This document shows, one piece after another, positions 1 to 64,000 of a DNA stretch of 64,000 nucleotides. Within the stretch, counting starts at the first letter, position 1. The number at the start of each line of letters is the position of its first letter. The position numbers and the translations under genes were made by a program. The DNA is from a virus. The DNA lies in IMG/VR virus record IMGVR_UViG_3300027749_000070, positions 1-64,000 of that record, one strand, 5' to 3'. The notes below the pieces were generated by a model, which saw only the letters and a program-made list of their open reading frames with translations, searched no databases and was not told the DNA's origin.

Positions 1-151
1 ATATTTTTTAATTATTTTTTTGTTAGATTAACTAACTAATAAAGTATATATAAAATATTTTATGGCACTATTAGTTATTTTACTAAACTTTTTTTATTTT
101 AAAAATATAAAGCTATTTTTAATATATATATTTATAATAAAATAAATTAAT

Positions 152-616
152 ATGAAATACTTAAAAGAATATGTTGACTGGGAATTACTTCTTGAAGAAG
201 CAAGACCAAAAGATGTTACTAAACAAGGTAAACCAATGACTAAAGGTGAGTGGATTAAAAAAGCCAAGGAAATATGGGGGCCAAATCGCTTTGATTATTC
301 AGAGGTAACAGGCTCAGAAGGCAAAGAACCATTTGATATGATGAAAAAAGTTCGAGTTTTATGTAACGATCATAAGAAAAAACATTTTATGGTATCACCG
401 ATACAACACATTAATAAAAATAGTCCAAAAGCAGGCTGCGAAGAGTGTGATAAAGATGAATTAAAATATGACGCACCAGGTTTTATACCAGGTGCATCAG
501 GCGAAAAAACAAAAGAAGGTGAATCACATTTTAGAAAACAATCAGCACACAGGGGAACTCCAAATAGACCTATGAGAACAAGAGGTGAATATAGCGGAAG
601 AGGTGGTAAAAGATAA
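152..616 (+). CDS. Hypothetical protein with MKYLK leader and DUF723-like Zn-ribbon DNA-binding module
   Basis: WIKKAKEIWG..FDYSEV..VLCNDH..F..SP..H....GCEEC resembles the Zn module repeated in phage homing endonucleases; no nuclease domain seen. Confidence 0.5.
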   Translation: MKYLKEYVDWELLLEEARPKDVTKQGKPMTKGEWIKKAKEIWGPNRFDYSEVTGSEGKEPFDMMKKVRVLCNDHKKKHFMVSPIQHINKNSPKAGCEECDKDELKYDAPGFIPGASGEKTKEGESHFRKQSAHRGTPNRPMRTRGEYSGRGGKR

Positions 617-661
617 ATAAAAAAAGCAACCAAATTGGTTGCTTTTTTTATTTATCTTTTA
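607..661. terminator. Bidirectional intrinsic terminator (27-bp perfect inverted repeat)
   Basis: taaaagataaataaaaaaagcaaccaa-a-ttggttgctttttttatttatctttta between convergent genes, with A/T tracts on both sides. Confidence 0.85.
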
Positions 662-906
662 ACTTTATTCATTATATTTGAAAGTCCACTTGTATATTGT
701 CCAGTATTTATATTAGGCATGGTTTGCTTTTGTCCTTCCTCATCTTTCTTTCTAGCTTTTTCTTTCTCGTCTATAATAGAGTTTGCTTGTTTAATATTTT
801 CTTCAAACATCCAAAATGGCCATTCGTCCATAGATACTTCGTTAGTATGAAAATTTTCCTGTAATAATAACTTATTCCTGAATAAATCTTTCAAAGGCAC
901 CATCAT
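652..906 (-). CDS. T4 gp51-like baseplate hub assembly protein
   Basis: LFRNKLLLQENFH...MDEWPFWMFE resembles the small gp51-like protein that follows gp26 in T4-like phages; start reassigned to ATG 906. Confidence 0.55.
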   Translation of the reverse strand: MMVPLKDLFRNKLLLQENFHTNEVSMDEWPFWMFEENIKQANSIIDEKEKARKKDEEGQKQTMPNINTGQYTSGLSNIMNKVKR

Positions 907-1807
907 CAACGAAAATACCTGACGCTCCGTTGGGAAATACCATTTCTGTGTGGACCTCCTTACCACACACAGTACAAACTTTTCTCAACTTTTCAACACC
1001 AAACTTCATATGAGTTACAGCGGAATTTAAAAATTGAAATGAGTCCACCGATAATGATTGGAATGTTTTTAATTGTTCTTTGATTTCTTTACTATCAATA
1101 TAATTTCTATCACCTAATAAAAATGGCATTATCTTTAAAAAAGATAAATTTGGGTCCTTCTTTTGACTTACTTCTTCTGTAATATACTCAGTAAATGATT
1201 TCTGAAGTCCTATGTTAGGCATAGTTAAATTAAACTCCTGACCATGATAATCAAATGTAAAACATCTATTATATGTATCAAAATATTTCTGCATAGTAGA
1301 ATTTAATTTAAAATAAACAAAATTAGCTGGTTTCAACTCTATTTGTATATCGCTTTTGCATTTACACTCTTTATTAACAGTTAAATACATACCTTGTTGG
1401 AACGTCAAATCTCTTATTAAGAATAACAAGTATATCCTATCTTGTTCTTTAAGATCTAAATAAGATGAAACATCACCATTAGAATATTTAACTCTAACAC
1501 ATGCCATTAACATATCATTCATTTTATCAATGATATCTGGAAAATTATTATCATCAACCATTGAATATGCTTGTATTTCTTTTACTAAAGCTGGTCTAAC
1601 TTGTATAGTAGTACCTGTTGGATAAAACATTCCACAAGGAAATAAACTACAATCAAATGCCTGATATTGCAAATCTGTAGTTCTAGAATTATCCTTTTGT
1701 TGTTTAGGAATTGTAGGTGTTTGGTCGTAAACTTTTTTGTTTTCTAATTTTTCAAGATGTTTTCTTAAATAATCCTCTTCCGAAAGAGCTTTTTGTTCTT
1801 GTTCCAT
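872..1807 (-). CDS. T4 gp26-like baseplate hub subunit / tail assembly protein
   Basis: IQVRPALVKEI, DRIYLLFLIRDLTF and two Cys pairs (CKC; CTVCG), typical of gp26-like hub proteins. Confidence 0.65.
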   Translation of the reverse strand: MEQEQKALSEEDYLRKHLEKLENKKVYDQTPTIPKQQKDNSRTTDLQYQAFDCSLFPCGMFYPTGTTIQVRPALVKEIQAYSMVDDNNFPDIIDKMNDMLMACVRVKYSNGDVSSYLDLKEQDRIYLLFLIRDLTFQQGMYLTVNKECKCKSDIQIELKPANFVYFKLNSTMQKYFDTYNRCFTFDYHGQEFNLTMPNIGLQKSFTEYITEEVSQKKDPNLSFLKIMPFLLGDRNYIDSKEIKEQLKTFQSLSVDSFQFLNSAVTHMKFGVEKLRKVCTVCGKEVHTEMVFPNGASGIFVDDGAFERFIQE

Positions 1808-1811
1808 AAAA

Positions 1812-1878
1812 AATGTAGTTATTTTTAATTATATATAAGAGATTGTCTCACTCCTATCATATTAAAAATAACTACATT
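1812..1878 (-). promoter_or_regulatory. 18-bp inverted repeat occluding the gp26-like start, with a late-promoter variant in the loop
   Basis: aatgtagttatttttaat (1812-1829) / attaaaaataactacatt (1861-1878); TTATATATA on the minus strand at 1830-1838. Confidence 0.6.
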
Positions 1879-1899
1879 AGTTTATTCTTTTAATAAAAA

Positions 1900-4800
1900 T
1901 TAACCCATAATTACTATACCACAACTTGATACATTAGATGATAATGTGATTGTTGCTTGTGTTAAACCACGAGTTGTATATGCGCCTAATATTTCTTCTC
2001 CTGTTGTATAATCAAATAATTGAATTATATAGAAATTAGTATTCAAATTATGTGCTATAACTTGACTTAAATTAGCTGTAAATGATTGTGTTCCAGAATA
2101 CTTATAAGGTTTCCAAGAACCAAATCCATTTACATCAGAGTTTAATATGTAACCAGCTCCTTGTGTAGTGTCTTTTAATTGAAAAGCATTACCTGTTGCT
2201 GATATAATTGATACGCTTCCAGCTATTTGCAATCTAGCTCCATTATTAGATATAGTACCAATTAATATATTGCTAGAAGTTTGATATATTACTGAACTTG
2301 TTAATGATGTTGTTGTATTGTAATATGGAATATATCCTTGTGACGCATTTATATTAGTAGTAAATGACATACTACCACCAGAATATGTTAATCCATATCC
2401 AGCAATATTAGGATTTATAGCTAATCCAGACATACTTACACTTAAACCACTATTCGCTTGTAAATTAACAGAGAAAGTATAACCAGATATAGTCATACCC
2501 AATCCAACTGGCATATACCATGAAGTATTACCATTTGAATCCGAAACTAAATATCTACCGGCAGCTTGTGCTGAATCAACAATTTTTAGATTACCATAGA
2601 AAGATGCACTACCAGAAACTACTAATTTTGAGCCATCACTTGATGCTGTTCCAATAATAGTATTGCCATTTTTGTCTACATTAAATTGAGATACTCCACT
2701 TTTTTGCAAATCTAAAAATAAAGATGCTGTTGCAGAATTAGTATCTGTGATATTCATCTTAATTGCGGTTGGAGTACCACTTGTATTCCAAGTTTGTGTT
2801 ATACTATAAGCAGAAGTTGAAAGAGATCCTAATAATTGTGCAACAGATTGAGTTATTGCACCATTTTTATCAATAGACCATCTAAATATAGATGATCCAC
2901 CATTTGAACCGTCTCTCCACTGTAAACTACCCACTTCATCAAGAACTAGTTGCGCATCATATGGGCTAGCGACGAGATTTGTAATTCCCAATCCCTTAGC
3001 ACCAATTGGTGCTATATTAGTATATCCAATACCCGCTTTAACAACACTATTTATGTAGAAATCTAAATTAGGATTACCACCAGATGCTGCATTTAGTCCT
3101 ATACCATTTGCACCATTAGTTGTGTTGGTAATTATTAAACCATTATTATTTAATGATGAATATCCTGAATTGGCATTAGAATATACTATTGGTACATTTA
3201 ATGTCATTGATGATGTTGCAAATAAAATTATATTATTGCCACCAGCAATAACTTGCATATTACGATTATCAGTTGTGCCTAATGTTGCTGTCGCACCAAA
3301 TGAATTACCACCTTGTGCAAAAAATGAACTACCCAATAAAGTTGAAGATGTCCAAGATGCTATACCATATTGGTCCGAAACTAATAATCTATTTGCAGCC
3401 TGTGTGCCATCAATAATTTTTAATTTACCATAAATAGATACGCTACCAGCTATTTGTAATCTTGACCCATCATTAGATGTTGTCGCAACTAATATATTAC
3501 TAGAAGTTTGATATATTACTGAACTTGTTAAAGATGTTACTGTATTGTAATATGGAATATATCCTTGTGAAGCATTTATATTAGTAGTAAATGACATACT
3601 ACCACCCGAATATGTTAATCCATATCCAGCTATATTTGGATTGACAGCCAACCCAGACATACTTACAGTTAAACCACTATTTGTTTGTAAATTAACAGAA
3701 AAAGTATAGCCAGATATAGTCATACCCAATCCAACTGGCATATACCATGAAGTATTACCATTTGAATCCGAAACTAAATATCTACCGGCAGCTTGTGTTG
3801 AATCAACAATTTTTAGATTACCATAAAAAGATGCACTACCAGAAACTACTAATTTTGAACCAGTTTCGGAAGTTGTTCCCATCAATATGTTACCAGTAGA
3901 AGGAGAATATATCCTTAAATTACCAAAACCATCTGATATAAATAATGTGTTTAAAGAATTATTCAAAGATGCATAAGCACCAGTTGTATCAAATCCACCT
4001 ATTATTACGCTATAACTTCCCAAAAAGTTTACACCAGCAGCATAACCCAAAAGTATATTATTAGAACCAGAAGAATTTACTCCACTATTATAACCAATTA
4101 TTATATTACCAGAACCAGAAGAATTTCCACCACTATTATAACCAATTACTACATTATATCCACCCGCATATCCAGCATAAGTTCCAATATATACACCAGC
4201 ATCACTAACACCAAATGCTGCTCTATATCCAATTGCTACATTATTAGGTGAATTGGAATTACTTAAAACATAATTACCAATTCCAATATTTTGTTTAGCT
4301 CCTGAAATACTATTAGATGCGCTAAATCCAATTGCTATATTATCAGTAGACTGATTGGAAACTAGTGCATTATCACCAATAGCTATATTATAGTTACCTG
4401 GAGTTGCTTGTGATAAAGCTCTATTACCAAATAATATGTTATTACCCAATCCTCTACCTATATTAATACTATTTATTATACCGTCATTAGTAAAACTAAA
4501 TGAACCAGCAACATATAGCTTTGAACCTACATTAGACGATGTTCCTATTAAAACATTATTAGATACTTGATATATAACAGAACTTGTTAATGATGTTGAT
4601 GTGTTAAAATATGGGAAAGAATTAGTAACACCATTAGAAACTAAGCCAGTTGAAGCTAATGAACCATTAGATAGAGTTAAACCAGAACCAATTTGTATTA
4701 TTACTGATGTTCCACTAAAAGTTAAACCACTATTTATACCAAGATTTACAGAGTAAGTATTTCCACTATATGTTAACCCAGAACCAGTATTTATGCCAAA

Positions 4801-5907
4801 ATTACCGGTTACACTCAAAGTACCACCAGAGAAGGATAATCCATAACCAATTGAATTTGGATTAATAGATAATCCATCTGTGCTTAAAGTTAAACCAGAA
4901 TTATTTGCTAATAGAATAGAATAAATAAAATTACTTTGTGTTAATCCAGAGTTATTTGAAATCGCAAGAGATACGGTACCCGTAAACACCGGTGTTTGCC
5001 AAGATGCAACACCATTAGCATCAGATGTTAAATATTTACCATTTCCTTGTGACCCATCTACATATCTAAACGAAGGTTGTGTTCCAAAGACATGAAGCTT
5101 ATGTGTTGGACTTGCTGTTCCAATACCAACTAACCCAAATGGAATAATAACAGAGGAAGTTGCATTGGACGACCCAGTTGCATTAACTCTAACTACATTT
5201 AAAATATTTACAGTATTTCCACTTACGGAACTTTGCGTACCACTTAAATATATAACATTATTGTCGGGGTCAAGAATGCCAAAATTAGGAGCATATATAT
5301 CAAGAAATCTATTAACGCCGCCTCTTGCCGTAATTTCTATGTTAGGAAATGAGTTAGAATTAAGGTATATACTAGACGCATCAATAGCCCCATTTACGAA
5401 TAAAGCAGGAGTATTAAAACTATTAGAAGCGGTAAATAAACTTATAAATGTCCCACCATCATAAATATTAGAATTAGTTATAGAATTAACATCATTAAAC
5501 TTAGGAATATACCCAGCAGTACCATTTATACCCTGACTAGAATATGGAATCCATATAGGAATACCTGAACTATTTACTGATAATATGTAACTTGCCGTTG
5601 CTGGTCCAAGTTGGCTAAAAACAGATGATGTCAAATATCCAACTTTTAACACACCATTAGCGAAAGTTAAACCATAATTATCTATATTAACAGATAAATT
5701 ATAATTATACAAACCAGAAGCAGTACTTGCGGTTAAGCCATTTCCTATATTATAAGATAGCGATTGTATTCTTTCAATACCGTCACTATTCATAGAGTAC
5801 CAATTACCATCTGTTTTAGGGTAAATTATAGAAGTATTACTACTTGGTGTTGCAACAATAGAAACTTGCTGCCATTCTTGTATATTATATATTTTATTAA
5901 CGCTCAT
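1900..5907 (-). CDS. Long tail fibre / adhesin-like virion protein
   Basis: 1335 aa, G/S/T/N-rich; GxGLT repeats, NIAIG/NxxIG trimeric beta-roll repeats, VGIGTxSP fibre motifs, C-terminal HNLNT motif. Confidence 0.75.
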   Translation of the reverse strand: MSVNKIYNIQEWQQVSIVATPSSNTSIIYPKTDGNWYSMNSDGIERIQSLSYNIGNGLTASTASGLYNYNLSVNIDNYGLTFANGVLKVGYLTSSVFSQLGPATASYILSVNSSGIPIWIPYSSQGINGTAGYIPKFNDVNSITNSNIYDGGTFISLFTASNSFNTPALFVNGAIDASSIYLNSNSFPNIEITARGGVNRFLDIYAPNFGILDPDNNVIYLSGTQSSVSGNTVNILNVVRVNATGSSNATSSVIIPFGLVGIGTASPTHKLHVFGTQPSFRYVDGSQGNGKYLTSDANGVASWQTPVFTGTVSLAISNNSGLTQSNFIYSILLANNSGLTLSTDGLSINPNSIGYGLSFSGGTLSVTGNFGINTGSGLTYSGNTYSVNLGINSGLTFSGTSVIIQIGSGLTLSNGSLASTGLVSNGVTNSFPYFNTSTSLTSSVIYQVSNNVLIGTSSNVGSKLYVAGSFSFTNDGIINSINIGRGLGNNILFGNRALSQATPGNYNIAIGDNALVSNQSTDNIAIGFSASNSISGAKQNIGIGNYVLSNSNSPNNVAIGYRAAFGVSDAGVYIGTYAGYAGGYNVVIGYNSGGNSSGSGNIIIGYNSGVNSSGSNNILLGYAAGVNFLGSYSVIIGGFDTTGAYASLNNSLNTLFISDGFGNLRIYSPSTGNILMGTTSETGSKLVVSGSASFYGNLKIVDSTQAAGRYLVSDSNGNTSWYMPVGLGMTISGYTFSVNLQTNSGLTVSMSGLAVNPNIAGYGLTYSGGSMSFTTNINASQGYIPYYNTVTSLTSSVIYQTSSNILVATTSNDGSRLQIAGSVSIYGKLKIIDGTQAANRLLVSDQYGIASWTSSTLLGSSFFAQGGNSFGATATLGTTDNRNMQVIAGGNNIILFATSSMTLNVPIVYSNANSGYSSLNNNGLIITNTTNGANGIGLNAASGGNPNLDFYINSVVKAGIGYTNIAPIGAKGLGITNLVASPYDAQLVLDEVGSLQWRDGSNGGSSIFRWSIDKNGAITQSVAQLLGSLSTSAYSITQTWNTSGTPTAIKMNITDTNSATASLFLDLQKSGVSQFNVDKNGNTIIGTASSDGSKLVVSGSASFYGNLKIVDSAQAAGRYLVSDSNGNTSWYMPVGLGMTISGYTFSVNLQANSGLSVSMSGLAINPNIAGYGLTYSGGSMSFTTNINASQGYIPYYNTTTSLTSSVIYQTSSNILIGTISNNGARLQIAGSVSIISATGNAFQLKDTTQGAGYILNSDVNGFGSWKPYKYSGTQSFTANLSQVIAHNLNTNFYIIQLFDYTTGEEILGAYTTRGLTQATITLSSNVSSCGIVIMG
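2210..3863. repeat. ~425-bp intragenic direct repeat (approx. 2210-2635 and 3438-3863)
   Basis: Copies offset by 1227 nt, both encoding GSKLVVSGSASFYGNLKIVDS...RLQIAGSVSI. Confidence 0.9.
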
Positions 5908-5911
5908 TTTA

Positions 5912-6643
5912 TTATCCTATTATATTTATTCTACCATTTGTTATATCACCATCAGTAGTTAGTATAACTGAATTAACATCATTTATTTGAATATTGGCTG
6001 TTATAAAGTTATTACTTACTCTTACTGAGTAAACTATATCTGTTGTGTTTAAACTATGTGTTATAGTCATCGGAATATTAGATGAGCTAGAAAAACTTGC
6101 TGAGTATTTAACATTTGCAGGTGTAGTATTAAAGTTTGGATCTGGTCCAGCTAAATCAGTAATTCTACTAAAATCTGTTAAATAAGTAAGTGTGCCGCTA
6201 CCAGAATAAGTTCCGGAACCAGTGAAAGTCAAGGTACCATTTATTATTATAACTCTACCCGCATTATCTAATGAACCACTTGCACCAATTGTTAATCCAC
6301 CATATACTAAATATTGATAATTAGTTGGTATACTAACTGTACCGTTAGTTATTAAATATTGAGTTCTAGTTACATTACCAGCTGATGGATTTGTTATAAA
6401 ATCTGTCCAATCAGATGATGAACCAACCCAAGGTCCAGGTAGTAGTTTATAATAACTACCATTTACACCAACAACCATACCAGTTCTTCTTCTATCATTT
6501 GGTATAGCGTCACGTTCGGTAGTGGAACTCACATTTCTTAAACCATCAATACCAAATAAAGGGTCAATAACAGGATATGTATCCTGCGTATCTGTTGGAG
6601 CTAGAAATCCCGTAACTGGTATTGATCCTGTATATCCTGCCAT
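5912..6643 (-). CDS. Virion structural / fibre-associated protein
   Basis: ERDAIPNDRRRTGMVV motif seen in phage structural proteins; C-terminal ITHSLNT motif shared with the fibre. Confidence 0.55.
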   Translation of the reverse strand: MAGYTGSIPVTGFLAPTDTQDTYPVIDPLFGIDGLRNVSSTTERDAIPNDRRRTGMVVGVNGSYYKLLPGPWVGSSSDWTDFITNPSAGNVTRTQYLITNGTVSIPTNYQYLVYGGLTIGASGSLDNAGRVIIINGTLTFTGSGTYSGSGTLTYLTDFSRITDLAGPDPNFNTTPANVKYSASFSSSSNIPMTITHSLNTTDIVYSVRVSNNFITANIQINDVNSVILTTDGDITNGRINIIG

Positions 6644-6658
6644 TTTTTATTTTTATTT

Positions 6659-7987
6659 TTATGAAATAATTACATTTGACATTGTTGCCGCCATCATGTA
6701 TTTAGTTCTATATATTTTATAATTTGTTGCAACACTATAAACATTAGAGTAATTAACTAATTTATAATTAAAATTGTTTGCACTAAAAGTATATCCATCT
6801 GTTGTATCAGCCATTACAATAGGCATATTATTCCATGCTATATTACTTATTGTTCCAAAACTATCTGGAACAATAATATATTTATATGTAGAATATGTAC
6901 CACCAGGTAAAATATAAGTTCCATATGGTGTTCCAGTTAAACTTTTTTGAAAAGAATTAAATGAATTAGTCAACCCAGATTGAGTTGATGAACCATAATA
7001 TACAGCATAGTTCCAATTAATACCAAATTGTGAAGTTATTCTTATACCACTTGTAGCTAAAACTGATAAACTATATGTTAAAGTAACCGGTACACTATAC
7101 TGCAAAGTCGGAAATGTATTACTAATAGGACCAGCGTTATTAGTTGGACCGTAAATAGCAGTTCCAGCGGTTCCATATATATAAGCACTATTTGAAGTAA
7201 GACTAGATGTGTTAGAAATAACCCAACTCATAGTATATGTTCCAGAAGGTTGTGCATATCCAACTTCATAAGAAGAAACATTTTGTATAGTAAAAGATGT
7301 TATACTAGGTTGCAAAGAAGGATATAACATCATATCAAATATACTATTAGCTGATACATTAGTAAATGTATCATTAGATTTTAATCCACCAACTGTATTT
7401 TCTGATGAAAATGTATTTGAATAAGGCGTATTTGGTTGGGACTTCAATGTCTGTCCAATATAAACATATACAGAAGCAGTCAAAGGAGCGGTATATGTTG
7501 TAATATCTTGATAAAAAATACCTGAATTATATTGCAAATACCATGTTCTAGCATCGGATGACGGTATAACTCCCACTCCAGGCACACTCACTTGTGGAAA
7601 ATACCCAGAATTATATATATCTGGTATTATATTTCTAACAACAGTTCCCGCTGAAATACTAGCTAAACTACCTTGACCATAAACAAATGCATTACCGGTG
7701 CTCAAATCTGTACCACTTGGTGGCGTACCTGTCCATAATAAAGCAAATGCGTGTCCGTTACTAGCTACAATACTACTCATACTAGCTACAATTTTAACTG
7801 CAATACCACTACTTACAGCGGTACTAGGTGATGGCGGAATCGTATTTAACCATATATTATCAGATGTTACATTAAATGAAGATTGATAACTCTCCGCATA
7901 CCAATCACTAGTAGTAGCACCTAATGCTCTACCAACAAGGTTTTTAAATGCAATATTAGTTAGTGTAAGTGGAGTTAATGACGGCAT
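6659..7987 (-). CDS. Virion structural protein (beta-rich)
   Basis: S/T/Y-rich; TVGGL...FDMMLYP segment paralogous to 10795..11799; late promoter upstream. Confidence 0.5.
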   Translation of the reverse strand: MPSLTPLTLTNIAFKNLVGRALGATTSDWYAESYQSSFNVTSDNIWLNTIPPSPSTAVSSGIAVKIVASMSSIVASNGHAFALLWTGTPPSGTDLSTGNAFVYGQGSLASISAGTVVRNIIPDIYNSGYFPQVSVPGVGVIPSSDARTWYLQYNSGIFYQDITTYTAPLTASVYVYIGQTLKSQPNTPYSNTFSSENTVGGLKSNDTFTNVSANSIFDMMLYPSLQPSITSFTIQNVSSYEVGYAQPSGTYTMSWVISNTSSLTSNSAYIYGTAGTAIYGPTNNAGPISNTFPTLQYSVPVTLTYSLSVLATSGIRITSQFGINWNYAVYYGSSTQSGLTNSFNSFQKSLTGTPYGTYILPGGTYSTYKYIIVPDSFGTISNIAWNNMPIVMADTTDGYTFSANNFNYKLVNYSNVYSVATNYKIYRTKYMMAATMSNVIIS

Positions 7988-8022
7988 TATAAAATTAATA
8001 TATTTATGTTATATATTAATTT

Positions 8023-10785
8023 TTAATAACCTGTTAAAGTAATACTTGTTATATTTCCAATCCATCCACTAGGCACAGTTATTCTTAGAACTACATAACC
8101 ATTAGCAGTATCAACACCATATCCCTGATAACCAACATTTAGAGTCCATGTTGTATTTGTTATAGTAGTTGTAGGAACAGTCTCGGCACATCCGACACCT
8201 GCAGTCATTGGATTATTAGTTAGAGTAAACGCAGAAGATGTATCTAACCAATCCGATAATGCGGAAGAAACACCCGGAACTTTCATTTCAAGCTTCATCT
8301 TATTTGAAGATGATGTCAACGTTCCAGATGAAGTTACTAACGTTGCAGAACCAACTACTGTTATAGTAAATTTAGTATAAACTGTTGAAGTTCCAAAATA
8401 AAATTTTCTATAATAATATTTAACACCAGTTAATCCAGAATAATTCGTATTTGAAATACCAAAATTTGGATTAGTTGTTGTTGATGTTCCAAATGTACTA
8501 AAATTTAAATTTGCTGGATATCTTAATCCACCATTATAGATTTGTAAATCCGTTGTTGCTTGTATTGAAGCAGTGCTACCATATACATTAGAAACTGATA
8601 TAACCGCACTTACTGTATCATAACTATCATTTTTTAGACGATATATTTCGTCACAGAAATTTTCTATTGTATTACTGGATAATCCACTAACGGTATCTAA
8701 ACAAAGTGTATTTGAAGTAGCTAATGCGCCAGTACCAGTAGTAAATGATTTAACACCACCATTATATGATGGTTTTTTAACGCTACTTATATAGCAACTA
8801 ACTGGATCATTAATTCTTCTAACTCTTGAACTTATATTAAATATAAATGTAGTACTATCACTAATCAAATTAAAATTACTACTATTGCTTGCTAATGTAG
8901 GAAGTGATTTATTTGCATTTAATGTAGGAGCAGGTGCTGCGTTGCTTGATACTGGATTATCACTAATAACTATTGCCGCTGCATCCCCAGAATAAACATT
9001 GCTATATGCATTAGCAACAGTATAATTATATTGAATACTTAAACTTGTATAATACTGAATACCAGATATATATTTTGGGGCACCCGTACTAATGTTATTT
9101 AAAGAACCACCACCAGGAATTGGAGCTTCTGGGTTATCATCAACTATAAATTCTATACCTGCTAATTTAATTATACTAGTTGTAGTATCTTGTATAACTG
9201 TAGCATAATTATACCCTCTTGTTATACCATATTGATTAGCTGTTAAACCAATTGAAGCTGTATAAGAATAAGGACCCAATAATGTTACTGCTGGTATATA
9301 ATATGAACCAGTTCTGCCATAAAATAAATCAAATGACGCACCACTTTGGAATTTAGAAGCGGTTGCGGCTGATAATACAAATCCTGGTAAGGTTAATCCA
9401 GAAGTATTATTAACACTATTTAATGTTGAAGACAAACTAACACTTGATACAGTTAATCCATTTATAATTAAATATAAACTACCAACATTTGCATTAGCAA
9501 ATGAATCAGCAGGATAAGCACCAACTGAACTTGCGGCTATACCATTATTTAATTTACCATAAATAGTTTGATATCTATCATTACTAGTTGTCGCAGCAAA
9601 TATACCAAGTCTATTTCCACTTGGTGTCCAAGTTCCATCAAGTGCTACTGATCCATAAGTTGCACCAGTAGCAGGATTAAAATTATACACATATCCAGGT
9701 AATGGAAAAGATAATTTTGCTGTTTGCCCAGCTGGTAATCCATTTATTATTGATAAATTTGGAGAAGGAGAAGGAACTAATGCAGCTAAAATTTTATTAA
9801 ATCTATCTACAGCTACACCGATTTCAGTTGAAGGAGTAAAGGAAGGGTAGTTATAAACACCACCAGAATAAGTATTACCAACTTCAGGATTACCTATTGA
9901 TGTTACTGCTGCTGAAAATGGTATTTGGAATTGAATACCATCCCATATTAATTGATATTCAATTCCTAATGTTAAATCAGCTGATGCAATATCTTGTAAT
10001 GCACTACCTACAATTTTTTTAATAGAAGCTGTACCAAGATTATTTATATTCATTGTAGCACTTGTTCCAACACTAGCTGTTAAAAACATTGTATAAAATA
10101 CAGATGGTTTATAATAACCAACTAAATTAGCATTAGCAGTATAATTAATACCGTTTGTCGAAGATGCGGTTAGAGAATAAACTTGGTTTACATACTCTTT
10201 TAACCATATACCACCAGAAGCATATATACCAACATATTTAAATATAACACCTTTTTCATCATCGGCACGAACTGTCATACCTTCAAATGGAAATGTAAAA
10301 TTCCAATAATTTACTCTTGAATCATACATTGCAATGTTATCAACATGTCCATTCCAGTTTGTACTTCTAATATCTGTTGATGTGCCACCAATAGCTCCTG
10401 TTATTAAGTATCTATCATCATTATTTAAAATAGAAGGTATTGAACTTGTTCTTGAAATAACAGAATCTTGCCATTCCATTGGTCTAGTTTGTGGAATACC
10501 ACTATACTGAACCCAGTTATTAGGATCGGTTGATGCTGTGCTATTATAAGCATATTGTAATACATATGTATTATTATTAGAAGCAGTTGGGTCATTATAA
10601 ACAGTAGCCAACATACCAAATTCAAATCTAGATGGATAAGCGGTTTGTGCTGACAACATATTATCATATGTTATATAAGAATGATGTCCACCCTTTGCTT
10701 CGCTTGAAAATATTACGGCAATTGGGTCTAACGAATCATTTGGTCTAAGTGGTGATGTTATTAATGTTCCTATATTTTGTGACAT
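8023..10785 (-). CDS. Large virion structural protein
   Basis: 920 aa, S/T/G-rich; DUF2793-like segment (DRYLI...WNGH.DNIA.Y...WNF..P.EGM). Confidence 0.55.
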   Translation of the reverse strand: MSQNIGTLITSPLRPNDSLDPIAVIFSSEAKGGHHSYITYDNMLSAQTAYPSRFEFGMLATVYNDPTASNNNTYVLQYAYNSTASTDPNNWVQYSGIPQTRPMEWQDSVISRTSSIPSILNNDDRYLITGAIGGTSTDIRSTNWNGHVDNIAMYDSRVNYWNFTFPFEGMTVRADDEKGVIFKYVGIYASGGIWLKEYVNQVYSLTASSTNGINYTANANLVGYYKPSVFYTMFLTASVGTSATMNINNLGTASIKKIVGSALQDIASADLTLGIEYQLIWDGIQFQIPFSAAVTSIGNPEVGNTYSGGVYNYPSFTPSTEIGVAVDRFNKILAALVPSPSPNLSIINGLPAGQTAKLSFPLPGYVYNFNPATGATYGSVALDGTWTPSGNRLGIFAATTSNDRYQTIYGKLNNGIAASSVGAYPADSFANANVGSLYLIINGLTVSSVSLSSTLNSVNNTSGLTLPGFVLSAATASKFQSGASFDLFYGRTGSYYIPAVTLLGPYSYTASIGLTANQYGITRGYNYATVIQDTTTSIIKLAGIEFIVDDNPEAPIPGGGSLNNISTGAPKYISGIQYYTSLSIQYNYTVANAYSNVYSGDAAAIVISDNPVSSNAAPAPTLNANKSLPTLASNSSNFNLISDSTTFIFNISSRVRRINDPVSCYISSVKKPSYNGGVKSFTTGTGALATSNTLCLDTVSGLSSNTIENFCDEIYRLKNDSYDTVSAVISVSNVYGSTASIQATTDLQIYNGGLRYPANLNFSTFGTSTTTNPNFGISNTNYSGLTGVKYYYRKFYFGTSTVYTKFTITVVGSATLVTSSGTLTSSSNKMKLEMKVPGVSSALSDWLDTSSAFTLTNNPMTAGVGCAETVPTTTITNTTWTLNVGYQGYGVDTANGYVVLRITVPSGWIGNITSITLTGY

Positions 10786-10794
10786 ATCTTATAT

Positions 10795-11799
10795 TTAATT
10801 TATTTGAAAATAATTTATTGGTGAATTTTGTACCGTATTTGAATACCATAATGAATATGATGCTACTATACCATATTGATTTGAAAAATTAATAGATTTA
10901 TTTGTAAAAGCGGTTGTCAATAGTCCATTTGCTATAAAAACTGGTGAGCCTAAATAAGTTGGCATAGCGAATACTAAATAATTACCAGCACCATTTATAC
11001 CATTTAATGTTTGCACTTTTGTATTAGTTAATATATTTCCAGTATTTGTACCGGTACTATCAACTATACTAACACTTGCACCATTAAAATCAGTAGTTAT
11101 AAATGAATGACTTGAAGGATCAGTAGGATAATTGCCCCAATAAAATCTATCCTGAAATACTACACTAGCTGTTAATGATATTGGATTAACTCCATCATTA
11201 ACAGATAAAATAACTACTTCTGTTGTATTAGAAGCTGATGCAACCGTTATTATACCACTTTGAGTAGCTAATGATTGTATATAACCAATAGCATTTCCAT
11301 TATATCTAAAATAAGCAGATGAACCATTGAAACGTATATTATTAGGAAGTAATATATTTCCTAATAAATTAACGCTTCCTTGTGTTATATTCCATTTTAT
11401 ATAAAATTGATTGTAAGAAGTAGAACCATTTTCTAAGTAAACTATATTAGAATAAGGACCACCACTACCTACTGATAAAGATAAATTATTAATTACTGGC
11501 GCAACATATGGATGTAAAATTGAGTCAAACATTTGTTGAATAGTTAATCCAGCAGAGAAATTTGTCCCAGCAGTTAATCCGCCAATTGCTACGGTGCTTG
11601 CTGTATTGCTAGTATAGATAACACTAGAGGAATTAATAGAAGCGGTAGCACTTGTATCATATAATGTTAATACAGCATTTCTTAGTGTAGAAGCAAGTAT
11701 CGCACCACTGGTGTTATCTTTAAGATCAGCCATCATAGCATCCAAATTTGGATAACTAACTGAATAAGTACCTGAACCCGCTGTGCCGTATATTGACAT
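10795..11799 (-). CDS. Virion structural protein
   Basis: Paralogous AIGGL..GT.F...QMFDSILHPY segment; first gene after late promoter 11815-11823. Confidence 0.5.
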   Translation of the reverse strand: MSIYGTAGSGTYSVSYPNLDAMMADLKDNTSGAILASTLRNAVLTLYDTSATASINSSSVIYTSNTASTVAIGGLTAGTNFSAGLTIQQMFDSILHPYVAPVINNLSLSVGSGGPYSNIVYLENGSTSYNQFYIKWNITQGSVNLLGNILLPNNIRFNGSSAYFRYNGNAIGYIQSLATQSGIITVASASNTTEVVILSVNDGVNPISLTASVVFQDRFYWGNYPTDPSSHSFITTDFNGASVSIVDSTGTNTGNILTNTKVQTLNGINGAGNYLVFAMPTYLGSPVFIANGLLTTAFTNKSINFSNQYGIVASYSLWYSNTVQNSPINYFQIN

Positions 11800-11814
11800 A
11801 AATAGTTTTATTTT

Positions 11815-11823
11815 TATATATTA
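11815..11823 (-). promoter_or_regulatory. Putative late promoter TAATATATA (representative copy)
   Basis: Exact 9-mer just upstream of many starts: + strand 120, 12997, 15656, 21515, 26165, 30990, 50236; - strand 8010, 11815, 26153, 34285, 36016, 45826, 49767, 50192, 57082; resembles T4 TATAAATA. Confidence 0.75.
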
Positions 11824-11880
11824 AAAAAGCATATTCTTTTTTGAAAGAAAAATTTCGTATCTTTAACAAAAGATTAACAA

Positions 11881-12129
11881 ATGAAAAAACATACTAAAAT
11901 TATAAATCAATTAGTCAATTCAGCGGTTCAGTACCAAATGGAAACAAACTTTAAAAGAATTAAAGAAGGCAAATATCTAGATATTAACAAAAAACCATAT
12001 GACATAAAGTTAATTGATAATATGATAAACTTTTTTGAAGAAGATGAGGAATACGAAAAATGCGGAATTATACTAGATTTTAGGAATAAAATTTTAGATC
12101 ATGAAAATAATTATTATTCAATAATATAA
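11881..12129 (+). CDS. Small protein with UVR-like motif
   Basis: MINFFEEDEEYEKCGIILD resembles the UVR coiled-coil motif. Confidence 0.45.
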   Translation: MKKHTKIINQLVNSAVQYQMETNFKRIKEGKYLDINKKPYDIKLIDNMINFFEEDEEYEKCGIILDFRNKILDHENNYYSII

Positions 12130-12154
12130 CAAATGGATAATCACCCGTGTATAT

Positions 12155-12192
12155 AGTAGTATTATTATATATCATGATGTTGACGATCTTTT
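12155..12192. repeat. Dispersed intergenic repeat, copy 1 (copy 2 at 63463-63499)
   Basis: agtagtatta(t)tatatatcatgatgttgacgatctttt, identical except for one base. Confidence 0.85.
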
Positions 12193-12193
12193 T

Positions 12194-12964
12194 TTAATTA
12201 TGTCCGGAAACTATCTCAAATAGATAGTAATCCACTGAATTTAAATTTGTTTTTTTCTGGAACTTAACCTCAATATTTAAATCAACATTACTAGCTATAG
12301 TTTCCACAATATCATCTTCGGTAATCTCTTTATCTAAAAGAGCTTTGACTTTATCATAGTCTAAAACATCTTTCATTTGAAGTTTTTTATCCATACCAAG
12401 TTCAAGATCGGATATATTTTTGAAACTATAAAATTTATTTTTTGTGCTATCTATAAGTTTCTCTAAAATATTAGTTTTAACCTTTTCTATTTCTTCAGTG
12501 GTAAAAACCATTACTTTACGCATAACTCCATCATCATTTACAGAATATAAATGTATATCTTCTTTTATGCATTCAATATAAGATATACTTACTTTATAAA
12601 TATCCGCTAATGCTCTTTCGTGCTTATGTATATCTTCCTCTGTTGTTTGAAAATTAAATATACTCTCATTGACCATATAATTTTCAAATTTCTTTATAGA
12701 ACCATTTTGTATTTTTTTAAATAAACCATCTTTGAAAGCACCATAAATATCGTGTATTATATCTTTTAATACAACTTCAATACCATCTACGTCTTTCAAA
12801 TCATCATCTTCACTAATGAAATTACTAAAATTTTGAGTACCTGGCATCAAATATTTAGCAATTTTATCATGTGATATATTCATATCCGAATACTTTTTTA
12901 ATTTAGTATTAATCATCTTGTAGTAATTGTTTAACTCCTCTGAATTAGATATTGCCTTTTTCAT
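12194..12964 (-). CDS. Hypothetical protein
   Basis: 256-aa ORF; internal IKKFENYMVNE leader-like motif. Confidence 0.6.
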   Translation of the reverse strand: MKKAISNSEELNNYYKMINTKLKKYSDMNISHDKIAKYLMPGTQNFSNFISEDDDLKDVDGIEVVLKDIIHDIYGAFKDGLFKKIQNGSIKKFENYMVNESIFNFQTTEEDIHKHERALADIYKVSISYIECIKEDIHLYSVNDDGVMRKVMVFTTEEIEKVKTNILEKLIDSTKNKFYSFKNISDLELGMDKKLQMKDVLDYDKVKALLDKEITEDDIVETIASNVDLNIEVKFQKKTNLNSVDYYLFEIVSGHN

Positions 12965-13009
12965 AATTGTATATATTAAATATATACAATATAAATTAAT
13001 ATATACTTA

Positions 13010-13942
13010 ATGATATTAGAAAAACTTTCAAATATACTCCTTCATGATAATACTTTACCAATTGAGTTTATTATACGTCAATACTCATTAAATGAGGATA
13101 AGGAATATATACCTACTGGGAATGCTAGTGTTCCAAGATTTTCACTAGGTGATGTTGAAGGATTTGAAAATGTTCCTATTAACAAACCAATTACACCATC
13201 TGAAGATTTAATAATTAAAGCTATTAAATATGGTATGATTTTTCTAATTACATATAAAGGAGCTAAAGACGAACATACTGTAGGACATGAAAGAGTTATT
13301 TACCCAATGGTATTTGGTCGCTCATCTGTTGGTAAATTATTAATAAGAGGATATCACTTAAAAGGTTGGTCTGTTTCTAACAATCGCAATATCGAAAAAA
13401 TATGGAGATTATTTAGATATGATAGAATTAAGTCTATCATATTTACTGGGTCATTTTATAGACTACCACCTACTGGATACAATATGTATGATAAAGGTAT
13501 GCGTGGTGGTATTATAGCAAGAGCGGATTTTAATGAAATAAGAAGAAATCAAGAAACTTTAACTAAAGCGGAAAAGATTGAAAATAGAAAAAATATTCAA
13601 CTTGAACCAGAAGTTAAAAATCAAAATACTAAAATCAAAGTAATAGATACTAATACTGAATTAGATTTAGATAATCCATATGATAATCAATACATTAAAA
13701 ATGAAGAAAATGCCGCTAATTTAAGAATTACTTTCTTAAAATCTATTTATGGTGAAAAACATATTGCTATACTTGGAACAGAAGGTGAAAAAGATAATCA
13801 AGTCGAAGTGACTCCAAATGTAGGCACATTTAAAGTATTACAAACTATTACAGGTAAAGAATTAAAAGAAGTTGCTGAAAAGCCAGAAATAGTTAAGGGA
13901 AATAAAATATTTAAATTATACACATTTATGAGGAAATTATAA
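13010..13942 (+). CDS. WYL-domain protein
   Basis: KAIKYG.I.LITY...ERVIYPMVFG.....LIRGY...WRLFRYDRIKSI. Confidence 0.7.
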   Translation: MILEKLSNILLHDNTLPIEFIIRQYSLNEDKEYIPTGNASVPRFSLGDVEGFENVPINKPITPSEDLIIKAIKYGMIFLITYKGAKDEHTVGHERVIYPMVFGRSSVGKLLIRGYHLKGWSVSNNRNIEKIWRLFRYDRIKSIIFTGSFYRLPPTGYNMYDKGMRGGIIARADFNEIRRNQETLTKAEKIENRKNIQLEPEVKNQNTKIKVIDTNTELDLDNPYDNQYIKNEENAANLRITFLKSIYGEKHIAILGTEGEKDNQVEVTPNVGTFKVLQTITGKELKEVAEKPEIVKGNKIFKLYTFMRKL

Positions 13943-14879
13943 TATTTATAATCTCATTAGTGGGATCGTCCCATTTATCAAAACTAATTTTATCAGTTTG
14001 TAAAAAATTATCCACATCTTCTAATTTACCAGTAAAAATACCCAAATCTTTTAATGCTTTTGCATTAGATTCTTGCTCATATTGACCTTTAACAGGTATA
14101 ACCATTAATTTTTTTGACATATATAAAGCTTCGGATGAAGTTTGAAATCCAGCATTAGTAATTATGCCATGTGAATTAATAAAACTATTAACAAAACTTC
14201 CTTTATCAATAGGGTAAATTAAACAATTCTTATATCTATACACTGTTTTTATATCCGAATGAAATATGTGAAATATATTATTATATACAGATAATTCATC
14301 TAAAGTATTTAATAAACCATATGAAGGTAAATACACTGTATAATGTCCAGCATCAGTTGGATTTAATTCTAAAATATCATTACTAATTATAGGCTGATAA
14401 ATAAAATCGTCATAAGATTTATAATGCAATCCAAATGGTATATCTACCGGTGCCATCCATTTTAAAATCTTTTCTCCCATCCAATCTTTACCATTTCTTG
14501 GAGTATTTTTGCTAATAAAAGAATACTGATTAGAAATACCATAACATGGTTTGCCATTTATTTTACATGCCCATGCTGTTATAGGTTCAAAATCACTTAT
14601 AACCTTATCATAGTTTAAATCTAATCTAATATTTTTAATAAAATCCATTACATCAAAAGACATAATAGTTTTTAAATAATCAATACCACCAGATGAAGTG
14701 GTGAAAAATGTAAAACCTTTAAATCTCCATTTAACATCAAATGGGAAATCAATAAAAGCATTTTTACCAGATAATAAAATATCTACGGTATGTCCAAGTA
14801 ATCTCAATCTATTGATTATTTTAATAGATCTTGTTAAATGACCGTTCCCTGTACATTGGATTCCATATAATATTTTCAT
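13926..14879 (-). CDS. GT-B glycosyltransferase (MJ1255/GT28-like)
   Basis: MKILYGIQCTGNGHLTRS, ISDFEP, NAGFQTSSEAL, P..GQYEQ..NA. Confidence 0.85.
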   Translation of the reverse strand: MKILYGIQCTGNGHLTRSIKIINRLRLLGHTVDILLSGKNAFIDFPFDVKWRFKGFTFFTTSSGGIDYLKTIMSFDVMDFIKNIRLDLNYDKVISDFEPITAWACKINGKPCYGISNQYSFISKNTPRNGKDWMGEKILKWMAPVDIPFGLHYKSYDDFIYQPIISNDILELNPTDAGHYTVYLPSYGLLNTLDELSVYNNIFHIFHSDIKTVYRYKNCLIYPIDKGSFVNSFINSHGIITNAGFQTSSEALYMSKKLMVIPVKGQYEQESNAKALKDLGIFTGKLEDVDNFLQTDKISFDKWDDPTNEIINIIISS

Positions 14880-14893
14880 AAAGGGTTGTTTAT

Positions 14894-14905
14894 TAATATA
14901 TATTA
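14894..14905. promoter_or_regulatory. Palindromic bidirectional late promoter TAATATATATTA
   Basis: Between divergent GT and phosphoesterase genes; the same 12-mer lies at 32089-32100 between other divergent genes. Confidence 0.6.
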
Positions 14906-14923
14906 CATAAATATACCCCTTTT

Positions 14924-15658
14924 ATGCAAAAAATCAAAACTTTATTTATTTCGGATACACATTTAGGCAATAAGAACTCACAAGCGGACAAACTATTAGA
15001 GGTTTTTAAACAATATGAATTTGAAAATCTTTTTATTATAGGTGATTTCATAGACATGACGGCTATGAAAAGAAAATTCTACTGGAATCAAGAGCACTCT
15101 ACTGTTATTCAAAAAGTACTTAAATTATCTCGTCATAACGTAAATTGTGTTTATTTAATTGGAAATCATGATTTTTTTGTTAGAGATTTAATAAAAGAAC
15201 AAGATATAAATTTAGGTAATATTTTAATTTGTAATGAGTATATTTATACTTCTATTAAAGGAGAAAAAATACTTTTAGTTCATGGTGATTGTTTTGATGG
15301 ATTTGTAGCTACACATAAATTATTGTATGTAATTGGTGATTTTGGTTATGAATTATCTATGAAAATAAATTGGTTATATAATAAGGTAAGAAAATTATTC
15401 AAAATGAATTATTGGAGTTTTTCGGCTTATTTGAAAAAGAAAGTAAAAAATATAATAAAATTTTTAACTGAATATAAAAAAGCGTCTATGCAATTAGTTA
15501 AAGATAAAAATTGCGATTCAATAATGATAGGACATACTCATGCACCAGAAATAATATTAGGTGAATATTATAATACAGGAGATTTTGTAGAATCTTGTTC
15601 TTATATAATTGAAGATTTAGAAGGTAATTTAGAATTGAAATTCATAGATAAACATTAA
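14924..15658 (+). CDS. Metallophosphoesterase, PlcP/LpxH-like
   Basis: FISDTHLG, GDFID, YW...H..VIQKVL, GNHD, HGD, GHTH, NTGD. Confidence 0.85.
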   Translation: MQKIKTLFISDTHLGNKNSQADKLLEVFKQYEFENLFIIGDFIDMTAMKRKFYWNQEHSTVIQKVLKLSRHNVNCVYLIGNHDFFVRDLIKEQDINLGNILICNEYIYTSIKGEKILLVHGDCFDGFVATHKLLYVIGDFGYELSMKINWLYNKVRKLFKMNYWSFSAYLKKKVKNIIKFLTEYKKASMQLVKDKNCDSIMIGHTHAPEIILGEYYNTGDFVESCSYIIEDLEGNLELKFIDKH

Positions 15659-15668
15659 TATATAACTA

Positions 15669-16070
15669 ATGAAATACTTATTAGATTTTGAGATTTTTGA
15701 AAAGAAAAATTATTTTAAGGGCAGTGAGTTTGCAGATGATGAGGGAAGGTCTTGGAGTGTTGAAAAAGTATACCGTTTTGTTAAAAAACATAAAAAGAAA
15801 TACTATCACCCAAGATACGACTTAGATAATATAAAAGATAATCTAAAATGGTGGCGTAGTATTTATTCAATTAAAAATAAAAAACATAGAAACAGAATGC
15901 TGGATGCAGATACTAAATATCCTATTTTAGTTATAAAAGACGGTGAAGAATTAAATGTATGTGACGGTCTAAATCGTTTATATAAAGCAATTAAAATTGA
16001 AAAAAGAAAAACTTTACCAGTTTATTTATTTAATAAAGAGGATATTATGCATCTTAAAAACAAAGATTAA
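15669..16070 (+). CDS. ParB/Srx-like domain protein with MKYL leader
   Basis: ADTKYPILV.......DGLNRLYKA. Confidence 0.6.
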   Translation: MKYLLDFEIFEKKNYFKGSEFADDEGRSWSVEKVYRFVKKHKKKYYHPRYDLDNIKDNLKWWRSIYSIKNKKHRNRMLDADTKYPILVIKDGEELNVCDGLNRLYKAIKIEKRKTLPVYLFNKEDIMHLKNKD

Positions 16071-16095
16071 TTTAAATATATAAAAATAAAAAATT

Positions 16096-16611
16096 ATGTC
16101 ATTTAGTTTATACGATAAAGAAGAATTAGAAGCAATTGCCAAAAAAGAAGAATCCAATAATAGAATGGAAGAATTCTTTAATAGTAAAAGAGAAATATGG
16201 AATAAAGAAATCGAACCATTAAATGAAATATCAAGATTAAGATATAACCAAGAAAATGCTTCTCAAATAGTTGAGCTACAAGCTTCCGCTTTGGCATTTA
16301 GACAAAGAATTAATGAAGAAGTATCTTTTTATCTACAGAAGCTTTCCAAAGAAAAAATTAAATTAAAAAGAGCCGTTCAAGAAAAAATGGTTTGGTATGC
16401 TGCTGGTAAATCACCACTTAATTTAAATGGCAAATTAAGTAATTCTCAAATGACGAGCATAATTGATGCTCATACATCGGAAACAGAAAGAGGTGTTGAG
16501 TTAATTGAAATACATATTGATTTTTTAAGAACATCGGCTAAAAATCTTGCCGATATAGGTTATCAAGTAAAAAACACAATTGAGCTTTATAATCTATTGT
16601 CTAAAAATTAA
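16096..16611 (+). CDS. uvsY: UvsY-like recombination mediator
   Basis: Helical; WYAAGK, IDFLR..AKNL..IGYQVKNTIE matches the UvsY C-terminus. Confidence 0.6.
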   Translation: MSFSLYDKEELEAIAKKEESNNRMEEFFNSKREIWNKEIEPLNEISRLRYNQENASQIVELQASALAFRQRINEEVSFYLQKLSKEKIKLKRAVQEKMVWYAAGKSPLNLNGKLSNSQMTSIIDAHTSETERGVELIEIHIDFLRTSAKNLADIGYQVKNTIELYNLLSKN

Positions 16612-16613
16612 TA

Positions 16614-16639
16614 AAACAATTTTCTACTTATAAGTATAA
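16614..16639 (+). promoter_or_regulatory. Putative middle promoter AAAC-N17/18-TATAA (representative copy)
   Basis: Same arrangement at 85-110, 20744-20770 and 37620-37645; variants before primase (29795) and ClpP (36044). Confidence 0.5.
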
Positions 16640-16644
16640 AGTTT

Positions 16645-17433
16645 ATGAGTAAAAAATTATCTATCAACTTAAATAAGCGTTTCTTTCCAGATTTTATCGC
16701 TAAAATACAAGACTTATCCAGTATCAATGACGTTGTAAAACTGAAAATAGAAACTGATAAAGTTTTAATGTATGCCATGAAGGCAAATGATAATGCTGTT
16801 TTAGCATTAAAGAGTTATATACTTCCTACTACAAATTATTTCGATAATTTTAACCAAGAAGATATGTTTGATTTCATTATTGTTAATGCACCAAAGTTTA
16901 TCAAGTCATTAAAATTTTTTGACATTGATACACAAATTAAAATGGATGTAATTTATAAACCACACCATGAAAATGAAGGTGTAATGCAGATACGTTCAGC
17001 ACAATTTACTAATGGTAAATTAAAAATATCTACAATTGGTGGTGAAGATGATAAAATTAGAGATTTGAACGCTGAACTTCTTGAAACTAGAACTGATATA
17101 GAAAATGCTAGTTTTGATTTTCAAATTACTAAACATGATTTTAACGATGTTAAAAAATTATGTGCTATTGATTCGGAAGAAAAAATCTTATCTATTGATA
17201 TAGAAGAAGGAAAAATTGTAGCAAGCGAAATATCTAAATGGGAACTTCAACTAGGAGAAATTGATTCTTCATTTAACCAAAAAATTATTTTCAATAAAAA
17301 GTATTTATCAAATATAAATGGCGACATGGATATGATTAACTTTTATATGTTTGATACATTTATCTTAGTAAAGGATAATATATCTTCACTGATGCTTTCG
17401 TTTGAACAAACTTTTGATGAAGATGATGAATAA
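16645..17433 (+). CDS. Sliding clamp (gp45/PCNA-like)
   Basis: 262 aa, two-domain alpha/beta clamp pattern (FQITKHDFNDVKKL, IIFNKKYL), adjacent to UvsY. Confidence 0.6.
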   Translation: MSKKLSINLNKRFFPDFIAKIQDLSSINDVVKLKIETDKVLMYAMKANDNAVLALKSYILPTTNYFDNFNQEDMFDFIIVNAPKFIKSLKFFDIDTQIKMDVIYKPHHENEGVMQIRSAQFTNGKLKISTIGGEDDKIRDLNAELLETRTDIENASFDFQITKHDFNDVKKLCAIDSEEKILSIDIEEGKIVASEISKWELQLGEIDSSFNQKIIFNKKYLSNINGDMDMINFYMFDTFILVKDNISSLMLSFEQTFDEDDE

Positions 17434-17713
17434 GAACATTGATACCGAAGAAGAGTTGATGAAAATTTTGGTAGAAGAATTATCAAAAGAAGTTGATAAA
17501 CAGGTCATTAATGATGTAATGGCTTCTATGAAAATTATTGATGAATTTAATTTAAAACTTAAAGAAATTAAAGCTTTTAATAGAGAAATACAAATTGATA
17601 ATATATTATACGGTACTAATAATGCACTTCTAGAAATAGAAAAGACAGAAGAATATAATAAATTATCAGATGAACTTAAACAAGAATATATTAAAAATGG
17701 TAGATTATTATGA
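17423..17713 (+). CDS. Major-capsid (gp23) central-helix fragment plus NRExQID module
   Basis: IDTEEELMKILVEELSKEVDKQVI ~ T4 gp23 MDADAELSGILATEIMLEINREVV. Confidence 0.55.
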   Translation: MMNKNIDTEEELMKILVEELSKEVDKQVINDVMASMKIIDEFNLKLKEIKAFNREIQIDNILYGTNNALLEIEKTEEYNKLSDELKQEYIKNGRLL

Positions 17714-18021
17714 CACAAAGCTTAATAGGACATAAAAGTCCAGATATTCAAACAGGTATTGTATTTGCGCCATATATTCATATGGAATCAACCGCAATAA
17801 TAGAATCATCCTTGCTTAAAAAAGCTGAAATAAAGGTTAAAGCAATTAACCGTGAAAGACAAATAGACTCGATTTTAGAAGATAAAGATTTTATACCAAT
17901 GGATATAAAAGAAACTGCCGAATATAAAGAGTTTGAAAATACATATATGAAACCTTTAACAGGTATAAAAAGTAGATATGCAATAGCATCAATTGGAAAT
18001 GAGTATAAAAAAACAAACTAA
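17710..18021 (+). CDS. Major-capsid (gp23) C-terminal fragment with inserted NRExQID module
   Basis: GHKSPDIQTGIVFAPY...KPLTGIKSRYAI ~ gp23 GYKGPNEMDAGIYYAPY...QPVMGFKTRYGI. Confidence 0.7.
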   Translation: MTQSLIGHKSPDIQTGIVFAPYIHMESTAIIESSLLKKAEIKVKAINRERQIDSILEDKDFIPMDIKETAEYKEFENTYMKPLTGIKSRYAIASIGNEYKKTN

Positions 18022-18475
18022 AGAAGAACTAATAGATAAATGGGAACCAGTTTTAGATAAAATGGGATTATCTGGTGATAAAAAAGATTGGATGGCTCAA
18101 TATGCAGAGGCGCAATCAACAGCAGACGCTAATAATAGCAGCTCGTTATGGAACCAACAAATTGCACAATTAGGTGGAACCGCAAGTGATCCTTTTTCAG
18201 CAGCAATTTTTCCAGTAGTTAGAAGAGTTGCAGCAACAACCATATCAAATGGTGATGTTGAACTTTTGAAAAAGGCTGAAAATATGGTGATAGCTGTCAA
18301 TCGTGAAAAACAAATTGATTCTATATTAGAAGATAAAGATCCTACACTTATATCAATAGAAGATACCGAAGAATATAAAGAATATCTAAATAGCGGTTTA
18401 GTTTCAGTCAAACCTATGTCTGCTCCATCTGGATTGTTATATTTTCTGGACTATAAATATGATGATAAAAAATAA
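17999..18475 (+). CDS. Major-capsid (gp23) N-terminal fragment with inserted NRExQID module
   Basis: TKEELIDKWEPVL ~ gp23 TKAELLNKWKPLL; VVRRVAATTI...VSVKPMSAPSG ~ MVRRAIPNLI...GVQPMNSPTG. Confidence 0.75.
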   Translation: MSIKKQTKEELIDKWEPVLDKMGLSGDKKDWMAQYAEAQSTADANNSSSLWNQQIAQLGGTASDPFSAAIFPVVRRVAATTISNGDVELLKKAENMVIAVNREKQIDSILEDKDPTLISIEDTEEYKEYLNSGLVSVKPMSAPSGLLYFLDYKYDDKK

Positions 18476-18572
18476 TAATAAAAAATGATAATAACTACTA
18501 CATATATAATAACATCGTTTGGAACAATGATTAATGGAACACAAATTATAATTAGTGATTTTACAATTAATT

Positions 18573-19081
18573 TTAGATAACTTTTTTAAATACTAACTTA
18601 CAAGTTAGTTGATGAGACAGAGCCCTAATGAATTCATTAGAGGCTTTTGTTTTATGTATAACTGGAGCTTTTTTAATTATATTATAATCTTGCGTTTCAG
18701 TCACATAAATTAAACCAGCATAAGAAGGCACTTCATCTATACTAATAAGATTTTCAGGAACTACAAAGTAAAAATAATTTGGAACTAAATAAAAAGTTTT
18801 TTTTTAGTTTCTTTAATAAATTTACCTTCTGTTATTAAGTTATGTTTTGGTTTTTTAAAATCAGCCTTAAAATCACTTCTACTTATTTTAACCTCATATT
18901 CATATATGAAATCCGATTTACTTATAGATATAACATCGCATTCTTGTAATCCATATATAGAAGCGTGTGTTGATATAGGAGAGTGTCCTTTTTGATATAA
19001 ATTCATTACTAAACCAGCTTCTATATCTTTGGAAGCTGAATTGGATCTTTTAATTTTATTGATTGAGGATTTTCTTGACAT
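18573..19081 (-). CDS. MmcB-like PD-(D/E)XK nuclease, split by a -1 frameshift at an A9 run
   Basis: ECDVISI...EYEVKISRSDFKAD in frame 0; PNYFYFVVPENLISIDEVPSYAGLIYV continues in the -1 frame after the run at 18797-18805. Confidence 0.7.
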
Positions 19082-19109
19082 TAGTATTTTAGATTTTTAT
19101 ATATAATAT

Positions 19110-19580
19110 ATGAATTATATATCAAACTTTAATGGTTATATTAAAGAACATAAATACTCTCATTTAAAAAAAGAGTCTCCATTACTTATGGGTAAAATAG
19201 AATCTAATGATACACTTCCAATAAAAGGCTCTTGTGTTATAATTTTAAGTAGTCCTTATCCTGATAAATTAAAAAGAGTTTTTATGGGAATAATTGATAA
19301 AGTTGTGGATGAAAGAAAGGTAATTTTTATATCACAATACTTTATTGTTAAAGAATATATAAATGGTAAAATATGGTATGAAAAAGTTAATTTAGATATA
19401 AAAAAATATCTAAATATGTATTCCAATTCATTGGTATTAAAACAAAATAAAACTCCTTTATGGGAAGAATCATCACAATTAAATAAAGAACAATTTTTTA
19501 ATCAATACCAAAATAAGTTAAAAGAACTACTATATAGAGACGATATATACATATTTAAATCAAATAGTCTACCAAAATAA
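19110..19580 (+). CDS. Hypothetical protein with leader MNYISNFNGYIKE
   Basis: ORF preceded by TATATA. Confidence 0.55.
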   Translation: MNYISNFNGYIKEHKYSHLKKESPLLMGKIESNDTLPIKGSCVIILSSPYPDKLKRVFMGIIDKVVDERKVIFISQYFIVKEYINGKIWYEKVNLDIKKYLNMYSNSLVLKQNKTPLWEESSQLNKEQFFNQYQNKLKELLYRDDIYIFKSNSLPK

Positions 19581-19587
19581 ACAATTA

Positions 19588-20685
19588 TTATTTTAATATA
19601 AAATGTTCTTCAATTAATGAGTTTTTGGAAGAATTTATACTACGCTTTGTTATGCACAAATTAGAAATATCAGCAATTTCTTCAGCAGGTATATTATTGG
19701 AAAAGCCATAAAAAGTAGATATTTTATGATCTATTGTTGGATATAACTTACTTGTAGAAGTGTTAGACAAATAACCTTTTATGAACTCATTATCATAGTA
19801 GTCATATCCTTCCCATTTTTCATATAATTCTTTTTTAAATTTATTTGTAAAATTTCTTACTTTCTTTTTGTAAATTTCCCAATCAGTCAATAGCTCATCT
19901 TTAATTACAAATCCATTTATCTTTTTAGTTTCCAAAATCTTATAATATATTTCTTTTACTTGTGAAACATTTTCAACACCATATTTTTCTATACAAGTAT
20001 TTTTAATTTTTTCACGAATTTTTAATATATTATTTTTGTAATTATTTTTATGCTCTTCTGTTTTAAAAATCCAGTCAACTCCATATTTTTCTATGAATGT
20101 GTTCCTAATTTTGCTAACAATTACATCTTTATTTTCGCTAATTCCTTTTTTAAATTTGTCAGTTTTTGAATAAGAATCAACACCATATATCTCAATTAGT
20201 GTTTTTTTAGATTTTTCTTTAAATTCATTAGAAGACATCCATTTCTTATTTTGTTCTTTTGATTCTTGCGTCTTAAACCAAGAATCAACTCCATATTTCT
20301 CTAACATTGTTTTCTTTCCTTTTTTTGAGCCCTTTTTAATGCCTTTCCATTTTAAAGATTCAGTTTCTTTAAACTCGTTTGTTTGTGAGTATGATTTAAC
20401 TCCATATTTTTCTATACATGTTTTTTCACGCTCTATATTTTTACATTTAAAGCAAGAATAATATCCTTTATTATTTCTTTCAGTGTTAACATGGTATTTA
20501 TTTATTGACATTTCTGTTTCAGAAGAGCATATTTCGCATATTGCTGTAATTCTGTTATTTGAACCTTTTGGTATATTTAATGGATTTACAGATATTTCTT
20601 TTTCTTTTATCAGATAACCCAATTTTTCATAATATGATTTATTTCTTTGATTTATTTTAACATTAATTTCCTTTTCTTTTATCAT
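19588..20685 (-). CDS. Free-standing HNH-type homing endonuclease with EKYGV repeats
   Basis: Zn finger, several (E/I)(K/I)YGV repeats, C-terminal TIDHKIS...NLCITKRSINSSK. Confidence 0.7.
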   Translation of the reverse strand: MIKEKEINVKINQRNKSYYEKLGYLIKEKEISVNPLNIPKGSNNRITAICEICSSETEMSINKYHVNTERNNKGYYSCFKCKNIEREKTCIEKYGVKSYSQTNEFKETESLKWKGIKKGSKKGKKTMLEKYGVDSWFKTQESKEQNKKWMSSNEFKEKSKKTLIEIYGVDSYSKTDKFKKGISENKDVIVSKIRNTFIEKYGVDWIFKTEEHKNNYKNNILKIREKIKNTCIEKYGVENVSQVKEIYYKILETKKINGFVIKDELLTDWEIYKKKVRNFTNKFKKELYEKWEGYDYYDNEFIKGYLSNTSTSKLYPTIDHKISTFYGFSNNIPAEEIADISNLCITKRSINSSKNSLIEEHFILK

Positions 20686-20775
20686 ATACCTTATATGATA
20701 AAAATAACTATAAGTTCTGTTTAGAACTAATTTGAAAAAGTTAAAACTTTTTCACTTAATTTTCATATAAAACTT

Positions 20776-20883
20776 ATGAATAAAAATGAAAAACTCGAAA
20801 AATTAGAGTTATTAAAAAACAAAGCGAGCGAGCTGAAAAAGGACGTGGATTATTATAATGCACTCCAGCTCGCTCTTTTTTAG
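20776..20883 (+). CDS. Family B DNA polymerase gp43B, first segment (35 aa, ends at motif B QLAL)
   Basis: MNKNEKLEKLELLKNKASELKKDVDYYNALQLALF*; not in the ORF track; preceded by a middle-type promoter. Confidence 0.75.
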   Translation: MNKNEKLEKLELLKNKASELKKDVDYYNALQLALF

Positions 20884-20917
20884 CCCCCACCCACTTGTGG
20901 TTGGGGGCATAGGACTA
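20878..20917 (+). other. 40-nt coding-gap element (stop plus GC hairpin) inside polymerase motif B
   Basis: CTT|TTT TAG CCCCCACCCACTTGTGGTTGGGGGCATAGGA CTA|AAA; removal restores QLALKLVLNGSYG. Confidence 0.75.
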
Positions 20918-21517
20918 AAATTAGTATTAAACGGCAGCTATGGCGCATTTGCAGCAGCATATTTTGTATTGTTCAATAACCACGTTGCTTCCAGTATTAC
21001 TGCACAAGGTAGAGATTTAACTAAAACAATGAATCGTGTTAATGAAGATTATTGGTATAATCAATGGCATTTAGATACATTATTACATAATGACGTTTGT
21101 ATAAGAAATGTTAAACAAATTATAGAAACTAATCATGTTAGCATCTATGCGGATACTGATAGCTGTTTCTCGGAAACACTTGTGAACACAAACAATGGAG
21201 AAAAAACAATTGAAAATTGGTATAATGAAAACATCAAAAATGGATCAGCAGGTGAAACAATTAAAGGTCACGAATCGGTTTTAACAAATGATAAAATATT
21301 AAATTGGTCTGAAAGTAATAAAATTTATTATACTCCGGTTAAAAGAATTATTAGACATAAAGTATCTAAGCCGAAATGGAAATTGAAAACTAAATCTGGC
21401 AAAGAAATTATAGTTACTAACGACCATTCTATGATAGTGTTTAGAGACGGTATTAAATTGGAAATTAAACCATCAGAAATATTAAAAACTGATAAAATTT
21501 TGGTAATTAAAAATTAA
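20918..21517 (+). CDS. Family B DNA polymerase motif B-C segment fused to split-intein N-half
   Basis: KLVLNGSYG, ITAQGR, YADTD, then intein SCFSETLV...VTNDHS. Confidence 0.9.
   Translation, partial: KLVLNGSYGAFAAAYFVLFNNHVASSITAQGRDLTKTMNRVNEDYWYNQWHLDTLLHNDVCIRNVKQIIETNHVSIYADTDSCFSETLVNTNNGEKTIENWYNENIKNGSAGETIKGHESVLTNDKILNWSESNKIYYTPVKRIIRHKVSKPKWKLKTKSGKEIIVTNDHSMIVFRDGIKLEIKPSEILKTDKILVIKN
21161..21514 (+). mobile_element. Split intein N-fragment (118 aa) at the Pol-c site
   Basis: Block A S-C-F-S-E-T-L-V follows YADTD; block B IIVTNDHS; ORF stops with no intein C-terminus. Confidence 0.9.
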
Positions 21518-21545
21518 TATATACAGATAAATATATCAGCATAGA

Positions 21546-22655
21546 ATGGAACTAAATAAAAAATTTATAGAATGGTTTAATAAAAATAAAAACGCAGAAG
21601 AATATAATAAAATATTCAATTTGTATTTTAATAATCTATCCAAATGTAGAATTTGTAATAATCCAATATATTATTATGATTCTACATTTAGAATAGATAA
21701 ATCAGGAATTTTGCAATTACATAAAAAATCATGTTTAACATCTAAAAATGTAAATAAAGAATATACATTATCCATATGTGAAGAATGTTTGATTAAAAAA
21801 TATCCAGAATATAATAACAAAAATAAGCCAAAGGTTTTTAATCAAATGAATTATTTAACTGAATATGCTTTTAATATACCAAATGACATTTCTTTAATTT
21901 GGATGAAAGAAAAATATGCTATTACAGAAGAAAATCTAACAAAAAAACATGGCAAAAAAATTGGCAAAGAAAAATGGATAAATTATTGTAATAAACAATC
22001 CAAAACTAATACATTTGAATATAAGAAAGAAAAATATGGTTGGGATAAAGAAAAATTTGACGACTATAACCGTTCAAGATCGGTAACATTAGAAAATTTG
22101 ATAAAAAGGAATGGTACTGAAGAAGGTTTAAATATTTGGAAAAATTATTGTGATAGGCAAAAATATACGACAAGTCTAAACTATTTTATAGAAAAAAATG
22201 GATTGGAAAAAGGCACTGAAATATATGAAAATTTTTGTAAAAAAAGATTATTTGGAGCAGGATATTCAGAGGTATCTAAAAAATTATTTGATGAACTGAA
22301 AAAACGTTTTGTTAATAATAATTATACAGTATATTACGCTGAAAATGAGTGGTATTTTTGTGAAAAAGATAAAGGATATTATTTATTGGATTTCTTTATT
22401 AAAGAATTGAATATTGGAATAGAATTTAACGGAGATATATGGCACGCAAATCCACTTAAATACAAGCCACATGATAAGCCTATTTTATTTCAAAAAGATA
22501 TTACTGCCGAATTTATTTGGCAAAAAGATAAAATAAAAAATGATTTTCTGAAAACAAAATTAGATAAATTACTAATAATTTGGGAATCAGATTTTTACAA
22601 AGACGGAATTGATAGAACAATAGATAAAATATTAAAAGAAATAAATGATAAATAA
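21546..22655 (+). CDS. Free-standing Vsr/DUF559-like homing endonuclease between the intein halves
   Basis: K(Y/H/N)G.E.G repeats; LDFFIKELNIGIEFNGDIWHANP...D..K...IIWESD; own late promoter at 21515. Confidence 0.8.
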   Translation: MELNKKFIEWFNKNKNAEEYNKIFNLYFNNLSKCRICNNPIYYYDSTFRIDKSGILQLHKKSCLTSKNVNKEYTLSICEECLIKKYPEYNNKNKPKVFNQMNYLTEYAFNIPNDISLIWMKEKYAITEENLTKKHGKKIGKEKWINYCNKQSKTNTFEYKKEKYGWDKEKFDDYNRSRSVTLENLIKRNGTEEGLNIWKNYCDRQKYTTSLNYFIEKNGLEKGTEIYENFCKKRLFGAGYSEVSKKLFDELKKRFVNNNYTVYYAENEWYFCEKDKGYYLLDFFIKELNIGIEFNGDIWHANPLKYKPHDKPILFQKDITAEFIWQKDKIKNDFLKTKLDKLLIIWESDFYKDGIDRTIDKILKEINDK

Positions 22656-22800
22656 AGTAGAACATGAAAAAATAGAATATTTTTTTGATGAAATAGAATC
22701 GTGTGAAGTGATTGGTAATTTTGAAGACGAATATGTTTATGATGTTGAGGTGGATGATGAAACACATACATTTATTGGAAATGATATATTAGTACATAAT
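22645..22800 (+). mobile_element. Split intein C-fragment (52 aa)
   Basis: VYDVEV...HTFIGNDILVHN followed by +1 Ser (SLFV). Confidence 0.92.
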
Positions 22801-23988
22801 TCGCTTTTTGTATCATTTAAACCAGCTATGGATCATTGTGATTGGAGAAATTTATTTTTTGATAATTTAGATAAACTAACAAAAAAGTTTTTCATAATAA
22901 CAGGTAATTCACAAGTTAATACAGACAATCCTAATTATCATGGCTCTTGGAGTTTTGATCCAAATGATGACCCTGAAACAATTGGTCATATTAAAGACAT
23001 AATCGAAACTGATTGCGATTATATAATTGTTGATGGTTTTTGGATTAAAAATCGTGATTTCGAAAAATTCATATCCGAAAATAATTATCAATCAAAACTT
23101 AAATGGAATTGGTCAAATGAACTTGACTTCATACAAGGTTTAGATTATTACCGATATGCTGGTTATTTCAAGAAATGTCTTGAAGAATATGCAGATAGCT
23201 ATGGTGTGACTAATAAGGAAGATTTTGAATTAGAAAGAATTAGTGAATCAGTTATTTATTTAGCTAAGAAAAAGTATATTCAACACATCGTACATGAAGA
23301 TGGTATTGATTATGATAGATTAACTTATTTATATCCAAAAGGAGTTGAACTTGTTAGATCTTCTACGCCATTATTTGCGAGAGATAAAATTGTGGATATT
23401 ATTAAATACTTATTTACTAATCCAGATACATTTACTATTAGAGAATTACTTAAATTGGTTAAGAACCTTAGAAAAGAATTTGACTTATGTGTCCCAGATA
23501 AGATAGATGATATCTGTATGCAATCGTCATGTTCAAACTATGAGGAAAAAGTTCTTAATGATAAAGAAAAATTAGAGTTTATTAATGGTGCACACTTTGC
23601 GGTTAAAGCATCAGCTTATTATAACCACTTATTACACAAGCATAAAGATATACAAGCTAAATATGACTTCATCAAATCAGGAACTAAAATTAAGTATTAC
23701 TATTGTAAAGACACTACTATTGGTAAAGTATTTGCTTATATGCGTGGTTCTTATCCAATTGAAATAGCACCCGAAATAGATCTAAATGAACAATTTGCAA
23801 AATGTATCTTATCACCGATTAACTCGATTATTGAGCCATTGGGTCTTCCAGAAATTACAAAAAGACTTTCGGTCGTGTTAGATATATTTGGTGGATCTTT
23901 ACAAAAGAAGAAAAAAGAAGAACAAGAAGAGGATGATTATAGTGATGAAGAATACAACAATAGAAAATGGGATAATTGGGATTATTAA
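22645..23988 (+). CDS. Intein C-half fused to family B polymerase palm/thumb
   Basis: SLFV after HN; FELE, AKKKY, KGVELVRSSTP, KSGTKIKY. Confidence 0.9.
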   Translation: MINKVEHEKIEYFFDEIESCEVIGNFEDEYVYDVEVDDETHTFIGNDILVHNSLFVSFKPAMDHCDWRNLFFDNLDKLTKKFFIITGNSQVNTDNPNYHGSWSFDPNDDPETIGHIKDIIETDCDYIIVDGFWIKNRDFEKFISENNYQSKLKWNWSNELDFIQGLDYYRYAGYFKKCLEEYADSYGVTNKEDFELERISESVIYLAKKKYIQHIVHEDGIDYDRLTYLYPKGVELVRSSTPLFARDKIVDIIKYLFTNPDTFTIRELLKLVKNLRKEFDLCVPDKIDDICMQSSCSNYEEKVLNDKEKLEFINGAHFAVKASAYYNHLLHKHKDIQAKYDFIKSGTKIKYYYCKDTTIGKVFAYMRGSYPIEIAPEIDLNEQFAKCILSPINSIIEPLGLPEITKRLSVVLDIFGGSLQKKKKEEQEEDDYSDEEYNNRKWDNWDY

Positions 23989-23999
23989 AAATAAATAAA

Positions 24000-24395
24000 A
24001 TGAATATGAAAATAATTAATAAAATTAAATCTTTATTTAAGAAAGAAAACTCCGAATTAAATGTTTCGGCACCTGTGTATGTAATACCAGAACCAATCGG
24101 TGAAATACACTATTTTGATTTCAAATATGAAGAACCAACAATGGAAACTAAAATTATGGCACAAAAAATAGGTTTAGATTTAGTAAACGTAAAACGTGAT
24201 CCAAATATGGTTATTACATCAGGATATATGGATTTTAAAGAAAATGTAGAATTAAGTCCAGAAGAGATCTTATTTCAAATGAAAAAGGTAAAAAGAGCTT
24301 CAGAAAAAGTTTTGGAAAAAATGACTGAAACTGAGGCTAAACATCATAAAAGTTTAGAGTATTTTAAACATAAAGCAGAGCAACATGATAAGTAA
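24000..24395 (+). CDS. Protein with permuted gp23-like 'QxIGLDLVxV / G.xxYxDFKY' segment
   Basis: PIGEIHYFDFKY, KIMAQKIGLDLVNVK, GYMDFK; parallels 17999..18475. Confidence 0.5.
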   Translation: MNMKIINKIKSLFKKENSELNVSAPVYVIPEPIGEIHYFDFKYEEPTMETKIMAQKIGLDLVNVKRDPNMVITSGYMDFKENVELSPEEILFQMKKVKRASEKVLEKMTETEAKHHKSLEYFKHKAEQHDK

Positions 24396-24879
24396 AAATA
24401 TAGCTTATTACATAGACGCATATAAAGGTATTTTTACATTTGCAACAACTGCAATTGGTGAGAAGTATTATACTTATCTAATAGATGAAGTAGTTAAAAA
24501 TTTAACTTGTAAAAGTGTTAAATTAGATTTTGATTCAGATAATGATGACGCAGCTAATTATAAAGATACTTTATTAATCTTAGATTTAACTACAGCAAAA
24601 CCTGATAAATTTTATGTAGATCGCATCGCTAGAATTTGTGATGAAAATAATAATGTTCTTCTTATAAAGAAACTTACTTATAAAGGAATAAGTAGTTTAG
24701 GAACAGATACTGTAATAACACCAAGTTTTCTTTTGTATTCAGCAACAGTTGCTTTTACGATTGATGATAATAGTGTAATAAAAGTAATTAAAAATAGGTA
24801 TGACTCGATTGATATAATCAATCATAATATAATAGCTTATATGAGGGAAGAAAGAATAAACCAGATACTTGAAGATTAG
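24385..24879 (+). CDS. Hypothetical protein, possibly a degenerate RecA/DnaB-fold fragment, with REERINQILED tail
   Basis: LLILD strand and KVIKNRY; no Walker A; C-terminal motif resembles the NRExQIDxILED module. Confidence 0.4.
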   Translation: MISKNIAYYIDAYKGIFTFATTAIGEKYYTYLIDEVVKNLTCKSVKLDFDSDNDDAANYKDTLLILDLTTAKPDKFYVDRIARICDENNNVLLIKKLTYKGISSLGTDTVITPSFLLYSATVAFTIDDNSVIKVIKNRYDSIDIINHNIIAYMREERINQILED

Positions 24880-24893
24880 TATCTGGCTTATTT

Positions 24894-26147
24894 TTATTTT
24901 TCAATCCATCTAACTGGAACTCTTTTCTTATCATCAAAATCTATTCTTGTGATTTCTGCTTCATTATAAAGTGTCTCAGATATACCTAATCTAGGTATAA
25001 AAACTTTATCACCACTCATCAATTTTATTGTTGTTGGTTTACCAGCTTTTGGACCTCTAAGTAACATTACACTTATTTCTCTAAATACTTGATTTTTTAT
25101 TTTTGGCGGGAAAACACTTATTATTTCAACTGGTGTATATCCAGCATAAGCACCTTCTTTTAAAGGCACTAAATCTGAATTTTGATTGCCTTTAACAGGT
25201 AAATAATAAAATTTCTTTAATTTTGCTTCTGTTGGTGCTAAATTAAAAAATTTACCACTAGAAGCTCTTTTAGATTCATAATCAGAACCAACTGATTTTC
25301 TTGTTAACTCGCTAGTTATATTCTTTTTACCAATTGTTCTTAATACAAAATTAATTGGATCTTCTTTACCATTTTGTTTATAAATTATAAAGAAATTCTT
25401 TTCACCAGTTTCTCTTATTATTGCATGTTGAGTATCATATACTAACGGACTTATTGGCCTTGGTTCTTTTCTTAAAGGTAATCCTTCTGCTTTTTTTTGC
25501 TCACATTCCATTAACCAACGATTATATACAGAAGAATTTAATTGTGCCAAAGAAGCTCTTTTAATTTCTGCATCAGATACGTCATCAGGTAATATAACAA
25601 TAGTTTTAGCTGACATTACTAATTCTTTTTCCTTTTTAGTTGTCATTTCTTCGCTATCTTTAACATCAACATATTTTGAATCTAGCATAGTTCCTATCCA
25701 AAATGAATCACCAATTTTATTTAAAGAAGGGTATTCAAATACCGGTGCATAAAGTTTACCATTAAATTCCATCGCTAATTTTGCTAAATAAATAGTTGCA
25801 AATGCCTTATTACCTGGGAAATTATAATCTTCTATCCAAGATAGATTGCCAATTTCTCCTAATGCAGCTGTAATTACTTTTTTCATTAAATCATAATCAG
25901 CATTATATTCTACCGTAAATCTTTTAATCGGAATTTCCCTTACTTCCATACCAGAGTTAGTCCTAGCCGGATTACCATGTTCATCCACTGGTTTCATAGC
26001 AATAAGTCTCCATCCACTTTTATTACCAGATTCATACTCCATGAATCTGGATATTGGTGAGTTGCTTGTTCCGCTAAATGGAGTTGCTATATTATTATTG
26101 AAACTTAAAGACCTAAATAATTCATTAATACTTTTTAAATATTTCAT
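24894..26147 (-). CDS. Hypothetical protein with MKYLKSINE leader
   Basis: Start reassigned to ATG 26147, after the late promoter. Confidence 0.65.
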   Translation of the reverse strand: MKYLKSINELFRSLSFNNNIATPFSGTSNSPISRFMEYESGNKSGWRLIAMKPVDEHGNPARTNSGMEVREIPIKRFTVEYNADYDLMKKVITAALGEIGNLSWIEDYNFPGNKAFATIYLAKLAMEFNGKLYAPVFEYPSLNKIGDSFWIGTMLDSKYVDVKDSEEMTTKKEKELVMSAKTIVILPDDVSDAEIKRASLAQLNSSVYNRWLMECEQKKAEGLPLRKEPRPISPLVYDTQHAIIRETGEKNFFIIYKQNGKEDPINFVLRTIGKKNITSELTRKSVGSDYESKRASSGKFFNLAPTEAKLKKFYYLPVKGNQNSDLVPLKEGAYAGYTPVEIISVFPPKIKNQVFREISVMLLRGPKAGKPTTIKLMSGDKVFIPRLGISETLYNEAEITRIDFDDKKRVPVRWIEK

Positions 26148-26194
26148 ATTGTTATATATTAATATAATATATAACAATATGAAATATTTAAAAA
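26132..26194. repeat. Perfect 30-bp inverted repeat forming a duplicated late promoter plus MKYLK start cassette
   Basis: TAATATATAACAATATGAAATATTTAAAAA on both strands, 3-nt spacer. Confidence 0.92.
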
Positions 26195-26538
26195 TATTTG
26201 AAGACTATCATAAAGATTTAGTGTCATTATATACAATAATGACACACGAAGATATTTCCGAGCCTATACCACAAGAAGTAGAAGATGATGAAGATGAGGA
26301 TGCAATTGATGATTATCTATACACGCATCGCAAAAAGGTTAGATATATATTATATGCTAAAGAAGAATTAGATCAGCATACATTGGCTTATGAAATTTTT
26401 AGAAATGCAAAATATGTTAATGTTATTAACATGAAGCCCGCTGGGAAAGGATTTGTATATGAAATTCAAGTCACAAATCAATCGAGAGAAGACCAAGAAA
26501 TGGAAGACAGAGGTGAAAATGATTATGATGATTATTAA
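26179..26538 (+). CDS. Acidic hypothetical protein with MKYLKIFED leader
   Basis: Start reassigned to ATG 26179. Confidence 0.65.
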   Translation: MKYLKIFEDYHKDLVSLYTIMTHEDISEPIPQEVEDDEDEDAIDDYLYTHRKKVRYILYAKEELDQHTLAYEIFRNAKYVNVINMKPAGKGFVYEIQVTNQSREDQEMEDRGENDYDDY

Positions 26539-27239
26539 TCTTTTAAATTAATTTGCGGAACATAAATAATTCCATTTTTTACTTCTAAATGTTTATTAGA
26601 AAATAATAAGCATTTTCCCTCATTTACAAAAATATAATAATGTATATTTTCATATTTTTTAATTTTACCACTACTTATAACCTCATAAATATCATTTTTT
26701 CTTATAAAATATTTTAAAGGCTTAACTTGAACATACCAATCTTTTTGGTTGATAGTTATGATTATATCAATACCTTCAATTACATCTTCTTTAGAATAAG
26801 CTGGAGTTTGCCGTAATTCAAAATCTATATTTTTTGATTTCAAGTAAGATTCGATATGAGAAAGTGCTTTTATTTCGTTTTTAATGCCCTTTGTCTCGCT
26901 TCTTTTTAAGACTTGAAGTATATCATCGAAATAGATTCCCCCTTGCTTAAATAAGTCTATTTTGTTGTTTTTGACAAATTCAATTAATTCATCAAATGAT
27001 TTTATATTATAATTAATTATAAATGATTTAATCAAAGTTATATTACCAATTGCTTTGTTTATAATAGACACATAACTTCCTTCGTTATCAAATTCTTGAG
27101 CTAAAACATAATAAAATCCATCAATAAAAACCCTATCGGGGTATAATTCCGATAGGGTTTCACTGATTAAACGTTTATATTGATTATGTTTCTCGTATGT
27201 TACACCCCAATTATCAATTGTAAATGAGTATTTATCCAT
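26535..27239 (-). CDS. PD-(D/E)XK nuclease-like protein
   Basis: E....D...GIDIII......VQVKP. Confidence 0.5.
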   Translation of the reverse strand: MDKYSFTIDNWGVTYEKHNQYKRLISETLSELYPDRVFIDGFYYVLAQEFDNEGSYVSIINKAIGNITLIKSFIINYNIKSFDELIEFVKNNKIDLFKQGGIYFDDILQVLKRSETKGIKNEIKALSHIESYLKSKNIDFELRQTPAYSKEDVIEGIDIIITINQKDWYVQVKPLKYFIRKNDIYEVISSGKIKKYENIHYYIFVNEGKCLLFSNKHLEVKNGIIYVPQINLKD

Positions 27240-27362
27240 TAATTAATTTTTCTTTTAGTTTGTCCATATATGTATATGAATGGTTTAGAATTACTAATAA
27301 TAAATTGAATTCTTGTTCTTTTATCTAACCTTTTTATTCCTCGAAAAATTCTCAATCTCTTT

Positions 27363-28931
27363 TTAGACATTCTTAGGACGCATTTGAGGAAATAATAAAA
27401 CATCTTGTATAGACGCTTGTCCTGTCATCAACATAGCCAATCTATCTATACCTATGCCTATACCAGCAGTTGGTGGCATACCATATTCTAATGCTTGTAT
27501 ATAATCATTATCAATATACATAGCTTCGTCATCACCTCTATCCATTAGTTCCATCTGTTCTTCAAAACGGTGTCTTTGATCAATAGGATCATTTAACTCA
27601 CTATATGCATTAGCTATTTCTTTACCATTGACTATTAACTCAAATCTTTCAACTAAACCTTCTTTTGAACGATGTTTTTTAGTTAAAGGACTCATTTCAA
27701 TAGGATAATCTATGATAAATGTTGGTTGTATATAATGGTGTTCGCAGCAATTACCAAATATAGTGTCAATTAACTTACCTTTACCATCAGTTTGACTGAC
27801 TTTTATATTTAATTGACTACAAGTATCAAGTAATTGACGTTGTTGCATATTAGAAATATCTATACCAGTATGTTCTTTAATAGAATCATAGATACTAATT
27901 CTTTTATATGGACCCTTAAAATCTATTACATTATTACCTACCGTAAAACTATAAGAAGGATAAGAGCAATCTTCACAATTTACTTGATATGCTATATATT
28001 CTAACATTTTCTCAGTAGTATTCATCATCCACTCATAATCTTTATATGCAGCATAATATTCCATAACCGTGAACTCTGGGTTATGTGTTCTATCCATGCC
28101 TTCATTTCTAAAATTACGACTAAATTCATAAACAGAATCAAACCCACCTACAATCAATCTCTTTAAATATAGTTCATTTGCAATACGTAAATATAAAGGT
28201 ATATCTAATGCATTATGATGCGTCTTAAATGGGCGAGCGGCAGCTCCACCTGGTATACTTTGTAATACCGGTGTATCAACTTCTAATGCACCTAAACTAT
28301 TTAGGTGGGTCCGCATAGCGTTTTTTAATATGGTTATTTTTCTAAAAGTAGTTTTCACTTCTGGATTAATAATCAAATCAACATAACGATGCCTATATCT
28401 AAATTCAGGATCATTTACTTTATCAAATTCTTGTCCATCTTTCTCCTTTGTAATAGGAAGCGGATGTAAACTCTTCGATAATAATGTAAATTCTGTGACA
28501 TGAATAGTTGTTTCGCCGGTTTTTGTAGTAAAGACATAACCTTTTACGCCGATAAAATCTCCTATATCAAGTAGTTTTTTCCATACGGTATTATAAAGAG
28601 TTTTATCTTCATTAGGACAAATATCATCTCTTTTTATGTATAATTGTATTTTACTAGTTCCATCCTGGATATAAGCAAAATTAGCTTTACCCATATCTTG
28701 TATAGACATAAGCCTACCCGCAATAGAAACTTTATCGAACTCCATATAAATATCAAGTTCATCGCTATCAGCTAAAATCAATCTTTGGTTATCATAAGTT
28801 TCCTTTACATACATAGCATGTATGTAGTTTATATTATGTGTAGTTTCGTAAGTAGCTGCTGGATAGGGATTTATACCTAACGCTATAAGCTGTTCTAATT
28901 TTTGCCTTCTTATTATTTCTTGTTCTGTCAT
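27363..28931 (-). CDS. lysS: Lysyl-tRNA synthetase (class II), Bacteroidota-like
   Basis: [58 protein letters not shown]. Confidence 0.97.
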
Positions 28932-28941
28932 TTTCTTTTAT

Positions 28942-29223
28942 TTAAAAATCATAATCAACATCTTCCTCATCATATTCTTCCTCACCATAATCGTCATAAT
29001 CCATATCTTCATCATCATCGTCATCATATTCTTCATCTTCAACTACTTCCTCTGCGGTTTCATGTAAGATTAGATGATCGACTTCTAAATCTAGATTAGA
29101 TAATTTTGCTTCATCATTTAATTTAGTTAAATATTCGGAAGCACCAAGAATACCTATTCTTCTTAGTTTATAATTTTCAATAATTTCGGCTAATTTTATA
29201 TAAAAATCTATATGGTCTAACAT
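28942..29223 (-). CDS. Hypothetical protein with acidic tail
   Basis: D/E/Y-rich C-terminus. Confidence 0.55.
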   Translation of the reverse strand: MLDHIDFYIKLAEIIENYKLRRIGILGASEYLTKLNDEAKLSNLDLEVDHLILHETAEEVVEDEEYDDDDDEDMDYDDYGEEEYDEEDVDYDF

Positions 29224-29474
29224 CTAAATAAAACTTGTTTTGGTTCTTCAAACGAAACAAATCCAGATGGAAAACCAGATGGAATTTTTGTTTCTAATTC
29301 TTGTATTTTTTCTTTGATATGTTCAATTGGAACTGTAGTTGGTTCTTCTGCTACATGTTCGAATAGGCTATTCAAAGTTTCTTTAATAATTATTACTTGC
29401 TTTTCAGTCGGCATACCATCACATGCATCAAGAAATCCTTTCAGCCAAATAGCATATCTTTGTGTTTTTGTCAT
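29217..29474 (-). CDS. Small phage protein (WLxGF family), paralog 2
   Basis: WLKGFL...TEKQVIIIKETL; ends in Cys. Confidence 0.6.
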   Translation of the reverse strand: MTKTQRYAIWLKGFLDACDGMPTEKQVIIIKETLNSLFEHVAEEPTTVPIEHIKEKIQELETKIPSGFPSGFVSFEEPKQVLFRC

Positions 29475-29476
29475 AT

Positions 29477-29716
29477 TTAACATTTTACTTTTGGATTATT
29501 TCCATTTTTTGGAGGTCGTGGATTTACTCTACCATCATGTATATCTTGCATAGTATTTAAAACTTCTACATCTTCGGAATAAGAAGGATCTATTTCATAC
29601 ATAAATACCAGTTTAAGATGGTTCTTAATAATTTGTGTCTGCTTTTCAGTTAAAGTATTTGTCTCCGATAATTCGAAGAAACCCTGCAGCCAATAAATAA
29701 ACGATTTGCTTTCCAT
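29477..29716 (-). CDS. Small phage protein (WLxGF family), paralog 1
   Basis: FIYWLQGFFE...TEKQTQIIKNHL; ends in Cys. Confidence 0.6.
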   Translation of the reverse strand: MESKSFIYWLQGFFELSETNTLTEKQTQIIKNHLKLVFMYEIDPSYSEDVEVLNTMQDIHDGRVNPRPPKNGNNPKVKC

Positions 29717-29750
29717 TTTTATTTTTATTTTTTGTTAAAAATTATTTTTA

Positions 29751-29781
29751 CAAATATACAAAAAAATTTTAAAAAAACAAA
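29751..29781 (-). promoter_or_regulatory. Bacteroidota housekeeping-type early promoter
   Basis: TTTG-N19-TATATTTG; same geometry at 53596-53626 (-) and 63548-63578 (+); -7 box alone at 57155. Confidence 0.7.
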
Positions 29782-29825
29782 CTTTTTAGATAAAAAACTT
29801 TAAATGATTTTTGACTAATAGTTAA

Positions 29826-30992
29826 ATGGATACAGCATATATCAAAACTTTAGCTCAAACAATTTTAAGCAAAGCTTTTACCGACCCAAATAGAAGAAAT
29901 ATAGTCACCTATGATAATAGAATTAATTTCTGTTGTCCAGTATGCGGTGACTCAGCTAGGTCAGCTGCTAAAAAAAGAGGTAATATATTTTTTGATAAAC
30001 TATTTTTCAAATGCTTCAACTGCGGTCATCAATCCTCACTAAATAAGTTATGCAAACATTTTGAAATACAAATAGATCCTACTAAAAGATTAGAAATGAT
30101 CGAGTATCTGAGCACCATAGTTTCTAACTCTGATTATAAAACAGATATGTCAGATGTTAATTTTGATGAATTACTTAATCTATCCGATTTAACAAGGATA
30201 TTTAGTAGTGGCGAAACTATTTTAACTGACTTTAAACCAATTACTAAAAATAGTTTAGTATATAATTATCTTACAGAGCGAGGTATAACCGAAACTATGC
30301 ATCAAAATATTTATGAAGCTAAACATTGGTTAAATGAGGAAAGATATGAACCAGTTATGGTTCTACTAAATAGACATGGTGATAAAGTGTTGGGTATTCA
30401 AACAAGAAACTTAAAATCTGGAAAATATAGAAGTTTTAAGATTTATAATTTTGAAACTCTTTATAAATGGGTTCACAATATTTCTAATGACGAAATCGAT
30501 GATGTAGATTTAAACCAATTATTAATTTATAATAAATTAAGCTATTTCTTTAATATACTAAATATAGATTTTGATTCTACGATTAGTATATTTGAAGGAT
30601 ATTTAGATTCCTTATTTTATCCAAATTCTGTTGGTGTTGTTGGTGTTAATACTAATATGAGTATATTAGAATCAAACAATCTAGATATACAATATTTCTA
30701 CGATAATGATGAAGCTGGATTTCTAAAATCAGAGCAAAAAATTAAAGCTGGATATAAAATATTCTTATGGAAAAAATTATTTGAAGATATTGTTGAAAAG
30801 AAAAATTCTTCAGATCCTTATTCTTTAATGCATAGAATATCACAGGTTAAAGATTTAAATAAATTAGCACAATTAGTTCCAAATCCTTATAAAAAATTAG
30901 ATTTAGATAAATATTTTAGTAAAGATATTTATGATTTAAAATGGATTCCCAAAAAAATAAAACAACCATATAAAAAGTTCACTAAGAATTAA
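29826..30992 (+). CDS. DNA primase (T4 gp61-like)
   Basis: CPVCGDS...KRG...CFNCG Zn finger; TOPRIM FEGYLD and YDND. Confidence 0.9.
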   Translation: MDTAYIKTLAQTILSKAFTDPNRRNIVTYDNRINFCCPVCGDSARSAAKKRGNIFFDKLFFKCFNCGHQSSLNKLCKHFEIQIDPTKRLEMIEYLSTIVSNSDYKTDMSDVNFDELLNLSDLTRIFSSGETILTDFKPITKNSLVYNYLTERGITETMHQNIYEAKHWLNEERYEPVMVLLNRHGDKVLGIQTRNLKSGKYRSFKIYNFETLYKWVHNISNDEIDDVDLNQLLIYNKLSYFFNILNIDFDSTISIFEGYLDSLFYPNSVGVVGVNTNMSILESNNLDIQYFYDNDEAGFLKSEQKIKAGYKIFLWKKLFEDIVEKKNSSDPYSLMHRISQVKDLNKLAQLVPNPYKKLDLDKYFSKDIYDLKWIPKKIKQPYKKFTKN

Positions 30993-31002
30993 TATATAGT
31001 TA

Positions 31003-31551
31003 ATGAAGTTTTTAAAAAAATATAAATCAATTGGTAAATTAAATGAAGATTCATCAAATGAGGAAACCATTTATTATCAAGGTAGCATAGAAGGAATTAT
31101 ACAAAAAGCAAAAGGTGATGAAAACATCACAAATGCGATGAAAAAACTATCTGAATTATGTAATGGCTTATCGCTTGGTGATAGTATTGGATTTCATGTT
31201 GAAATAATAGATAATTATACTACAATAAGAGGACATATTGGTGATAATGATGACAATTCATATTCATTTGGGTTTAAATGTATAAATGGTAATTGCGAAT
31301 TAGACTATTTCACAAGCTCTGATAATTGGTGGAAATATTTATCAGGGTTTGTAATGTGGTCTTCATTACAAACTTGGAATCAAGAAGAACAAGAAATGGT
31401 TAGAAGTATTTACAAAGATGCTAGATCCAAAAAATCTTATACAAGAGAAATGGCTCTTATAAAAAGAGAAATACCTTTTTTATGGAATTTATTGAAAAAA
31501 GTGGAAAATCCAGAAAAATTAGAAGCTGCTGCTGATATAGGTGAAGATTAA
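31003..31551 (+). CDS. Hypothetical protein with MKFLKKY...LNE leader
   Basis: Late promoter at 30990. Confidence 0.6.
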   Translation: MKFLKKYKSIGKLNEDSSNEETIYYQGSIEGIIQKAKGDENITNAMKKLSELCNGLSLGDSIGFHVEIIDNYTTIRGHIGDNDDNSYSFGFKCINGNCELDYFTSSDNWWKYLSGFVMWSSLQTWNQEEQEMVRSIYKDARSKKSYTREMALIKREIPFLWNLLKKVENPEKLEAAADIGED

Positions 31552-31552
31552 T

Positions 31553-32041
31553 TTATATAAAGGTATATTTACTTTTTTTATATTTTAAATTTTTCATTTT
31601 CAAAAATCTTTTAAATGGCATTGTTCCTCTTTCTGAGTTGCAAGGTTGACAGCATACCATTAAATTAACCTTGCAGTTATTACCACCAGAAGCTATTGGT
31701 ATTATATGATCTGTTGTTGCATTTTCTTCGGTTAATTTAGTTTCACAATAAATACATTTAGCATTTCTATTAGCCGCTACAAATTCTTTAGCAAATCCAA
31801 TAGTTCTGCGTTTAACGTTTTTTCCGTTCCATTTAAGTCCAATTACAATAAAGTTTCTATGATTCTTAAACTTTTTTCTAGCAATTTCGCAACGAACATA
31901 ATTCTTATTAAAGTGAACTAATAATTGAATTATATATCTCCATTTTTTATAGAATACAAAGTCTACCTTTAAAAAGTGTTCTGTTTTTGCTCTATAAATT
32001 CTTTTTAACCTGTTAAGATCTTCTAATATCTTTTTAAACAT
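31553..32041 (-). CDS. HNH endonuclease
   Basis: CIYC...TDHIIP...GG.N...NL..CC..CNSERG. Confidence 0.88.
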   Translation of the reverse strand: MFKKILEDLNRLKRIYRAKTEHFLKVDFVFYKKWRYIIQLLVHFNKNYVRCEIARKKFKNHRNFIVIGLKWNGKNVKRRTIGFAKEFVAANRNAKCIYCETKLTEENATTDHIIPIASGGNNCKVNLMVCCQPCNSERGTMPFKRFLKMKNLKYKKSKYTFI

Positions 32042-32121
32042 TTAAATATAAAAATAACCTTTAATTTCAAAAGTATTATTTTTTATTATAATATATATTA
32101 CATAAAAAAATATAGTTTATC

Positions 32122-32418
32122 ATGAAAAAATTTTTTATGGATTTATTAAGTGCCAATAGCCCACTAAGCTCAAAAAGATTTGCTGGTTTAATCACTTTAT
32201 TCTCTTGTATTATTTTAGCATTTTTTGGTGCTGCTGAAAATAAATGGGTCACACCTGAATTTATGTATAATGGTTTATTACTTGTTGTAGCTGGTTTATT
32301 TGGCTTCAATATGGCTGAAAGTATCTTTAAAAAATCTGATTCTAAAGTTGCCGATGCAGCAAAAGATATTCCAAAAGAAGAGCAACTAGAAAAAGAAGCA
32401 GATGATAAAGTTGAATAA
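32122..32418 (+). CDS. Two-TM membrane protein, holin-like
   Basis: SSKRF followed by two hydrophobic helices and a charged tail; late promoter. Confidence 0.5.
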   Translation: MKKFFMDLLSANSPLSSKRFAGLITLFSCIILAFFGAAENKWVTPEFMYNGLLLVVAGLFGFNMAESIFKKSDSKVADAAKDIPKEEQLEKEADDKVE

Positions 32419-32447
32419 AAAAAACCACTCAAATTGAGTGGGTTTTT
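32419..32447. terminator. Bidirectional terminator
   Basis: aaaaaaccactcaa-a-ttgagtgggttttt between convergent genes. Confidence 0.7.
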
Positions 32448-33211
32448 AATTCAAATAAATCTCTATCTTTTAAAAATGGTAATTCATTTCTTACCTGTTG
32501 TAGCCATTGTGCATCTAACTCAAAATCTTTTATCTCCGATTTATCAGACATACAAGATACATTACCAAGTGGGTCTATTACCTGACTATTACCTGAATAA
32601 ATATGTCCATTGCCATCTATTCCAGCTCTATTTACACCAATTACATAGCATTGATTTTCAATTGCTCTGGCTTGTAAAAGAGTATTCCAAGCCAAACTTC
32701 TTTTAGCCGGCCAACTAGCTACATATACAATTACATCATAATCATCTTGATTACGAGCAAATACAGGAAATCTTAAATCAAAACAAATTTGCAAAAGTAT
32801 TCTCCAGCCATTTATATTTACTATTTTCCTTTCTGTTCCTTGTGTATAAAACTTATCTTCACCAGCATAAGTAAATAAATGTTTTTTATCATAATACTCA
32901 ATAGATTGGTCTTTAACACATAATAATCTATTAAATGGCTTTATTTCACCTTTATCATAAATTATGATACTACCCATTATGTAGGCATTCTTTTCAATAG
33001 ACATTATTTGCATCCATTCGGTAGTATAACCATCTTTTGGTTCGGCTAAACTGGTTTCCATAGTAAACCCAGTAGTAAACATTTCCGGCAAAATAATAAC
33101 ATCCGTATTGGATGTTATATTATTTATAGTTTCCTCATATTTAAGAAGATTACTTATTTTATTTTCCCAGATTATATCAGGCTGGATTATCGTTATTTTT
33201 AGATTTTGCAT
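32429..33211 (-). CDS. Nitrilase-family omega-amidase (YafV/Nit2-like)
   Basis: Catalytic triad motifs LPEMF, YDKKHLF, ICFDLRFP; RAIENQ. Confidence 0.92.
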   Translation of the reverse strand: MQNLKITIIQPDIIWENKISNLLKYEETINNITSNTDVIILPEMFTTGFTMETSLAEPKDGYTTEWMQIMSIEKNAYIMGSIIIYDKGEIKPFNRLLCVKDQSIEYYDKKHLFTYAGEDKFYTQGTERKIVNINGWRILLQICFDLRFPVFARNQDDYDVIVYVASWPAKRSLAWNTLLQARAIENQCYVIGVNRAGIDGNGHIYSGNSQVIDPLGNVSCMSDKSEIKDFELDAQWLQQVRNELPFLKDRDLFELKTHSI

Positions 33212-34280
33212 CCTTTTTTAATTTTTTAGTAAACTTCTTTTTTACAGGTTTTGTTAATAGATTAGCTACTTTTACTTTTTGTAAAGCAGTATAATTTGGT
33301 TGGCTAAAATCGTTAGTAGAAAATTGTAGTGTATTTGCCATACTATTTGGTCCCATAAATTTTAATATAGAACTATCTTTATTAGAAATAGATGGACCCA
33401 TATCAATGGCTTCTGCTATGTTAATTTCTGTTTTTATATTACCTTTATTAGAAGTATCATAAACATTAAATTTCATCTTATCATATATAGCGGATTTAAA
33501 TTCAAAGAATTTTTTAACATGCTCTACATTTTTCTTATCATCATCAGAAAATCCAATTGAAACTTTTGCGTTTATTTTAGAACCATATTCATTACATATT
33601 TCTATAAATTTCCCAAGTACCATTTTTTTAGCCTCTTCAATTCTTATTGAACCACTAATTTTAAAATCTTTTTTGAAAGATTCTGATAAAGGAACACCAA
33701 CACCATAATATTTACAACATTCTAAATATGTTTTAATTAAATCATTTTCAGTAAATTTACAATTATATTTTCTAGTATAAGATCTTTTTTCAAAAACTTT
33801 TGCAAATTTCAAACAATTTTCATACATTAAATCCTGTTGCTCAACAGTCAAACAATTATCTATAACATATTTTGCACCTTCTTTTATGGTATTATACTCA
33901 TGCCCCCTTGCAGTAATAATTGCAAATAAAGCACCTTCTGTTAGACACTTTATAAATTTATTCCAAGAAGGACCAAATGCCCCTTCTTCAATTGCTAATC
34001 TAACATCATTGACAAATGATTTATTACCACGTGGACCAAAATCTCTAAATTCTTCATAAGCCTTAGCTGCGTCATTGTCACGAATTCTATAATTAGAATC
34101 ATCTCTTATTAAAGCAAATTCGGATGGTGATATAGAGACTTGTTCCCAAGTACCATTAACTAATTTATCCATATAAATTATGGTTGGCATGTGTAGAATA
34201 TTGTCATCCCAGTCAAAACCATAGTAAAAAAGTCTATTTACCTTATTATTTTCCATAAATGAATTATAATTATTCAGCAT
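33177..34280 (-). CDS. HAD-superfamily phosphatase-like phage protein
   Basis: FDWDDNI, ITARGH, GFSDDD.KN. Confidence 0.7.
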   Translation of the reverse strand: MLNNYNSFMENNKVNRLFYYGFDWDDNILHMPTIIYMDKLVNGTWEQVSISPSEFALIRDDSNYRIRDNDAAKAYEEFRDFGPRGNKSFVNDVRLAIEEGAFGPSWNKFIKCLTEGALFAIITARGHEYNTIKEGAKYVIDNCLTVEQQDLMYENCLKFAKVFEKRSYTRKYNCKFTENDLIKTYLECCKYYGVGVPLSESFKKDFKISGSIRIEEAKKMVLGKFIEICNEYGSKINAKVSIGFSDDDKKNVEHVKKFFEFKSAIYDKMKFNVYDTSNKGNIKTEINIAEAIDMGPSISNKDSSILKFMGPNSMANTLQFSTNDFSQPNYTALQKVKVANLLTKPVKKKFTKKLKKDAKSKNNDNPA

Positions 34281-34385
34281 ATATTATATATTATATCACA
34301 AAATTACAAAAAAATCTTTTAATTATCAAATATTATGCGATATTTCTTTTTAGATAGGGACATATCAATTATTTATATATAATTT

Positions 34386-35264
34386 ATGATAATAAGTAAA
34401 AAAGTATTGGTAAAAATATCTTCTAGTAATTTTAAATGGTATAAAAATAAAGGATATGAAGTTTGCAATGGTAAAATTATAGAAATTGATATAGAAGATA
34501 TTACAAAATCATCTAGTGTTATATTGGATGTGAAATGTGATGAATGTGGAAATATAAATACTTTAATGCACAATAGATACATTAATAATATAATGAAAAA
34601 TGAAAAATATTTTTGCAAAAATTGTGGCACTAAAAATGCAAGCAAAACTAATATTATAAAATACGGTTCAAAATCACCACTTACAAATATAAAAATTATT
34701 AAAAAAACAAAAGAAACTATGCTCAATAAATTTGGCGTAGATAATATTTCCAAAGCTGATTATATCAAAAAGGAAAGATCTGAATTAATGAAAATTAATT
34801 CAGATGATTATAATAAAATTATACATAGTAAATATGGTTCAAATGTATCTAAATTAGACTGGATTAAAGAAAAGAAAAAAGAAACTTGTTTAAAAAATTG
34901 GGGTGTAGAGAATCCATCTCAAAACCCTTTTCTTTTTGAAAAGGCACAAAAAGCTGGTAAAAAAATTAAATTACATGAAATCGGCTTATATTATCGTGGA
35001 ACTTATGAAAAACATTTTTTGGATTATTGCCAATTAAATAATATAATAGTTGAAAAAGGTCCGTCAATAAGTTTTATATTCAATGGTAAGAAAAAATATT
35101 ATCATTCTGATTTTTATATAAAGGATAGAAATATAATAATAGAGGTTAAATCCTCATATTATTATGAAAAATATAAAGACTTAAATATAGAAAAAGAAAA
35201 AGCAGCCATTAATAATGGATATAATTTCTTGTTTCTAATTGATAAAAATTATAAACAAATTTAA
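34386..35264 (+). CDS. Free-standing homing endonuclease (KYG repeats plus TnsA-like PD-(D/E)XK domain)
   Basis: N-terminus like 19588..20685; YRGTYE...YHSDFY......IEVKS. Confidence 0.7.
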   Translation: MIISKKVLVKISSSNFKWYKNKGYEVCNGKIIEIDIEDITKSSSVILDVKCDECGNINTLMHNRYINNIMKNEKYFCKNCGTKNASKTNIIKYGSKSPLTNIKIIKKTKETMLNKFGVDNISKADYIKKERSELMKINSDDYNKIIHSKYGSNVSKLDWIKEKKKETCLKNWGVENPSQNPFLFEKAQKAGKKIKLHEIGLYYRGTYEKHFLDYCQLNNIIVEKGPSISFIFNGKKKYYHSDFYIKDRNIIIEVKSSYYYEKYKDLNIEKEKAAINNGYNFLFLIDKNYKQI

Positions 35265-35605
35265 ATTGTGGTAAATATAATCTCAAATTTAAATCCTTTA
35301 TTTTCTAATGATTTAATATAAAAATTAATATATTGTGGATCACCCTCCATTTTTAAAATATAATAGCTATCAGGAGAAGATATAGTTATTGGCATTTTAC
35401 TATTTTTAGAACCAATTTTATATACATTATATTTTTCATCATCAAAATCCTTCTTTATAAAGGAAACGGCTCTATTATAAAGTTCATTAGTATCAAATTC
35501 TAATTCCGCAATAGAATTAGGTAACCCAATTCTATCTTTTGAGTCATCAATTATATTTCCATCAAAATCTACATTAAATGCTTCAAATAATTTTAAATAT
35601 TTCAT
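35261..35605 (-). CDS. Hypothetical protein with MKYLKLFEAFN leader
   Basis: Start reassigned to ATG 35605. Confidence 0.6.
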   Translation of the reverse strand: MKYLKLFEAFNVDFDGNIIDDSKDRIGLPNSIAELEFDTNELYNRAVSFIKKDFDDEKYNVYKIGSKNSKMPITISSPDSYYILKMEGDPQYINFYIKSLENKGFKFEIIFTTI

Positions 35606-35619
35606 TTTGTTAATTTTTT

Positions 35620-35668
35620 CAAAAGCAAAATCCCGGAAGCTTGACTGAATCAATTACATCCGGGACTT
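35620..35668 (-). terminator. Hairpin / probable terminator
   Basis: tcccgga...tccggga stem with inner ttga/tcaa pairing, followed by U-rich ttttgctttt on the minus strand. Confidence 0.5.
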
Positions 35669-35681
35669 TAAATTTTTAAAA

Positions 35682-35999
35682 TTATTTCTTTTTTCTTAAA
35701 AAAGATGCAAAAGATTCTAATTTTGCTTCACCAATTGGCGCTTGTGCTTGTGCTTGTGCTGGAGCTCCGAAATCTTCTTCTTCTTCTTCTTCTCCACCTT
35801 CGATATCCATATCTTCTTCACCTTCTTCTGGTAATTCTTCCATACCTTCCTCGTTTCCCATGTCTTCGTGGTCTTCACCACCTTCTAGTTCAAATTCTTC
35901 AACTACTTCATCATCTTGCATAGCGGAAACCTTGATTGTATTTTCTTCAGTTTCTTCTATTGTGATCATATAGCCATGTACTTCAAATGTTAATTTCAT
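35682..35999 (-). CDS. Very acidic small protein, possible prohead core/scaffold component
   Basis: E-rich; ends EAKLESFASFLRKKK; late promoter at 36016. Confidence 0.45.
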   Translation of the reverse strand: MKLTFEVHGYMITIEETEENTIKVSAMQDDEVVEEFELEGGEDHEDMGNEEGMEELPEEGEEDMDIEGGEEEEEEDFGAPAQAQAQAPIGEAKLESFASFLRKKK

Positions 36000-36075
36000 A
36001 TTACTATTTTTCTTTTATATATTAAAATTATATATTGCTTTTTAAATCTTTTAATAAATCTATCATATAATTACT

Positions 36076-36735
36076 ATGAAAAAATTAGCATCGGATTACC
36101 GAAATTATCTCAATTCTAGAATACCCGAAAGTATTGTTAAGAAAACAATTCAAAATAATTCTAACTTTATCATTGATAATGAAAAAGGATTTATGTTGGA
36201 TATTTATACAAAACTATTAAATGATAGAATCGTGTTCCTTAATGACGAAATTGATACATATACCTCTGAATTAGTTAAAAGTCAATTACTTTACTTAGAA
36301 CAATTAGACAATAAAAAAGATATTAAAATGTATATTAATTCACCAGGTGGCTCAGTATATGACGGCTTAGGTATACTAGATACAATGGACTATATTAGAC
36401 CAGATATTATTACCATAAATACTGGCTTAGCAGCTTCAATGGCAGCTGTTATACTTTGTTATGGTACAGAAGGCAAAAGAAAATCATTAAAGCGTTCTAG
36501 AACAATGATACATCAACCAATTGGTTATACTGGTTATGCACAAGCTTCGGATATAGAAATTGATGCAAAAGAAATTAATTCTCTTAAAAAAGAATTATAT
36601 GAAATTATATCAGAAAGAACTGGACAGCAGTATGATAAAGTAGAAAGAGATTCTGATAGAGATTATTGGATGACATCCACTGAGGCAAAAAAATATGGTA
36701 TAATTGACGAAGTGATAAAAACAAGAAAAAAGTAA
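36076..36735 (+). CDS. clpP: ATP-dependent Clp protease proteolytic subunit
   Basis: YINSPGGSV, GLAASMAA, MIHQP, RDYWM...EAKKYGIID. Confidence 0.95.
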   Translation: MKKLASDYRNYLNSRIPESIVKKTIQNNSNFIIDNEKGFMLDIYTKLLNDRIVFLNDEIDTYTSELVKSQLLYLEQLDNKKDIKMYINSPGGSVYDGLGILDTMDYIRPDIITINTGLAASMAAVILCYGTEGKRKSLKRSRTMIHQPIGYTGYAQASDIEIDAKEINSLKKELYEIISERTGQQYDKVERDSDRDYWMTSTEAKKYGIIDEVIKTRKK

Positions 36736-36757
36736 TATATAACAAAATAAAAAAATT

Positions 36758-37582
36758 ATGAAAGAAACTAAAAAGAAATATTTAAACTCTGAGTTTTTAA
36801 GCACTGCTGTTTGTTATTGTATACCTGAAACAAAAGCTACTATTAATTATTTAGAGCAAATTGAAACTGGAGAAAATGATGGTTATAAAGAATTTTCAAT
36901 TCAAGTTAAACAAACAGATATTTATTGTGAAAAAATAACTGTACCAAAAACAATAAATAATATCCTTATTAATACTTTAATTAAAAAGTTATATAATAAA
37001 TATATGGATTTAGCGAGTAATAATGATAAAAGTATAAAGTCAAAGCTACCAAATCATAAAAATAATTTTCTAACTAATTGGATTAAAAAAGATTATAACT
37101 TCTTAATTGAAGATAATGATGAGGATTCAAGAAGATTAATTACTAGAATAATACATACTAGCAATAATATGGCGGTTAATAGTAGAATTGGTCCTTCTAA
37201 TTTTATTGTAATTAGTCCAAAATTAATACCTATTTTACAAAATTCAACTAGTTTTATTTATTCATTTAATAATATTAAAGAATATGAAAGTATAACAACA
37301 ATTGGAAACTTAATGGATTTATGTGTGTTTGTAAATTACGATTCTTGTTCCGATGAAATCTTAATAGGACGACATTCAAGTCAAAATAATTTTGGTGGGG
37401 TTGCTCTATTAGAAAATTCTATTAATATAGAAGATAAATTTATTACTTGGATTGGAGCTATTGATTTTATGTCACCTACATCAAAGTATATGTTTGACAC
37501 TATCAAAGTTAAAATTGTAGAAGAATTACCATGGTATAAACAATTTGTTTATAAAATTCTTAAAAAGAGAAAGTTAATTTAA
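36758..37582 (+). CDS. Degenerate gp23-like capsid paralog (C-terminal half)
   Basis: RLITRIIHTSNNMAVNSRIGPSNFIVISPKL ~ gp23 LLFQIDKEAVEIARQTGRGEGNFIIASRNV. Confidence 0.6.
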   Translation: MKETKKKYLNSEFLSTAVCYCIPETKATINYLEQIETGENDGYKEFSIQVKQTDIYCEKITVPKTINNILINTLIKKLYNKYMDLASNNDKSIKSKLPNHKNNFLTNWIKKDYNFLIEDNDEDSRRLITRIIHTSNNMAVNSRIGPSNFIVISPKLIPILQNSTSFIYSFNNIKEYESITTIGNLMDLCVFVNYDSCSDEILIGRHSSQNNFGGVALLENSINIEDKFITWIGAIDFMSPTSKYMFDTIKVKIVEELPWYKQFVYKILKKRKLI

Positions 37583-37650
37583 TTACACTTACTATTACTA
37601 AATTCCATAACTATTATATAAACCATTAAAGTTTTTTTAATATAATAGTT

Positions 37651-39225
37651 ATGGAATTTACATATGATCCAAAAACAGAGAAATTAATAGTAGCACAAGC
37701 AACAAGAACCGAATATCATCAATTAGATATTTGGCTTACAAGAAATCCCAAGGGATATCGTTTCACACCTGCATTTAAAGCGGGGTATTGGGATGGTAAA
37801 GATTCAGTTTTTAATGGCGGTAAAATAAATCAAGGGCTATGGAAAGAATGTCTTAAAGCATGTCAAATAATAAATGCAAAATTCACTATTACAAATAAGG
37901 AAGAATTTCCAATTAATAGAAATGTAACATTTGAAAAAGTACAAGAATTTTGTAAAGATTTTTTTAAAAACCATAAAGTTAAAAAAGACGGCGAATGGAT
38001 CCCATTTATGCCTTATGATCACCAAATAGAAACCGCATTTAAAATATTAAAGAACCGCTATTGTTTAGCAGAAGTTGCTACGTCAGGTGGTAAATCTTTA
38101 ATTATTAGTATTGTATATTTTTATACTTTAACACATCTTAATCCGGATGCTAAAATGCTTTTAATAGTTCCGTCAATATCATTAGTTACGCAGTTCTTTG
38201 ATGATATTATAGATTACAATATTGGTCAAAATAAAGATTTAGATGGAGGTAATCCTAATAAATTAACCTTAAATATCGAAGAAATTATGTCTGATAGACC
38301 TAGGAAGCATTCTAATGCCGAAAATCCAAATATTTGTATAGGAACTTATCAATCTTTAATTAATTATCCTAATGATTTTTTCGAACAATTTCATACTGTA
38401 GCATGTGATGAAGCACATACCTGTAAAGCAAAATCGTTAAAAACTATTCTAAATAAAACATTTGGACACGCCTATAATAGATATGGCGTATCAGGTACAT
38501 TTCCAACAGAAGAAACTATGGAAATATTAACCATACAATCTGTTCTTGGTCCAATTATATCTAATGTAGAAGCAAAAACATTAATTGAAAAAGGTATAAT
38601 TACACAAATGGATATTAAAGTGCTTATGTTAAATCATAATGATAAAGAATTTAATGATAAAGTTGCCTATATTAAAAGAGCGGGTGGTGGTAAAGAAGCT
38701 TATCTAATTGAGAAAGAATATATTCATCAATCTGATAAAAGATTAGAGTTTATGAAAAAAATAGTTGAAAAATGTAATAATAATACATTAATCTTATTTC
38801 ATACAATAGAATATGGACAAAGAATATTAGAAAAAATGTCATCTGAAATAAAAGATAAAGAATTTTATTATATTGATGGTGAAGTTAATGGCAAAAAACG
38901 TGAGGAAATAAAGAAAAATATGGAATTAAATGATGGTAAAGTAAAGATACTCGTTGCTTCTTTTGGGACTTTAAGTACAGGCGTTAGCATTAAAAATCTA
39001 CACAATATTATATTTGCAGATTCTTTCAAATCTGAACAAATGATTATACAAAGTGTGGGTCGAGCATTGAGATTATTTGATGGAAAAAAAACAGCAAATA
39101 TTTTTGATTTAGTTGATATTTTTGAAAAAGATCCTAATAATATTTTTTACAAGCAATTCTTAGAACGTGAATCCTTCTATGTTAAGAGATCTTATCCTTA
39201 TAAAATACTTAAAATAAACTTATAA
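37651..39225 (+). CDS. uvsW: UvsW-like SF2 DNA helicase
   Basis: WDGK, PYDHQ, ATSGGKS, DEAH, SGT, STGVSIKNLH, QSVGRALR. Confidence 0.92.
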   Translation: MEFTYDPKTEKLIVAQATRTEYHQLDIWLTRNPKGYRFTPAFKAGYWDGKDSVFNGGKINQGLWKECLKACQIINAKFTITNKEEFPINRNVTFEKVQEFCKDFFKNHKVKKDGEWIPFMPYDHQIETAFKILKNRYCLAEVATSGGKSLIISIVYFYTLTHLNPDAKMLLIVPSISLVTQFFDDIIDYNIGQNKDLDGGNPNKLTLNIEEIMSDRPRKHSNAENPNICIGTYQSLINYPNDFFEQFHTVACDEAHTCKAKSLKTILNKTFGHAYNRYGVSGTFPTEETMEILTIQSVLGPIISNVEAKTLIEKGIITQMDIKVLMLNHNDKEFNDKVAYIKRAGGGKEAYLIEKEYIHQSDKRLEFMKKIVEKCNNNTLILFHTIEYGQRILEKMSSEIKDKEFYYIDGEVNGKKREEIKKNMELNDGKVKILVASFGTLSTGVSIKNLHNIIFADSFKSEQMIIQSVGRALRLFDGKKTANIFDLVDIFEKDPNNIFYKQFLERESFYVKRSYPYKILKINL

Positions 39226-39265
39226 GTGTTCCAAACAAAGCAAGTAGTTTTCGAATATATAATAT

Positions 39266-40915
39266 ATGTTAAAAGATAAATTATTAGTAAATGGAAAATT
39301 TGATAGTAGGACAAAAGAAGAATATATTAAAAAACATTATCCTTTATATTATCAAGAGATATTAGACTTTGTTATATTATATAAATTTGAAAATTTTGAA
39401 TGGAAAAGAAAATTATATCATTATATGTATGATATTAAAAATATACCTATATGTGTATGTGGTAATGAAATAAATTTTAGAGGTAGAATAGAAAAAATCT
39501 ATAACGATTTTTGTTCAACAAAATGTTCAGCTATAAATGTTTCAGTTAAAAGAATGGAAACATTAGAGAAAAATAACATGGAAAAATATGGTGTTAAAAA
39601 TGTTTTTCAATTAGACTCAGTTAAACAAAAAAGCAAAAATACTTGTTTAGAAAAATATGGTTTCGATAATCAAAACAAATCAGTTATAATAAAGAATAAA
39701 ATAAAGGAAACTAATTTAAAAAAATACGGAAGTGAATATTATATGGGTAGTTTGGATTTTATGGAAAAATCTAAAACAACATGCTTAGAAAAATATGGCA
39801 GTACTCATCCTATGAAAAATTTAGATATCAAAGAAAAGTTAAAAAATGTATTTATAAAAAAATATGGCACTAATACTATTTCAGAAAATGATAAATTTAG
39901 AAAAGATAATTTTTGTATAGCAAAAAATATAAATTATATTAAATATATTGGAAATCGTATTTCTCTATTTAAATGTGATTTAGGAAAAAACCACGAGTTT
40001 GAAATATCTAAAAATATTTATATAACTAGAACAAAAGCCAATAATCCTTTATGCACTATTTGTTATCCTATATCAGAAAATAATTCAATAAAAGAATTAG
40101 AACTATTAAGATTTATTCAAGAAAATTATAAAGGTGAAATTTTACCTGGGTGGAGAGGTCAACTAGAAATAGATATTTATTTACCCGAATTAAATATAGG
40201 ATTCGAATTTAATGGACTTTACTGGCATTCAGAAGAATATAAAAAAAATAATTACCACTTAGATAAAACATTATTTTTTAAAGATAAAGGCATAAAGATT
40301 ATACACATATGGGAGGATGATTGGGATAACAAGAAAGATATAATAAAAAGCCAAATTATAAATTATTTAGGATTAACAGAAACGAAAATATTCGCTAGAA
40401 AATGTCAAATTAGAGAAATTATAGATTCGTCTAATTTTTTAGATACTAATCATATTCAAGGAAATGCTAAATCTGTTATTAAATTAGGGTTATTTTATAA
40501 TAATGAGTTAGTTTCTGTTATGTCATTTGATAATTTTGAAGGTAGAAAGAAGATGGAACAAAGTGGATGGAATTTAAGCAGATTTTGTAATAAAATAAAT
40601 TATAATGTTATTGGTGGTGCAAGTAAATTATTAAATTATTTTATTAAAACTTATACCCCATCGAGAATAATTAGTTATGCTGATCGTAGTTGGTCTGAAG
40701 GGAATTTGTACTACCAATTAGGATTTAAATTGGTAAACGAAAGTAAACCAGATTATAAATATATCGTTAATAACGTTAGAGAAAATAAAACAAAATATAA
40801 AAAATCTAAATTAATTAAAAACGGATTTATAGGCACAGAAAAAGAAATAACAGAAAATCTTGGTTATAAGAGAATATACGATTGTGGTAAAATTAAATTT
40901 GAATATATCTTATAA
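39266..40915 (+). CDS. Hef-like homing endonuclease (KYG repeats, Vsr-like nuclease, C-terminal GNAT-like domain)
   Basis: About five KYG repeats; EIDIYLPELNIGFEFNGLYWHS; FARKC...HIQG...SRFC...GGASKLL...SYADR. Confidence 0.75.
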   Translation: MLKDKLLVNGKFDSRTKEEYIKKHYPLYYQEILDFVILYKFENFEWKRKLYHYMYDIKNIPICVCGNEINFRGRIEKIYNDFCSTKCSAINVSVKRMETLEKNNMEKYGVKNVFQLDSVKQKSKNTCLEKYGFDNQNKSVIIKNKIKETNLKKYGSEYYMGSLDFMEKSKTTCLEKYGSTHPMKNLDIKEKLKNVFIKKYGTNTISENDKFRKDNFCIAKNINYIKYIGNRISLFKCDLGKNHEFEISKNIYITRTKANNPLCTICYPISENNSIKELELLRFIQENYKGEILPGWRGQLEIDIYLPELNIGFEFNGLYWHSEEYKKNNYHLDKTLFFKDKGIKIIHIWEDDWDNKKDIIKSQIINYLGLTETKIFARKCQIREIIDSSNFLDTNHIQGNAKSVIKLGLFYNNELVSVMSFDNFEGRKKMEQSGWNLSRFCNKINYNVIGGASKLLNYFIKTYTPSRIISYADRSWSEGNLYYQLGFKLVNESKPDYKYIVNNVRENKTKYKKSKLIKNGFIGTEKEITENLGYKRIYDCGKIKFEYIL

Positions 40916-40938
40916 ATTATTGAAAATAAATTTATAAA

Positions 40939-40965
40939 AAAAGACGGTGTTTAACACCGTCTTTT
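40939..40965. terminator. Bidirectional terminator
   Basis: aaaagacggtgtt-t-aacaccgtctttt between convergent genes. Confidence 0.85.
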
Positions 40966-40995
40966 ATTATAAATAAAACAAATAGTCAATTATAT

Positions 40996-42387
40996 CTAAG
41001 CTCTATCTTTAAGTGACTGTAAATCATCTAATCTTTTTTGATTATCTTCTATTTGTTTTTGCAAATCTTTTATCTTAGCGTTTTCTGTTGATAACTCATT
41101 TGTATAAGCGGTTTCTGCTTCAGCGTCTGTCTTTGTTGTATCCACCATATAATTTGTTTTAAATTCTATTTTACCAGCTGGTGTATTTAAGCTATTATAT
41201 TTTGTATTTAGTTCATTAAGTTGCACAGTTTGTTTTTTCATTTCTACCACTATATTACTTGTACCATTAATTGAACTAGCAAATGCACCTGTTGCTTGCT
41301 CTGGATCTCCATTAGCGTTATTTTCTGTATTATTAGTTGTTGTTGCTACTGAACTTATATTAGCTAACTGATCTGTAAAAAGTTTTACAGATTCACCTAA
41401 TACGACTTTTAATCCTATTAAAATAGCACCAGCTGGTCCAAGTGCAACTAAATCTAAAGCTAATACTGCGGCATCTAAAGCTACAATACATTCAGCCATT
41501 ACATTTAAAAACTGTAAAAGTGGATTGATAAGATATTTATACAATGCAATTAAAACTTCATCAGGTAATACAAAATGTATTTTTGGAATTGGCGGAACAC
41601 TTACTTTAACTGGAACTTTTATTGGTGGTGCGCCATTAATAGCAGGCGTTTTTACTTTTGGTGCGGTAACTTCCGCGATCGCACTACCAACAAGTCCAGT
41701 AGTAATCTCATTTAGAGATGTTAAAACATGAACTGCAGCCAAGGAATCTTTTAATATTGTATTTAATAGATGTGAGGTATTATGCAATGTTAATGCTATA
41801 TGTGCGGCACTAAAAGGATTAGCAACAAATAAAGGTGCTGGCGGAATTGCAATTTGTGGAGTGACAACAGCGGTCATACCATTTATAGCTTGTGTAACTG
41901 CTTTTGGGACTTTATCAATCATTTGTTTTACACCACTTTCTATTTGTCTTATTTCTCGTCTTATTTCTTTTTTTAAATCATTTATAGTATCTTTAATCAT
42001 TTGCCTTATATCCATAGGCTCATAATCACCACCATAATATACCATATCTTCTGTCTCGGTTAAATATGCGGTATATCCAGGATTAGGTTGCTTAACGTAT
42101 TCACCGTCAGTAAAAATATAGATATTATCAGCCTCTAAATCTTGTCCCCATAACATTAAATTTAATTCCCTATCAGTTAATTGTGGATTGGTGTTATATG
42201 ATAATATTTTTTTAGCAACTTGCCTATGCGATAGCATATTTAGATCCATAAACTTTAATAAACCAACAACTTCACCATCAAACATATTGACTATTTTATC
42301 AAGAGCCATAGTTTTTAAAATAGCATCTGTATTCTTATCTGCTAAATCAGTTTGTTTTTTAAGTTCTTTTTTAGATTTTTCTGACAT
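40996..42387 (-). CDS. Hypothetical tail/baseplate-associated protein
   Basis: Directly downstream of gp5-like gene; hydrophobic helices and a coiled-coil C-terminus. Confidence 0.45.
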   Translation of the reverse strand: MSEKSKKELKKQTDLADKNTDAILKTMALDKIVNMFDGEVVGLLKFMDLNMLSHRQVAKKILSYNTNPQLTDRELNLMLWGQDLEADNIYIFTDGEYVKQPNPGYTAYLTETEDMVYYGGDYEPMDIRQMIKDTINDLKKEIRREIRQIESGVKQMIDKVPKAVTQAINGMTAVVTPQIAIPPAPLFVANPFSAAHIALTLHNTSHLLNTILKDSLAAVHVLTSLNEITTGLVGSAIAEVTAPKVKTPAINGAPPIKVPVKVSVPPIPKIHFVLPDEVLIALYKYLINPLLQFLNVMAECIVALDAAVLALDLVALGPAGAILIGLKVVLGESVKLFTDQLANISSVATTTNNTENNANGDPEQATGAFASSINGTSNIVVEMKKQTVQLNELNTKYNSLNTPAGKIEFKTNYMVDTTKTDAEAETAYTNELSTENAKIKDLQKQIEDNQKRLDDLQSLKDRA

Positions 42388-42413
42388 AATTTAATTAAGT
42401 TTGATTATATATT

Positions 42414-43901
42414 TTAAACATATGTACCTCCTGAACTCTTGATATTATTAATATCTGCTTGTGTGAAATCTCCTTGATATGCTTTGGATATTGGATTTTC
42501 AGTTAAAGGATTTTTCGTTTTGTATTCAGGATGATATTCCCAATGCCACCATTCATCTGTTCCAGAATTATCTCTTAATTTAGCTGGATTAACCCATCCA
42601 TATCTCCAACCATTATTTAAAAACCAAATATAATTTGGATGTTTATAACCAGAAGGTCTTTTATTATTATCTTTAAACATAATAGTTCTTACACCCCAAT
42701 ACATATCGACAGCAATTCCCCATCCATGATTAGATTTACCAGGAGTTGCAGCTCTACCAGCACCGTATTTAGAATACAATGCTTGTTGCCTCACATAACT
42801 TCTATAACCGTCAGTAAATACAATTTTTTGTTTACCAGTAAATGTGGCGGCATTAAAAGCTGCTAACATCAAATCTAATGCATCAGAAGCCTCTGATAAT
42901 AAATACGAAGAATCACCATCTAAATTTTTAGATAGATTACGATTTAGTTTCATTTTAGTAATAGGTATTTGACCATTACTAAAACCATTTACGCCGGATA
43001 TAGTCTGCGGTGAACCAGTTTGCTGCTCAGTAGCAGCCTCACTTGTTATAGTGTTAGCAAAATTATCATTAGGTACAGAATTACCTTTAGTAACTGGTCT
43101 ACCAGTTTCAGGTCTAACCGTTGGTGTATAAGGAGGATTAGAAATAGATGTTAAATCATTTGAAACTGTTGTTGATTTCCAATTATCACCTTGTTGATTA
43201 ATATATTCTCTAGATTGTTCCAAAACTTCATCATTATTAACTAACCAAACATTATTTGATAAAAACTTTGGTGTTCTAGAAGATTTATACTCAACCAATA
43301 TATCTATCAAGGCAGGTGTGCAACTAACAGGTGAACTACCTGATACAAGTGCAGTATTTGATTTTAAACAATCAATTAGCTTGTCTAACCATTCCATATA
43401 TGCTGTTCCAAGAATTGCTGCTTGTGCCGCATCTGGTGAGCCTATATTTACTTTTGAATCATTATCTCTTGCATTAAGATTTATATTACCATTTGAATCT
43501 AAGTTAATGTTTGAATACTCATGATCTATTTTTAAACCTTCGCTAGTAGTTCTATAAACCTGTGTTGATTGATCAAAATGAATAGCTTTAAAACTCGCAT
43601 AATCATCATCTGATAATGAATTTAATTTGGTTTCTAAATTTATATTATAATGTTCGGCGTAAATAAATTCAGGTTTATAAATAGTGCCACTATTAAATAT
43701 AACACCAACTACTTTACCAACTTCGGGAGCATTAAAAGTATTTCCATTAACATCTTTATAAGGCATAGCCCATGGTATATCAGCGGTAGGTATGTTATCA
43801 AAAATAGTTTGAACTCTAACTTTAACTCTACCTAAATGTTTTGGGTCTTTATTATCCTCAACAACACCAACATATAAATCATTACCTATTCTTGTTATCA
43901 T
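42414..43901 (-). CDS. gp5-like baseplate spike with C-terminal M15 (VanY-like) peptidase
   Basis: GVVEDNKDP..LGRVKVRV...PWA.P OB-fold; GYRSY..Q, PGKSNHGWGIAVD, EWWHWEY. Confidence 0.85.
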   Translation of the reverse strand: MITRIGNDLYVGVVEDNKDPKHLGRVKVRVQTIFDNIPTADIPWAMPYKDVNGNTFNAPEVGKVVGVIFNSGTIYKPEFIYAEHYNINLETKLNSLSDDDYASFKAIHFDQSTQVYRTTSEGLKIDHEYSNINLDSNGNINLNARDNDSKVNIGSPDAAQAAILGTAYMEWLDKLIDCLKSNTALVSGSSPVSCTPALIDILVEYKSSRTPKFLSNNVWLVNNDEVLEQSREYINQQGDNWKSTTVSNDLTSISNPPYTPTVRPETGRPVTKGNSVPNDNFANTITSEAATEQQTGSPQTISGVNGFSNGQIPITKMKLNRNLSKNLDGDSSYLLSEASDALDLMLAAFNAATFTGKQKIVFTDGYRSYVRQQALYSKYGAGRAATPGKSNHGWGIAVDMYWGVRTIMFKDNNKRPSGYKHPNYIWFLNNGWRYGWVNPAKLRDNSGTDEWWHWEYHPEYKTKNPLTENPISKAYQGDFTQADINNIKSSGGTYV

Positions 43902-43904
43902 CTA

Positions 43905-45821
43905 TTATCTTATTAAGTGATTTTTTATCCAATCAGCTAAATCATATTGCCAGCCGTCTGCCCCAAATTCTTCATTATAAGAACCAAGAACTCTAGTAGT
44001 TGGTGTTACGAAATTATTCAATGAACTTTCAGCTTCATTTGTTGTCCAATCTTTCAAATCATATTCCCAACCATCTGGTCCAAAAGTTTCATTATAATGT
44101 CCAAGAATTTTAGTAGTTGGCGTTATTTGTTTTATTCTGTTAGTAGGTAAGTTAGCATATATCCAACCATCAGTAGCAAATTTACCACTATAGTTTCCAA
44201 AAGTGGTAGTACTGAGTGCTACTTCAAATGGTTGATGATTAAGTAAATAAGCAGAGGTGCTATATTGGAAACCATCACTTACACTACCATTTCTATCAGT
44301 TAAAGAAGCAAAATTATAATTACCTTCAATTTTAGTAGTTATATTACTACCAGCATTACCCAAAGCTGCACTTAAAGTATTATTAAAACTATTTAAAGTC
44401 TTATTCAAATAATAAGCAGCTTTGTTATAAGTATAACCGTCATCTGTAAATCCAGATAATATACTACCAAGTAATATACCACCTAAATTAGAAAGAGACA
44501 TACCATATTGAGCTGATAGATTATCAAGAGTTTTTTTAAGTAATTTATCTCTTAAATTGACTTTTATACCTGAATTTGAACCATAATGGATAGATTGAAG
44601 TGGATTTAAGTCATATGTAGCTACATTAGCAGTAATTGTAGAACCAATAGTCGCATTTTGTGTCTCAGCGGAATCTACATAGGTTAAGTCATATACTCTT
44701 GTAGAATTGCTTGTTAAATTAAAAGATCCATTATTTAAAAATGCGCTATCTTTAATTTGTGAAACAATTGCATTATTAAAATCATAAGTTTTTAGCCACT
44801 CAAATTTTAAAGTAGAAAATTTAAAATTTATCTTCAAGTCAAATCCAGCTGATATATCCAATGCTGACATATCAATAGCATCATCATGTGATAATTTTTC
44901 AAAGAAAAATTGGCACTCATATACTTTATAAACATATCTAGATATTAAATCTGCATATTCAATAATATTTCCATTATCATTGTAAAGTCTGGTATATTTT
45001 CTTGCTTCGGTAACAACTATATCCATATCAAACCTTAATAGATTATCAGGAAACATTTTTTTACCATTAATTCTTGACCAAGTCAATATTCTATAAATAG
45101 AAGCTAAATAACCCATATTTATATTAACATCTTCATTTAATGTTAATGTTAAATAATCATTGCCATAATCAACAAATTGTTTTGGTTTATCCGAATTAAT
45201 AGTTTCAGATAAAGAATCTAAACCACTAATTTTTTTCAAATAATATGTCCTAGCTAAACGTTGATTATTATAACCAAGTGAACCAGGTGAGTCTACTTTA
45301 AAAAATTTAAATAATTGTTCTTTAAATTGTTTAACTAAATCCATTCTAGAGCCTAATTCAACATAACTTTTTCCAAACATATCAATAAACTCTTCTATAC
45401 CACCATTAAATAAAGGCGATGTTGCGTAATTTATTATAATATCATATCCAAAACTAACAGGATCCTCATTATCACTAGGTGTGTTTTGAAAGTTAGATAG
45501 TGATCTATAAGGATATGATGCATTGCTATCCTCTAAAAAGTGTCTAAATAACCATTCGTTTAAATTATCACGATTTAAATAATCATTATGAATATCTTTT
45601 AAAATAGACTTTATACCGCTACCAGTGCCATCACTAGTTAACTTACCAATTAATTCACTAACACTTACATCAAGTGGTTGAAGCATTAATCCAGTGTATT
45701 GTGTTCCACCTAAATTGAGTTCACTATCAAATTGATTTGTAAAATAATTTTTATTACTGACACCAAATGCAGCATCGATAGTACTAGTTAGAGAATTAGA
45801 TAATGTATTTAGTAAGCTCAT
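43905..45821 (-). CDS. Tail/baseplate structural protein
   Basis: Located in the baseplate cluster; YYLKKISGLD...P.NL.RFDM pattern; duplicated C-terminal DGWxYDLxDW repeat. Confidence 0.45.
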   Translation of the reverse strand: MSLLNTLSNSLTSTIDAAFGVSNKNYFTNQFDSELNLGGTQYTGLMLQPLDVSVSELIGKLTSDGTGSGIKSILKDIHNDYLNRDNLNEWLFRHFLEDSNASYPYRSLSNFQNTPSDNEDPVSFGYDIIINYATSPLFNGGIEEFIDMFGKSYVELGSRMDLVKQFKEQLFKFFKVDSPGSLGYNNQRLARTYYLKKISGLDSLSETINSDKPKQFVDYGNDYLTLTLNEDVNINMGYLASIYRILTWSRINGKKMFPDNLLRFDMDIVVTEARKYTRLYNDNGNIIEYADLISRYVYKVYECQFFFEKLSHDDAIDMSALDISAGFDLKINFKFSTLKFEWLKTYDFNNAIVSQIKDSAFLNNGSFNLTSNSTRVYDLTYVDSAETQNATIGSTITANVATYDLNPLQSIHYGSNSGIKVNLRDKLLKKTLDNLSAQYGMSLSNLGGILLGSILSGFTDDGYTYNKAAYYLNKTLNSFNNTLSAALGNAGSNITTKIEGNYNFASLTDRNGSVSDGFQYSTSAYLLNHQPFEVALSTTTFGNYSGKFATDGWIYANLPTNRIKQITPTTKILGHYNETFGPDGWEYDLKDWTTNEAESSLNNFVTPTTRVLGSYNEEFGADGWQYDLADWIKNHLIR

Positions 45822-45847
45822 AAATTATATATTAAACAATTGGTTGT

Positions 45848-47971
45848 TTAAATGAAATATTTTCTCATCTCATTCCAATTATTGATTTTATCTTTATAAC
45901 CATTATATCCATTTATTGCTAAACAAATAGGTGTAAAGTTACTCAGATTATTATTATTTATAGTTTTAGAAAAATTATCGTCTAATTTATAACCATAACC
46001 AAGTTCGGCAGCACTCGAATCTTTATTAGGTACAGTATAGAGTCCATAAGTAGTAGATTGATTAATATCCATTTTGTCCGCGTAATCATTTAAATTACCC
46101 CAAGTGGAAAGTTTTAAATAATAAATTAAACTAACCTCTATACAATTATTTAACTGCTCCACCGTATCACTACCTAAAATATGCGTTTTATTGTCCGCAG
46201 CCACTAAATTTGGATTATTAACAAAATCTTTATTCATCAATTGTCCGGCAGTTGTATATTTATTTTTTCCTAAAATTTTAATTAAGCCTCTACCAATATA
46301 TTTTGGCCCATCTCCATCTACATTTCCTAAATCTGCTCTATTATTATATTGTATACCAGAAGTTATCTCTTCGACTTCTTGTAAAAAGTTAGATTCTATA
46401 TTTACTTGTGATAAAAAAGTAACAATACGAACTGGAGTATCCATTTGATACCTCTTTAATAAAGCAACCATAGATTCATACATCAATTCAATAACTTTTG
46501 GATTAATTTTTCCATTATAAATTAATCTCCATATTTGTTTACTTAAAATAAAATTATCAGGTGGAGCAGTAGCAACACTTGTAACACTTGAAGTACCAGG
46601 AATTGGTGGATTACTACGCTCTACTAACATAACTTGATCTGTGTTAGTAACAGTGTTTGGTAAATCTGGATGATTTATTGGTGGTTCATTTTCCAATTCA
46701 TCTGGTGATAATTCCAATTCTCTTTTAATTAGTTTAATTTTTTGAACATATCTACGTTCAGAGTATTCAAAAGATATATCAACAATTAACCAATCACCAG
46801 TTAACCGATTATTAATTAAATCAGATGATGGAGTTGAAGTTTGATTTGATACAAATACTTTTATTTTTTGATATCTATAAACAGCATAATTTGGATTTCG
46901 CATAGTGATTTCCAATACTATTTTTTGCATATCAAAAAGGTTTTTATCATTTTGAATCGTAGCAAAGTTATAATTATTATGGCAATTATCCGAATCAAAT
47001 TTACCTAAATAATAATAATTAGTATTTAAATCATAGAATCCATCATCTTGTGGTTGTGATTTTAAAATTATTTTATCTTGATTTTTATCTGTTATAGAAT
47101 GCACATCAAAAACTAAAAAATCTTTTTTTAGTTCATCATAGTATTTTACCGTATTTTTATATCCAGATTGCAATGATATATTAGTTGAATTATTTATTAT
47201 TTTATAAGCTTGGAAATAATTATTATTATCAAACATAGAATAATCATTTGTTAATAACAAACTTTGTACACTTTCCGTACTTATTGTTTTCATTGCTTCA
47301 CCTAATGATTTATCAGTAACTCCCAATTGATCATCAATATTTCTATCTAATTCTTTTGCAATATCCACATAGTTAAGATTATAATAATAATCTATAAAAT
47401 ATGTTAAAAACGATGAATCTGATTTATAAGCTGCCTCAACTATCTCGTCAATAAAATCATAAACATAATTACCACAATTTATCCAAGTCATTGCATCATC
47501 GGTATTATCAATATTAGTATTAAATCCAAGACCACATTCTTTACATATTTTCTGTAACGCTTCATAAGAAGTCATATTAGAATAAGAGCTATACTGACTT
47601 ACAAGTAATGGACTAACATCTAAAACACCACTTATATTATATACACCACCATCTACCGAAAAATTAATTATTTTAAATTGTATTAAAATTTCTTTTAGTT
47701 GATCTGATTTTGGATTAATAAATACTTTAATTTTAGAATCATCTAAAGGCATGCCTTTATCTTTCATCAAATTTAAAGTATCATAGAAAGATATACTCAA
47801 ATACGGCATACCGCCCTTATAATATAACCTAAAAGTACTAATATTTTGAACATCTATTTGATAAGAACCATAATAAATAAAGGGTATATTACCTAAATTG
47901 CTAGCCACTTCCTGTTTATAAGGCGTAGGGTCAGTATTTAAAATAGGAGTTGAATTTTGATTTGGATCCAT
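45848..47971 (-). CDS. gp27-like baseplate hub fused to GH19-like lysozyme domain
   Basis: Hub-like N-terminal part ending LTGDWLIVDI; FLSQVNIES...GDGPKYIGRGLI...INGYNG. Confidence 0.7.
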   Translation of the reverse strand: MDPNQNSTPILNTDPTPYKQEVASNLGNIPFIYYGSYQIDVQNISTFRLYYKGGMPYLSISFYDTLNLMKDKGMPLDDSKIKVFINPKSDQLKEILIQFKIINFSVDGGVYNISGVLDVSPLLVSQYSSYSNMTSYEALQKICKECGLGFNTNIDNTDDAMTWINCGNYVYDFIDEIVEAAYKSDSSFLTYFIDYYYNLNYVDIAKELDRNIDDQLGVTDKSLGEAMKTISTESVQSLLLTNDYSMFDNNNYFQAYKIINNSTNISLQSGYKNTVKYYDELKKDFLVFDVHSITDKNQDKIILKSQPQDDGFYDLNTNYYYLGKFDSDNCHNNYNFATIQNDKNLFDMQKIVLEITMRNPNYAVYRYQKIKVFVSNQTSTPSSDLINNRLTGDWLIVDISFEYSERRYVQKIKLIKRELELSPDELENEPPINHPDLPNTVTNTDQVMLVERSNPPIPGTSSVTSVATAPPDNFILSKQIWRLIYNGKINPKVIELMYESMVALLKRYQMDTPVRIVTFLSQVNIESNFLQEVEEITSGIQYNNRADLGNVDGDGPKYIGRGLIKILGKNKYTTAGQLMNKDFVNNPNLVAADNKTHILGSDTVEQLNNCIEVSLIYYLKLSTWGNLNDYADKMDINQSTTYGLYTVPNKDSSAAELGYGYKLDDNFSKTINNNNLSNFTPICLAINGYNGYKDKINNWNEMRKYFI

Positions 47972-48012
47972 ATAAAATATATTTTATTATATATAAATTG
48001 TATACCTTTTTA

Positions 48013-49227
48013 TCAAGACATATCAAAAGATATTGGACTTGGTTTTATTGTAGGTCCAAAAATATTAGTCATTGAAGACACTTGACCTGTAGTTGCTATT
48101 TGGGTAGTTGGGTCTTGCCCAGTTCTCTCTAATCTACTTGTTTCTTGTGTTGGTATAGTAGTAGTTGCCACAAGTGGTGTCATTGGTGTTGAGTTAGGAC
48201 CATAACCATTTATTAAATTAAGTTGTACTATAACACGTTCATAAAAAAGTTTCGCATAAGCACCTTTACTACCAGAACCAGATACTTTACCACCCATATT
48301 TAATATACGACTTTGCAAAGCAGAAGGTGATGAAGAAGCATTTATTTCATTATAATTACCACTATTTTTGTTATGAGTATATACAGCATAGTTAGCCACT
48401 GTATAATTTGTTCTCAAAAACAAAGTGTCCCATTGAGCATTTGTTGACATGGTTAAAATTTTATCCTCATTATTACCATATGCTTTCCATTGTTTTTGAA
48501 TTTCTAAAATAGAATTATCATTACCTGTATAACTTAAAATAAATTTAATTAAACCTTTATAATTTGGTCTACTTGTAGTTTGTATCAATCCTCTACCTCT
48601 AAATTTAAAGAAGTCTGCTTCAATTAAAAATCCATTTGATTTGCCATTAGAAGAAGTTTCATCTTCTAAATTTAGTCCAGAAAATCCTAATGGGAAAGTA
48701 TTTGTTTGCCAACTTGTATTAGTAGTATTTTTTAAAATATTTGCCAATCCTTTAGTGCCATGTGCTACAATATAATCACTATCATGAAAACACTTATACG
48801 CAGAATAATTACCAGAAAGTGTATTATATGATCTTTTAGAACCACTATTTGTTCCATATTCATAAACAATGCCTGGACTAACTTTATTACTTGAGCTATT
48901 TATAGTCTCAGAGACAGGCTTAAAAGAACCACCAGTTTCATTTGTCATTATTGAATTCATGCAAATAAATTCAACTAAATTAATAGAATTTCTACCAAAA
49001 ATTAAAGGCAAATTTGACCAAATAATTTCCCAAGTTGTCTTATTAATAGAGTAATCTTTAGATTTACCATTTTCATTTTTTTGCCAAGGTGAGGTTTTTG
49101 ATATATTACTATTAAACCACTCAGCAAATCCAGCAAATCCAAATTTACGAAAAAAATTATCTATATCTACATTTGAAGTAAATGTCTGTGAATTAAAATT
49201 ACCATATTGTGAATTATCTTGACTCAT
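48013..49227 (-). CDS. GH19/lysozyme-like protein
   Basis: NETGG and FRGRGLIQTTSRPNY. Confidence 0.6.
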   Translation of the reverse strand: MSQDNSQYGNFNSQTFTSNVDIDNFFRKFGFAGFAEWFNSNISKTSPWQKNENGKSKDYSINKTTWEIIWSNLPLIFGRNSINLVEFICMNSIMTNETGGSFKPVSETINSSSNKVSPGIVYEYGTNSGSKRSYNTLSGNYSAYKCFHDSDYIVAHGTKGLANILKNTTNTSWQTNTFPLGFSGLNLEDETSSNGKSNGFLIEADFFKFRGRGLIQTTSRPNYKGLIKFILSYTGNDNSILEIQKQWKAYGNNEDKILTMSTNAQWDTLFLRTNYTVANYAVYTHNKNSGNYNEINASSSPSALQSRILNMGGKVSGSGSKGAYAKLFYERVIVQLNLINGYGPNSTPMTPLVATTTIPTQETSRLERTGQDPTTQIATTGQVSSMTNIFGPTIKPSPISFDMS

Positions 49228-49291
49228 TTATTATTTCATTCATTTTTTCTAATATATCTTCATTATATTTTATAATATAAAGTGGTAAAAT

Positions 49292-49759
49292 TTATGTGTT
49301 TCCTCCTAAAACTATTTTATTACCTACTATTTTAACGGCATTTTTTGGTGTTTGTAAGAATGTTGGTGGTAAAGCTAAATTATTACCAACATAATCATTT
49401 CTATTTGGATCTTGTTGTGAAATTTTATTTGCATTAAGATAAGTATTTCTAACTGCTTTTGCGGTAGTTTCGTCTAAATGGAAATAACTTATTTGTTCTT
49501 GACTTACATATAGTATGATGTCATTTTCCATTATATTTAATGGATTATCAATATCATTTAGGTCTAATAAAAAATCACAATAATCAATAGTGCCATAAAT
49601 ATCATTACAAATAGAATCAATTCTCATTTGATGATATCCATTAACAGTATATTGGTACATTGTAAATCCACTATAATATTTATATGTAGCATCAAAGAAA
49701 TTATATAAATTGCTTTGTGCTATATCTTTTTTTAAATTGCTAATATCATATAACTCCAT
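49292..49759 (-). CDS. gp53-like baseplate wedge protein (LysM-like)
   Basis: YTV....MRID.IC..IYG......LL.LN.IDNPLNI. Confidence 0.75.
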   Translation of the reverse strand: MELYDISNLKKDIAQSNLYNFFDATYKYYSGFTMYQYTVNGYHQMRIDSICNDIYGTIDYCDFLLDLNDIDNPLNIMENDIILYVSQEQISYFHLDETTAKAVRNTYLNANKISQQDPNRNDYVGNNLALPPTFLQTPKNAVKIVGNKIVLGGNT

Positions 49760-49781
49760 AATAATTTATATATTAATTATA

Positions 49782-50174
49782 CTAGTAGTCTCTTATAATT
49801 TGACTGTGGCTAAATTTAGATAAATTACCTAAAACATCGTCTAGTAATTCTTGATCTTTTCTAAATTCGTTATAGAAAACAAGTACATTAAATTCATTTT
49901 CTTCTCCAAGAATTTTTTTAATATTTAATAATTTATCAATTGAAAATTCCGAATCAAAATCAGGAATATAATAAATATCTTTTTTCTTTTCCATAGCTTG
50001 TTGAATCTTTTGAAAAATTAAAATCTTTAAATAAGTTCTCTCCTTATCTAATTCAATTTCCTCTTCTTCTTGGATTTTTTTTAAGTCAATGATATATTTA
50101 TTTTTGATATGATTAACCTTTATCATTTTATCAAGTTTTTTCCTTGATTTTACATATACACAGAAAAATTTCAT
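49782..50174 (-). CDS. Hypothetical protein
   Basis: 130-aa ORF with late promoter at 50192. Confidence 0.55.
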   Translation of the reverse strand: MKFFCVYVKSRKKLDKMIKVNHIKNKYIIDLKKIQEEEEIELDKERTYLKILIFQKIQQAMEKKKDIYYIPDFDSEFSIDKLLNIKKILGEENEFNVLVFYNEFRKDQELLDDVLGNLSKFSHSQIIRDY

Positions 50175-50260
50175 TAAGTTTAATTTTTCAGTATATATTA
50201 GATGGTATTTCCTCTCCTACAAACCATATATTTATTAATATATAAAGAAAAAGTTTATCA

Positions 50261-51922
50261 ATGGCTTCTAATCTCGGACTATTACAAACACAATCTCCAT
50301 TAAATTTTACATCAAATACTAATGATACTGATACAAAAACTGTTGGTGGATATGGTGTCATAGACACTAATACAAATAATCTAAAATCTTTATTCGGAAA
50401 ACATAGTTTTACACCATTTCCTGGTTCACCAAATGAAAGTGGCTATCCAGACAATAATAAATATAATAATAGAAATACAGATGAAAATAATGATACATCA
50501 ACAAGTTCTATTATCAACTTTACTAAACAAAAGGGTAATTCTGCTTTAGCACTGGATTATGCACATTTTGCTTATTTAAAAAATCTTGGAGTATATCCAA
50601 ACAATAGACTAATTATAGCTAGACGTTTTGCTAGTCCTGTTGGTAATGACTTGATCGCCATGGGAGCCAACGGAAGAGATTCTAATAATCCACTATCAAC
50701 ATTAATATCTTGGATGCCAGAAGGTGAAGATTTATTAGATATAAATTTTGGAGAAGTGTGGGATAGTGCACAAAGTTCTTTTAGCACACTTTTAAATAGT
50801 ATAGGTAAAGATATGACTCTAAGTAGCGACAATGCAAGCGGTATGTCAAATCTAGGTGGAGCAGCGGGTTCAGCTATGAATGCTGTACCTTTACCAGGTT
50901 TAACCGAAGCGATTCAAAGAAAGATGATAGTAAAATTAGGATTAGCTAAAGATGATAAAAGTGCAATTTTACCAGTAGGTGATCCAAATTTAATAAAGCA
51001 AGCAAAACAAAGACATATTGTAGGTAAAGATGAAGCTGGTAGTGGTCTAAAATGTGACTTTAAAATTAAAATGTCTGTTGAGTATGAACAAAAATATATA
51101 GATGGTATAGATCCAACTTTAGTTTATATGGATATAATAGCTAATGCTCTGAGCTTTGGAACATCTAATGCTAGATTTTTATTCAATTCTAATTTTGCTA
51201 CAAAAACAAGTAGTTTAATAAAAGATTTAATTAGTGGAGATCTAAGTGCTGTTGGTAGAGTATTAACAATTGTAGTTAAACAATTTGCTGAAGTTGTTAT
51301 AGGTTATGCGAAACAATTAAAAGATGCATTAAAAGGATTTGTAAACAAAGCTACCAAAGTAGCCACTGCAGCCACTGAAGCAGAAAAAACTGCCGCTGAT
51401 GATAGTTTAAAAAAAGCAGCACAAAAAGCAATCGACACGGCATTCAAATTCAGTGTTGGTGCTGTTATAGGTAAATATAAAGTAGCATTATTAGGTGTTG
51501 TCAACGCATTAACTGGTTCTCCTTCTGGATATTGGCACGTGACAATAGGTAATCCAAAAAGACCAGTTTTTAGCTCAGGTGATATGATAGTTGAAGATGT
51601 GCAATTAAAACTTGGACCAATATTATCTTGGAATGATTTACCATCTAGTATAAAAATAGACTTTACACTCTCAAATGCAAGAGCATTAGGTGCAGATGAA
51701 ATATATGCTAGATTCAATAGTAGCATGGCAAGAAATTATACAAGAGATCCAGATGTTAATCAAGCGAATGACGCCACATTAGGTATAACAAGTGATGAAG
51801 TTGAAAAAAAACCTGTTGAAAAAACACCTAATGGTCCCGCTCCATTAGCTCCTGCCCAAACAAATGCATTTCCAAATAGACCAGGTTATCCAGGATACAA
51901 CCCAAATTTACCCAATAGTTAA
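50261..51922 (+). CDS. Putative tail/baseplate structural protein
   Basis: Late promoter; WHVTIGNP..P....GDMIV..V.......DLP..IK..FTL resembles tube-initiator-like folds. Confidence 0.5.
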   Translation: MASNLGLLQTQSPLNFTSNTNDTDTKTVGGYGVIDTNTNNLKSLFGKHSFTPFPGSPNESGYPDNNKYNNRNTDENNDTSTSSIINFTKQKGNSALALDYAHFAYLKNLGVYPNNRLIIARRFASPVGNDLIAMGANGRDSNNPLSTLISWMPEGEDLLDINFGEVWDSAQSSFSTLLNSIGKDMTLSSDNASGMSNLGGAAGSAMNAVPLPGLTEAIQRKMIVKLGLAKDDKSAILPVGDPNLIKQAKQRHIVGKDEAGSGLKCDFKIKMSVEYEQKYIDGIDPTLVYMDIIANALSFGTSNARFLFNSNFATKTSSLIKDLISGDLSAVGRVLTIVVKQFAEVVIGYAKQLKDALKGFVNKATKVATAATEAEKTAADDSLKKAAQKAIDTAFKFSVGAVIGKYKVALLGVVNALTGSPSGYWHVTIGNPKRPVFSSGDMIVEDVQLKLGPILSWNDLPSSIKIDFTLSNARALGADEIYARFNSSMARNYTRDPDVNQANDATLGITSDEVEKKPVEKTPNGPAPLAPAQTNAFPNRPGYPGYNPNLPNS

Positions 51923-53575
51923 AGAGTTGCTACCATAAAGTTTTATATCTTCTGTCTCAATTATTTTTTCACCATCTAATTTAGACTTTAGTATATTTAT
52001 ATATTCAGATGCAAAGAATACCATTAAGTCTTCTGCTGTATTAATATACTTGTATGATAATGAACCATCTTCTTTATAATAAGGTATTGTTGTATTACCA
52101 TAATACTTATTAATAGCATCTCTTCTTTCGTCTAAGAAGTTTAAACCTTGTATATTTGTAATACTAGGATGTCCACCTGACATTATTTCAAGTATATTTA
52201 AACCAGGTATTTTAAAATTAGCAATTTCTTGCTTTTCATCAAATGTCCAGTTACTCCATAACTTATCCATTGTATTTTTAAGGAATTGAACATCTGAATT
52301 TTGCATATCTGTTACATCTAATTTAGCAACAGTTTTCAAATCTCCTGATTTACGATTTGGTTGATACCATATTTCTTCACCGTAGAACGTAACTAAATCA
52401 TTCCATTTAAAACCGATTGGGCTAAAATTAGCATACTTCTGCTTTAATTTATATGATTCAGCTTCTGCAATTTTCTTAATTGCGGTTATAGGTATTCTAA
52501 AATTAGATAAAGCTTCTTTATGTTTTGAAAACAATTCTTTAGTTAAAGAACCTAAATGTATATTTTCTATTTTTTCATTTTTAAATGGATTACCCGATAT
52601 CTGTATCAAACCCATTTTATAAATAGTACAAACCCAATTAGATTTTGGGAAGTTTCTAAATACTACATATCTATCATATGAACCTGTTTTAAACGTTTCG
52701 CCAATGTCAAATTGTTTGATGATTTTATATTTATCATCATATTCTAATTCTTTATTCTTAACAATGTCTTTACCTACTTTAACAAACTCTTTTCTAGATA
52801 AAACATAATTATGTAAATTCTCATTTATCTCTGTTTGAGTTGGTAATTTCACCGGATTATGATATGACTTTAAATCCATATTCCACTCATAAGAGATAGC
52901 GTTATTAATATAATGCATCAAATTAATATAAAGAGAATATAAACTTGGTTTGGAATCGGTTACTAAACACTCTAATAAGTTTCTATTATGATGATGTGTT
53001 TTACCGTCTAAACTATCTACCTTAATTCTTTTATTCTTTAAAGCTAATAACAATCTATTAACTACTAATCCTAGAAAGAACCTATTAGTTTCTGGCTCAG
53101 CATTTTTATTTAAATTAAAAATAGCTTTTTGTATTTGTTCAGGAGTAATACTATATTTAGCATAATCAGCGGAGTCAACCGTTTTAATTAATTCAATATC
53201 TAAATCTGTAAATACATCAGTAGAATTAATTTCTCCTGAAATGGTTTCAACATTTGAACGAGATTTCTTAAAATTAGTTGACATATTAGAATTAGCACCT
53301 GCCTGCTTATCATGGTGGTCTGTTGCTATAATAAACATGTCTTTCACATGTGCAAAATCAACAATAACAGGCAATCTACCTTCTTTTGTATTCTTAACGT
53401 TAAATTCTAATGAACCATATTGTATAATATGTGATTCAACTACTTTAATACCATGTGATTCTAAGTAGTTTTTCATGGCTAAATGCGAGCATACACCATC
53501 TAAATCTTGATGGAAATATATTTCAGCTTCTTTGTATTTATTAGCAATTTGCTTAATGTTTCTTATTCCTGACAT
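51908..53575 (-). CDS. DHH-family phosphoesterase
   Basis: HQDLDG, VDFAH, TDHH, SGGH; early promoter at 53596. Confidence 0.8.
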   Translation of the reverse strand: MSGIRNIKQIANKYKEAEIYFHQDLDGVCSHLAMKNYLESHGIKVVESHIIQYGSLEFNVKNTKEGRLPVIVDFAHVKDMFIIATDHHDKQAGANSNMSTNFKKSRSNVETISGEINSTDVFTDLDIELIKTVDSADYAKYSITPEQIQKAIFNLNKNAEPETNRFFLGLVVNRLLLALKNKRIKVDSLDGKTHHHNRNLLECLVTDSKPSLYSLYINLMHYINNAISYEWNMDLKSYHNPVKLPTQTEINENLHNYVLSRKEFVKVGKDIVKNKELEYDDKYKIIKQFDIGETFKTGSYDRYVVFRNFPKSNWVCTIYKMGLIQISGNPFKNEKIENIHLGSLTKELFSKHKEALSNFRIPITAIKKIAEAESYKLKQKYANFSPIGFKWNDLVTFYGEEIWYQPNRKSGDLKTVAKLDVTDMQNSDVQFLKNTMDKLWSNWTFDEKQEIANFKIPGLNILEIMSGGHPSITNIQGLNFLDERRDAINKYYGNTTIPYYKEDGSLSYKYINTAEDLMVFFASEYINILKSKLDGEKIIETEDIKLYGSNSLTIG

Positions 53576-53632
53576 TAATTTTTCGTTTGTTTCAACAAAG
53601 ATACTTATATTTATTGAATTTACAAAATATTT

Positions 53633-53932
53633 TTAATTTTTGTCTTTAATTTTGTCTAAAATAATTTTACGATAATTAGTTGAGCTTCTCATCCCAACCC
53701 ATTTACCCAGTACCGCACCTAAAATATAAACTACACCAACGAGCCAATTACCACCTAGTAGCATAGATAGAGAGTAATATGTAGAAGCTAATACTATTAA
53801 ATTCATTAAAATAGTATTTAACATTAGCTTTAATACTTTATTCTCATAAGTTAATCTAATTTCTTGAATCCTTAAAAGATTATAAAGAAATTGCAAAAAG
53901 AAAACGATAATATATTTATAAATAAGTTCCAT
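53633..53932 (-). CDS. Small three-TM membrane protein
   Basis: Three hydrophobic segments; YILGAVLGKWVGM. Confidence 0.6.
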   Translation of the reverse strand: MELIYKYIIVFFLQFLYNLLRIQEIRLTYENKVLKLMLNTILMNLIVLASTYYSLSMLLGGNWLVGVVYILGAVLGKWVGMRSSTNYRKIILDKIKDKN

Positions 53933-54720
53933 TACATTCTTGGGAGTGGGTAATATATTTTAAGAATATCTTTCAATTCATCTCTATTACTTGAATTAGC
54001 ATATACATTATACAAATTAACTTTATTAGTAAATGATTTAACAACTCTTTTCATCCTTTCAGGATCAATTTTCATAAATAACTTCGGCACATATGAATAA
54101 CCAAGAGCCGATCTCAATTCTTGATTCGTCATGTCATCAAATACTTTCTTACCTATAAGTTTAACCATTTCAACTGGATTTTGTGAATATTGTATTAATC
54201 CTTTTTTTTCACTATCAGTAATAATATTTAAAAACTCAGTTCCTTTTTGACCTAAAAGAGTTATTACTTCTTGTGGATTTCTACTTCTTCCTAATACTGA
54301 TTCTATAATTTGCCTATTAGCAATTTTAATAAACTTTGGATTTTGAAAAAACATTTTAATTATTGTATCAGTATATTCATCATCACGATCTATTATATGA
54401 CTCATCCCATAACTTAAACCACCACCATACTGTGATTTCCAATCAAATATACCAGCAGCACCCGCACTCTCATCATCGTATATTTCTACAAAATATACCT
54501 TATCAATTAATTTATTTACATACCATATTTGATTAGTATGTGAAAGTTCTTTAAAACTATCTATATCAAGATTCAAATTAGAATCGTCAGCTTGAAGATA
54601 TCTTAATTTGTCCTCTTCAGATAACTGATTATAATCTCGGTCTAAAATAGGATCATAATCTAATTCATGTGCTTCTTGAGCGTCTTCAAATATATCCTTA
54701 TATCTTTTTAAATGTTTCAT
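53932..54720 (-). CDS. Hypothetical protein with MKHLKRYKDIFE leader
   Basis: Helical-repeat-like C-terminus. Confidence 0.6.
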   Translation of the reverse strand: MKHLKRYKDIFEDAQEAHELDYDPILDRDYNQLSEEDKLRYLQADDSNLNLDIDSFKELSHTNQIWYVNKLIDKVYFVEIYDDESAGAAGIFDWKSQYGGGLSYGMSHIIDRDDEYTDTIIKMFFQNPKFIKIANRQIIESVLGRSRNPQEVITLLGQKGTEFLNIITDSEKKGLIQYSQNPVEMVKLIGKKVFDDMTNQELRSALGYSYVPKLFMKIDPERMKRVVKSFTNKVNLYNVYANSSNRDELKDILKIYYPLPRM

Positions 54721-55232
54721 ATAATGTTAAATCCAGGGTTTAAATACCAATCACTAGCAAACTTAATCATTTCTGGTGTGGTTAAATCTATTTTATTCAC
54801 CAATGTAACATCATTTTGATTAAATACATAAAGAGAATAAATACTTGGTCTTTCTCTTAATTTCAAAGCTTTAAATCCTAATGCTATAAATAAATCTTCA
54901 ATATCTTCATATTCAGGACAATCCATATTACCAAGTGATGACCAATCTAATTCATCCTCGGAGTTTCTAATAACACTTTCAAAAGATTCTTTAGTTAAAT
55001 TATTTCTTAATAAATTTCTGTGAGCAGGATTTGATATGGTAAAAATTTCGGTTTCTGGGAAATTTAAAGTAAATGCCCATAATTCTTTATGATCCGAAAA
55101 TGATATACCAAATCCCATATTATCTGTTAAATAGATATAATTACCACTATAAGGACGTCTTTCCGAGTCTCTACCATGATAATAAATCTTTTTATTACTT
55201 TCAAATAATCTATAAGGGGTTAAATGCTTCAT
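54717..55232 (-). CDS. ADP-ribosyltransferase-like protein with MKHL..Y..FES leader
   Basis: YYHGR, YIYLTD, LGF.....YVFN pattern of ART (PolyVal-like) domains. Confidence 0.5.
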   Translation of the reverse strand: MKHLTPYRLFESNKKIYYHGRDSERRPYSGNYIYLTDNMGFGISFSDHKELWAFTLNFPETEIFTISNPAHRNLLRNNLTKESFESVIRNSEDELDWSSLGNMDCPEYEDIEDLFIALGFKALKLRERPSIYSLYVFNQNDVTLVNKIDLTTPEMIKFASDWYLNPGFNII

Positions 55233-55233
55233 A

Positions 55234-55719
55234 TTAAAAATCTTCGTCTAATGTTAAATTGGTTTGTGGTTTATCTAAATTTTCAAATAAATCTTTTGAT
55301 TCTTTTAAAAATCTTTCTAAACCAAAATGTTTTGTTCTTAATCTTAATAATTCATCATATGTCATCCAACGAGCTTCATCATTTTCCCAATTTAAAATTG
55401 GTCTAAACTCATCATTAACTATTCCTATAAAATTATGATACTCAAAACTTCTTTCTCTAAATATAAATCCTTTAATTAAATTAACTTCTCCATTATATCC
55501 AGTTTCTTCTTCAAATTCTCTTTTAGCAGCTATTTCAATAGATTCATCAACACCTTCGTCGATATCTAACTTACCACCAAACCCACCCCACGTTAAACCT
55601 TCCATAACATACTTTGATCTTAGACCTATAAGAAATCTTTTTGATGTTTCACAAAAAGGAACTATACCAGCTCCAATTGTTCCCCAGCGTATATTTTCAA
55701 ATGTTAATAGATATTTCAT
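55234..55719 (-). CDS. NUDIX hydrolase with MKYLLTFEN leader
   Basis: WGGFGG....ESIEIAAKREFEEETG. Confidence 0.9.
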   Translation of the reverse strand: MKYLLTFENIRWGTIGAGIVPFCETSKRFLIGLRSKYVMEGLTWGGFGGKLDIDEGVDESIEIAAKREFEEETGYNGEVNLIKGFIFRERSFEYHNFIGIVNDEFRPILNWENDEARWMTYDELLRLRTKHFGLERFLKESKDLFENLDKPQTNLTLDEDF

Positions 55720-57077
55720 TATTTAAATCCTTTTTTATCTGATTTTTTATCATCTTCACCAAATTTAGTATCAAAGAAATTATCACCATCAGTCACTATT
55801 TTAGTAGTAGAACTTATATTAGCAAATTGACCCAATTTACCACTTCTAAATACACCACCTTGCATATTACCATTAAAATATCCATTCATAAAGAAAGAAT
55901 CTTTTACTTCGGAATTATCTACAACAGAGTTTAATATCTTTGAATTAATTATATCACCACCATTTACTTGACATTTTATTAATTGAGAATCATTTACTTT
56001 ACTATTAACTATTCTACAATTATCAAATATACCTTCTACTACACAATTTATAAAGTCAAAGTTATTAACATTCATTACACCTTTAACATTAGCATCAACT
56101 ACTTCTATTCTTTGCTCACCAGTTAACCAGTTTAATATACAATCTTTTAAACTATCAATACTTTCAATTAAAGTATATAACTTACTATACACTCTATTAT
56201 AGTAAGCATTAACAACGTTATAATCGGAAACTTGATCAACTTGTAATGTTATACTTGGGAAAGCTATAAGGAAATTATCATAATTTGAAAATGATTTGAA
56301 ATTAGAAATGTTCTTATCTAAATGCTTCTCCAATTCTTTTACCTCTGTTGGTGAAAATCCCTTATTAATAGAATCACTTACATTTAAAATAAATTTATCT
56401 AAGAAGTAAATTAAATCACCTATATTCTTTTCATAATCTTTACCACCAATATATCTAAATTCTAATCTTTGTTCACCTAACTCTTTATTCATATGCAAAA
56501 GATTTATACCATAATACTTATCCTCTGGAACTCTTATATTATTTTTCACAACATCAATTGGAATATTATTAAAATCATATTCTTTAAATGGTATAATTCT
56601 TTTTATAGATTTAGCATAAACGTTATTTTTTCTCGTTGGAAATGAACGATATATTTCGTCCTCATCTGTATTTAAAATCATTTTCAATACATTTAAATCT
56701 TTTAAATTTTTATCAACAAATGATATATTAAAGTGTATAGACGCTTTTTCATTAGTATAACCATAATCTTGAATGAATTTTAAGATTTTAACTAGATAAA
56801 ATTTAGCTTCAAAATAAGGAAGAGGACCAGTAATAACTTCGACCATGTTTGAACCACCAGATAAATCGGGTGTTAATAAAAATTTGGTTGCGTCTGGTTT
56901 CATATTTGGATGATAGTGTCTAAATCCATATATTTGAACTGGGCTCAGAATCTTATTCAATAATTCTAAGGTTTTATAAAAAGATAGTTCTTTTATATAA
57001 AACTCAAATTCAAACCCGATTACAGCTTGTTTTAATATGTCCGAATTATTAATAAATTCCTCTGTATATTTACGCAT
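55719..57077 (-). CDS. Putative amidoligase (COOH-NH2 ligase) with C-terminal beta-helix
   Basis: GFEFEF, PDLS, EVITGP, IHFNIS, KY..IN, RLEFR. Confidence 0.75.
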   Translation of the reverse strand: MRKYTEEFINNSDILKQAVIGFEFEFYIKELSFYKTLELLNKILSPVQIYGFRHYHPNMKPDATKFLLTPDLSGGSNMVEVITGPLPYFEAKFYLVKILKFIQDYGYTNEKASIHFNISFVDKNLKDLNVLKMILNTDEDEIYRSFPTRKNNVYAKSIKRIIPFKEYDFNNIPIDVVKNNIRVPEDKYYGINLLHMNKELGEQRLEFRYIGGKDYEKNIGDLIYFLDKFILNVSDSINKGFSPTEVKELEKHLDKNISNFKSFSNYDNFLIAFPSITLQVDQVSDYNVVNAYYNRVYSKLYTLIESIDSLKDCILNWLTGEQRIEVVDANVKGVMNVNNFDFINCVVEGIFDNCRIVNSKVNDSQLIKCQVNGGDIINSKILNSVVDNSEVKDSFFMNGYFNGNMQGGVFRSGKLGQFANISSTTKIVTDGDNFFDTKFGEDDKKSDKKGFK

Positions 57078-57173
57078 TTATTATATATTAATTATTACTA
57101 TTTCAAAATTTTAACTTTTTTTTAACAAAATTTTTATTTTTAGTTTTTTATTGTTATCTTTGATACAAGAACA

Positions 57174-58298
57174 ATGAAAAATATGACAAAAATATTAAAA
57201 GTTAATAATAATACATTCGAGCAAGGAGACGAAGTAACACTTATCATGGATAGTTATAGCCCAACTATATTACATGGTAATTTACATATTAGCGATAATG
57301 GCTATTATGTATGTCACAATAACGAAGACTATGATTACGATAATTCACCAGAAAAATATGGCAATAAATACGCTTACTATATTTATTATAGCGATGACGA
57401 AAGCTTACTCTACCACAAAATAGATATAGAATTACTATACACCGACGTTGATAGAGCCTTCAAAAAAGGTGTTAGAACTTTTTTACAATCACAATTACCC
57501 TACATATTTCCACTTTTTAATATAAAATTAGGTGTTATCGACAACTATGCTACTATAAAAGAGTCAGAAAAACAAGGATTCGTAGATTTAAGCTCTGGTA
57601 AACCAAGAAATAAAAAACTATCTACTAAATTAGGTAGACTAACTGGTAAATTAGCGGTTGCATTTGGTGATAAAGTTAAAGAAAATCAAAAAAATAGTGA
57701 ATTTAAACTAAAAGATGAAATTATAGAAAAAATCCACAATCAATGGATGTCATCACACGAATCAGTATTGAAGTATGAATTCCTAGGTGGTGAAGATATA
57801 TTAATTGGATATACTAAATCCAATTATGTAAATACTAAAGATAATAGAAAAAGTGTCTTACACAACTCTTGCATGGGTGATAAACAAGATTTACTTAAAA
57901 TATATACGCAAAATCCGGATAAAATATCTTTAATGGTATTTTATAATGAAGAAAAGAAAATAAATGGACGCTGTTTGATTTGGAAAGCAGATGATGGCAA
58001 TACCTATTTTGATAGAATATATTATATAAATGATTGGTTTGAATATTCAATGGAGAAAACTTGTGTTAATCTAGGATTCATTAAAATAAATGCTTCTAGA
58101 GTAGAGGCAAAGGTTAGTCTTCAAAATATAGATTTTAGAAATTATCCTTATTTAGATACATTCCATTTTATTTCTTTTAAAAAGAAAGCATTATATCATA
58201 ATCCACTTAATACATGGAAACTCAAATATGAACTAAGGACTACAACAGGACAGATATTTGAGAAAACAATAGATATACCCGAAATAGAATTAGAATAA
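57174..58298 (+). CDS. Conserved phage protein (SCM...GR.LIW...DRIY family)
   Basis: LHNSCM, GRCLIW, YFDRIY, YPYLDT; first gene of an early operon. Confidence 0.55.
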   Translation: MKNMTKILKVNNNTFEQGDEVTLIMDSYSPTILHGNLHISDNGYYVCHNNEDYDYDNSPEKYGNKYAYYIYYSDDESLLYHKIDIELLYTDVDRAFKKGVRTFLQSQLPYIFPLFNIKLGVIDNYATIKESEKQGFVDLSSGKPRNKKLSTKLGRLTGKLAVAFGDKVKENQKNSEFKLKDEIIEKIHNQWMSSHESVLKYEFLGGEDILIGYTKSNYVNTKDNRKSVLHNSCMGDKQDLLKIYTQNPDKISLMVFYNEEKKINGRCLIWKADDGNTYFDRIYYINDWFEYSMEKTCVNLGFIKINASRVEAKVSLQNIDFRNYPYLDTFHFISFKKKALYHNPLNTWKLKYELRTTTGQIFEKTIDIPEIELE

Positions 58299-58516
58299 TG
58301 AATTATAGGAATGCTTATATTAAATATGTAGAATCAGTTATAAATCCAGGAAGTTTTAATTCAATTGAAGATTATAGATTTTATTGTAATATAAAATCCA
58401 TAATAGAATTCGACTTCTTGGATATTGAATTATCAAAAGAAATATGTGAGAAAAGATGGGTAGATTTTTTCAAAAATCAAAAATTATTAGTATCTTGCAC
58501 TCAAAATAGAAATTAA
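58298..58516 (+). CDS. Hypothetical protein
   Basis: Translationally coupled ORF. Confidence 0.5.
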   Translation: MNYRNAYIKYVESVINPGSFNSIEDYRFYCNIKSIIEFDFLDIELSKEICEKRWVDFFKNQKLLVSCTQNRN

Positions 58517-58713
58517 TGAAAAAATACGCAATTACTACGCAATCCGAAAGCGGTGACGACTATATTTACTTTGTAATAACAGACAAAAAAATGGATGCCA
58601 ATTTAGCAAATACATTTCTTAAAGCACATGCTTACGACAAAGATGAAGATATGGTTTATGAAGCAGTAGTCACAATAAAAGAAATATGTGATGATAATTT
58701 CATAGAAATTTAA
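58516..58713 (+). CDS. Hypothetical protein
   Basis: Translationally coupled ORF. Confidence 0.5.
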   Translation: MKKYAITTQSESGDDYIYFVITDKKMDANLANTFLKAHAYDKDEDMVYEAVVTIKEICDDNFIEI

Positions 58714-58722
58714 AAATAAAAT

Positions 58723-59628
58723 ATGACAACAGTTGAACTTGGTGCTAAAGACACCATTGAGAAAATAAAGAACGGTAAATCTTATATAGAAACCTTCAAC
58801 GATTTAAACAATTGGTTAGCCGAATATAAAAAAATGGCTAAACTTATACACCCAGATATTTGTAATTTATCCGGTGCCAAAGAAGCTTTATCCAAACTTA
58901 ATTCATATAAAGACGAATTAGAAAAAGGTAAAACACACAAAGACGATGCCGGTATGGTTAATTATAAAATTAATCAAGTTAATATAACTGGTAATAAATT
59001 AGTTTTAGAAAACTCTTTAAAACATTATAATAAATTAATGTCTCTTAAAGATAAAATGGACTTAGACTTCCAACGTTATATACCAGAAAGCGCAAAACTA
59101 CAAATATCTGATGCAGATACTAATCTTAATCTACATATGAAATTAAGAGCTTTACCACTATCAGCATTAGATGTTTTACCACAAGGACATGTTAATTGGA
59201 TTCTTTCTAGAATGCTCGAATTTATCGCTTACATAAATAAAAAAGGATATGTTCATGCAGGCATTAACCCAGATTCAGTTTATGTTGAACCAGTTAATCA
59301 TGGTATAAATGTAATGTCTTTTTATCATATGACAGAACTAAATAAGAAACTATCAACTGCTTCTGGTAAATGGCTTTATATGTATCCAGATCATGTTAAA
59401 ATAGATAAACTTGCTAAAGCTGATATTGATATAGAATTGTGTAAAAGAACAGCAATATACCTATTAGGTGATAAATCAGGTATTGGAAATATATTAAGAA
59501 AAACACACTCTATACCATTTTTAGATTTTTGTCAAAAAAGACATACTGACCCAGTAGAAGCTTTCTTTGAATATAGAGAACTGTTAAGCAAAAACTTTGA
59601 AAAGAAATTTATACCACTAATAATATAA
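58723..59628 (+). CDS. J-domain plus degenerate protein-kinase-fold protein
   Basis: YKKMAKLIHPD (J-domain HPD); WILSRMLE....GYVHAGINPDSV (kinase catalytic-loop-like). Confidence 0.7.
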   Translation: MTTVELGAKDTIEKIKNGKSYIETFNDLNNWLAEYKKMAKLIHPDICNLSGAKEALSKLNSYKDELEKGKTHKDDAGMVNYKINQVNITGNKLVLENSLKHYNKLMSLKDKMDLDFQRYIPESAKLQISDADTNLNLHMKLRALPLSALDVLPQGHVNWILSRMLEFIAYINKKGYVHAGINPDSVYVEPVNHGINVMSFYHMTELNKKLSTASGKWLYMYPDHVKIDKLAKADIDIELCKRTAIYLLGDKSGIGNILRKTHSIPFLDFCQKRHTDPVEAFFEYRELLSKNFEKKFIPLII

Positions 59629-59630
59629 TT

Positions 59631-60107
59631 ATGACAGACAAAAATTTATCTTTCGCAGATTTATGGGATGCCGCTGATGAGTATATCCCTGATGTAGAAA
59701 AAACAAAAGAAGAAATTATAGAAGATTACCTTAAAGTAGGTAAAAGAAATCAATGGATATATCTTACTACCGAAGATGTTAAAAATGCTAAATCATTTGA
59801 TAATAAATTGTATTCTGAATACTATGAATATGATTGTGAAGAATTTATCGAAGATAAATTGGAAGATACACCAATAGGTGATAAAATCATATTCAAAAAT
59901 GAATATATGAATTTCAATAATGTTGTTGTGCATGAATATGCACAAGATGATGAAATCTATCTTTTAGTAGATGGCGAAGATAAGTTTATATTTCATGGAT
60001 ATGATACAAGGGTTATTAACCATTATGAAAATTTAATTATCTTCGGCGGTAAAGAAGAAGTTATTATCTATGATATAGATAAAAAACTACTAAAAAGATT
60101 AGACTAA
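59631..60107 (+). CDS. Hypothetical protein
   Basis: ORF within the operon. Confidence 0.5.
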   Translation: MTDKNLSFADLWDAADEYIPDVEKTKEEIIEDYLKVGKRNQWIYLTTEDVKNAKSFDNKLYSEYYEYDCEEFIEDKLEDTPIGDKIIFKNEYMNFNNVVVHEYAQDDEIYLLVDGEDKFIFHGYDTRVINHYENLIIFGGKEEVIIYDIDKKLLKRLD

Positions 60108-60373
60108 TGGTTATAAGTAAATTAAAAAAGCCTGATTTTTTACTAGACGAAAAACAAATAGAACAATATTTTTGTTGTTGTGTCCCAGGTAGAAGAGGTG
60201 AAGAACATTTAGACTTCTGCACTACACATGAAGAAAATAATGTAATAGATGGATATGCTTGGAATCTTTATTTAATTGATATAGATTATGAAGAGTATAA
60301 AAGAAGCTCAAATACCGAAAAATTAAGAAAAGAGTTAAAAACTCAAATAATAGAATTACTAAAAACTAAATAA
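60107..60373 (+). CDS. Hypothetical protein
   Basis: Coupled ORF containing CCC. Confidence 0.5.
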   Translation: MVISKLKKPDFLLDEKQIEQYFCCCVPGRRGEEHLDFCTTHEENNVIDGYAWNLYLIDIDYEEYKRSSNTEKLRKELKTQIIELLKTK

Positions 60374-60378
60374 AAATT

Positions 60379-61317
60379 ATGGGAAGTTCATCCTACAGCC
60401 ACGATGCTTATTCGTATTTTTCTAGCACAGCTAGAACAAAGTCAGTTGACGATGTGTTTACACAAAATAAAACCAGAACAATCGCCACAACAATGGATCC
60501 AAAAGGCATCACGTTTCGTGAAGCAAGAGATTCAGCCACACACCCAGAATCATTAGCAATTATGATTTGGTTAGATGTAACAGGTTCAATGGGCAAAATA
60601 CCTGAAATAATCGTGAAAGAAAAATTAGATAAAATTATGTCTACCTTAATCAATCACGGTGTTAATGACGCTGCTGTATTCTTTGGTGCAATTGGTGATC
60701 ACAACACAGGTCTACGTTCCGACAAATACCCACTACAAGTTGGACAATTTGAAAGCGGAACAGATGAATTAGTTACTTGTCTTTCTTCAGTTTATATCGA
60801 AGGCGGTGGTGGCGGAAATAGCTGTGAGTCTTATTGCCTTGGGCACTATTTTGCCGGTAAACATACTTCTATCGACTGCTATGAAAAAAGAGGTAAAAAA
60901 GGTTTCTTATTCACCATTGGTGATGAAATGAATCATAAAGTATTTACAGCGGAAGAACAAATTAGAATATTTGGCTATGAAGCTGGACAAACTATGACTG
61001 ATAAAGAAATGCTTGCTATGGCTCAACGTATGTATAATGTATTCCATATACATTGTAATGAAACCTCTTATAAAGATAGTCCAGAAGTTTTAAACTATTG
61101 GAAAGATTTATTGGGGGAAAGATTAATCATAATGGATGACTATAATACCGTTGCCGAAATAATTGCATCTACAATTGCAGTTATGAATGGAGTAAGTATT
61201 GATACAGTAACATCTTCTTTTGATTCCTCAGTTGCTAGTTCTGTTAGAACAGCGTTGGCAAAAGTTGATATGAGTGTAACAACTTATTCATCTGAAACAG
61301 GTGTTGTAGCACTTTAA
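60379..61317 (+). CDS. vWA-domain protein
   Basis: MIDAS motif DVTGSM; GGGGN..ESY; FTIGDE. Confidence 0.85.
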   Translation: MGSSSYSHDAYSYFSSTARTKSVDDVFTQNKTRTIATTMDPKGITFREARDSATHPESLAIMIWLDVTGSMGKIPEIIVKEKLDKIMSTLINHGVNDAAVFFGAIGDHNTGLRSDKYPLQVGQFESGTDELVTCLSSVYIEGGGGGNSCESYCLGHYFAGKHTSIDCYEKRGKKGFLFTIGDEMNHKVFTAEEQIRIFGYEAGQTMTDKEMLAMAQRMYNVFHIHCNETSYKDSPEVLNYWKDLLGERLIIMDDYNTVAEIIASTIAVMNGVSIDTVTSSFDSSVASSVRTALAKVDMSVTTYSSETGVVAL

Positions 61318-61350
61318 AAAACAAATCTATTAATACTATAACAGGTATTA

Positions 61351-61545
61351 GTGGAACTAATTATGGGAAGTATATTAACAGCGATATATGATGATTACGA
61401 TGATTATAAAGCATTCTGTGAGTGCATAGGTGAGGAAATTATGCCTATTTATCATATTAAATCATTTTATGAACATAGAGAAGAATTACTTAAATTAAAA
61501 GGATTTAAGACAATAGAAGATTATTTTCTAAATAAAAATCAATAA
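61351..61545 (+). CDS. Hypothetical protein
   Basis: Short ORF within the operon. Confidence 0.45.
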   Translation: MELIMGSILTAIYDDYDDYKAFCECIGEEIMPIYHIKSFYEHREELLKLKGFKTIEDYFLNKNQ

Positions 61546-61547
61546 AA

Positions 61548-62195
61548 ATGGCAAAGAAAAAAGATATATTAAATATAGCAGTGGATTTTGATGGAACGTG
61601 TGTGTCACATGAATATCCAAAAGTAGGCAAAGATATTGGCGCAGTTCCAGTATTAAAAGAACTTGTAAACTTAGGACACAAACTAATTCTTTTTACCATG
61701 AGAGATGGACAAGAATTGCGGGATGCTGTTGAATGGTTTAAACAAAATGATATTAAACTCTATGGGGTTCAATACAATCCTACACAACAACATTGGACTA
61801 AATCTAATAAATGTTATGCCAATCTTTATATAGACGATGCAGCACTTGGTTGCCCATTAATCTATGAAGATGGTGTAGAAAGACCTTATGTTGATTGGAA
61901 AATAGTTAGAGAAATGGTGATTGAAGGCAAAATAGGAAAAACCTTGGAAGATTTACAAATTGAAAACTTCGATAAACATGATTGGAATAGTTTACATGAT
62001 GTTATATTTGATATAACTGATAAAGAATTATCACAGGAACAATTAGAAAAAGCATTTAGATTATTACCCGAAAATATCAAAGAAGATGCTTACCACTGGG
62101 GCTTAAGTGATACACCAGTTAGAGATAACATACATGAGCATTATCAAGAAATAGCTAAAAGTATAGATAACTTTAATAAATTATTAGATAAATAA
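61548..62195 (+). CDS. HAD-family hydrolase (BT0820-like) with C-terminal extension
   Basis: IAVDFDGT, LFTMR, K.YA.LYIDD. Confidence 0.8.
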   Translation: MAKKKDILNIAVDFDGTCVSHEYPKVGKDIGAVPVLKELVNLGHKLILFTMRDGQELRDAVEWFKQNDIKLYGVQYNPTQQHWTKSNKCYANLYIDDAALGCPLIYEDGVERPYVDWKIVREMVIEGKIGKTLEDLQIENFDKHDWNSLHDVIFDITDKELSQEQLEKAFRLLPENIKEDAYHWGLSDTPVRDNIHEHYQEIAKSIDNFNKLLDK

Positions 62196-62216
62196 AACAT
62201 TAATATCAAAAGAAAT

Positions 62217-63467
62217 ATGAAATATTCAATCGTACTAGGCACTCAATTTGGAGATGAAGGTAAAGGATCATTTACTAACTACCTTTGTTCTAAATCGGAA
62301 ACCCCATTAGTTATACGCTTCAATGGTGGTCATCAAGCCGGACACACTGTTTTACATAATGGTAATAGACATACATTTTCTTCATTCGGCTCAGGTACAT
62401 TACAGAATGTTCCTACATACTGGTCAAGATTTTGCACTATATATCCAACAGCAGTATTTAATGAATATAACAAATTAAAAGAAATAGGTATAACACCTAA
62501 TATTTACTTTGACCCATTATGTCCTATAACTACTCCATATGATGTATTGGCAAATATAGTAGCGGACAGAAAGAATAATCATGGCACAGTTGGTGTTGGT
62601 TTCGGAGCTACTTTAAAGCGTCAAGAAGCATATTTTAAGCTTTATTACCAAGATTTATTCAATAAAACCGTATTAAAAGCTAAGATGTCTAACATAAAGC
62701 AGTATTATGGTGAAATACATAGAGATTATATCTATGATATAGAAGATAAATTAGAAGCATGGTATAATTCAATTGACTTCTTAATAAAAGAAGAAATATT
62801 CTCAAAATCAAAAATGGGGTTTCAAAAACTTAATGTTGACGGAACACACGATCATTTAATTTTTGAAGGAGCACAAGGTATTCTACTTGATCAAGATTTT
62901 GGTTTCTTTCCAAATGTCACTCGTTCTAATACTACTTCTAAAAATGTATTTACTTTATTATCGGAATTAGAAATAAGTGAAAATATTTCGGAGTGGTTGC
63001 ATCAAAAAAATGCAAGTATATATTACATAACCAGACCATATCAAACTAGACATGGTATGGGATTTATGTCGAATAGAGAATTATTAGAAGATAGAAAATT
63101 AATTATTCCTGATTTAATTAATACCGAAAATGAGATTAACATAGATGGTGGTGAACAAGGCATATTTCGTAAATCTATACTAGATTTAGATTTAATACAA
63201 TATGCGATAGAATCAGATAATAATTTCTCAAAAGATTATAAAAAAACTATTGTAATTAGTTGTTTAGATCAAATAAAAAATCCAGACGAAATAAAATATA
63301 CAATAAATAGCGAATTAAATACTTCAAATTTATCAACCTTGAAAGATAAAATAACAAAATTAACTGGTATTAATACATTTATAGATGGAGTATCTGAAGG
63401 AAACTTTAAAGAGTATTGGAAAGCAAAAATGAGATTTATACCTAATAATATGTATAGTAATAAGTAG
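62217..63467 (+). CDS. purA: Adenylosuccinate synthetase-like protein (divergent PurA)
   Basis: GTQFGDEGKG, RFNGG.QAGHT, FEGAQG.LLD, P.VT.S, TRHG.G. Confidence 0.8.
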   Translation: MKYSIVLGTQFGDEGKGSFTNYLCSKSETPLVIRFNGGHQAGHTVLHNGNRHTFSSFGSGTLQNVPTYWSRFCTIYPTAVFNEYNKLKEIGITPNIYFDPLCPITTPYDVLANIVADRKNNHGTVGVGFGATLKRQEAYFKLYYQDLFNKTVLKAKMSNIKQYYGEIHRDYIYDIEDKLEAWYNSIDFLIKEEIFSKSKMGFQKLNVDGTHDHLIFEGAQGILLDQDFGFFPNVTRSNTTSKNVFTLLSELEISENISEWLHQKNASIYYITRPYQTRHGMGFMSNRELLEDRKLIIPDLINTENEINIDGGEQGIFRKSILDLDLIQYAIESDNNFSKDYKKTIVISCLDQIKNPDEIKYTINSELNTSNLSTLKDKITKLTGINTFIDGVSEGNFKEYWKAKMRFIPNNMYSNK

Positions 63468-63499
63468 TATTATATATATCATGATGTTGACGATCTTTT
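63463..63499. repeat. Dispersed intergenic repeat, copy 2
   Basis: Matches 12155-12192. Confidence 0.85.
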
Positions 63500-63599
63500 G
63501 CTAAACCCTTTATTAATGACATTACAAAATAAAATCTTTGAAATTATTTTGTAATGTCATTTTTTATTTGTATATTTGTATAGAGTAAAAAAAAAATTT

Positions 63600-63782
63600 A
63601 TGAGTAGAATTAAGGAATTATACAAAATAATAGAAGAAGCAAAGAAGGAAATTGAAGAGATTCGCACTAATTGCCAGCATATTAAGACATTCAAAGGTGA
63701 TTATATGTGGGCACCAGGTCATATAAACACAGGTTATATTTGTGAAGATTGCGGTAAATACTTAGGTAAAGATGAAAATTAA
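63600..63782 (+). CDS. Small Zn-finger-like protein
   Basis: CQH...CEDCG; follows an early promoter. Confidence 0.55.
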   Translation: MSRIKELYKIIEEAKKEIEEIRTNCQHIKTFKGDYMWAPGHINTGYICEDCGKYLGKDEN

Positions 63783-63795
63783 ACATAAAATACCT

Positions 63796-64000
63796 ATGAA
63801 GTTTCAAGACGGTGATGGTGGGCGTAAAATGAAAGCAGAGTTTATTGGAAAAACTTGCATTGATCTTGTATTAGAAGGATATAGAACTGGCACAAGCCGT
63901 GATATGTCCAAAGCTTGGAATAAGTATGATATTAAAGTAGGTGATATAGTTATGTTTTATTCAGGAAATAAAAAAGCTTATGTGGAAATTACAAAAGCTC
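63796..64000 (+). CDS. ASCH/PUA-like protein (partial, runs off the window)
   Basis: IDLVLEGYRTGTSR......IKVGDIVMF. Confidence 0.55.
   Translation, partial: MKFQDGDGGRKMKAEFIGKTCIDLVLEGYRTGTSRDMSKAWNKYDIKVGDIVMFYSGNKKAYVEITKA

Follow-up and report, generated by a model that had tools for sequence, protein, structure and literature searches.

Overlapping mini-genes for module-bearing fragments of the capsid protein in a huge phage

Why would a phage encode, outside its head operon, three small overlapping genes that each resemble a different part of the major capsid protein (MCP) and share one peptide module? This arrangement was found in a 64,000-nt stretch of viral DNA, hereafter the window, from the IMG/VR record IMGVR_UViG_3300027749_000070, which represents an uncultured phage whose host is probably a freshwater Bacteroidota. 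Mini-gene A (17423-17713, 96 aa), mini-gene B (17710-18021, 103 aa) and mini-gene C (17999-18475, 158 aa, with an alternative TTG start at 17993) are intact ORFs on the + strand. They are tightly packed: the start of A overlaps the stop codon of an upstream 262-aa gene (16645-17433, + strand), the start of B and the stop of A share an ATGA overlap, and C begins within B, 23 nt ahead of its stop. The original prediction placed the mini-genes downstream of a sliding clamp and behind a middle-type promoter, and neither element could be confirmed. The 262-aa gene is a possible sliding clamp by a language-model lead to gp45/PCNA only; it had no match in Pfam, PHROG or NCBIfam as a protein or in the PDB as a profile, and an AF2 model built from five sequences was unusable (pLDDT 36). 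Sigma-70-like sites occurred at the chance level (37 found against 35.9 expected), and the same scan called no terminator after C.

We aligned the mini-genes locally with the true MCP of the close relative G002 (590 aa), using 1000 shuffles as the control. Residues 8-82 and 134-156 of C aligned with MCP residues 8-104 and 108-130, residues 3-32 of A with MCP 363-392, and residues 5-31 and 86-96 of B with MCP 523-549 and 560-570. The pieces were colinear with the G002 MCP, and the observed scores were reached by 0-4 of the 1000 shuffles. Their counterparts in T4 gp23 are residues 1-61, 111-131, 284-316, 436-454 and 468-479. The alignments with both proteins thus bear out the proposal that the three ORFs match the central, C-terminal and N-terminal regions of gp23, respectively. 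Pfam Gp23 (PF07068) was the best Pfam match for all three, each at another part of the profile (positions 163-202 for A, 306-334 for B and 22-47 for C), and it was the top match for 25 of 105 module-family members. The matches were weak, with E values of 1e-3 to 2e-2 and scores of 18.9 bits for A, 15.5 for B and 14.5 for C, none of which reached the gathering cut-off of 24.4 bits. Searching the PDB, the A-type profile matched gp23 chains at residues 274-315 with an E value of about 0.2, whereas the C-type and B-type profiles gave no gp23 match at E values up to 1; ORF A as an IMG/VR query gave no match. Identity between the fragments and the MCP is only about 35-55%, even though the MCP itself is highly conserved, and gene conversion that keeps them identical to it was rejected on this ground. 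Judged by these alignments, A, B and C are pieces of the phage's own gp23-type capsid protein.

T4 gp23 and the vertex protein gp24, PF07068 proteins of the HK97 fold (PDB 5vf3, 7vs5), provide the closest frame of comparison. The non-module parts of C, A and B are homologous to the N-terminus with the Gol region, the spine helix and the C-terminal strands of gp23, respectively. Unlike gp23, they are fragments of 30-100 residues that carry a foreign module, lie outside the head operon and score below the Pfam cut-off. In the HK97 fold, the propeptide, the N-arm helix, the first strands, the spine helix and the last strands build the P-domain/N-arm face. This selection is what the mini-genes retain. 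C runs from the N-terminal propeptide and the N-arm helix (MCP 8-104) through the module to the first strands (MCP 108-130), so that the module interrupts the Gol-equivalent segment, whose presence in this ORF had been predicted correctly. A consists of the spine-helix segment (MCP 363-392), the module and a conserved tail, LSDExKxxYxKxG. B carries the C-terminal P-domain strands (MCP 523-549 and 560-570), with the module in the intervening loop. The insertion of the module within a capsid motif in B and C, like the order of the pieces, which departs from that of gp23, and their position away from the head operon, is as originally described. Together, A, B and C cover only MCP residues 8-130, 363-392 and 523-570, leaving out the E-loop insertion and the A-domain. 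None of the three (96-158 aa) contains a complete HK97 fold in one chain, which would comprise N-arm, E-loop, P-domain and A-domain over about 450-600 aa. In the relative G002, the head operon lies about 72 kb from the corresponding genes, and A-B-C sit in a replication/recombination block.

The module is about 45 aa long, close to the 40 aa first estimated. It occupies 17537-17686 in A (core NREIQIDNIL), 17806-17955 in B (core NRERQIDSIL) and 18257-18406 in C (core NREKQIDSIL), all on the + strand and all located by profile match. Within the 91-kb contig, a 50-column module HMM matched the frames of A, B and C exclusively (E 1e-19 to 1e-27), and 11 of the 50 columns were invariant over five copies from the window and the relative L004. 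It consists of an amphipathic helix of about 25 residues followed by an acidic stretch of the IEDTEEYKEY type. AF2 modelling of the C-type protein (pLDDT 66, pTM 0.33) predicted only the module helix with confidence (residues 87-111 of C) and gave no compact fold for the mini-protein; the capsid-derived parts appeared unfolded on their own, consistent with segments whose folding depends on a partner. No Pfam, PHROG or NCBIfam match of the three ORFs covered the module, and searches with it gave chance-level matches in the PDB and none in the ESM Atlas. We rejected an intein, as the module copies have no Cys/Ser…His-Asn junctions. A mobile in-frame DNA insertion of the RPE kind was rejected as well, because the three copies share only 51-64% DNA identity, encoding identical residues with varied codons, and no other ORF in the genome has a full copy.

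What the module does is suggested by the company it keeps. Among 1.84 billion representatives, the module profile found 104 protein clusters, nearly all of them small proteins, including P0001, the same protein as C (E 8.7e-22). Listing the fusion partners, as had been recommended, returned varied fragments of head proteins: pieces of the MCP, scaffold repeats and pieces of the prohead protease, together with ClpC UVR pieces and collagen-like tails. Among orthologs of one genomic slot, the position of the module relative to the strand LVSVxPM varies. Moreover, the module helix contains a motif, R-[DE]-x-K-I-[DN]-x-I-L, that recurs as a tag across the clade. The complete 635-kb relative LR745206, which encodes roughly 970 proteins, carries the core motif in 63 unrelated ORFs against 2.1 expected, an enrichment of about 30-fold, and 49 of these 63 tags are C-terminal, where 0.14 would be expected. 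A, B and C contain the motif in its broader form R-[DE]-x-[KQR]-[IL]-[DN]-x-[IV]-[LF], which for the module reads R-[DE]-x-[KQ]-I-D-x-I-L, and carry it internally, 34-48 residues before the end, as an extended, non-C-terminal version. An unrelated 164-aa ORF in the window (24385-24879, + strand) ends in the short tag by motif match (…REERINQILED, then stop). The Glu after I-L is not conserved, the tag being followed variously as in ILED, ILFD, ILYG and ILND. The shifting position, the many partner fragments and the presence of the tag in unrelated proteins suggest that the module acts as a handle, consistent with the common handle first proposed.

The tag cannot be traced to its DNA or to common descent of its carriers: synonymous codons differ between copies, which rejects a DNA element placed at the ends of genes, and beyond the motif the carriers show no relationship, which rejects the expansion of a single paralog family. 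It also lies on or inside enzymes, namely an RNA ligase, a UvsW-like helicase and a nucleotidyltransferase-like protein, and hence appears to be a general label rather than one specific to capsid mimicry. The tags have no counterpart in Pfam, PHROG, NCBIfam or the PDB, and our literature search found no paper describing the module, the tags or the design of tagged capsid fragments; we report the clade-wide tag on unrelated proteins, as recognized from its motif, as new.

Several known systems use short labels of this kind. The capsid targeting sequence (CTS) of the T4 internal proteins IPI-III and Alt is likewise a short address peptide shared by phage proteins that have nothing else in common, and S-type members have the module fused to scaffold repeats that resemble the CTS. 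However, the CTS is an N-terminal peptide of about 10 aa that is cut off by gp21, whereas the tag forms a helix either at the C-terminus or inside the protein; A, B and C have the module in an internal position, and no conserved cleavage site follows the tag. Encapsulin cargo-loading peptides are short and C-terminal, occur on unrelated cargo and dock on an HK97-fold shell through its N-arm/P-domain face, the same face from which the fragments in A, B and C derive. The tag has no sequence similarity to these peptides, and packaging of the tagged proteins would be hypothetical.

In T4, gp43, gp33 and gp55 carry clamp-binding C-terminal tails of the SLDFLF type (Geiduschek and Kassavetis 2010, PMC2988020). 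These short hydrophobic and acidic motifs sit on several proteins and dock on one hub, and the tag could by analogy be a clamp-binding peptide that tethers the mini-proteins to the upstream clamp. We give this only a very slight chance. The tag is hydrophobic and acidic, with a phi-D-x-phi-phi pattern resembling the T4 tails SLDFLFG and SLDFLYEAND (a resemblance of pattern only), it is often at the extreme C-terminus, and A is translationally coupled to the possible clamp gene. Yet the T4 tails offer no parallel to the invariant Arg or the helical spacing of the tag, the carriers of the tag are far more numerous, and some 50 small unrelated clamp clients are implausible. The clade polymerase has its own tail, more similar to those of T4 (…VMDIFGGFK followed by the stop in LR745206, VVLDIFGG in the window). 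Furthermore, the upstream gene is only a putative clamp, and in LR745206 the mini-genes do not lie beside it. A T4 gp55 query gave no match in the five related genomes.

The tag might instead be a degradation or adaptor signal for the phage's ClpC-like ATPase and ClpP, which would make the mini-proteins short-lived or let them deliver bound proteins; we consider this improbable. A cellular-type ClpP is present in all five related genomes, joined in the complete ones by a ClpC-like ATPase bearing a UVR motif. Tagged genes adjoin ClpP and ClpC in LR745206, although this adjacency argument is post hoc, and UVR-type module proteins copy the ClpC M-domain motif. Huge phages that lack the tag, however, also encode ClpP and Clp ATPases, so that there is no phyletic link, and the tag of A, B and C lies within the protein rather than at its C-terminus.

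Are the mini-genes maintained at all? Counting L025/L027 as one, four further contigs (L004, L009, L023 and L025/L027) have them intact and in synteny, with A and C in all four and B in three, being absent from L004; B is missing in the relative G001. Homologs of A (P0011-P0015) are 67-82% identical, and P0009 and P0013 are located in contigs of 239-244 kb. The mini-genes have a dN/dS of about 0.24-0.85, compared with 0.07-0.13 in the 262-aa gene beside them, at a dS of about 1, near saturation, and they evolve 3-5 times faster than their neighbours. The recommended dN/dS comparison thus gave values below 1, which, together with the intact frames in four further contigs and the family of 104 clusters, supports the earlier view that the locus is not simply decaying. 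The alternative, non-functional debris of recombination or homing-endonuclease traffic left open by chance, would suit the many homing endonucleases and the split polymerase in the window, and a TAA codon disrupts one copy of the family in L009; some family copies may be dispensable. We nevertheless regard it as very unlikely, because the frames stay intact in the four contigs at a dS of about 1, the same architectures recur over 104 clusters, and the design reappears with a non-homologous tag. As read from these comparisons, it is the protein sequence of fragments, module and tag that is conserved, while the codons vary.

The recurrence with another tag comes from a second lineage, the 735-kb phage LR756501. 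Its tag is DPYGEExW, present in 106 copies, and the phage puts it on its own capsid fragment. Here, the segments corresponding to MCP 5-102, 331-391 and 541-566 are encoded as one 196-aa chain without the module, a "mini-capsid protein" that, like the lineage's own tag, we describe from its sequence as new. With the segments of C, A and B on a single chain, one mimic of the P-domain seems a better reading than a set of separate epitopes. L009 joins B and C in a single ORF of 250 aa; the chimera P0051 combines the N-terminal part of B with the C-terminal part of C; and LR745206 contains all three piece types, tagged but dispersed. With the overlapping stops and starts in the window, these cases suggest that the pieces behave as one unit, whereas the missing B in G001 implies that a strict three-part unit is not universal.

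We think that the function of the mini-genes is probably molecular mimicry of the capsid protein. More specifically, we tentatively favour, somewhat short of an even chance, the reading that A, B and C are one split, tagged mini-capsid protein that mimics the P-domain/N-arm face. The mini-proteins would be made from the replication/recombination block before or alongside head assembly. By mimicking the capsid protein, they would occupy the normal binders of this face, which might be the neighbouring capsid protein, the scaffold protein or a host capsid sensor, and the module would dock the fragments to a putative tag reader, perhaps joining the three pieces.

Two rival roles are conceivable. 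Capsid-derived peptides are known immune triggers, as when the T4 Gol peptide activates the Lit protease or CapRel senses a capsid protein. The fragments could be immune decoys or adaptors, as first proposed, made before the late proteins to bind host sensors of conserved capsid, scaffold or protease surfaces, for instance sensors of the Lit/Gol or CapRel type; the split epitope or the module would keep the sensor inactive or pass it to a phage factor. The Gol-equivalent segment in C speaks for this role, as do the location in the replication/recombination block rather than the head operon, the choice of fragments from the most conserved motifs of hallmark proteins, and the fast evolution with copy gain, loss, fusion and pseudogene formation that is usual for conflict genes. 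But unlike the Gol/Lit and CapRel triggers, the segment in C is interrupted by the module, and the family also holds fragments of scaffold, protease and ClpC, of which the ClpC UVR type is hard to read as an immune epitope. The capsid propeptide and the scaffold repeats are included although they work inside the prohead, the design is old and widespread, with 104 clusters and lineages with different tags, and no sensor is known for such Bacteroidota-type phages. We see this role as unlikely.

The other role, which we judge about equally unlikely, is that of head-assembly factors, in which case the fragments would work within the prohead by co-assembling with, or capping, its capsid protein, scaffold and protease. 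They might then be chaperone-like guards, regulators of size or shape, or adaptors that anchor tagged proteins to the inside of the prohead for packaging. Almost every module partner that could be recognised belongs to the prohead interior, whether it comes from the MCP (propeptide, N-arm and P-domain), from the scaffold (the CTS-like repeats ISYSEYIAE) or from a gp21-like protease. The propeptide is retained in the single-chain mini-capsid protein of the deep relative, and a 274-aa capsid half-paralog adjoins ClpP in three relatives. Against this role stand the location outside the head cluster, the faster evolution of the mini-genes, the dispensability of B in G001 and the occurrence of the tag on nucleic-acid enzymes.

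A broader alternative, which we hold to be rather doubtful, is that each Mahaphage-type lineage has its own proteome-wide address tag on at least 5% of its proteins (R-D-x-K-I-D-x-I-L here, DPYGEExW in the 735-kb phage). Tagged capsid, scaffold and protease fragments would link this tag to the capsid protein, for head loading or sensor neutralisation, and in the window the link would be the three coupled genes held together by the module. If this were true, huge phages would have a previously unrecognised layer of organisation, with lineage-specific tags on dozens to a hundred unrelated proteins and, as its second part, mini-proteins copied from the interaction face of their own capsid, scaffold and protease. 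The tag would then allow functional classes among the unknown proteins of giant phages to be predicted from sequence alone, and the mini-proteins could exemplify natural fragment-based mimicry, either in capsid assembly or in the evasion of capsid-sensing immunity.

Alignment with the MCP revealed two further capsid-derived genes in the window, both on the + strand. The half-paralog mentioned above (36758-37582) matches MCP 344-578, the last 40% of that protein, and directly follows ClpP (36076-36735); its homologs P0041 and P0044 carry a full module near the N-terminus. Mini-gene D (23976-24395), directly after polB, encodes an N-arm/strand fragment (MCP 98-127) in permuted order and, in this genome, without the module, and it has counterparts in L009 (8896-9345) and L024 (1093-1536).

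The three mini-genes lie head to tail on the plus strand as intact open reading frames, A at 17423-17713 (96 aa), B at 17710-18021 (103 aa), and C at 17999-18475 (158 aa). The start of A overlaps the stop codon of an upstream gene of 262 aa (16645..17433), the start of B sits on the stop of A in an ATGA overlap, and the start of C precedes the stop of B. A module of about 45-50 residues is present in each of them, with 11 of 50 columns invariant among five copies from the window and the related contig L004. The module HMM matched the 91-kb contig only in the frames of A, B, and C (E 1e-19 to 1e-27). The intact frames and these matches bear out the original prediction of three overlapping ORFs with a common module.

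Outside the module, the best Pfam match of A, B, and C was Gp23; the three matches cover separate stretches of the profile and are each weak alone. We used the true 590-aa major capsid protein (MCP) of the close relative G002 as the reference for mapping the pieces. Residues 8-82 and 134-156 of C aligned with MCP residues 8-104 and 108-130, residues 3-32 of A with 363-392, and residues 5-31 and 86-96 of B with 523-549 and 560-570, at scores reached by 0 to 4 of 1000 shuffles. The counterparts in T4 gp23 are residues 1-61, 111-131, 284-316, 436-454, and 468-479. The alignments to both proteins confirmed that A, B, and C carry different gp23 regions, as had been proposed, and the mapping of C upheld the claim that the module interrupts the segment equivalent to the Gol peptide, the part of T4 gp23 that activates Lit. 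Although the fragments are homologous to gp23, their scores fall below the family cut-off and the fold is incomplete. They are to be regarded as gp23 homologues and not as functional members of the capsid-protein family. Another capsid-derived piece in the window, ORF D (23976-24395), corresponds to MCP 98-127, and a 274-aa capsid half-paralog (36758-37582) corresponds to MCP 344-578, the C-terminal 40% of the capsid protein.

Searching 1.84 billion representative proteins with the module profile matched 104 clusters at the 50% identity level, 26 of them with E of 1e-10 or better. The proteins, nearly all 38-178 aa long, sort into recurring types. C-type proteins contain the capsid N-arm helix and first strands, and their module occupies at least three different positions with respect to the strand LVSVxPM; B-type proteins contain the C-terminal strands of the capsid, and A-type proteins the spine helix, the module, and a conserved tail. 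Further types carry scaffold repeats (S-type), gp21-like protease pieces (protease-type, PHROG 'head maturation protease'), UVR-motif pieces (UVR-type, Pfam UVR), or collagen-like tails, and two module proteins of 323-325 aa are homologs of the 274-aa capsid half-paralog. Pfam Gp23 was matched by 25 of 105 family members. The module itself has no matching entry in Pfam, PHROG, NCBIfam, PDB, or Atlas, it was not found in deposited phage genomes outside metagenomic huge phages, and neither it nor the tags or capsid-fragment mini-genes were described in any paper retrieved by our literature search.

Two huge phages, LR745206 (635 kb) and LR756502 (642 kb), have capsid proteins to which the entire N-terminus of C can be aligned; both belong to the Mahaphage clade with Bacteroidetes as predicted hosts (PMC7162821). 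Weak partial module matches were also detected at the extreme ends of two unrelated ORFs of our genome, one at 24385-24879 ending in …REERINQILED and one of 103 aa beyond the window (65740-66051 of the contig) ending in …REIAIDSILE, directly followed by the stop. We therefore counted the core motif, R-[DE]-x-K-[IL]-[DN]-x-[IV]-[LF], in the complete genome LR745206, taking the expectation from shuffled proteins. It occurs in 63 ORFs as opposed to 2.1 ± 1.5 in the shuffled proteins, and in 49 of the 63 carriers it lies within 12 residues of the C-terminus, where 0.14 would be expected. The copies differ freely in their codons for Arg, Leu, Ile, and Lys, so the tag is conserved at the protein level. 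The 63 carriers show no mutual similarity besides the motif, are mostly small proteins of unknown function, and cluster in small-gene arrays near the record ends; in an RNA ligase, a UvsW-like helicase, and a nucleotidyltransferase-like protein, the motif is internal or near the end. The capsid pieces of LR745206 are dispersed over the genome, yet every one is tagged, the C-type piece with an internal module and the A-like and B-like pieces with a short C-terminal tag. A strict DNA pattern of the tag gave 33 copies each in LR745206 and LR756502, 4 in the related genome G001, and 5 in G002, and zero in four other huge phages, T4, and a Flavobacterium phage, as well as zero in reversed-pattern controls.

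As an address label, the tag is comparable to the T4 CTS, clamp-binding tails, and encapsulin cargo peptides, yet it lacks the defining features of each. Its resemblance to T4 SLDFLF could suggest a clamp-binding tail, which is very remote indeed in our estimate, as the polymerase of the clade retains its own T4-like tail. The polB of the window ends (23880-23988) with the T4-like clamp-tail motif VVLDIFGG and an extra acidic, Trp-rich tail of ~35 aa, and the LR745206 polymerase ends directly after …VMDIFGGFK. The tag could also be a Clp degradation signal. The one point in favor is adjacency, the phyletic test of this idea failed, and we consider it highly improbable. In the window, the 274-aa capsid half-paralog starts 23 nt after a cellular-type ClpP (Pfam E 2e-72; pair at 36076-37582), and the pair is kept in G001 and G002. 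LR745206 encodes a ClpC-like ATPase of 701 aa (L089:256-2361) without a Clp_N domain, and its M-domain UVR motif (QKYEEAARLRDVERQ) is copied by the UVR-type module proteins P0032, P0038, P0093, and P0099.

The R-[DE]-x-K tag was not found in the 735-kb phage LR756501, which bears a different tag, DPYGEExW, in 106 copies. This tag has zero copies in five other huge phages and in reversed-pattern controls, and it lies within six residues of the C-terminus in 17 of 24 sampled copies (loci L097, L101, L102, and L103). A B-type capsid fragment of LR756501 ends in DPYGEExW. The same phage encodes a 196-aa 'mini-capsid protein' (L098:643-1233, minus strand) in which MCP 5-102, 331-391, and 541-566 follow one another in their natural order, so that a single chain unites the C, A, and B segments, without the module, the E-loop insertion, and the A-domain. 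Furthermore, B and C are fused in the related contig L009; the family member P0051 is a chimera of B and C; the three mini-genes have coupled reading frames; and in orthologous slots the module precedes the strand in some cases and follows it in others. Together with the single chain, these arrangements indicate that A, B, and C are parts of one functional unit. We take this unit, which lacks the E-loop insertion and A-domain, to represent the HK97 propeptide, N-arm, and P-domain (spine helix and flanking strands). The prohead itself could be the partner, with the fragments as an assembly factor or cargo adaptor, which would fit the deep conservation, the presence of the propeptide, and the family members made of scaffold or protease fragments; we regard this explanation as unlikely.

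Our analysis demonstrates that the phage encodes tagged pieces of its own head proteins, that these are conserved as proteins, and that the design reappears with a tag that is not homologous. Small Gp23-like fragment ORFs are present also in LR756501 and LR756511, huge phages without the R-D-x-K-I-D tag, so that capsid-fragment mini-genes appear to have a broader distribution than any single tag.

Against four relatives, dN/dS was 0.24-0.85 for A, 0.29-0.48 for B, and 0.24-0.65 for C, rough values with dS near saturation, and 0.07-0.13 for the 262-aa gene. Amino-acid identity was 31-67% for the mini-genes as opposed to 80-85% for the 262-aa gene and 85-93% for the phosphoesterase. The mini-gene frames remain open in the relatives; B is absent in G001, and L009 has a decayed extra A-type or module-only copy with an in-frame TAA (L009:3950-4150) between the 262-aa gene and A. 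Judging from these comparisons, A, B, and C are old, constrained, and fast-evolving genes. On account of the open frames, the dN/dS values, and the 51-64% DNA identity among the three module copies, we rejected a mobile DNA insert as well as debris of recent origin; debris is very unlikely. An AF2 model of C, based on a 41-sequence alignment (mean pLDDT 66, pTM 0.33), was confident only for the module helix (residues 87-111, pLDDT about 90) and a short helix at 124-131, and the capsid-derived strands were unfolded alone.

The 91-kb IMG/VR contig containing the window has an estimated completeness of 36%, and the true capsid protein was not found on it. In G002, the true MCP lies ~72 kb from the mini-genes and is preceded by a gp21-like protease-scaffold protein that contains repeats of ISYSEYIAE. 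Mini-genes that lie away from the head operon, evolve fast, and include a Gol-like segment could be decoys competing for a host capsid sensor, which appears unlikely to us. We tentatively favor a more general reading, a real possibility somewhat short of probable, in which the fragments would imitate the capsid protein at its P-domain/N-arm face and compete for any binder of that face. The module would then be a handle for a putative hub that reads the tag, and may additionally hold the three pieces together.

The order phosphoesterase, UvsY-like gene, 262-aa gene, A, (B), C, and polB recurs in the related contigs L004, L009, L023, and L025/L027. The 262-aa gene had no match in Pfam, PHROG, NCBIfam, or PDB, a language-model lead is all that connects it to gp45/PCNA, and its AF2 model was unusable, so the sliding clamp predicted upstream of the mini-genes could not be confirmed; neither could the middle-type promoter, as the promoter scan gave chance level. 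Downstream, an MmcB-like PD-(D/E)XK gene seems to be divided between two frames (18573-18731 and 18785-19081, minus strand). Since it is a single intact 169-aa ORF in L025 (1976-2485), the copy in the window is probably a frameshifted pseudogene. The 522-aa ORF at 27363-28931 (minus strand) is presumably lysyl-tRNA synthetase-like, as assigned by eye.

Follow-up and report, generated by a model that had tools for sequence, protein, structure and literature searches.

Family-B replicases split at the tip of the fingers domain have been described in the T4-like phages 25, 31, 44RR, 65 and 133 (Petrov et al. 2006, 2010; PMC3061061, PMC2988022), in which the gp43A and gp43B cistrons lie 2 bp to 3 kb apart; gp43 split at this point and a split Pfu polymerase are both active (PMC3061061, PMC2988022). 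PMC2677866 and PMC3061061 further cite an unlinked split PolB in Methanothermobacter, with its halves encoded 85 kb apart, and a split-intein PolB in Nanoarchaeum equitans. Translational bypassing is represented by the T4 gene 60/MobA cassette (Bonocora et al. 2011; Manning and Atkins, bioRxiv 10.1101/2022.08.31.505936), and by the byp elements of Magnusiomyces capitatus mitochondria, as cited by Manning and Atkins. The "fractured gene" layout, in which a split intein is combined with a free-standing endonuclease, has been known since 2009 (PMC2677866).

Here we analysed the first 64,000 nt of the viral record IMGVR_UViG_3300027749_000070 (hereafter the window), part of a 91,246-bp contig. On the basis of sequence comparison, we propose with a probability of roughly three in four that the locus summarized in Table 1 is the B half of a two-subunit family-B replicase of a huge phage, carrying in addition a bypass cassette and a split intein. 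The C-terminal half of a family-B polymerase was confirmed to be the sole polymerase coding sequence at the locus, with motifs B and C and the thumb present and the exonuclease and motif A absent. From the ATG at 20776, 34 sense codons are followed by TTT and TAG (stop at 20881-83), while the motif B lysine, the first residue of KLVLNGSYG, is encoded at 20918 in the +1 frame; the QLAL residues preceding this lysine are matched in the aligned N-termini of contiguous homologues. In the N-extein region, the Pfam DNA_pol_B profile matched 20915-21217 only (profile positions 157-249, E 7e-11), and the C-terminal piece, 22645-23988, corresponded to profile positions 266-412. The protein families matched by the C-extein are annotated 'DNA polymerase' (E 2e-33), and it shares 64% identity with its contiguous counterpart in LR756502. 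Once the gap and the intein are subtracted, the mature B subunit amounts to 34 + 81 + 395 = 510 aa. The first-pass annotation had placed the start about 30 residues ahead of motif B and the subunit at about 510 aa; both estimates held, at 34 and exactly 510 residues. It had also assigned the locus its own promoter, a claim that fared less well: a sigma-70 promoter scan remained at chance level, and the motif AACTTTT-N(13-16)-TATAAW, which recurs 4-7 nt ahead of the ATG upstream of the gene in many relatives, occurred in the window at chance frequency without enrichment.

Table 1. Features of the gp43B-like locus (positions refer to the window).
Feature	Position	Strand	Basis or remark
Divergent free-standing homing endonuclease	19588..20685	-	Pfam DUF7487 E 1.8e-18; phrog_3339 'homing endonuclease'
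Promoter-like motif (AACTTTT, spacer, TATAAA)	20745..20771	+	Ends 4 nt before ATG; putative function
gp43B codons 1-34 (second fingers helix)	20776..20877	+	Aligns with N-termini of contiguous homologues
5' stem-loop, 3' arm ending at take-off codon	20826..20875	+	Folding, covariation
Coding gap, 40 nt	20878..20917	+	TTT, TAG, GC hairpin, A-rich tail, landing codon CTA 20915-17
N-extein remainder (motif B lysine to DTD of motif C, 81 codons)	20918..21160	+	Pfam DNA_pol_B; intein-less relatives aligned
N-terminal split-intein half (118 aa, from Ser) and stop	21161..21517	+	Pfam Intein_splicing E 1.6e-8
Free-standing endonuclease between intein halves	21546..22655	+	phrog_22677 E 1e-47
C-terminal split-intein half (52 aa, ends HN)	22645..22800	+	Pfam Intein_splicing profile positions 116-155; ORF coordinates
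C-extein (rest of palm and thumb, 395 aa, from +1 Ser, plus stop)	22801..23988	+	phrog_1918, phrog_262

The missing N-terminal half was sought across the entire 91,246-bp contig. Neither the PF03104 (exonuclease) profile nor the motif A part of PF00136 (first ~150 positions) gave a match, and tblastn with the gp43A-like proteins of two relatives returned a best E of 0.76, extending to the whole contig the earlier statement that exonuclease and motif A coding is absent from the window. Eleven larger related records, in contrast to this contig (~36% complete), do contain a stand-alone gp43A-like gene with the exonuclease and motif A (500-530 aa), present as one ORF per near-complete genome or large record (n = 11; 501-531 open-frame codons) and separated from the B gene by at least 41-172 kb, and no gp43A-like sequence was detected within 6 kb of the B gene at any of 77 related loci. 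The unlinked N-subunit anticipated by the first-pass annotation was therefore found among relatives and not on the contig itself. Because eleven relatives carry a distant stand-alone gene and the contig is only ~36% complete, the A partner of this phage should be encoded off the contig.

The A half of the relatives, which is most similar to RB69/T4 gp43, aligned to RB69 gp43 residues 185-493, motif A included (E 7e-24), and stops approximately 20 residues past the aligned part, just beyond the first fingers helix. The B half did not reach RB69 in PDB sequence and profile searches, which matched Sulfolobus PolB1 and herpesvirus polymerases, so that its start was placed on RB69 through the position of motif B. 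We take the motif B lysine to be K560 in RB69 numbering. With the end of the A half and a B start 34 residues before this lysine, the break falls between the two long fingers helices. Modelling of a contiguous B-half homologue with AF2 was of poor quality (pLDDT 54), below what a fold search requires, and resolved no more than a long N-terminal helix; it plays no part in this placement. In all relatives with a readable start, the B gene begins within a few codons of one position, and because of this common start the split is, as judged from the sequences, ancestral to the clade. The gp43A/gp43B-type split that had been suggested for the locus is accordingly real and clade-wide, with a common start and stand-alone gp43A-like genes, and no full-length PolB, which would have spoken against it, was seen in two complete huge-phage genomes.

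We envisage an ancient division of the polymerase gene at the fingers tip, in the past of the clade, which left an A half with the N-terminal domain, exonuclease, motif A and first fingers helix in a gene tens to hundreds of kb away; A and B would presumably associate by way of their antiparallel fingers helices, in the manner of the T4-like gp43A/gp43B enzymes. As in those enzymes, the cut lies between the fingers helices and separates an exonuclease/motif A subunit from a subunit with motif B, motif C and the thumb. Unlike them, the cistrons of the relatives are not adjacent but at least 41-172 kb apart, the split is fixed over the whole huge-phage clade, and the B gene has two more interruptions. 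The distant location of the halves recalls Methanothermobacter and N. equitans PolB, of which the N. equitans halves are joined by a split intein; in contrast to those splits, located in the palm or at an intein, the unlinked split described here lies at the finger tip and is without intein repair.

Within the B gene, the anatomy and the conservation of the coding gap were directly observed. A similar hairpin gap of 36-48 nt was present in 46 of 70 anchored relatives, the other 24 being contiguous without a gap, and the gap-bearing set comprised 34 distinct alleles, the window allele included. Each allele is interrupted at one of six codons (A33, L34, V37, G40, S41 or Y42), all within the 27 nt encoding PolB motif B. 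The codons flanking the gap, designated take-off and landing codons, were matched at five of the six sites (GCU>GCA/GCU, CUU/CUC>CUA, GUU>GUA/GUU, GGU>GGU, UCU>UCA); the window allele has CTT (20875-77), the last of codons 1-34, as its proposed take-off codon and CTA as its landing codon. Site F had no matched landing codon (UAU > AAC, GAC, UAA, CAA, AGC), with pairing at just two of three positions in eight of ten cases. A stop codon occurred 0-1 codon past take-off in 29 of the 34 alleles, either directly (L013, L015, L043, L051-54) or after one sense codon, as in the window and most others. The frame after the landing codon was open to the end of the gene in all 34. Premature landing triplets in the gap tails numbered 0 against 2.3 expected, a depletion that was not significant (p = 0.09). 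The window hairpin (20883-20908) is independent of assembly, since contigs from three other freshwater runs cross it with zero differences. It has no second copy in the contig; no gap element was detected elsewhere in ~1 Mb of flanks, and in 2.7 Mb of near-complete genomes the gp43B site was the sole match to a narrower TAR-C5...G5 pattern. A further GC hairpin at 87217, outside the window, was considered as a coding gap and rejected as an intergenic, terminator-like hairpin. An ARAGORN search of the window detected no tRNA.

From this comparison of gap-free and gap-bearing alleles, which supports the earlier proposal that the B subunit is made by recoding, we infer that the ribosome leaves the Leu34 codon CUU, skips the gap and resumes once the peptidyl-tRNA has re-paired on CUA; such a hop would restore QLAL-KLVLNGSYG, as in T4 gene 60. 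Excision of the 40-nt insert from the mRNA by some unknown processing and ligation step, giving a continuous frame and no hop, would suit a comparison that shows only that the gap is untranslated, as well as the site-F alleles without matched codons; it is nevertheless improbable, given the lack of an Rfam match at the locus (20600-24100) and the presence of matched codons at five sites, a nearby stop, an A-rich tail and a 5' stem-loop, all of which fit tRNA re-pairing. Nor is any intron class of 36-48 nt known, which counts against removal from the mRNA. Somewhat less probable again is a further break of the gene, whereby a 35-aa peptide ends at TAG and downstream re-initiation yields a four-piece enzyme. 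No start codon stands at the resume point (which reads CTA, GCA or AAC, among others), the catalytic helix itself is interrupted, even between the Tyr and Gly of motif B, and the matched codons would be left without explanation, whereas the frequent stop 0-1 codon past take-off and a G-run located 5-8 nt ahead of the resume point in most alleles would be expected of re-initiation. A +1 frameshift at CTT-T, with the hairpin read through and 13 residues added to motif B, seems very unlikely. In the window allele the +1 frame is open across the gap, and for this allele taken by itself such a product is conceivable; but in 13 distinct relatives every frame is closed by a stop, all residue classes mod 3 are represented among the gap lengths with no requirement for multiples of three, and the insertion would directly precede the catalytic lysine. 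Reassignment of a stop codon, considered for the in-frame gaps, was rejected, as each of TAA, TAG and TGA is represented and the majority of gaps shift the frame.

RNA folding predictions gave structure on both sides of the take-off codon. The 121-nt region containing the 5' stem-loop folded with z = -5.1, and the closing helix is maintained by compensatory changes. This stem-loop was confined to gap-bearing alleles, with a mean MFE of the 5' region of approximately -22 to -24 kcal/mol at sites A-C compared with -7.5 kcal/mol in gap-free alleles (all gap-bearing versus gap-free, Mann-Whitney p = 1.4e-6). The gap hairpin itself, GC-clamped and 10-12 bp long, begins 5-6 nt past the take-off codon; its energies range from -17 to -31 kcal/mol with many differing inner stems, and covariation keeps the stem. 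Like T4 gene 60, the polymerase gene combines matched take-off and landing codons, a nearby stop, a take-off hairpin, a 5' stem-loop and an AU-rich 3' gap, and in both cases an untranslated gap of tens of nt interrupts an essential replication gene ~35-45 codons into an ORF that starts at a gene split. Unlike gene 60, the interrupted gene encodes a polymerase rather than a topoisomerase, six insertion codons are used instead of two, the stop usually stands one sense codon further on, the hairpin begins 5-6 nt past take-off, and the gene split is older than the cassette; moreover, the 5' stem-loop is conserved among the polymerase-gap alleles and not among the gene 60 homologues. With the byps the element shares a short insert that forms a GC hairpin within AT-rich coding DNA and is skipped by the ribosome (presumably so here), as well as tolerance of imperfect landing codons, although byps are dispersed genome-wide and the present element was found in one gene only and is tied to an endonuclease.

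The endonuclease encoded upstream comprises a zinc-ribbon-like N-terminus, DUF7487 repeats and a C-terminal HNH-like nuclease. In its AF2 model (pLDDT 82), residues 277-364 superposed on HNH nucleases with Z 5-6.7, the best superpositions being the Gme HNH nicking endonuclease (Z 6.7) and Cas9 HNH domains (Z 5-5.7), and D318-H319, N341 and N350 were invariant across 16 homologues. Foldseek alone returned only matches with E > 0.01, Pfam HNH did not match the protein or its homologues, and no match to T4 Mob proteins was obtained at E <= 1e-3. Because Pfam shows DUF7487 only, we use the label HNH-like; the divergent upstream position given in the first-pass annotation stood, and the predicted fold resembles that of HNH nucleases, a family that Pfam did not recover here.

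Mobility of the gap was likewise observed directly. An endonuclease homologue in the same position and orientation accompanied 21 of 34 gap-bearing and 0 of 18 gap-free distinct alleles (Fisher p = 5e-6), and the scatter of gap states over the tree amounts to at least 14 gains or losses. Two loci that are 90-95% identical (L018 and L020) differ by an endonuclease gene of ~860 bp and a 39-nt insert. The linked HNH endonuclease (HNH-like here) and its hit-and-run loss are shared with T4 gene 60/MobA; in contrast to MobA, the endonuclease is divergent, upstream and without detectable similarity to T4 Mob proteins. We consider it reasonably likely, with somewhat less confidence than for the locus as a whole, that these elements constitute a second, independent family of bypass cassettes, in which an HNH-like endonuclease and a hop hairpin of 36-48 nt spread as a pair from one freshwater huge phage to another. 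The hairpin would land at any of the six motif B codons and shield the DNA target of the endonuclease, with hopping restoring the catalytic helix; each of two endonuclease subfamilies would have its own group of insertion sites (A-C or D-F).

The second interruption lies at motif C. The N-intein half is homologous to the contiguous mini-intein of a relative (L058), and a related strain (run X5) carries an intein-less allele with the joint 21159 to 22801. The gene between the intein halves, whose end is overlapped by the C-intein ATG by 11 nt, encodes DUF7487-like repeats and a Vsr/PD-(D/E)xK-like C-terminus with a weak match to REase_MTES_1575 (E 0.12), suggesting a nuclease of the Vsr/PD-(D/E)xK-like class. 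The same gene was found between the intein halves at L043, L063 and L073-75. An N-intein with a stop, a separate ORF, a C-intein ending HN and a subsequent +1 Ser make up the fractured-gene layout, and comparison with relatives supports the earlier suggestion that the B subunit is produced by trans-splicing. As in the fractured genes of PMC2677866, N-extein with N-intein, endonuclease ORF and C-intein with C-extein follow one another in the gene for a phage enzyme of DNA synthesis, and the candidate endonuclease is Vsr-like; unlike those genes, the polymerase gene adds a split and a coding gap to the intein, and no PolB interrupted at motif C was noted among the enzyme types listed in that report.

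Taken together, these data are consistent with a B gene that would have been invaded twice by homing-endonuclease cassettes, each with its own repair device. The first cassette would consist of the upstream HNH-like endonuclease gene and the 40-nt hairpin insert interrupting the motif B codons, the insert protecting the DNA against the linked endonuclease; the second would be the split intein, with trans-splicing predicted to yield the 510-aa B subunit from exteins of 115 and 395 aa. Both devices accompany homing endonucleases and have the look of repairs to selfish insertions; the initial idea that their stacking could gate replication timing found no support. That the locus is a decaying relic, with the functional polymerase encoded elsewhere, is scarcely credible despite three interruptions in one gene and no partner on the contig, since all 34 gap-bearing alleles are otherwise intact, the triple arrangement recurs (L043, L063, L073-75) and the two complete huge-phage genomes contain no other PolB.

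Efficient long-range bypassing in phages has so far comprised T4 gene 60 and its topoisomerase-gene homologues, and in 2022 was still regarded as unique. With the polymerase gap come 34 natural variants at six sites with matched gap-free controls, the variants differing in take-off codon, stop position, hairpin and 5' stem-loop; because such variants and controls exist, the sequence rules of hopping and the proposed immunity role of the inserts are directly testable. Gene callers will give such polymerases as fragments or pseudogenes, which calls for caution in annotation. Finger-tip splits had previously been recorded in a small number of T4-like phages, in every case with the two cistrons adjacent; a clade-wide split with distant halves would mean that an essential replicase is routinely assembled from unlinked genes.

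The source contig, whose initial 64 kb form the window, is 91,246 bp long, has a G+C content of about 27% and is ~36% complete by CheckV. The Pfam DNA_pol_B profile matched the polymerase only at profile positions 157-249, in the motif B piece, and at 266-412, in ORF 22645-23988; the closest database relatives of the polymerase piece were uncultured huge phages of 462-735 kb (37-64% identity), followed by Prevotella Lak phages (~35%). Across the entire contig, an exonuclease domain profile revealed no N-terminal half, the motif A portion of the polymerase profile gave no match, and tblastn with two relatives' gp43A-like proteins (exonuclease plus motif A) did not find the N-terminal half. These searches bear out the first-pass annotation, which described a polymerase beginning at the fingers and lacking both elements. 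The ATG at 20776 (+ strand) opens a frame of 34 sense codons followed by TTT and TAG (20881-20883). The Leu34 codon CTT occupies 20875-20877 and a second Leu codon, CTA, 20915-20917; the motif B lysine follows at 20918, 40 nt on in the +1 frame, which stays open from there through motif C. An AACTTTT-N(13-16)-TATAAT-like motif at 20745-20775 ends just 4-7 nt 5′ of the ATG and recurs at equivalent positions in L018, L020, L022, L024, L032, L037, L071 and L080 (loci of relatives), which would imply a nearly leaderless mRNA without a Shine-Dalgarno sequence.

We then compared the gene (gp43B: motif B, motif C and thumb) with its relatives. Of 77 IMG/VR relatives, all those with a readable 5′ end place the start ~34 residues ahead of the motif B lysine, and none of the 77 has gp43A-like sequence within 6 kb of gp43B. 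Six genomes, complete or nearly so, encode one separate exonuclease plus motif A ORF of 501-531 open-frame codons each, and IMG/VR holds 67 stand-alone gp43A-like loci. Contig names common to the two locus sets gave A-to-B distances of ~41-43 kb (three contigs), ~96 kb (three contigs) and 109, 132 and 172 kb (one contig apiece); in the huge phage LR756502 it is 133 kb, and on the linear record LR756501 about 620 kb. In LR756502 (642 kb), the gp43B homologue is a single contiguous 474-aa ORF with an equivalent start, gap-free and intein-free, with structural genes upstream. RB69 gp43 residues 185-493, motif A included, align to the A half (E = 7e-24), which terminates in a charged helix ~20 residues past the aligned part; the B half opens with a matching charged helix, placing the break at the finger tip. 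Two complete relatives contained no PolB besides the split gene. The split is ancestral to the clade and its halves are unlinked; a finger-tip split with an unlinked partner is almost certain, and in this phage the predicted A partner must lie >20.7 kb from the B gene on its upstream side or >67 kb on its downstream side. Finger-tip splits in T4-like phages 25, 31, 44RR, 65 and 133 yield active enzyme, and Pfu polymerase engineered with such a split is fully active (PMC3061061, PMC2988022); the T4-like cistrons are 2 bp to 3 kb apart, whereas the halves in huge-phage relatives are at least 41-172 kb apart.

Three side observations concern the two halves. Most relatives end at a conserved DIFGG(F), and the polymerase C-terminus in the window (23890-23985) continues for ~30 further residues, first lysine-rich, then acidic, with aromatic residues last; similar extensions occur in L013, L014 and L042, and this one may be a partner-binding tail. 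L061, L065-L067, L071 and L081 lack a variable segment of ~70 residues that separates motif C from the conserved palm/thumb region (LR756502 gp43B residues ~133-206). In the 735-kb phage LR756501, a Vsr-like endonuclease-type ORF of 234 aa with repeated Cys-rich modules (L004:2676-3380) adjoins the gp43A-like gene, suggesting that the A half too is a homing-element target.

Among 70 relatives that could be anchored, 46 carry a gap of 36-48 nt, placed after one of six codons, and 24 have a contiguous gene; the gaps represent 34 distinct alleles, window included. All gaps are built alike. A stop codon lies 0 or 1 sense codon past the putative take-off codon in 29/34 alleles; a GC-clamped hairpin of 10-12 bp (-17 to -31 kcal/mol) begins 5-6 nt past the take-off codon; and a tail that is 78% A+T comes after the hairpin. 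At sites A-E, the take-off codon and the final gap codon match; the final gap codon of site F pairs with the Tyr anticodon at only 2/3 positions in 8/10 loci. Gap lengths fall in all classes modulo 3, every reading frame of the gap contains a stop in 13 alleles, and all alleles are open past the landing codon, to the natural gene end (354-467 codons) or the split N-intein end; on these grounds, we argue that the gap is left untranslated and that the gene would still be functional. Contigs from three further freshwater runs of different studies cross the insert with zero differences, so it is real DNA. In one freshwater run (X4), a divergent variant has 88 other letters in place of 87 at 20893-20981 (the 3′ part of the hairpin and following sequence), which points to cassette alleles co-occurring in nature.

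Parts of the motif C intein in the window and codon positions of the gap among relatives
Feature	Position	Strand	Detail
N-intein half	21161-21514	+	118 aa
Endonuclease ORF	21546-22655	+	369 aa
C-intein half	22645-22800	+	52 aa, ends HN
+1 Ser	22801	+	C-extein residue 1
Gap site A	after Ala33		6 loci
Gap site B	after Leu34		23 loci + window
Gap site C	after Val37		2 loci
Gap site D	after Gly40		4 loci
Gap site E	after Ser41		1 locus
Gap site F	after Tyr42		10 loci

The inner hairpin stems vary greatly among alleles while complementarity is kept, with compensatory changes in 9/16 pairs (RNAalifold, 14 site-B alleles). A 5′ stem-loop, closed by a second helix, reaches the take-off codon with the end of its 3′ arm; gap-bearing alleles have this stem-loop, those of sites A-C most clearly, and gap-free alleles lack it. 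Its mean folding energy is ~-22 to -24 kcal/mol at sites A-C versus -7.5 in gap-free alleles (all gap-bearing versus gap-free, Mann-Whitney p = 1.4e-6). The element is specific to gp43B: across ~1 Mb of flanking DNA, C4...G4 hairpins of the gap type occurred at no other site, and in near-complete genomes totalling 2.7 Mb the gp43B site alone matched the narrower TAA/TAG plus C5...G5 pattern. The combined evidence fits gene-60-type bypassing, and judged from sequence we give ribosomal bypass of the 40-nt gap a probability of roughly 0.75. Manning and Atkins found the gene-60-type cassette only in topoisomerase genes and termed it unique (bioRxiv 10.1101/2022.08.31.505936); our literature search returned no report of a bypass cassette in a polymerase gene.

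Downstream, residue 1 of the motif C intein seems to be Ser (21161-21166). A start at Ser 21161 is the best reading, since splicing there would restore the DTD-SLF of intein-less relatives with canonical block A spacing, and since L063 (L063:4007) has Val where others have Cys at position 2, a change that would inactivate a Cys1 intein, not a Ser1 intein. In L058 the same intein is contiguous; the fractured intein, with the same endonuclease, is also found in L043, L063 and L073-75; and in a related strain from run X5, 21159 is joined to 22801, an intein-less allele. The polymerase intein is laid out as a 'fractured gene' in the sense of Dassa et al. (PMC2677866), and trans-splicing of its halves is highly probable. 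In L047-L049 (~5491-5992), the post-landing frame stops after 191 codons with only ~500 nt to the C-extein, which resembles a split intein whose halves have no endonuclease gene between them, possibly a later stage of the fractured-gene pathway.

The upstream neighbour, annotated at first pass as a divergent HNH endonuclease, is indeed divergent (19588-20685, minus strand); its C-terminal domain has a predicted HNH-like fold with invariant His and Asn residues. A homologue in the same place and orientation accompanies 21/34 gap-bearing versus 0/18 gap-free alleles (Fisher's exact test, p = 5e-6). The homologues form two groups: those linked to sites A-C are 51-60% identical to the window protein, those linked to sites D and F 35-39%. 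Gap states are scattered on a tree of the C-terminal protein part, which implies at least 14 gains or losses and 23 site changes. Three pairs are direct examples. The sister taxa L013 and L014 have the gap at site E and site B, respectively; L037 (site F) and L038 (site A) do not differ in their C-terminal proteins, with DNA homology starting just past motif B; and L018 and L020, 90-95% identical, are set apart by a ~860-bp endonuclease insertion and, within the Tyr codon, a clean 39-nt insert. Where gap-bearing alleles lack the endonuclease, the genes upstream are ordinary ones, a pattern suggestive of hit-and-run loss. All six insertion points fall within 27 nt, in coding DNA of the highest conservation, suggesting selection to disrupt an endonuclease target. 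Target disruption by an insert has been shown for T4 MobA; we infer the same role for the gp43B gap, and the hairpin insert is more probably than not immunity against the linked endonuclease. This endonuclease and the one between the intein halves share a short repeated module of EKYGV-x-S-x-S-x-T type (DUF7487), and their nuclease domains differ (HNH-like and Vsr/PD-(D/E)xK-like, respectively), a combination suggesting that nuclease classes have exchanged a common DNA-binding scaffold.

Collectively, the proposed replicase architecture holds: an unlinked A subunit, predicted from the separate gp43A-like genes of relatives, plus a mature B subunit that would have 510 aa (34 + 81 + 395), matching the ~510 aa first estimated. 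Comparison with relatives' gap alleles and inteins supports its assembly from two translation products, one of which would require recoding. The suggestion that the stacked devices form a replication timing gate found no support. The triple arrangement of split, gap and fractured intein recurs in at least four other lineages, and the stack would be better explained by successive selfish insertions into gp43B, each bringing its own repair.

Follow-up and report, generated by a model that had tools for sequence, protein, structure and literature searches.

How can a phage produce a family-B DNA polymerase from a gene that is interrupted within motif B by a stop codon, a GC-rich hairpin and a change of reading frame? 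The question is raised by the stretch of 64,000 nucleotides analyzed here (the window), which is the first 64 kb of the 91-kb IMG/VR virus record IMGVR_UViG_3300027749_000070 (about 27% GC, estimated to be about 36% complete). A first-pass annotation had proposed that ribosomes hop over the interruption, as in gene 60 of phage T4, and had named as alternatives a +1 slip, RNA-level excision and an inactivating mini-element of the IS200/IS605 type. We propose that the interruption is a coding gap borne by a homing endonuclease and crossed by translational bypassing, which is like T4 mobA/gene 60 but involves another gene and another architecture, and we put the probability of this reading at roughly 0.68. 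Ribosomes most likely hop at this site since 46 related contigs have similar gaps, and the family-wide comparison of these gaps favors bypassing over the alternatives that had been named.

The Interrupted Polymerase Gene

The ORFs that flank the gap match family-B polymerase models (Pfam DNA_pol_B, phrog_262/1918/27191). On the plus strand, where all features described below are located unless otherwise stated, a 35-codon ORF (20776–20883) that opens with MNKNEKLEKLELLKNKASELKKDVDYYNALQLALF ends in ...Q L A L(CTT) F(TTT) TAG, with GCT at 20872–74, CTT at 20875–77, TTT at 20878–80 and TAG at 20881–83. Its first 34 codons (20776..20877), extending from the fingers helix to Q-L-A-L of motif B, form the beginning of the polymerase C-fragment gene, and the gene likewise opens with these 34 residues in 70 or more relatives, gapped or gapless, as shown by tblastn. 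The coding gap (20878..20917) consists of TTT TAG, the hairpin, ATAGGA and CTA, and it represents 40 nt over gapless relatives, which is not a multiple of three, with the in-frame TAG at 20881–20883. The hairpin (20883..20908; GCCCCCA-C-CCA-CTTG-TGG-T-TGGGGGC) starts 5 nt past CTT and has 7 bp, a 1-nt bulge, 3 bp and a 4-nt loop, and the folding energy of the gap segment is −19.6 kcal/mol. It is followed by ATAGGA (20909–14), CTA (20915–17) and then AAA TTA GTA TTA AAC GGC AGC TAT GGC. The remainder of motif B from 20918 is in the +1 frame (ORF 20858–21517), and the resumed polymerase frame (20918..21163; Pfam DNA_pol_B, phrog_262 positions 516–585) extends from K-L-V-L-N-G-S-Y-G of motif B to Y-A-D-T-D-S of motif C. 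The first-pass description of the ORF end, the hairpin, the AGGA, the CTA and the +1-frame motif B is correct to the base, and so is its claim that a 40-nt skip restores the motif. Skipping 20878–20917 gives Q-L-A-L-K-L-V-L-N-G-S-Y-G, collinear with gapless relatives and with the identical spacing Q-x3-K-x3-N-x2-YG.

The hairpin is a single-copy feature, since no other C5...G5 hairpin is found in the 64-kb window or in the whole 91-kb record, and exact-pattern scans of IMG/VR and JGI metagenome contigs found the window hairpin nowhere else. An Rfam search of 20500–21300 gave no match at E ≤ 1. A PATE or MITE derived from IS200/IS605 was considered and rejected, as the hairpin is present once and the neighboring gene encodes an HNH nuclease, not TnpA/TnpB.

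The polymerase is split, and the gapped gene encodes its C-terminal fragment; of the phrog_262 profile, the record holds only positions 516–839. A fractured intein sits 250 nt downstream of the gap in the same gene. Its N-terminal half (21164..21517; Pfam Intein_splicing positions 23–94 of 155) begins with the Cys after DTDS and ends at a stop codon, and its C-terminal half (22645..22800; positions 115–155 of 155) ends in ...VHN, after which the extein restarts with Ser at 22801. Between the two halves lies a free-standing ORF of 369 aa (21546..22655; phrog_22677, E 1e-47, function unknown) for which the only further hint is a weak one to REase_MTES_1575 (E 0.085), and which is a probable endonuclease. 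The C-terminal extein (22801..23988; palm and thumb) matches phrog_262 positions 595–839 (E 1e-34) and has a best-segment identity of 45–77% to 77 related loci. In two 98%-complete relatives the N-terminal polymerase fragment (positions about 6–504) is encoded by a separate gene at least 100 kb away. Fractured genes, in which a free-standing homing endonuclease is located between the halves of a split intein, were described by Dassa et al. (2009; PMC2677866), and the C-fragment of the window has exactly this arrangement. Fractured genes represent a protein-level repair of nuclease invasion, whereas the 40-nt gap, which contains no intein, must be dealt with at the level of RNA or the ribosome.

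A Family of Gaps in Motif B

Relatives were collected by scanning IMG/VR with the C-terminal extein, which yielded 77 related loci, of which 75 could be assessed on both sides of the gap. A hairpin gap of 36–48 nt is present in motif B in 46 of these 75 loci, which come from many metagenomes, and the other 29 are gapless. There are 33 distinct gap sequences including that of the window, located at about six motif B positions, and these counts are not counts of independent events because the cassettes share ancestry. The most common position, termed site A1, is after Q-L-A-L (CTT ... CTA, then AAA) and has 14 distinct gaps, the window among them, while the five gaps at site A2 lie one codon before (GCT ... 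GCT or GCA, then YTN AAA). Two gaps are found after K-L-V (site C, GTT ... GTT or GTA), two after N-G (site E, GGT ... GGT) and one after N-G-S (site D, TCT ... TCA). The remaining nine are after N-G-S-Y (site B) and have no matched triplet.

The sequences of these gaps bear directly on whether they are read. Gap lengths modulo 3 are distributed 14/9/9 among the 32 gaps compared, stop codons are present in in-frame gaps, and the gaps of L039 and L042 are identical except for one G, which makes them 41 and 42 nt long. The length classes, the in-gap stops and the one-G difference indicate that the gap goes untranslated. A single frameshift could rescue only 10 of the 32 distinct gaps, no start codon is conserved, and in 12 of the 32 the first in-frame ATG, GTG or TTG comes 29 or more codons downstream. 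The family as a whole can therefore not be explained by a single frameshift or by re-initiation, and independent re-initiation after the gap was rejected as a general explanation.

A +1 slip is feasible in the window when considered by itself. It would take place on U UUU UAG with tRNA-Phe and the stop in the A site, in a prfB-like manner, and a T6 run that leads into a stop is well suited to it. The +1 frame of the window is open from 20858 through the gap, and the product would be NALQLALFSPHPLVVGGIGLK, in which 13 extra residues (FSPHPLVVGGIGL) are placed in the fingers helix. However, a stop-free frame is common by chance in a GC-rich 40-mer, the insert would break the motif B spacing that is kept by all gapless relatives, and the in-gap "peptides" are unconserved among the gaps. 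Moreover, the combination of slip site and open frame occurs in the window only. As many as 22 of the 32 distinct gaps are beyond any single shift, many have TGA immediately 5′ of the landing codon, and the gap of L058 shares CTT TTT TAG with the window, yet TGA precedes its CTA. We regard a +1 slip as very unlikely, although the window as such would permit it.

The gene could also be truly split, in which case the 35-residue peptide would associate noncovalently with a downstream protein that has its own initiation. This has some appeal in that the polymerase is already built from separately encoded pieces and in that the G-rich 3′ arm of the hairpin is located 5–8 nt before the resume point. 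The break would, however, fall between conserved residues of one 13-residue motif, and the window has no start codon from the gap to well past motif B. A Shine-Dalgarno-like motif is found at the starts of only 2 of 51 window genes, so the genome hardly uses such motifs, and we consider a true split to be highly improbable.

Selection on the Gapped Genes

Among gapped pairs, dN/dS values 3′ of the gap are 0.03–0.13 over 350–450 codons, which indicates strong purifying selection on this part of the gene, and the frames of the gapped genes are intact to the natural stop. Extra stops in the C-terminal alignments of L032, L060 and L076 were considered as further gaps and rejected, as they are the natural ends of the genes. 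In two genomes that are 98% complete, of 483 and 465 kb, there is exactly one N-fragment and one C-fragment gene each, and the C-fragment gene is gapped. From such patterns of conservation the gapped polymerase genes appear to be functional.

Inactivation of the gene, by a recent disruptive insertion or in appearance only through an assembly or homopolymer error, would require that another polymerase replicates the phage. A second copy is possible in this particular phage, as the record is so incomplete, and no independent assembly with the exact hairpin was found in the contigs scanned. Against this, the 33 distinct gaps come from independent metagenomes and have intact downstream frames with the low dN/dS values given above, their stems covary, and near-complete relatives hold the gapped copy only. 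Inactivation has hardly any probability in our view, and the inactivating mini-element of the first-pass annotation fails on the single-copy hairpin, the purifying selection downstream and the lack of a second copy in near-complete relatives.

Gap Anatomy and Codon Matching

A stem-loop, with covariation, is present in all 32 gaps compared, and in every gap the stem begins 5–6 nt after the last motif-matching codon. Stems are mostly of 10–12 bp but reach 19 bp, loops are mostly of 4 nt, the distance from the stem to the triplet before the resume codon is usually 4–8 nt, and gap folding energies range from −17.5 to −34.6 kcal/mol across the family. Stem positions 1–6 are mostly C-G, and positions 7–11 each have 4–6 Watson-Crick or wobble pair types, which points to extensive compensatory change at the latter positions. 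In 22 of the 32 gaps a single codon separates the matched codon from the first in-frame stop, in 4 the stop follows immediately, and the other 6 have it further on or lack it. The first-pass annotation had noted as a caveat that the take-off codon is one codon before the stop rather than next to it, which is often so in the family, and it is the hairpin that keeps a fixed distance from the matched codon.

A pair of codons from the same box is found across the gap in 23 of the 32 distinct gaps. The pairs are CTT to CTA in 13 and CTC to CTA in 1, and the rest are GCT to GCT or GCA, GTT to GTT or GTA, TCT to TCA, and GGT to GGT. Of 13 tallied sequences with site A1, 12 have CTT and one has CTC as the take-off codon, and all have CTA as the landing codon; a fourteenth sequence outside the tally (L063) also reads CTT and CTA. 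Gapless genes have six different codons at the Leu position of A1, and codon choice varies without restriction at the remaining Leu positions of the motif. The matched gaps, 23 in number, share a third-position pattern, with U (in one case C) in the take-off codon and A in the landing codon unless the two codons are identical. The non-identical pairs (Leu CUN, Ala, Val, Ser UCN) are all within four-codon boxes. Hence the merely synonymous landing match, a second caveat of the first-pass annotation, turns out to be typical of the family, as NNU to NNA within one four-codon box is the usual pattern. By established wobble rules, a tRNA with U34 would be expected to sit weakly on NNU and to re-pair strongly on NNA. 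The gapped relative of 483 kb encodes only tRNA Met, Gln and Cys plus one unclassified tRNA, so no phage tRNA serves the take-off codon there, and no tRNA genes were found in the window.

Site B departs from this pattern. The triplets at the landing position are AAC (four gaps), TAA (two), GAC, AGC and CAA, and in seven of the nine gaps the triplet agrees with the Tyr anticodon at two of its positions. These nine N-G-S-Y gaps without a cognate landing triplet mean that anticodon re-pairing is not the whole rule, and it is chiefly because of this mismatch that we still consider RNA-level excision or geometry-driven landing.

Excision would mean that the gap is cut from the mRNA and the message is re-ligated around the hairpin, such that ribosomes read a continuous message. 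It would predict what is seen at the N-G-S-Y site, where no matched codon is needed, and it agrees with the clean indels that separate gapped from gapless relatives and with the hairpin as the only universal feature. On the other hand, excision leaves unexplained the same-box codon pairs in 23 of 32 gaps and the fixed take-off and landing codons. The boundaries would be in unpaired flanks, and a reading of the gaps, as opposed to a systematic scan, noted no conserved boundary sequence and no flanks of a bulge-helix-bulge-like type. There is also the negative Rfam search of the window locus, and we know of no bacterial or phage system that splices hairpins of 36–48 nt. We consider excision to be unlikely.

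Linkage to an HNH Nuclease Gene

Directly upstream of the polymerase C-fragment gene, on the minus strand, is the gene of an HNH-type homing endonuclease of 365 aa (19588..20685), which the first-pass annotation had missed. The protein has an N-terminal Cys4 motif, five KYGV repeats (corresponding to DUF7487) and a C-terminal HNH domain, and it matches Pfam DUF7487 and phrog_3339 ("homing endonuclease"). The motif YPT-DHK...NLCITKR-INS-K is invariant among 17 nuclease homologs, and the C-terminus has an invariant DH...N...N pattern. The C-terminus models as an HNH fold, in that residues 264–365 of the model match the Gme HNH nicking endonuclease (4h9d_A) with Z 8.4 and an rmsd of 4.3 over 85 residues, compared to a Z of about 5 against Cas9 HNH domains. 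The HNH match came from a VIA comparison; Foldseek with the whole nuclease model gave no match at E ≤ 0.001, nor did a Pfam search of the C-terminus alone give a match.

The nuclease and the gap are strongly linked. A DUF7487-HNH nuclease gene is upstream in 21 of 33 distinct gapped loci versus 0 of 21 gapless ones (Fisher p = 1e-6), and the gapped loci that lack it look like "hit and run" losses. Two deep nuclease clades track the half of the motif in which the gap is located, one with sites A1, A2 and C in the first half and the other with B, D and E in the second, with the exception of one chimeric locus. In a quick polymerase tree the gap state is scattered, and well-supported branches force at least 10 changes, as exemplified by the sister pairs L009 (site B) and L011 (gapless), L018 (A1) and L019 (gapless), and L004 (D) and L005 (A1). 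L009 and L011 are 98% identical in amino acid sequence with flanks that are 93–99% identical, and they differ by a clean 39-nt indel, by a nuclease gene of roughly 900 bp that is present in L009, and by about 8 synonymous changes in the last 27 nt ahead of the gap. A clean indel, in this case of 40 nt, also separates L018 from L019. Given their co-occurrence and their joint absence from close relatives, the gap and the HNH nuclease gene probably constitute one mobile cassette. In two gapless loci the corresponding intergenic position is occupied by unrelated endonuclease-like genes.

Proposed Mechanism

The anatomy of the gap and its recurrence, the selection on the downstream frame, the single-copy status of the hairpin and the nuclease linkage are direct observations, and from them we infer that bypassing takes place, which codons serve for take-off and landing, and that the gap has a role in immunity to the nuclease. 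The 40 nt and the adjacent HNH homing endonuclease gene would have come in together, as parts of a single mobile cassette. In the DNA, the insert and the clustered synonymous changes would destroy the target of the nuclease in the conserved motif B DNA, such that the carrier genome is protected while gapless relatives are cut and converted. The gap would be retained in the mRNA and the ribosome would pass over it. We envisage that the peptidyl-tRNA-Leu leaves CUU (20875–77) once the hairpin at the mRNA entrance blocks translocation or A-site decoding. The hairpin would reach the mRNA entrance as the take-off codon shifts from the A site to the P site, thereby uncoupling tRNA from mRNA, and the constant distance between codon and hairpin suggests such hairpin-triggered take-off. 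Ribosomes that fail to take off would be stopped by the UAG one codon on. The mRNA would then slide until the same tRNA re-pairs at CUA (20915–17), 6 nt past the hairpin, and decoding would restart at AAA to give ...Q-L-A-L-K-L-V-L-N-G-S-Y-G. A hop from CUU to CUA would yield the junction peptide NALQLALKLVLNGSYG, and the product would be trans-spliced by the downstream split intein and join the separately encoded N-terminal polymerase fragment.

Some features of the window count against bypassing. The UAG is one codon past the matched codon, such that the A-site codon at take-off would be an ordinary UUU, and one tRNA could read both CUU and CUA only if the host tRNA-Leu(UAG) also reads codons that end in U. 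The AGGA directly 5′ of CTA and a G-run 7 nt upstream might suggest a landing aid of the gene 60 type based on Shine-Dalgarno pairing, which is doubtful given that only 2 of 51 genes have such a motif.

A more specific form of the bypass model is that these gaps represent a second, independently evolved family of natural long-range bypasses, HNH-borne and found in huge phages, in which a long hairpin 5–6 nt away triggers take-off, and landing is set mainly by the geometry of the hairpin and not by anticodon scanning or Shine-Dalgarno pairing. Landing set by geometry would account for the unmatched site and for the NNU-to-NNA rule elsewhere. We put this form forward tentatively and are inclined to doubt that it holds in full.

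Comparison with Known Systems

As far as the cited accounts describe it, the T4 gene 39/mobA/gene 60 locus (50-nt bypass; Huang 1988, Bonocora 2011, via Manning and Atkins, bioRxiv 10.1101/2022.08.31.505936) resembles the polymerase locus in several respects. In both, an essential replication enzyme is encoded by a split gene, an HNH homing endonuclease gene is directly upstream of the downstream fragment, and a gap of a few tens of nt is located 34–46 codons into that fragment. Both have a take-off codon, a nearby stop, a stem-loop and a same-box landing codon, and in both the gap and the nuclease come and go jointly, and "hit and run" loci retain the gap alone. The mobA gene and the gene 60 gap are a mobile cassette in T4 in which the gap protects against nicking, and in gene 60 homologs there are codon pairs that differ at the wobble position and, in some, a rare sense codon instead of a stop after take-off (bioRxiv 10.1101/2022.08.31.505936). 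The upstream homing endonuclease makes the parallel with T4 mobA/gene 60 much closer than the first-pass annotation had recognized, although the architecture differs from that of the gene 60 hop to which it had likened the locus.

The differences are considerable. The gap described here is in motif B of a family-B polymerase, that of T4 is in a topoisomerase, and the polymerase-side nuclease has no detectable sequence similarity to MobA beyond the HNH fold and is encoded on the opposite strand. The polymerase gaps are shorter (36–48 nt) and have one long GC hairpin of 10–12 bp that starts 5–6 nt past the take-off codon, whereas T4 gene 60 has a short stem-loop that includes the stop; in many polymerase gaps the stop comes one codon further on or is missing. 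About six motif codons are hit in the polymerase, including one site that lacks a matched landing codon. The host of the polymerase gaps apparently does not use Shine-Dalgarno pairing, and unlike that of T4, the polymerase bypass is as yet a prediction from sequence. Homology to the MobA/gene 60 element was rejected, as the host gene is a family-B polymerase and the 23 phage records with a match to the nuclease include no T4-like mob gene.

The second known system is that of the byps of Magnusiomyces capitatus mitochondria, which (27–55 nt, GC-cluster-related; Lang 2014, Nosek 2015, via bioRxiv 10.1101/2022.08.31.505936) are also short GC-rich hairpins in essential genes of an AT-rich genome. 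Their lengths are not multiples of three, the codons that flank them match, and ribosomes are presumed to skip them. According to the same accounts there are 81 byps per genome, with up to 12 per gene, and they are self-spreading, in contrast to the polymerase gap, of which each genome has a single copy, confined to one motif of the polymerase gene and mobile together with a homing endonuclease.

Implications

Published support for efficient long-range bypassing in nature is limited to two systems, T4 gene 60 together with its homologs in topoisomerase genes and Magnusiomyces mitochondria, and the rules of bypassing are derived almost entirely from one 50-nt sequence. The preprint states that similar bypassing had not been reported from other phages (bioRxiv 10.1101/2022.08.31.505936), and a full-text search, which covered few subscription journals, found no published description of the polymerase gaps and gene 60 homologs only in topoisomerase genes. 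If the polymerase gaps are indeed bypassed, at least 33 natural variants at several motif codons would constitute a ready-made mutational series for take-off and landing, and the family would add a different hairpin design, a host that is likely independent of Shine-Dalgarno pairing, and one site without codon matching. It would also follow that homing endonucleases have more than once been paired with an untranslatable "immunity" insert in an essential active-site motif.

Gene callers split or discard the gapped polymerase genes, and polymerase phylogenies of huge phages as well as completeness estimates are affected as a result. The phages that carry the gap are huge and probably infect Bacteroidota, and the closest genomes in GenBank (LR756502.1 and LR745206.1) are those of uncultured huge phages of 635–642 kb, which are gapless and unannotated.

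A Split Intein in the Window Polymerase

The polymerase C-fragment of the window, the C-terminal part of a split family-B DNA polymerase in which motif B is interrupted by a 40-nt hairpin gap, is fractured in a second way (21164-22800). An intein N-half (21164-21514) is terminated by a stop codon and is followed by a free-standing ORF of 369 aa (21546-22655; phrog_22677, with a weak restriction-endonuclease-like hint) and then by the intein C-half (22645-22800), after which the extein restarts at 22801. This is the same layout as the split intein with a free-standing endonuclease described by Dassa et al. (2009). With both a hairpin gap and a fractured intein in a split polymerase, the finished enzyme would need subunit assembly, a ribosome hop across the gap, and protein trans-splicing.

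Variation Among the Gaps of Relatives

Among related IMG/VR contigs with a gap after Q-L-A-L, as in the window, those of L039/L040 and L042 differ by a single G in the G-run of the 3′ arm (41 versus 42 nt) and are otherwise identical, which reflects either a sequencing error in the homopolymer or a true polymorphism in the length of the untranslated gap. Where the gap follows N-G-S-Y, a site without a matched landing triplet, the stem in L007 and L015 reaches 19 bp (about −34.5 kcal/mol) and takes in the Tyr codon of the proposed take-off together with the extra codon and the stop codon, TATGTCTAA being paired with TTAGACATA.

Genes Upstream of the Polymerase C-Fragment

The intergenic site upstream of the C-fragment gene, occupied in the window by a DUF7487-repeat HNH homing endonuclease, is a hotspot where nuclease genes of several families are found. 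Unrelated endonuclease-like genes lie there on the minus strand in the gapless contigs L047-L049 (about 4818-5579; phrog_314 homing endonuclease) and L075 (4306-5196; phrog_559 HNH endonuclease), and a relative of the L047 protein is present in the gapped L005. Just upstream of the C-fragment, or of the nuclease, L011 carries a plus-strand phrog_9787 gene annotated as 'translation initiation factor' (5176-5607; E 3e-34), with a matching region in L009; this gene is found in gapless and gapped genomes alike.

Other Genes of the Window and Possible Host

A second DUF7487-repeat protein (549 aa; 39266-40915, plus strand), probably another homing endonuclease, is encoded directly 3′ of a DEAD-box/ResIII helicase gene (37651-39225), and no hairpin gap was seen near it. 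The minus strand encodes a class II aminoacyl-tRNA synthetase of the Asp/Lys/Asn type (27363-28931; Pfam tRNA-synt_2, E 4e-88), and such phage-encoded synthetases are typical for huge phages. A Shine-Dalgarno-like core precedes only 2 of the 51 window genes and a TAATATATAA-like motif lies within 25 nt of the start in many, a combination that suggests a Bacteroidota-like host; the motif itself may belong to promoters or leaders of the phage. At 17402-18475 on the plus strand, three small paralogous ORFs of 103, 103 and 160 aa lie in tandem and have an NRE-x-QID-(S/N)-IL...TEEY motif in common, and the last of them, of 160 aa, gives a weak match to a major-head-protein PHROG (E 3e-5).

Follow-up and report, generated by a model that had tools for sequence, protein, structure and literature searches.

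A predicted naturally split intein flanks a Vsr-like endonuclease gene at PolB motif C of a large uncultured phage

Introduction

Fractured genes with Vsr-like homing endonucleases, for example gp41-1, were described by Dassa et al. in 2009 (PMC2677866). A PolB gene of this kind is annotated in the Aeromonas phage Aes123 (JN377899) as gp43B1 with an N-intein, a putative VSR endonuclease, and gp43B2 with a C-intein; a structure is available for the PolB1 intein of Aes123 (PDB 9HTH), which has also been engineered as CL and CLm. In the Tenacibaculum jumbo phage PTm1, ORF-239/240/241 are annotated as 'intein-containing split DNA polymerase precursor', 'VSR endonuclease' and 'DNA polymerase'. The Mootz laboratory has published and biochemically characterised the split inteins LCGC14 PolB2, GOM-OPS-1 PolB2 and CP21 PolB1, whose sources are phages and marine-sediment metagenomes (IntN 115-120 aa, IntC 39-46 aa; PMC12707363). 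Protein trans-splicing has been shown experimentally for the homologues Aes123, LCGC14, CP21 and GOM-OPS-1, with an efficiency that varies widely among naturally split relatives and is only ~30% in vitro for Aes123. Here we describe a related locus in a large uncultured phage, probably a jumbo phage.

Results

A fractured polB locus

The window that we analysed is a stretch of 64,000 nucleotides (64 kb) from a 91-kb viral contig that represents ~36% of a genome. On its plus strand, the gene for the C-terminal subunit of PolB (polB-C) is spread over an IntN ORF and an IntC ORF with an endonuclease ORF between them, and all coordinates were confirmed. The first ORF (20858-21517) encodes PolB from motif B as far as YADTD, to which a 118-aa intein N-half beginning with Ser1 is joined. 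Its N-extein (20915..21160), covering PolB fingers and palm from motif B (KLVLNGSYG) to the YADTD of motif C, matches Pfam DNA_pol_B (E = 9e-10) and is 65.5% identical over residues 32-118 to the uninterrupted polB-C of LR745206. The Asp -1 codon (GAT, 21158-21160) is followed directly by the Ser1 codon (AGC, 21161-21163), and the intein N-half (21161..21517, coding to 21514) contains a block B TNDH, a conserved RHKV histidine and a basic N2 lobe before it ends at a TAA stop (21515-21517). The free-standing homing endonuclease gene (369 aa, 21546..22655) lies in a different reading frame from the IntN ORF. The IntC ATG at 22645 overlaps the endonuclease stop (ATGATAAATAA) and opens an ORF (22645-23988) with a 52-aa intein C-half including Met (22645..22800; blocks F and G, ..THTFIGNDILVHN), whose sequence ..ILVHN ends in the terminal HN (22795-22800). 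The Ser+1 codon (TCG, 22801-22803) comes next, followed by LFVSF and the remainder of the PolB palm and thumb; this C-extein (22801..23988) matches the DNA polymerase families phrog_1918 and phrog_262 (E ~1e-33) and is 62.6% identical to LR745206 polB-C.

The motif TAATATATA (21515..21523) overlaps the IntN stop and lies 22 nt upstream of the endonuclease ATG. There are 24 copies of it, against 10.8 expected, and 20 of these copies end 4-24 nt upstream of an ATG ORF. It is associated with gene starts, and we regard it as a candidate promoter-like element before the endonuclease, where the initial annotation had placed a late promoter. A sigma-70 and terminator scan of the AT-rich DNA was uninformative. 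We found no tRNA genes within the 64-kb window, and an Rfam E-value scan of positions 16000-25000 revealed no known RNA around the breaks, group I introns included.

The initial annotation had named errors, at the stop and in the frame changes, as what would overturn its reading; sequencing or assembly would then have artificially split one contiguous intein-endonuclease. Nothing speaks for this beyond the fact that metagenome assemblies in general contain errors, and we consider it extremely improbable. Each of the three ORFs has its own start and its own reading frame. The stop after ..KTDKIL.. is at the identical place in the isolated phage PTm1 and in ~25 distinct relatives, which come from independent samples, a recurrence that a sequencing artefact would not produce; stop position and layout are repeated in Aes123 as well, and the endonuclease family is free-standing in those ~25 relatives, PTm1 and Aes123.

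Splicing features of the intein halves

The two halves match complementary parts of the Pfam Intein_splicing profile: IntN covers profile positions 26-94 (34.7 bits) and IntC positions 116-155 (19.8 bits). The class 1 N-terminal nucleophile is present as Ser1 directly after YADTD, the block B TxxH as TNDH within ..IIVTNDHSMIVF.. (invariant across the intein family), and blocks F and G with the terminal His-Asn as ..VYDVEVDDETHTFIGNDILVHN, followed by Ser+1. Among the ~30 distinct family members listed, all retain Ser1, the block B histidine, the terminal HN and Ser+1. In PDB sequence searches IntN matches 9HTH (E = 1.6e-9) and IntC matches 8CPO (E = 1.4e-6) and 9HTH (2e-4); PolB16 is among the matches. 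The two halves together line up with contiguous relatives from one end to the other, and the break falls within the short linker of those relatives. As a stand-in for the halves we modelled L021, a contiguous relative that shares 74% identity with the window's IntN and 73% with its IntC; it shows the HINT horseshoe fold (pLDDT 91.3). The top PDB match of this model is 9HTH (TM 0.86, E = 3e-13), and it has ~70 PDB matches at E<=0.001, all of which, among the matches listed, are inteins or related HINT domains.

These comparisons support the proposal of the initial annotation that the window element is a naturally split Ser1/Ser+1 intein at the DTD/S site of PolB motif C, for which trans-splicing is predicted. 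Its further suggestion that YADTD-SLFV would be rebuilt agrees with the relatives: the hypothetical splice product YADTD-SLFVSF corresponds to their intein-less YGDTDSIFVSF. The halves are also charge-complementary, as proposed, with a net charge of +10 (pI 10.1) for IntN residues 51-118 and -14 (pI 4.05) for IntC.

Such strong complementarity could by itself favour tight binding, and PMC3045599 describes a fractured phage ribonucleotide reductase (NrdA) that assembles without splicing, so the halves might serve only as a non-covalent dimerisation module for two PolB fragments. We consider this unlikely. The break falls directly after the catalytic DTD, where a bulge of ~170 aa would probably not be tolerated, and Ser1, TxxH, HN and Ser+1 are kept family-wide, including in contiguous members that need splicing for a working enzyme.

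The endonuclease between the halves

The endonuclease begins with a zinc-finger-like module, continues with helical repeats and ends in a Vsr-like nuclease (~residues 240-369). It matches phrog_22677 (E = 1e-47), and shares 30% identity with the 'putative VSR endonuclease' of Aes123 (E = 6e-36). Pfam searches with the protein alone or across 14 homologues gave no match, nor did PDB phmmer and profile searches, and Foldseek with the AF2 model (pLDDT 87) gave weak Vsr matches only. The fold assignment comes from a full VIA-align search, the sole one with a clear result, in which residues ~240-369 match Vsr (1cw0_A, Z 11.1, rmsd 3.4, 122 aligned) and the endonuclease also matches NGO0050 (Z 9.9) and I-Bth0305I (3r3p_B, Z 9.6). 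A Vsr/PD-(D/E)xK-type nuclease fold is therefore present in the model, which bears out the free-standing Vsr-like endonuclease that the initial annotation had placed between the halves. Residues D282, E293, W299-H300, D328 and E347 show no or almost no variation among the 14 homologues. At the level of sequence they agree with the motifs of Dassa et al., and they are candidates for the Asp, Glu, Trp-His and Asp catalytic motif of Vsr-like (EDxHD) homing endonucleases.

Distribution and mobility of the intein family

A single intein family, 62-88% identical, occurs across loci whose exteins are just 30-73% identical. Its members include five contiguous mini-inteins, four split inteins without a nuclease and many split with one; contiguous, endonuclease-bearing split and endonuclease-free split forms are newly seen here within a single intein family. 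They are sister alleles at one insertion site, a series that the gene-fracturing model of Dassa et al. predicts. A tree of the exteins places two intein-less alleles as sister group of the window (support 99); five of its rows carry the intein, and these are dispersed among the 24 that lack it. The conservation across divergent exteins and the patchy distribution on their tree point to a mobile cassette. The near-identical cis and split pairs offer a way to ask which changes adapt inteins to two-piece life.

A proposed route to PolB-C

It is highly probable, in our judgement, that this is a fractured polB gene carrying a mini-intein and a homing endonuclease gene as a mobile cassette at motif C (DTD/S) of the PolB C-terminal subunit. 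Two polypeptides would be made, PolB(motif B..YADTD)-IntN and IntC-(SLFVSF..thumb), the second probably co-expressed with the endonuclease because the IntC start overlaps the endonuclease stop. Through its basic second lobe IntN would bind the acidic IntC electrostatically, giving the HINT domain, and Ser1, the TNDH block, the terminal HN and Ser+1 would then carry out standard class-1 trans-splicing, releasing a contiguous PolB-C with YADTDSLFVSF. The spliced PolB-C is expected to partner a separately encoded exonuclease/motif A subunit (gp43A-like) located outside the contig: no PolB exonuclease subunit was found in the 91 kb by tblastn with PTm1 ORF-236 or by Pfam PF03104, and in relatives it lies 85-170 kb away from polB-C. 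The Vsr-like endonuclease most likely cleaves the intein-less polB of co-infecting relatives, whose repair would copy in the whole cassette.

A stop-hairpin insertion upstream in the same gene

Full-length PolB-C would hinge on a second, putative decoding event, because a 40-nt insertion containing a stop lies upstream in the same gene. A polB-C leader ORF of 35 codons (20776..20883, plus strand) ends ..YYNALQLALF at TAG, and the insertion relative to uninterrupted alleles (20878..20917, plus strand) reads TTT TAG, a C5..G5 hairpin, then CATAGGA CTA. Directly upstream of polB-C, on the minus strand (19588..20685), is a second free-standing endonuclease-like gene (Pfam DUF7487, E = 1.4e-18; phrog_3339 homing endonuclease), whose homologues occupy the same place in hairpin-carrying relatives. 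The stop-hairpin belongs to a covarying family linked to this endonuclease; pairing was counted with a custom script, and MAFFT left the 3' arms out of register. An exact hairpin search of IMG/VR gave 0 matches, and the contig contains no other GC-rich hairpins of this type.

With its upstream endonuclease, 40-nt insertion and intein cassette, the PolB-C gene is interrupted at three places within 4 kb, and the incomplete contig leaves room for a second polymerase elsewhere. It might therefore be a decaying pseudogene in a phage that uses another polymerase, but we regard this as very unlikely: every ORF is intact with its catalytic motifs retained, leader and exteins are conserved (median dN/dS of 0.13 for the leaders of element-bearing relatives), and the interrupted polB-C is the sole copy in relatives that are 98% and 86% complete.

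The stop-hairpin is a candidate ribosomal bypass element. A single frameshift, possible for the window's copy, is ruled out as a general rescue by 14 of 21 elements; stop-codon reassignment was rejected since TAA, TAG and TGA are all present and most insertions shift the frame. A hop over the 40-nt element would read ..YYNALQLALKLVLNGSYG.., whereas a +1 frameshift would instead add 13 aa. We tentatively entertain, at somewhat short of an even chance, a wider reading in which one essential gene harbours two selfish endonuclease cassettes, that at motif C repaired by trans-splicing and that at motif B skipped by bypass, together with repeated recent switches of the intein family among contiguous, split with endonuclease and split without endonuclease states. 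The motif B cassette would comprise the DUF7487 endonuclease and the stop-hairpin, the latter skipped on the mRNA as in T4 gene 60/mobA. If so, the hairpins would be a second natural family of hop elements, the bypassed stop-hairpin would matter more than the intein itself, and the intein switches would be natural matched pairs for studying how inteins split.

Comparison with known systems

The initial annotation had presented the element as a new split intein at the Pol-c site and cited the fractured layout only for gp41, NrdJ and IMPDH. Its novelty is not supported, since the identical PolB cassette is already annotated in Aes123 and PTm1, and 9HTH, CLm/CL, LCGC14 PolB2, GOM-OPS-1 PolB2, CP21 PolB1 and MIJ3 are already published at DTD/S. 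The T4-like phage Aes123 and the window have the same host gene, DTD/S site, Ser1/Ser+1 chemistry and break at the endonuclease-insertion loop, an IntN of ~120 aa, basic IntN and acidic IntC, and homologous Vsr-like endonucleases; the whole cassette is homologous, and BLASTP aligns the window's IYADTDSCFSET.. with CYIDTDSVVGDT.. of gp43B1, placing the motif C insertion between DTD and S, with Asp at -1. In both, PolB is further split (gp43A and gp43B in Aes123), but the gp43A-like gene is non-adjacent in the window phage. This phage is large and AT-rich, probably a jumbo phage, and has relatives among the Bacteroidota phages. The inteins are just ~28-32% identical, IntC is 52 aa in the window versus 39 in Aes123, and the window differs by a non-catalytic Cys at IntN position 2 and in IntC.

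PTm1 shares the three-gene layout of the window and has an intein of the same subfamily (69% identity over IntN residues 35-118, 70% in IntC; 76.6% DNA identity, confined to the intein parts). Its exteins are just 31-33% identical to the window's, so the cassette is common to distant polymerases; its endonuclease, annotated at 261 aa, is 31% identical. The fractured genes of Dassa et al. likewise have split halves flanking a free-standing Vsr-like endonuclease, a promoter-like element before it and a downstream start overlapping its end, but their host genes are gp41, NrdA, NrdJ, IMPDH, DnaE and others, and their well-known members use Cys1 in contrast to the window's Ser1. The basic IntN and acidic IntC that the initial annotation had contrasted with DnaE are indeed seen, but this polarity is not new, as Dassa et al. 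reported a positive IntN and a negative IntC for gp41-1 and gp41-8. MIJ3/PA5oct has a jumbo-phage PolB that is likewise divided at motif C; the split intein there begins with Ser1 and contains blocks A, B, F and G (..NILVHNS), and the intervening endonuclease is HNH-type rather than Vsr-like.

LCGC14, GOM-OPS-1 and CP21 are, like the window element, naturally split Ser1/Ser+1 PolB inteins at DTD/S; their sequences differ from it in a comparison made by motifs, and one construct of the PMC12707363 supplement has the window's ..RHKVSKP.W.. and TNDHSM motifs. As an intein, the window element is of incremental value, one more natural Ser1/Ser+1 PolB split intein; the set of contiguous and split family members is of greater use. 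LCGC14 is orthogonal to the engineered Aes123-derived tools at ~30% identity, and because the window intein is similarly ~30% identical to them, it may by analogy be orthogonal too.

The split intein at PolB motif C

The polB-C gene, which codes for the C-terminal PolB subunit, is interrupted, so that the locus consists of three ORFs. The first (20858-21517) contains motif B (KLVLNGSYG) and motif C (YADTD), the last Asp of which, at 21158-21160, precedes an intein N-half (IntN) that begins with Ser at 21161 and runs for 118 residues to a TAA stop at 21515-21517. The second, in another frame, codes for a 369-aa endonuclease (21546-22655), and its stop is overlapped by the ATG of the third ORF (22645-23988), in a third frame, whose N-terminus is a 52-residue intein C-half (IntC) ending in ILVHN, with SLFVSF and the remaining palm and thumb of PolB after it. 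The two halves match complementary parts of the Pfam intein profile (positions 26-94 and 116-155), and they are oppositely charged (net +10 in the second lobe of IntN, -14 in IntC). The initial annotation had described a split intein at motif C with an endonuclease between its halves; every part is where it was placed, and this structural reading of the locus is right.

By searching IMG/VR with the PolB-IntN fragment we found 65 loci, with the same intein at the DTD/S junction in about 30 distinct sequences. The break is not a sequencing artefact within one contiguous intein, because in about 25 of these ~30 sequences IntN stops a few residues past KTDKIL and IntC has its own Met, and because the same layout is annotated in the isolated phage PTm1 as 'intein-containing split DNA polymerase precursor', 'VSR endonuclease' and 'DNA polymerase'. 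About 27 loci have no intein and an uninterrupted reading frame (LR745206, for example, has YGDTDSIFVSF), which fixes both the site of insertion and the product expected from splicing.

The endonuclease between the halves

Searches of Pfam and of PDB sequences with the endonuclease gave no match. In an AlphaFold model built from 14 homologues (pLDDT 87), residues about 240-369 match the structure of E. coli Vsr (Z = 11.1), and also those of a DUF559-type protein (Z = 9.9) and of the homing endonuclease I-Bth0305I (Z = 9.6). The putative catalytic residues of the window protein (D282, E293, H300, D328 and E347, all invariant) agree with the motifs that Dassa et al. (PMC2677866) described for Vsr-like homing endonucleases.

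A copy of the motif TAATATATA overlaps the stop codon of IntN and lies 22 nt ahead of the endonuclease ATG. There are 24 copies in the window compared to 10.8 expected (for example at 120, 12997, 15656, 21515, 30990 and 36733), and 20 of the 24 end 4-24 nt before an ATG-initiated ORF on the same strand; it is likely to be a promoter or gene-start signal of this phage. From this number and placement, expression of the endonuclease is probably driven by a signal of its own.

Some relatives have other genes in the gap, such as those for treble-clef zinc-finger proteins. A single relative (locus L031, contig 3300037067_004891) has a TnpB gene there (IS605 OrfB, with a Cas12f-like TNB domain; positions 4859-6049 of the locus, minus strand), adjoining fragments of the Vsr-like endonuclease; here a transposon-type nuclease landed inside a fractured intein.

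Patchy distribution of the cassette

Intein identity across loci is 62-88%, whereas the flanking exteins are only 30-73% identical to those of the window, and the window resembles PTm1 in DNA only within the intein. A quick maximum-likelihood tree built from the C-extein places two intein-less alleles as sister to the window (support 99), and the window's clade has five cassette-bearing rows scattered among 24 intein-less ones. Of the five contiguous mini-inteins, four are paired with, or lie next to, split forms: L025 with L023 (support 100), L026 with L031 (100), L021 with L020 (83), and L066 with three endonuclease-free split forms (100). The fifth, L037, groups with split forms in a clade that is not resolved. 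Every stage of the gene-fracturing model is present within one intein family, and together these patterns point to frequent horizontal spread.

The source is a 91-kb viral contig (28% GC; 36% complete by CheckV), of which the window is the first 64 kb. Its closest DNA relatives are the uncultured huge phages LR745206, LR756502 and LR756500; parts of the polB locus also match the Tenacibaculum jumbo phage PTm1 and the Prevotella Lak megaphages. The Lak genomes, which are unannotated, contain a fragment homologous to PolB-IntN (for example in MK250020, 519464-520803; about 33% identity across 87% of the query). Next to it is a stretch whose DNA is 68% identical to that of the window endonuclease, and the same fractured polB appears to be present in Lak megaphages. 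The 91-kb contig lacks the PolB exonuclease/motif A subunit. In relatives (L072-L075) this subunit has its own gene of about 500 codons at a distance of 85-170 kb from polB-C, a split of the gp43A/gp43B type in which the two genes are not adjacent. Elsewhere in the window, three small overlapping ORFs (17402-18475) share a repeated module (AINRE.QIDSILEDKD), and the last has a weak match (E = 3e-5) to the N-terminus of major head protein family phrog_138.

A second interruption upstream in polB-C

Upstream of the intein, polB-C has 40 extra bases (20878-20917) at a point in the motif B coding region where relatives read YYNALQLALKLVLNGSYG unbroken. The insertion consists of TTT TAG, a GC-rich C5..G5 hairpin and CATAGGA CTA, and ends a leader ORF (20776-20883). 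We analysed comparable insertions at 21 loci, 19 with distinct hairpins. They are 36 to 48 nt long, occupy at least three nearby sites within the motif B coding region, do not keep a constant frame, and in most cases have a stop codon just 5' of the hairpin. Outside the C5/G5 clamp, 90.5% of stem positions are paired, compared to 50.5% with shuffled arms (0 of 2000 shuffles reached the observed value); the window insertion belongs to this family of covarying hairpins.

The 31-codon leader is under purifying selection (median dN/dS 0.13), and the interrupted gene is the sole polB-C in relatives that are 98% and 86% complete. A +1 shift at CUU UUU UAG could read through the window copy, adding 13 residues, but a single frameshift cannot be the general rescue, as it fails to read through 14 of the 21 elements. 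Directly upstream of polB-C is a free-standing DUF7487 endonuclease-like gene (19588-20685, minus strand). In the close clade, such a gene is present in this position in 14 of 18 element-bearing alleles and 0 of 9 uninterrupted ones, and a divergent DUF7487 lineage (31-39% identity) accompanies a different insertion site, after LNGSY. This pairing of hairpin and upstream endonuclease has a parallel in T4, where the gene 60 bypass goes with mobA. The insertion is a candidate gene-60-like translational bypass, although it may instead be removed by RNA-level excision. Known homologues of the gene 60 bypass element are all in topoisomerase genes.

Proposed mechanism and known counterparts

For the intein, we propose that the basic IntN lobe would capture IntC electrostatically, that the HINT domain would then fold, and that Ser-based trans-splicing would yield YADTDSLFVSF. 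The endonuclease would cleave intein-less alleles, into which the cassette would then be copied.

The cassette is homologous over its full length to that of Aeromonas phage Aes123, whose GenBank entry names gp43A, a gp43B1 that carries a putative N-intein, a putative VSR endonuclease, and a gp43B2 that carries a putative C-intein. Aes123 gp43B1 is 28% identical to the window's PolB-mid plus IntN (E = 3e-21), with the DTDS junction in register, and the endonucleases are 30% identical (E = 6e-36). Both IntN and IntC match the solved structure of the Aes123 PolB1 intein (9HTH), and IntC also matches the PolB16 intein. Within the family, the contiguous intein L021 shares 74% and 73% identity with the two window halves, which together cover it from end to end, and the break falls in its short linker; the L021 model (pLDDT 91.3) has 9HTH as best PDB match (TM 0.86, E = 3e-13). 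The window element is a real PolB intein, naturally split and accompanied by a Vsr-like homing endonuclease, and is very probably functional.

Aes123 PolB1 trans-splices, with Asp at -1, Ser at 1 and +1, and oppositely charged halves, and further characterised members are CP21 PolB1, LCGC14 PolB2 and GOM-OPS-1 PolB2 (PMC12707363). The motifs RHKVSKP.W and TNDHSM are common to the window intein and a sequence in the supplement of that paper. In MIJ3/PA5oct, the PolB split intein is accompanied by an HNH endonuclease. The initial annotation had regarded the intein as new, but the PolB case, including its Vsr-type endonuclease, has already been annotated and biochemically exploited. Nor is the basic N-half and acidic C-half a novel feature, since gp41-1 and gp41-8 have the same polarity. 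The window adds a new member to a kind of intein that is already known and in use.
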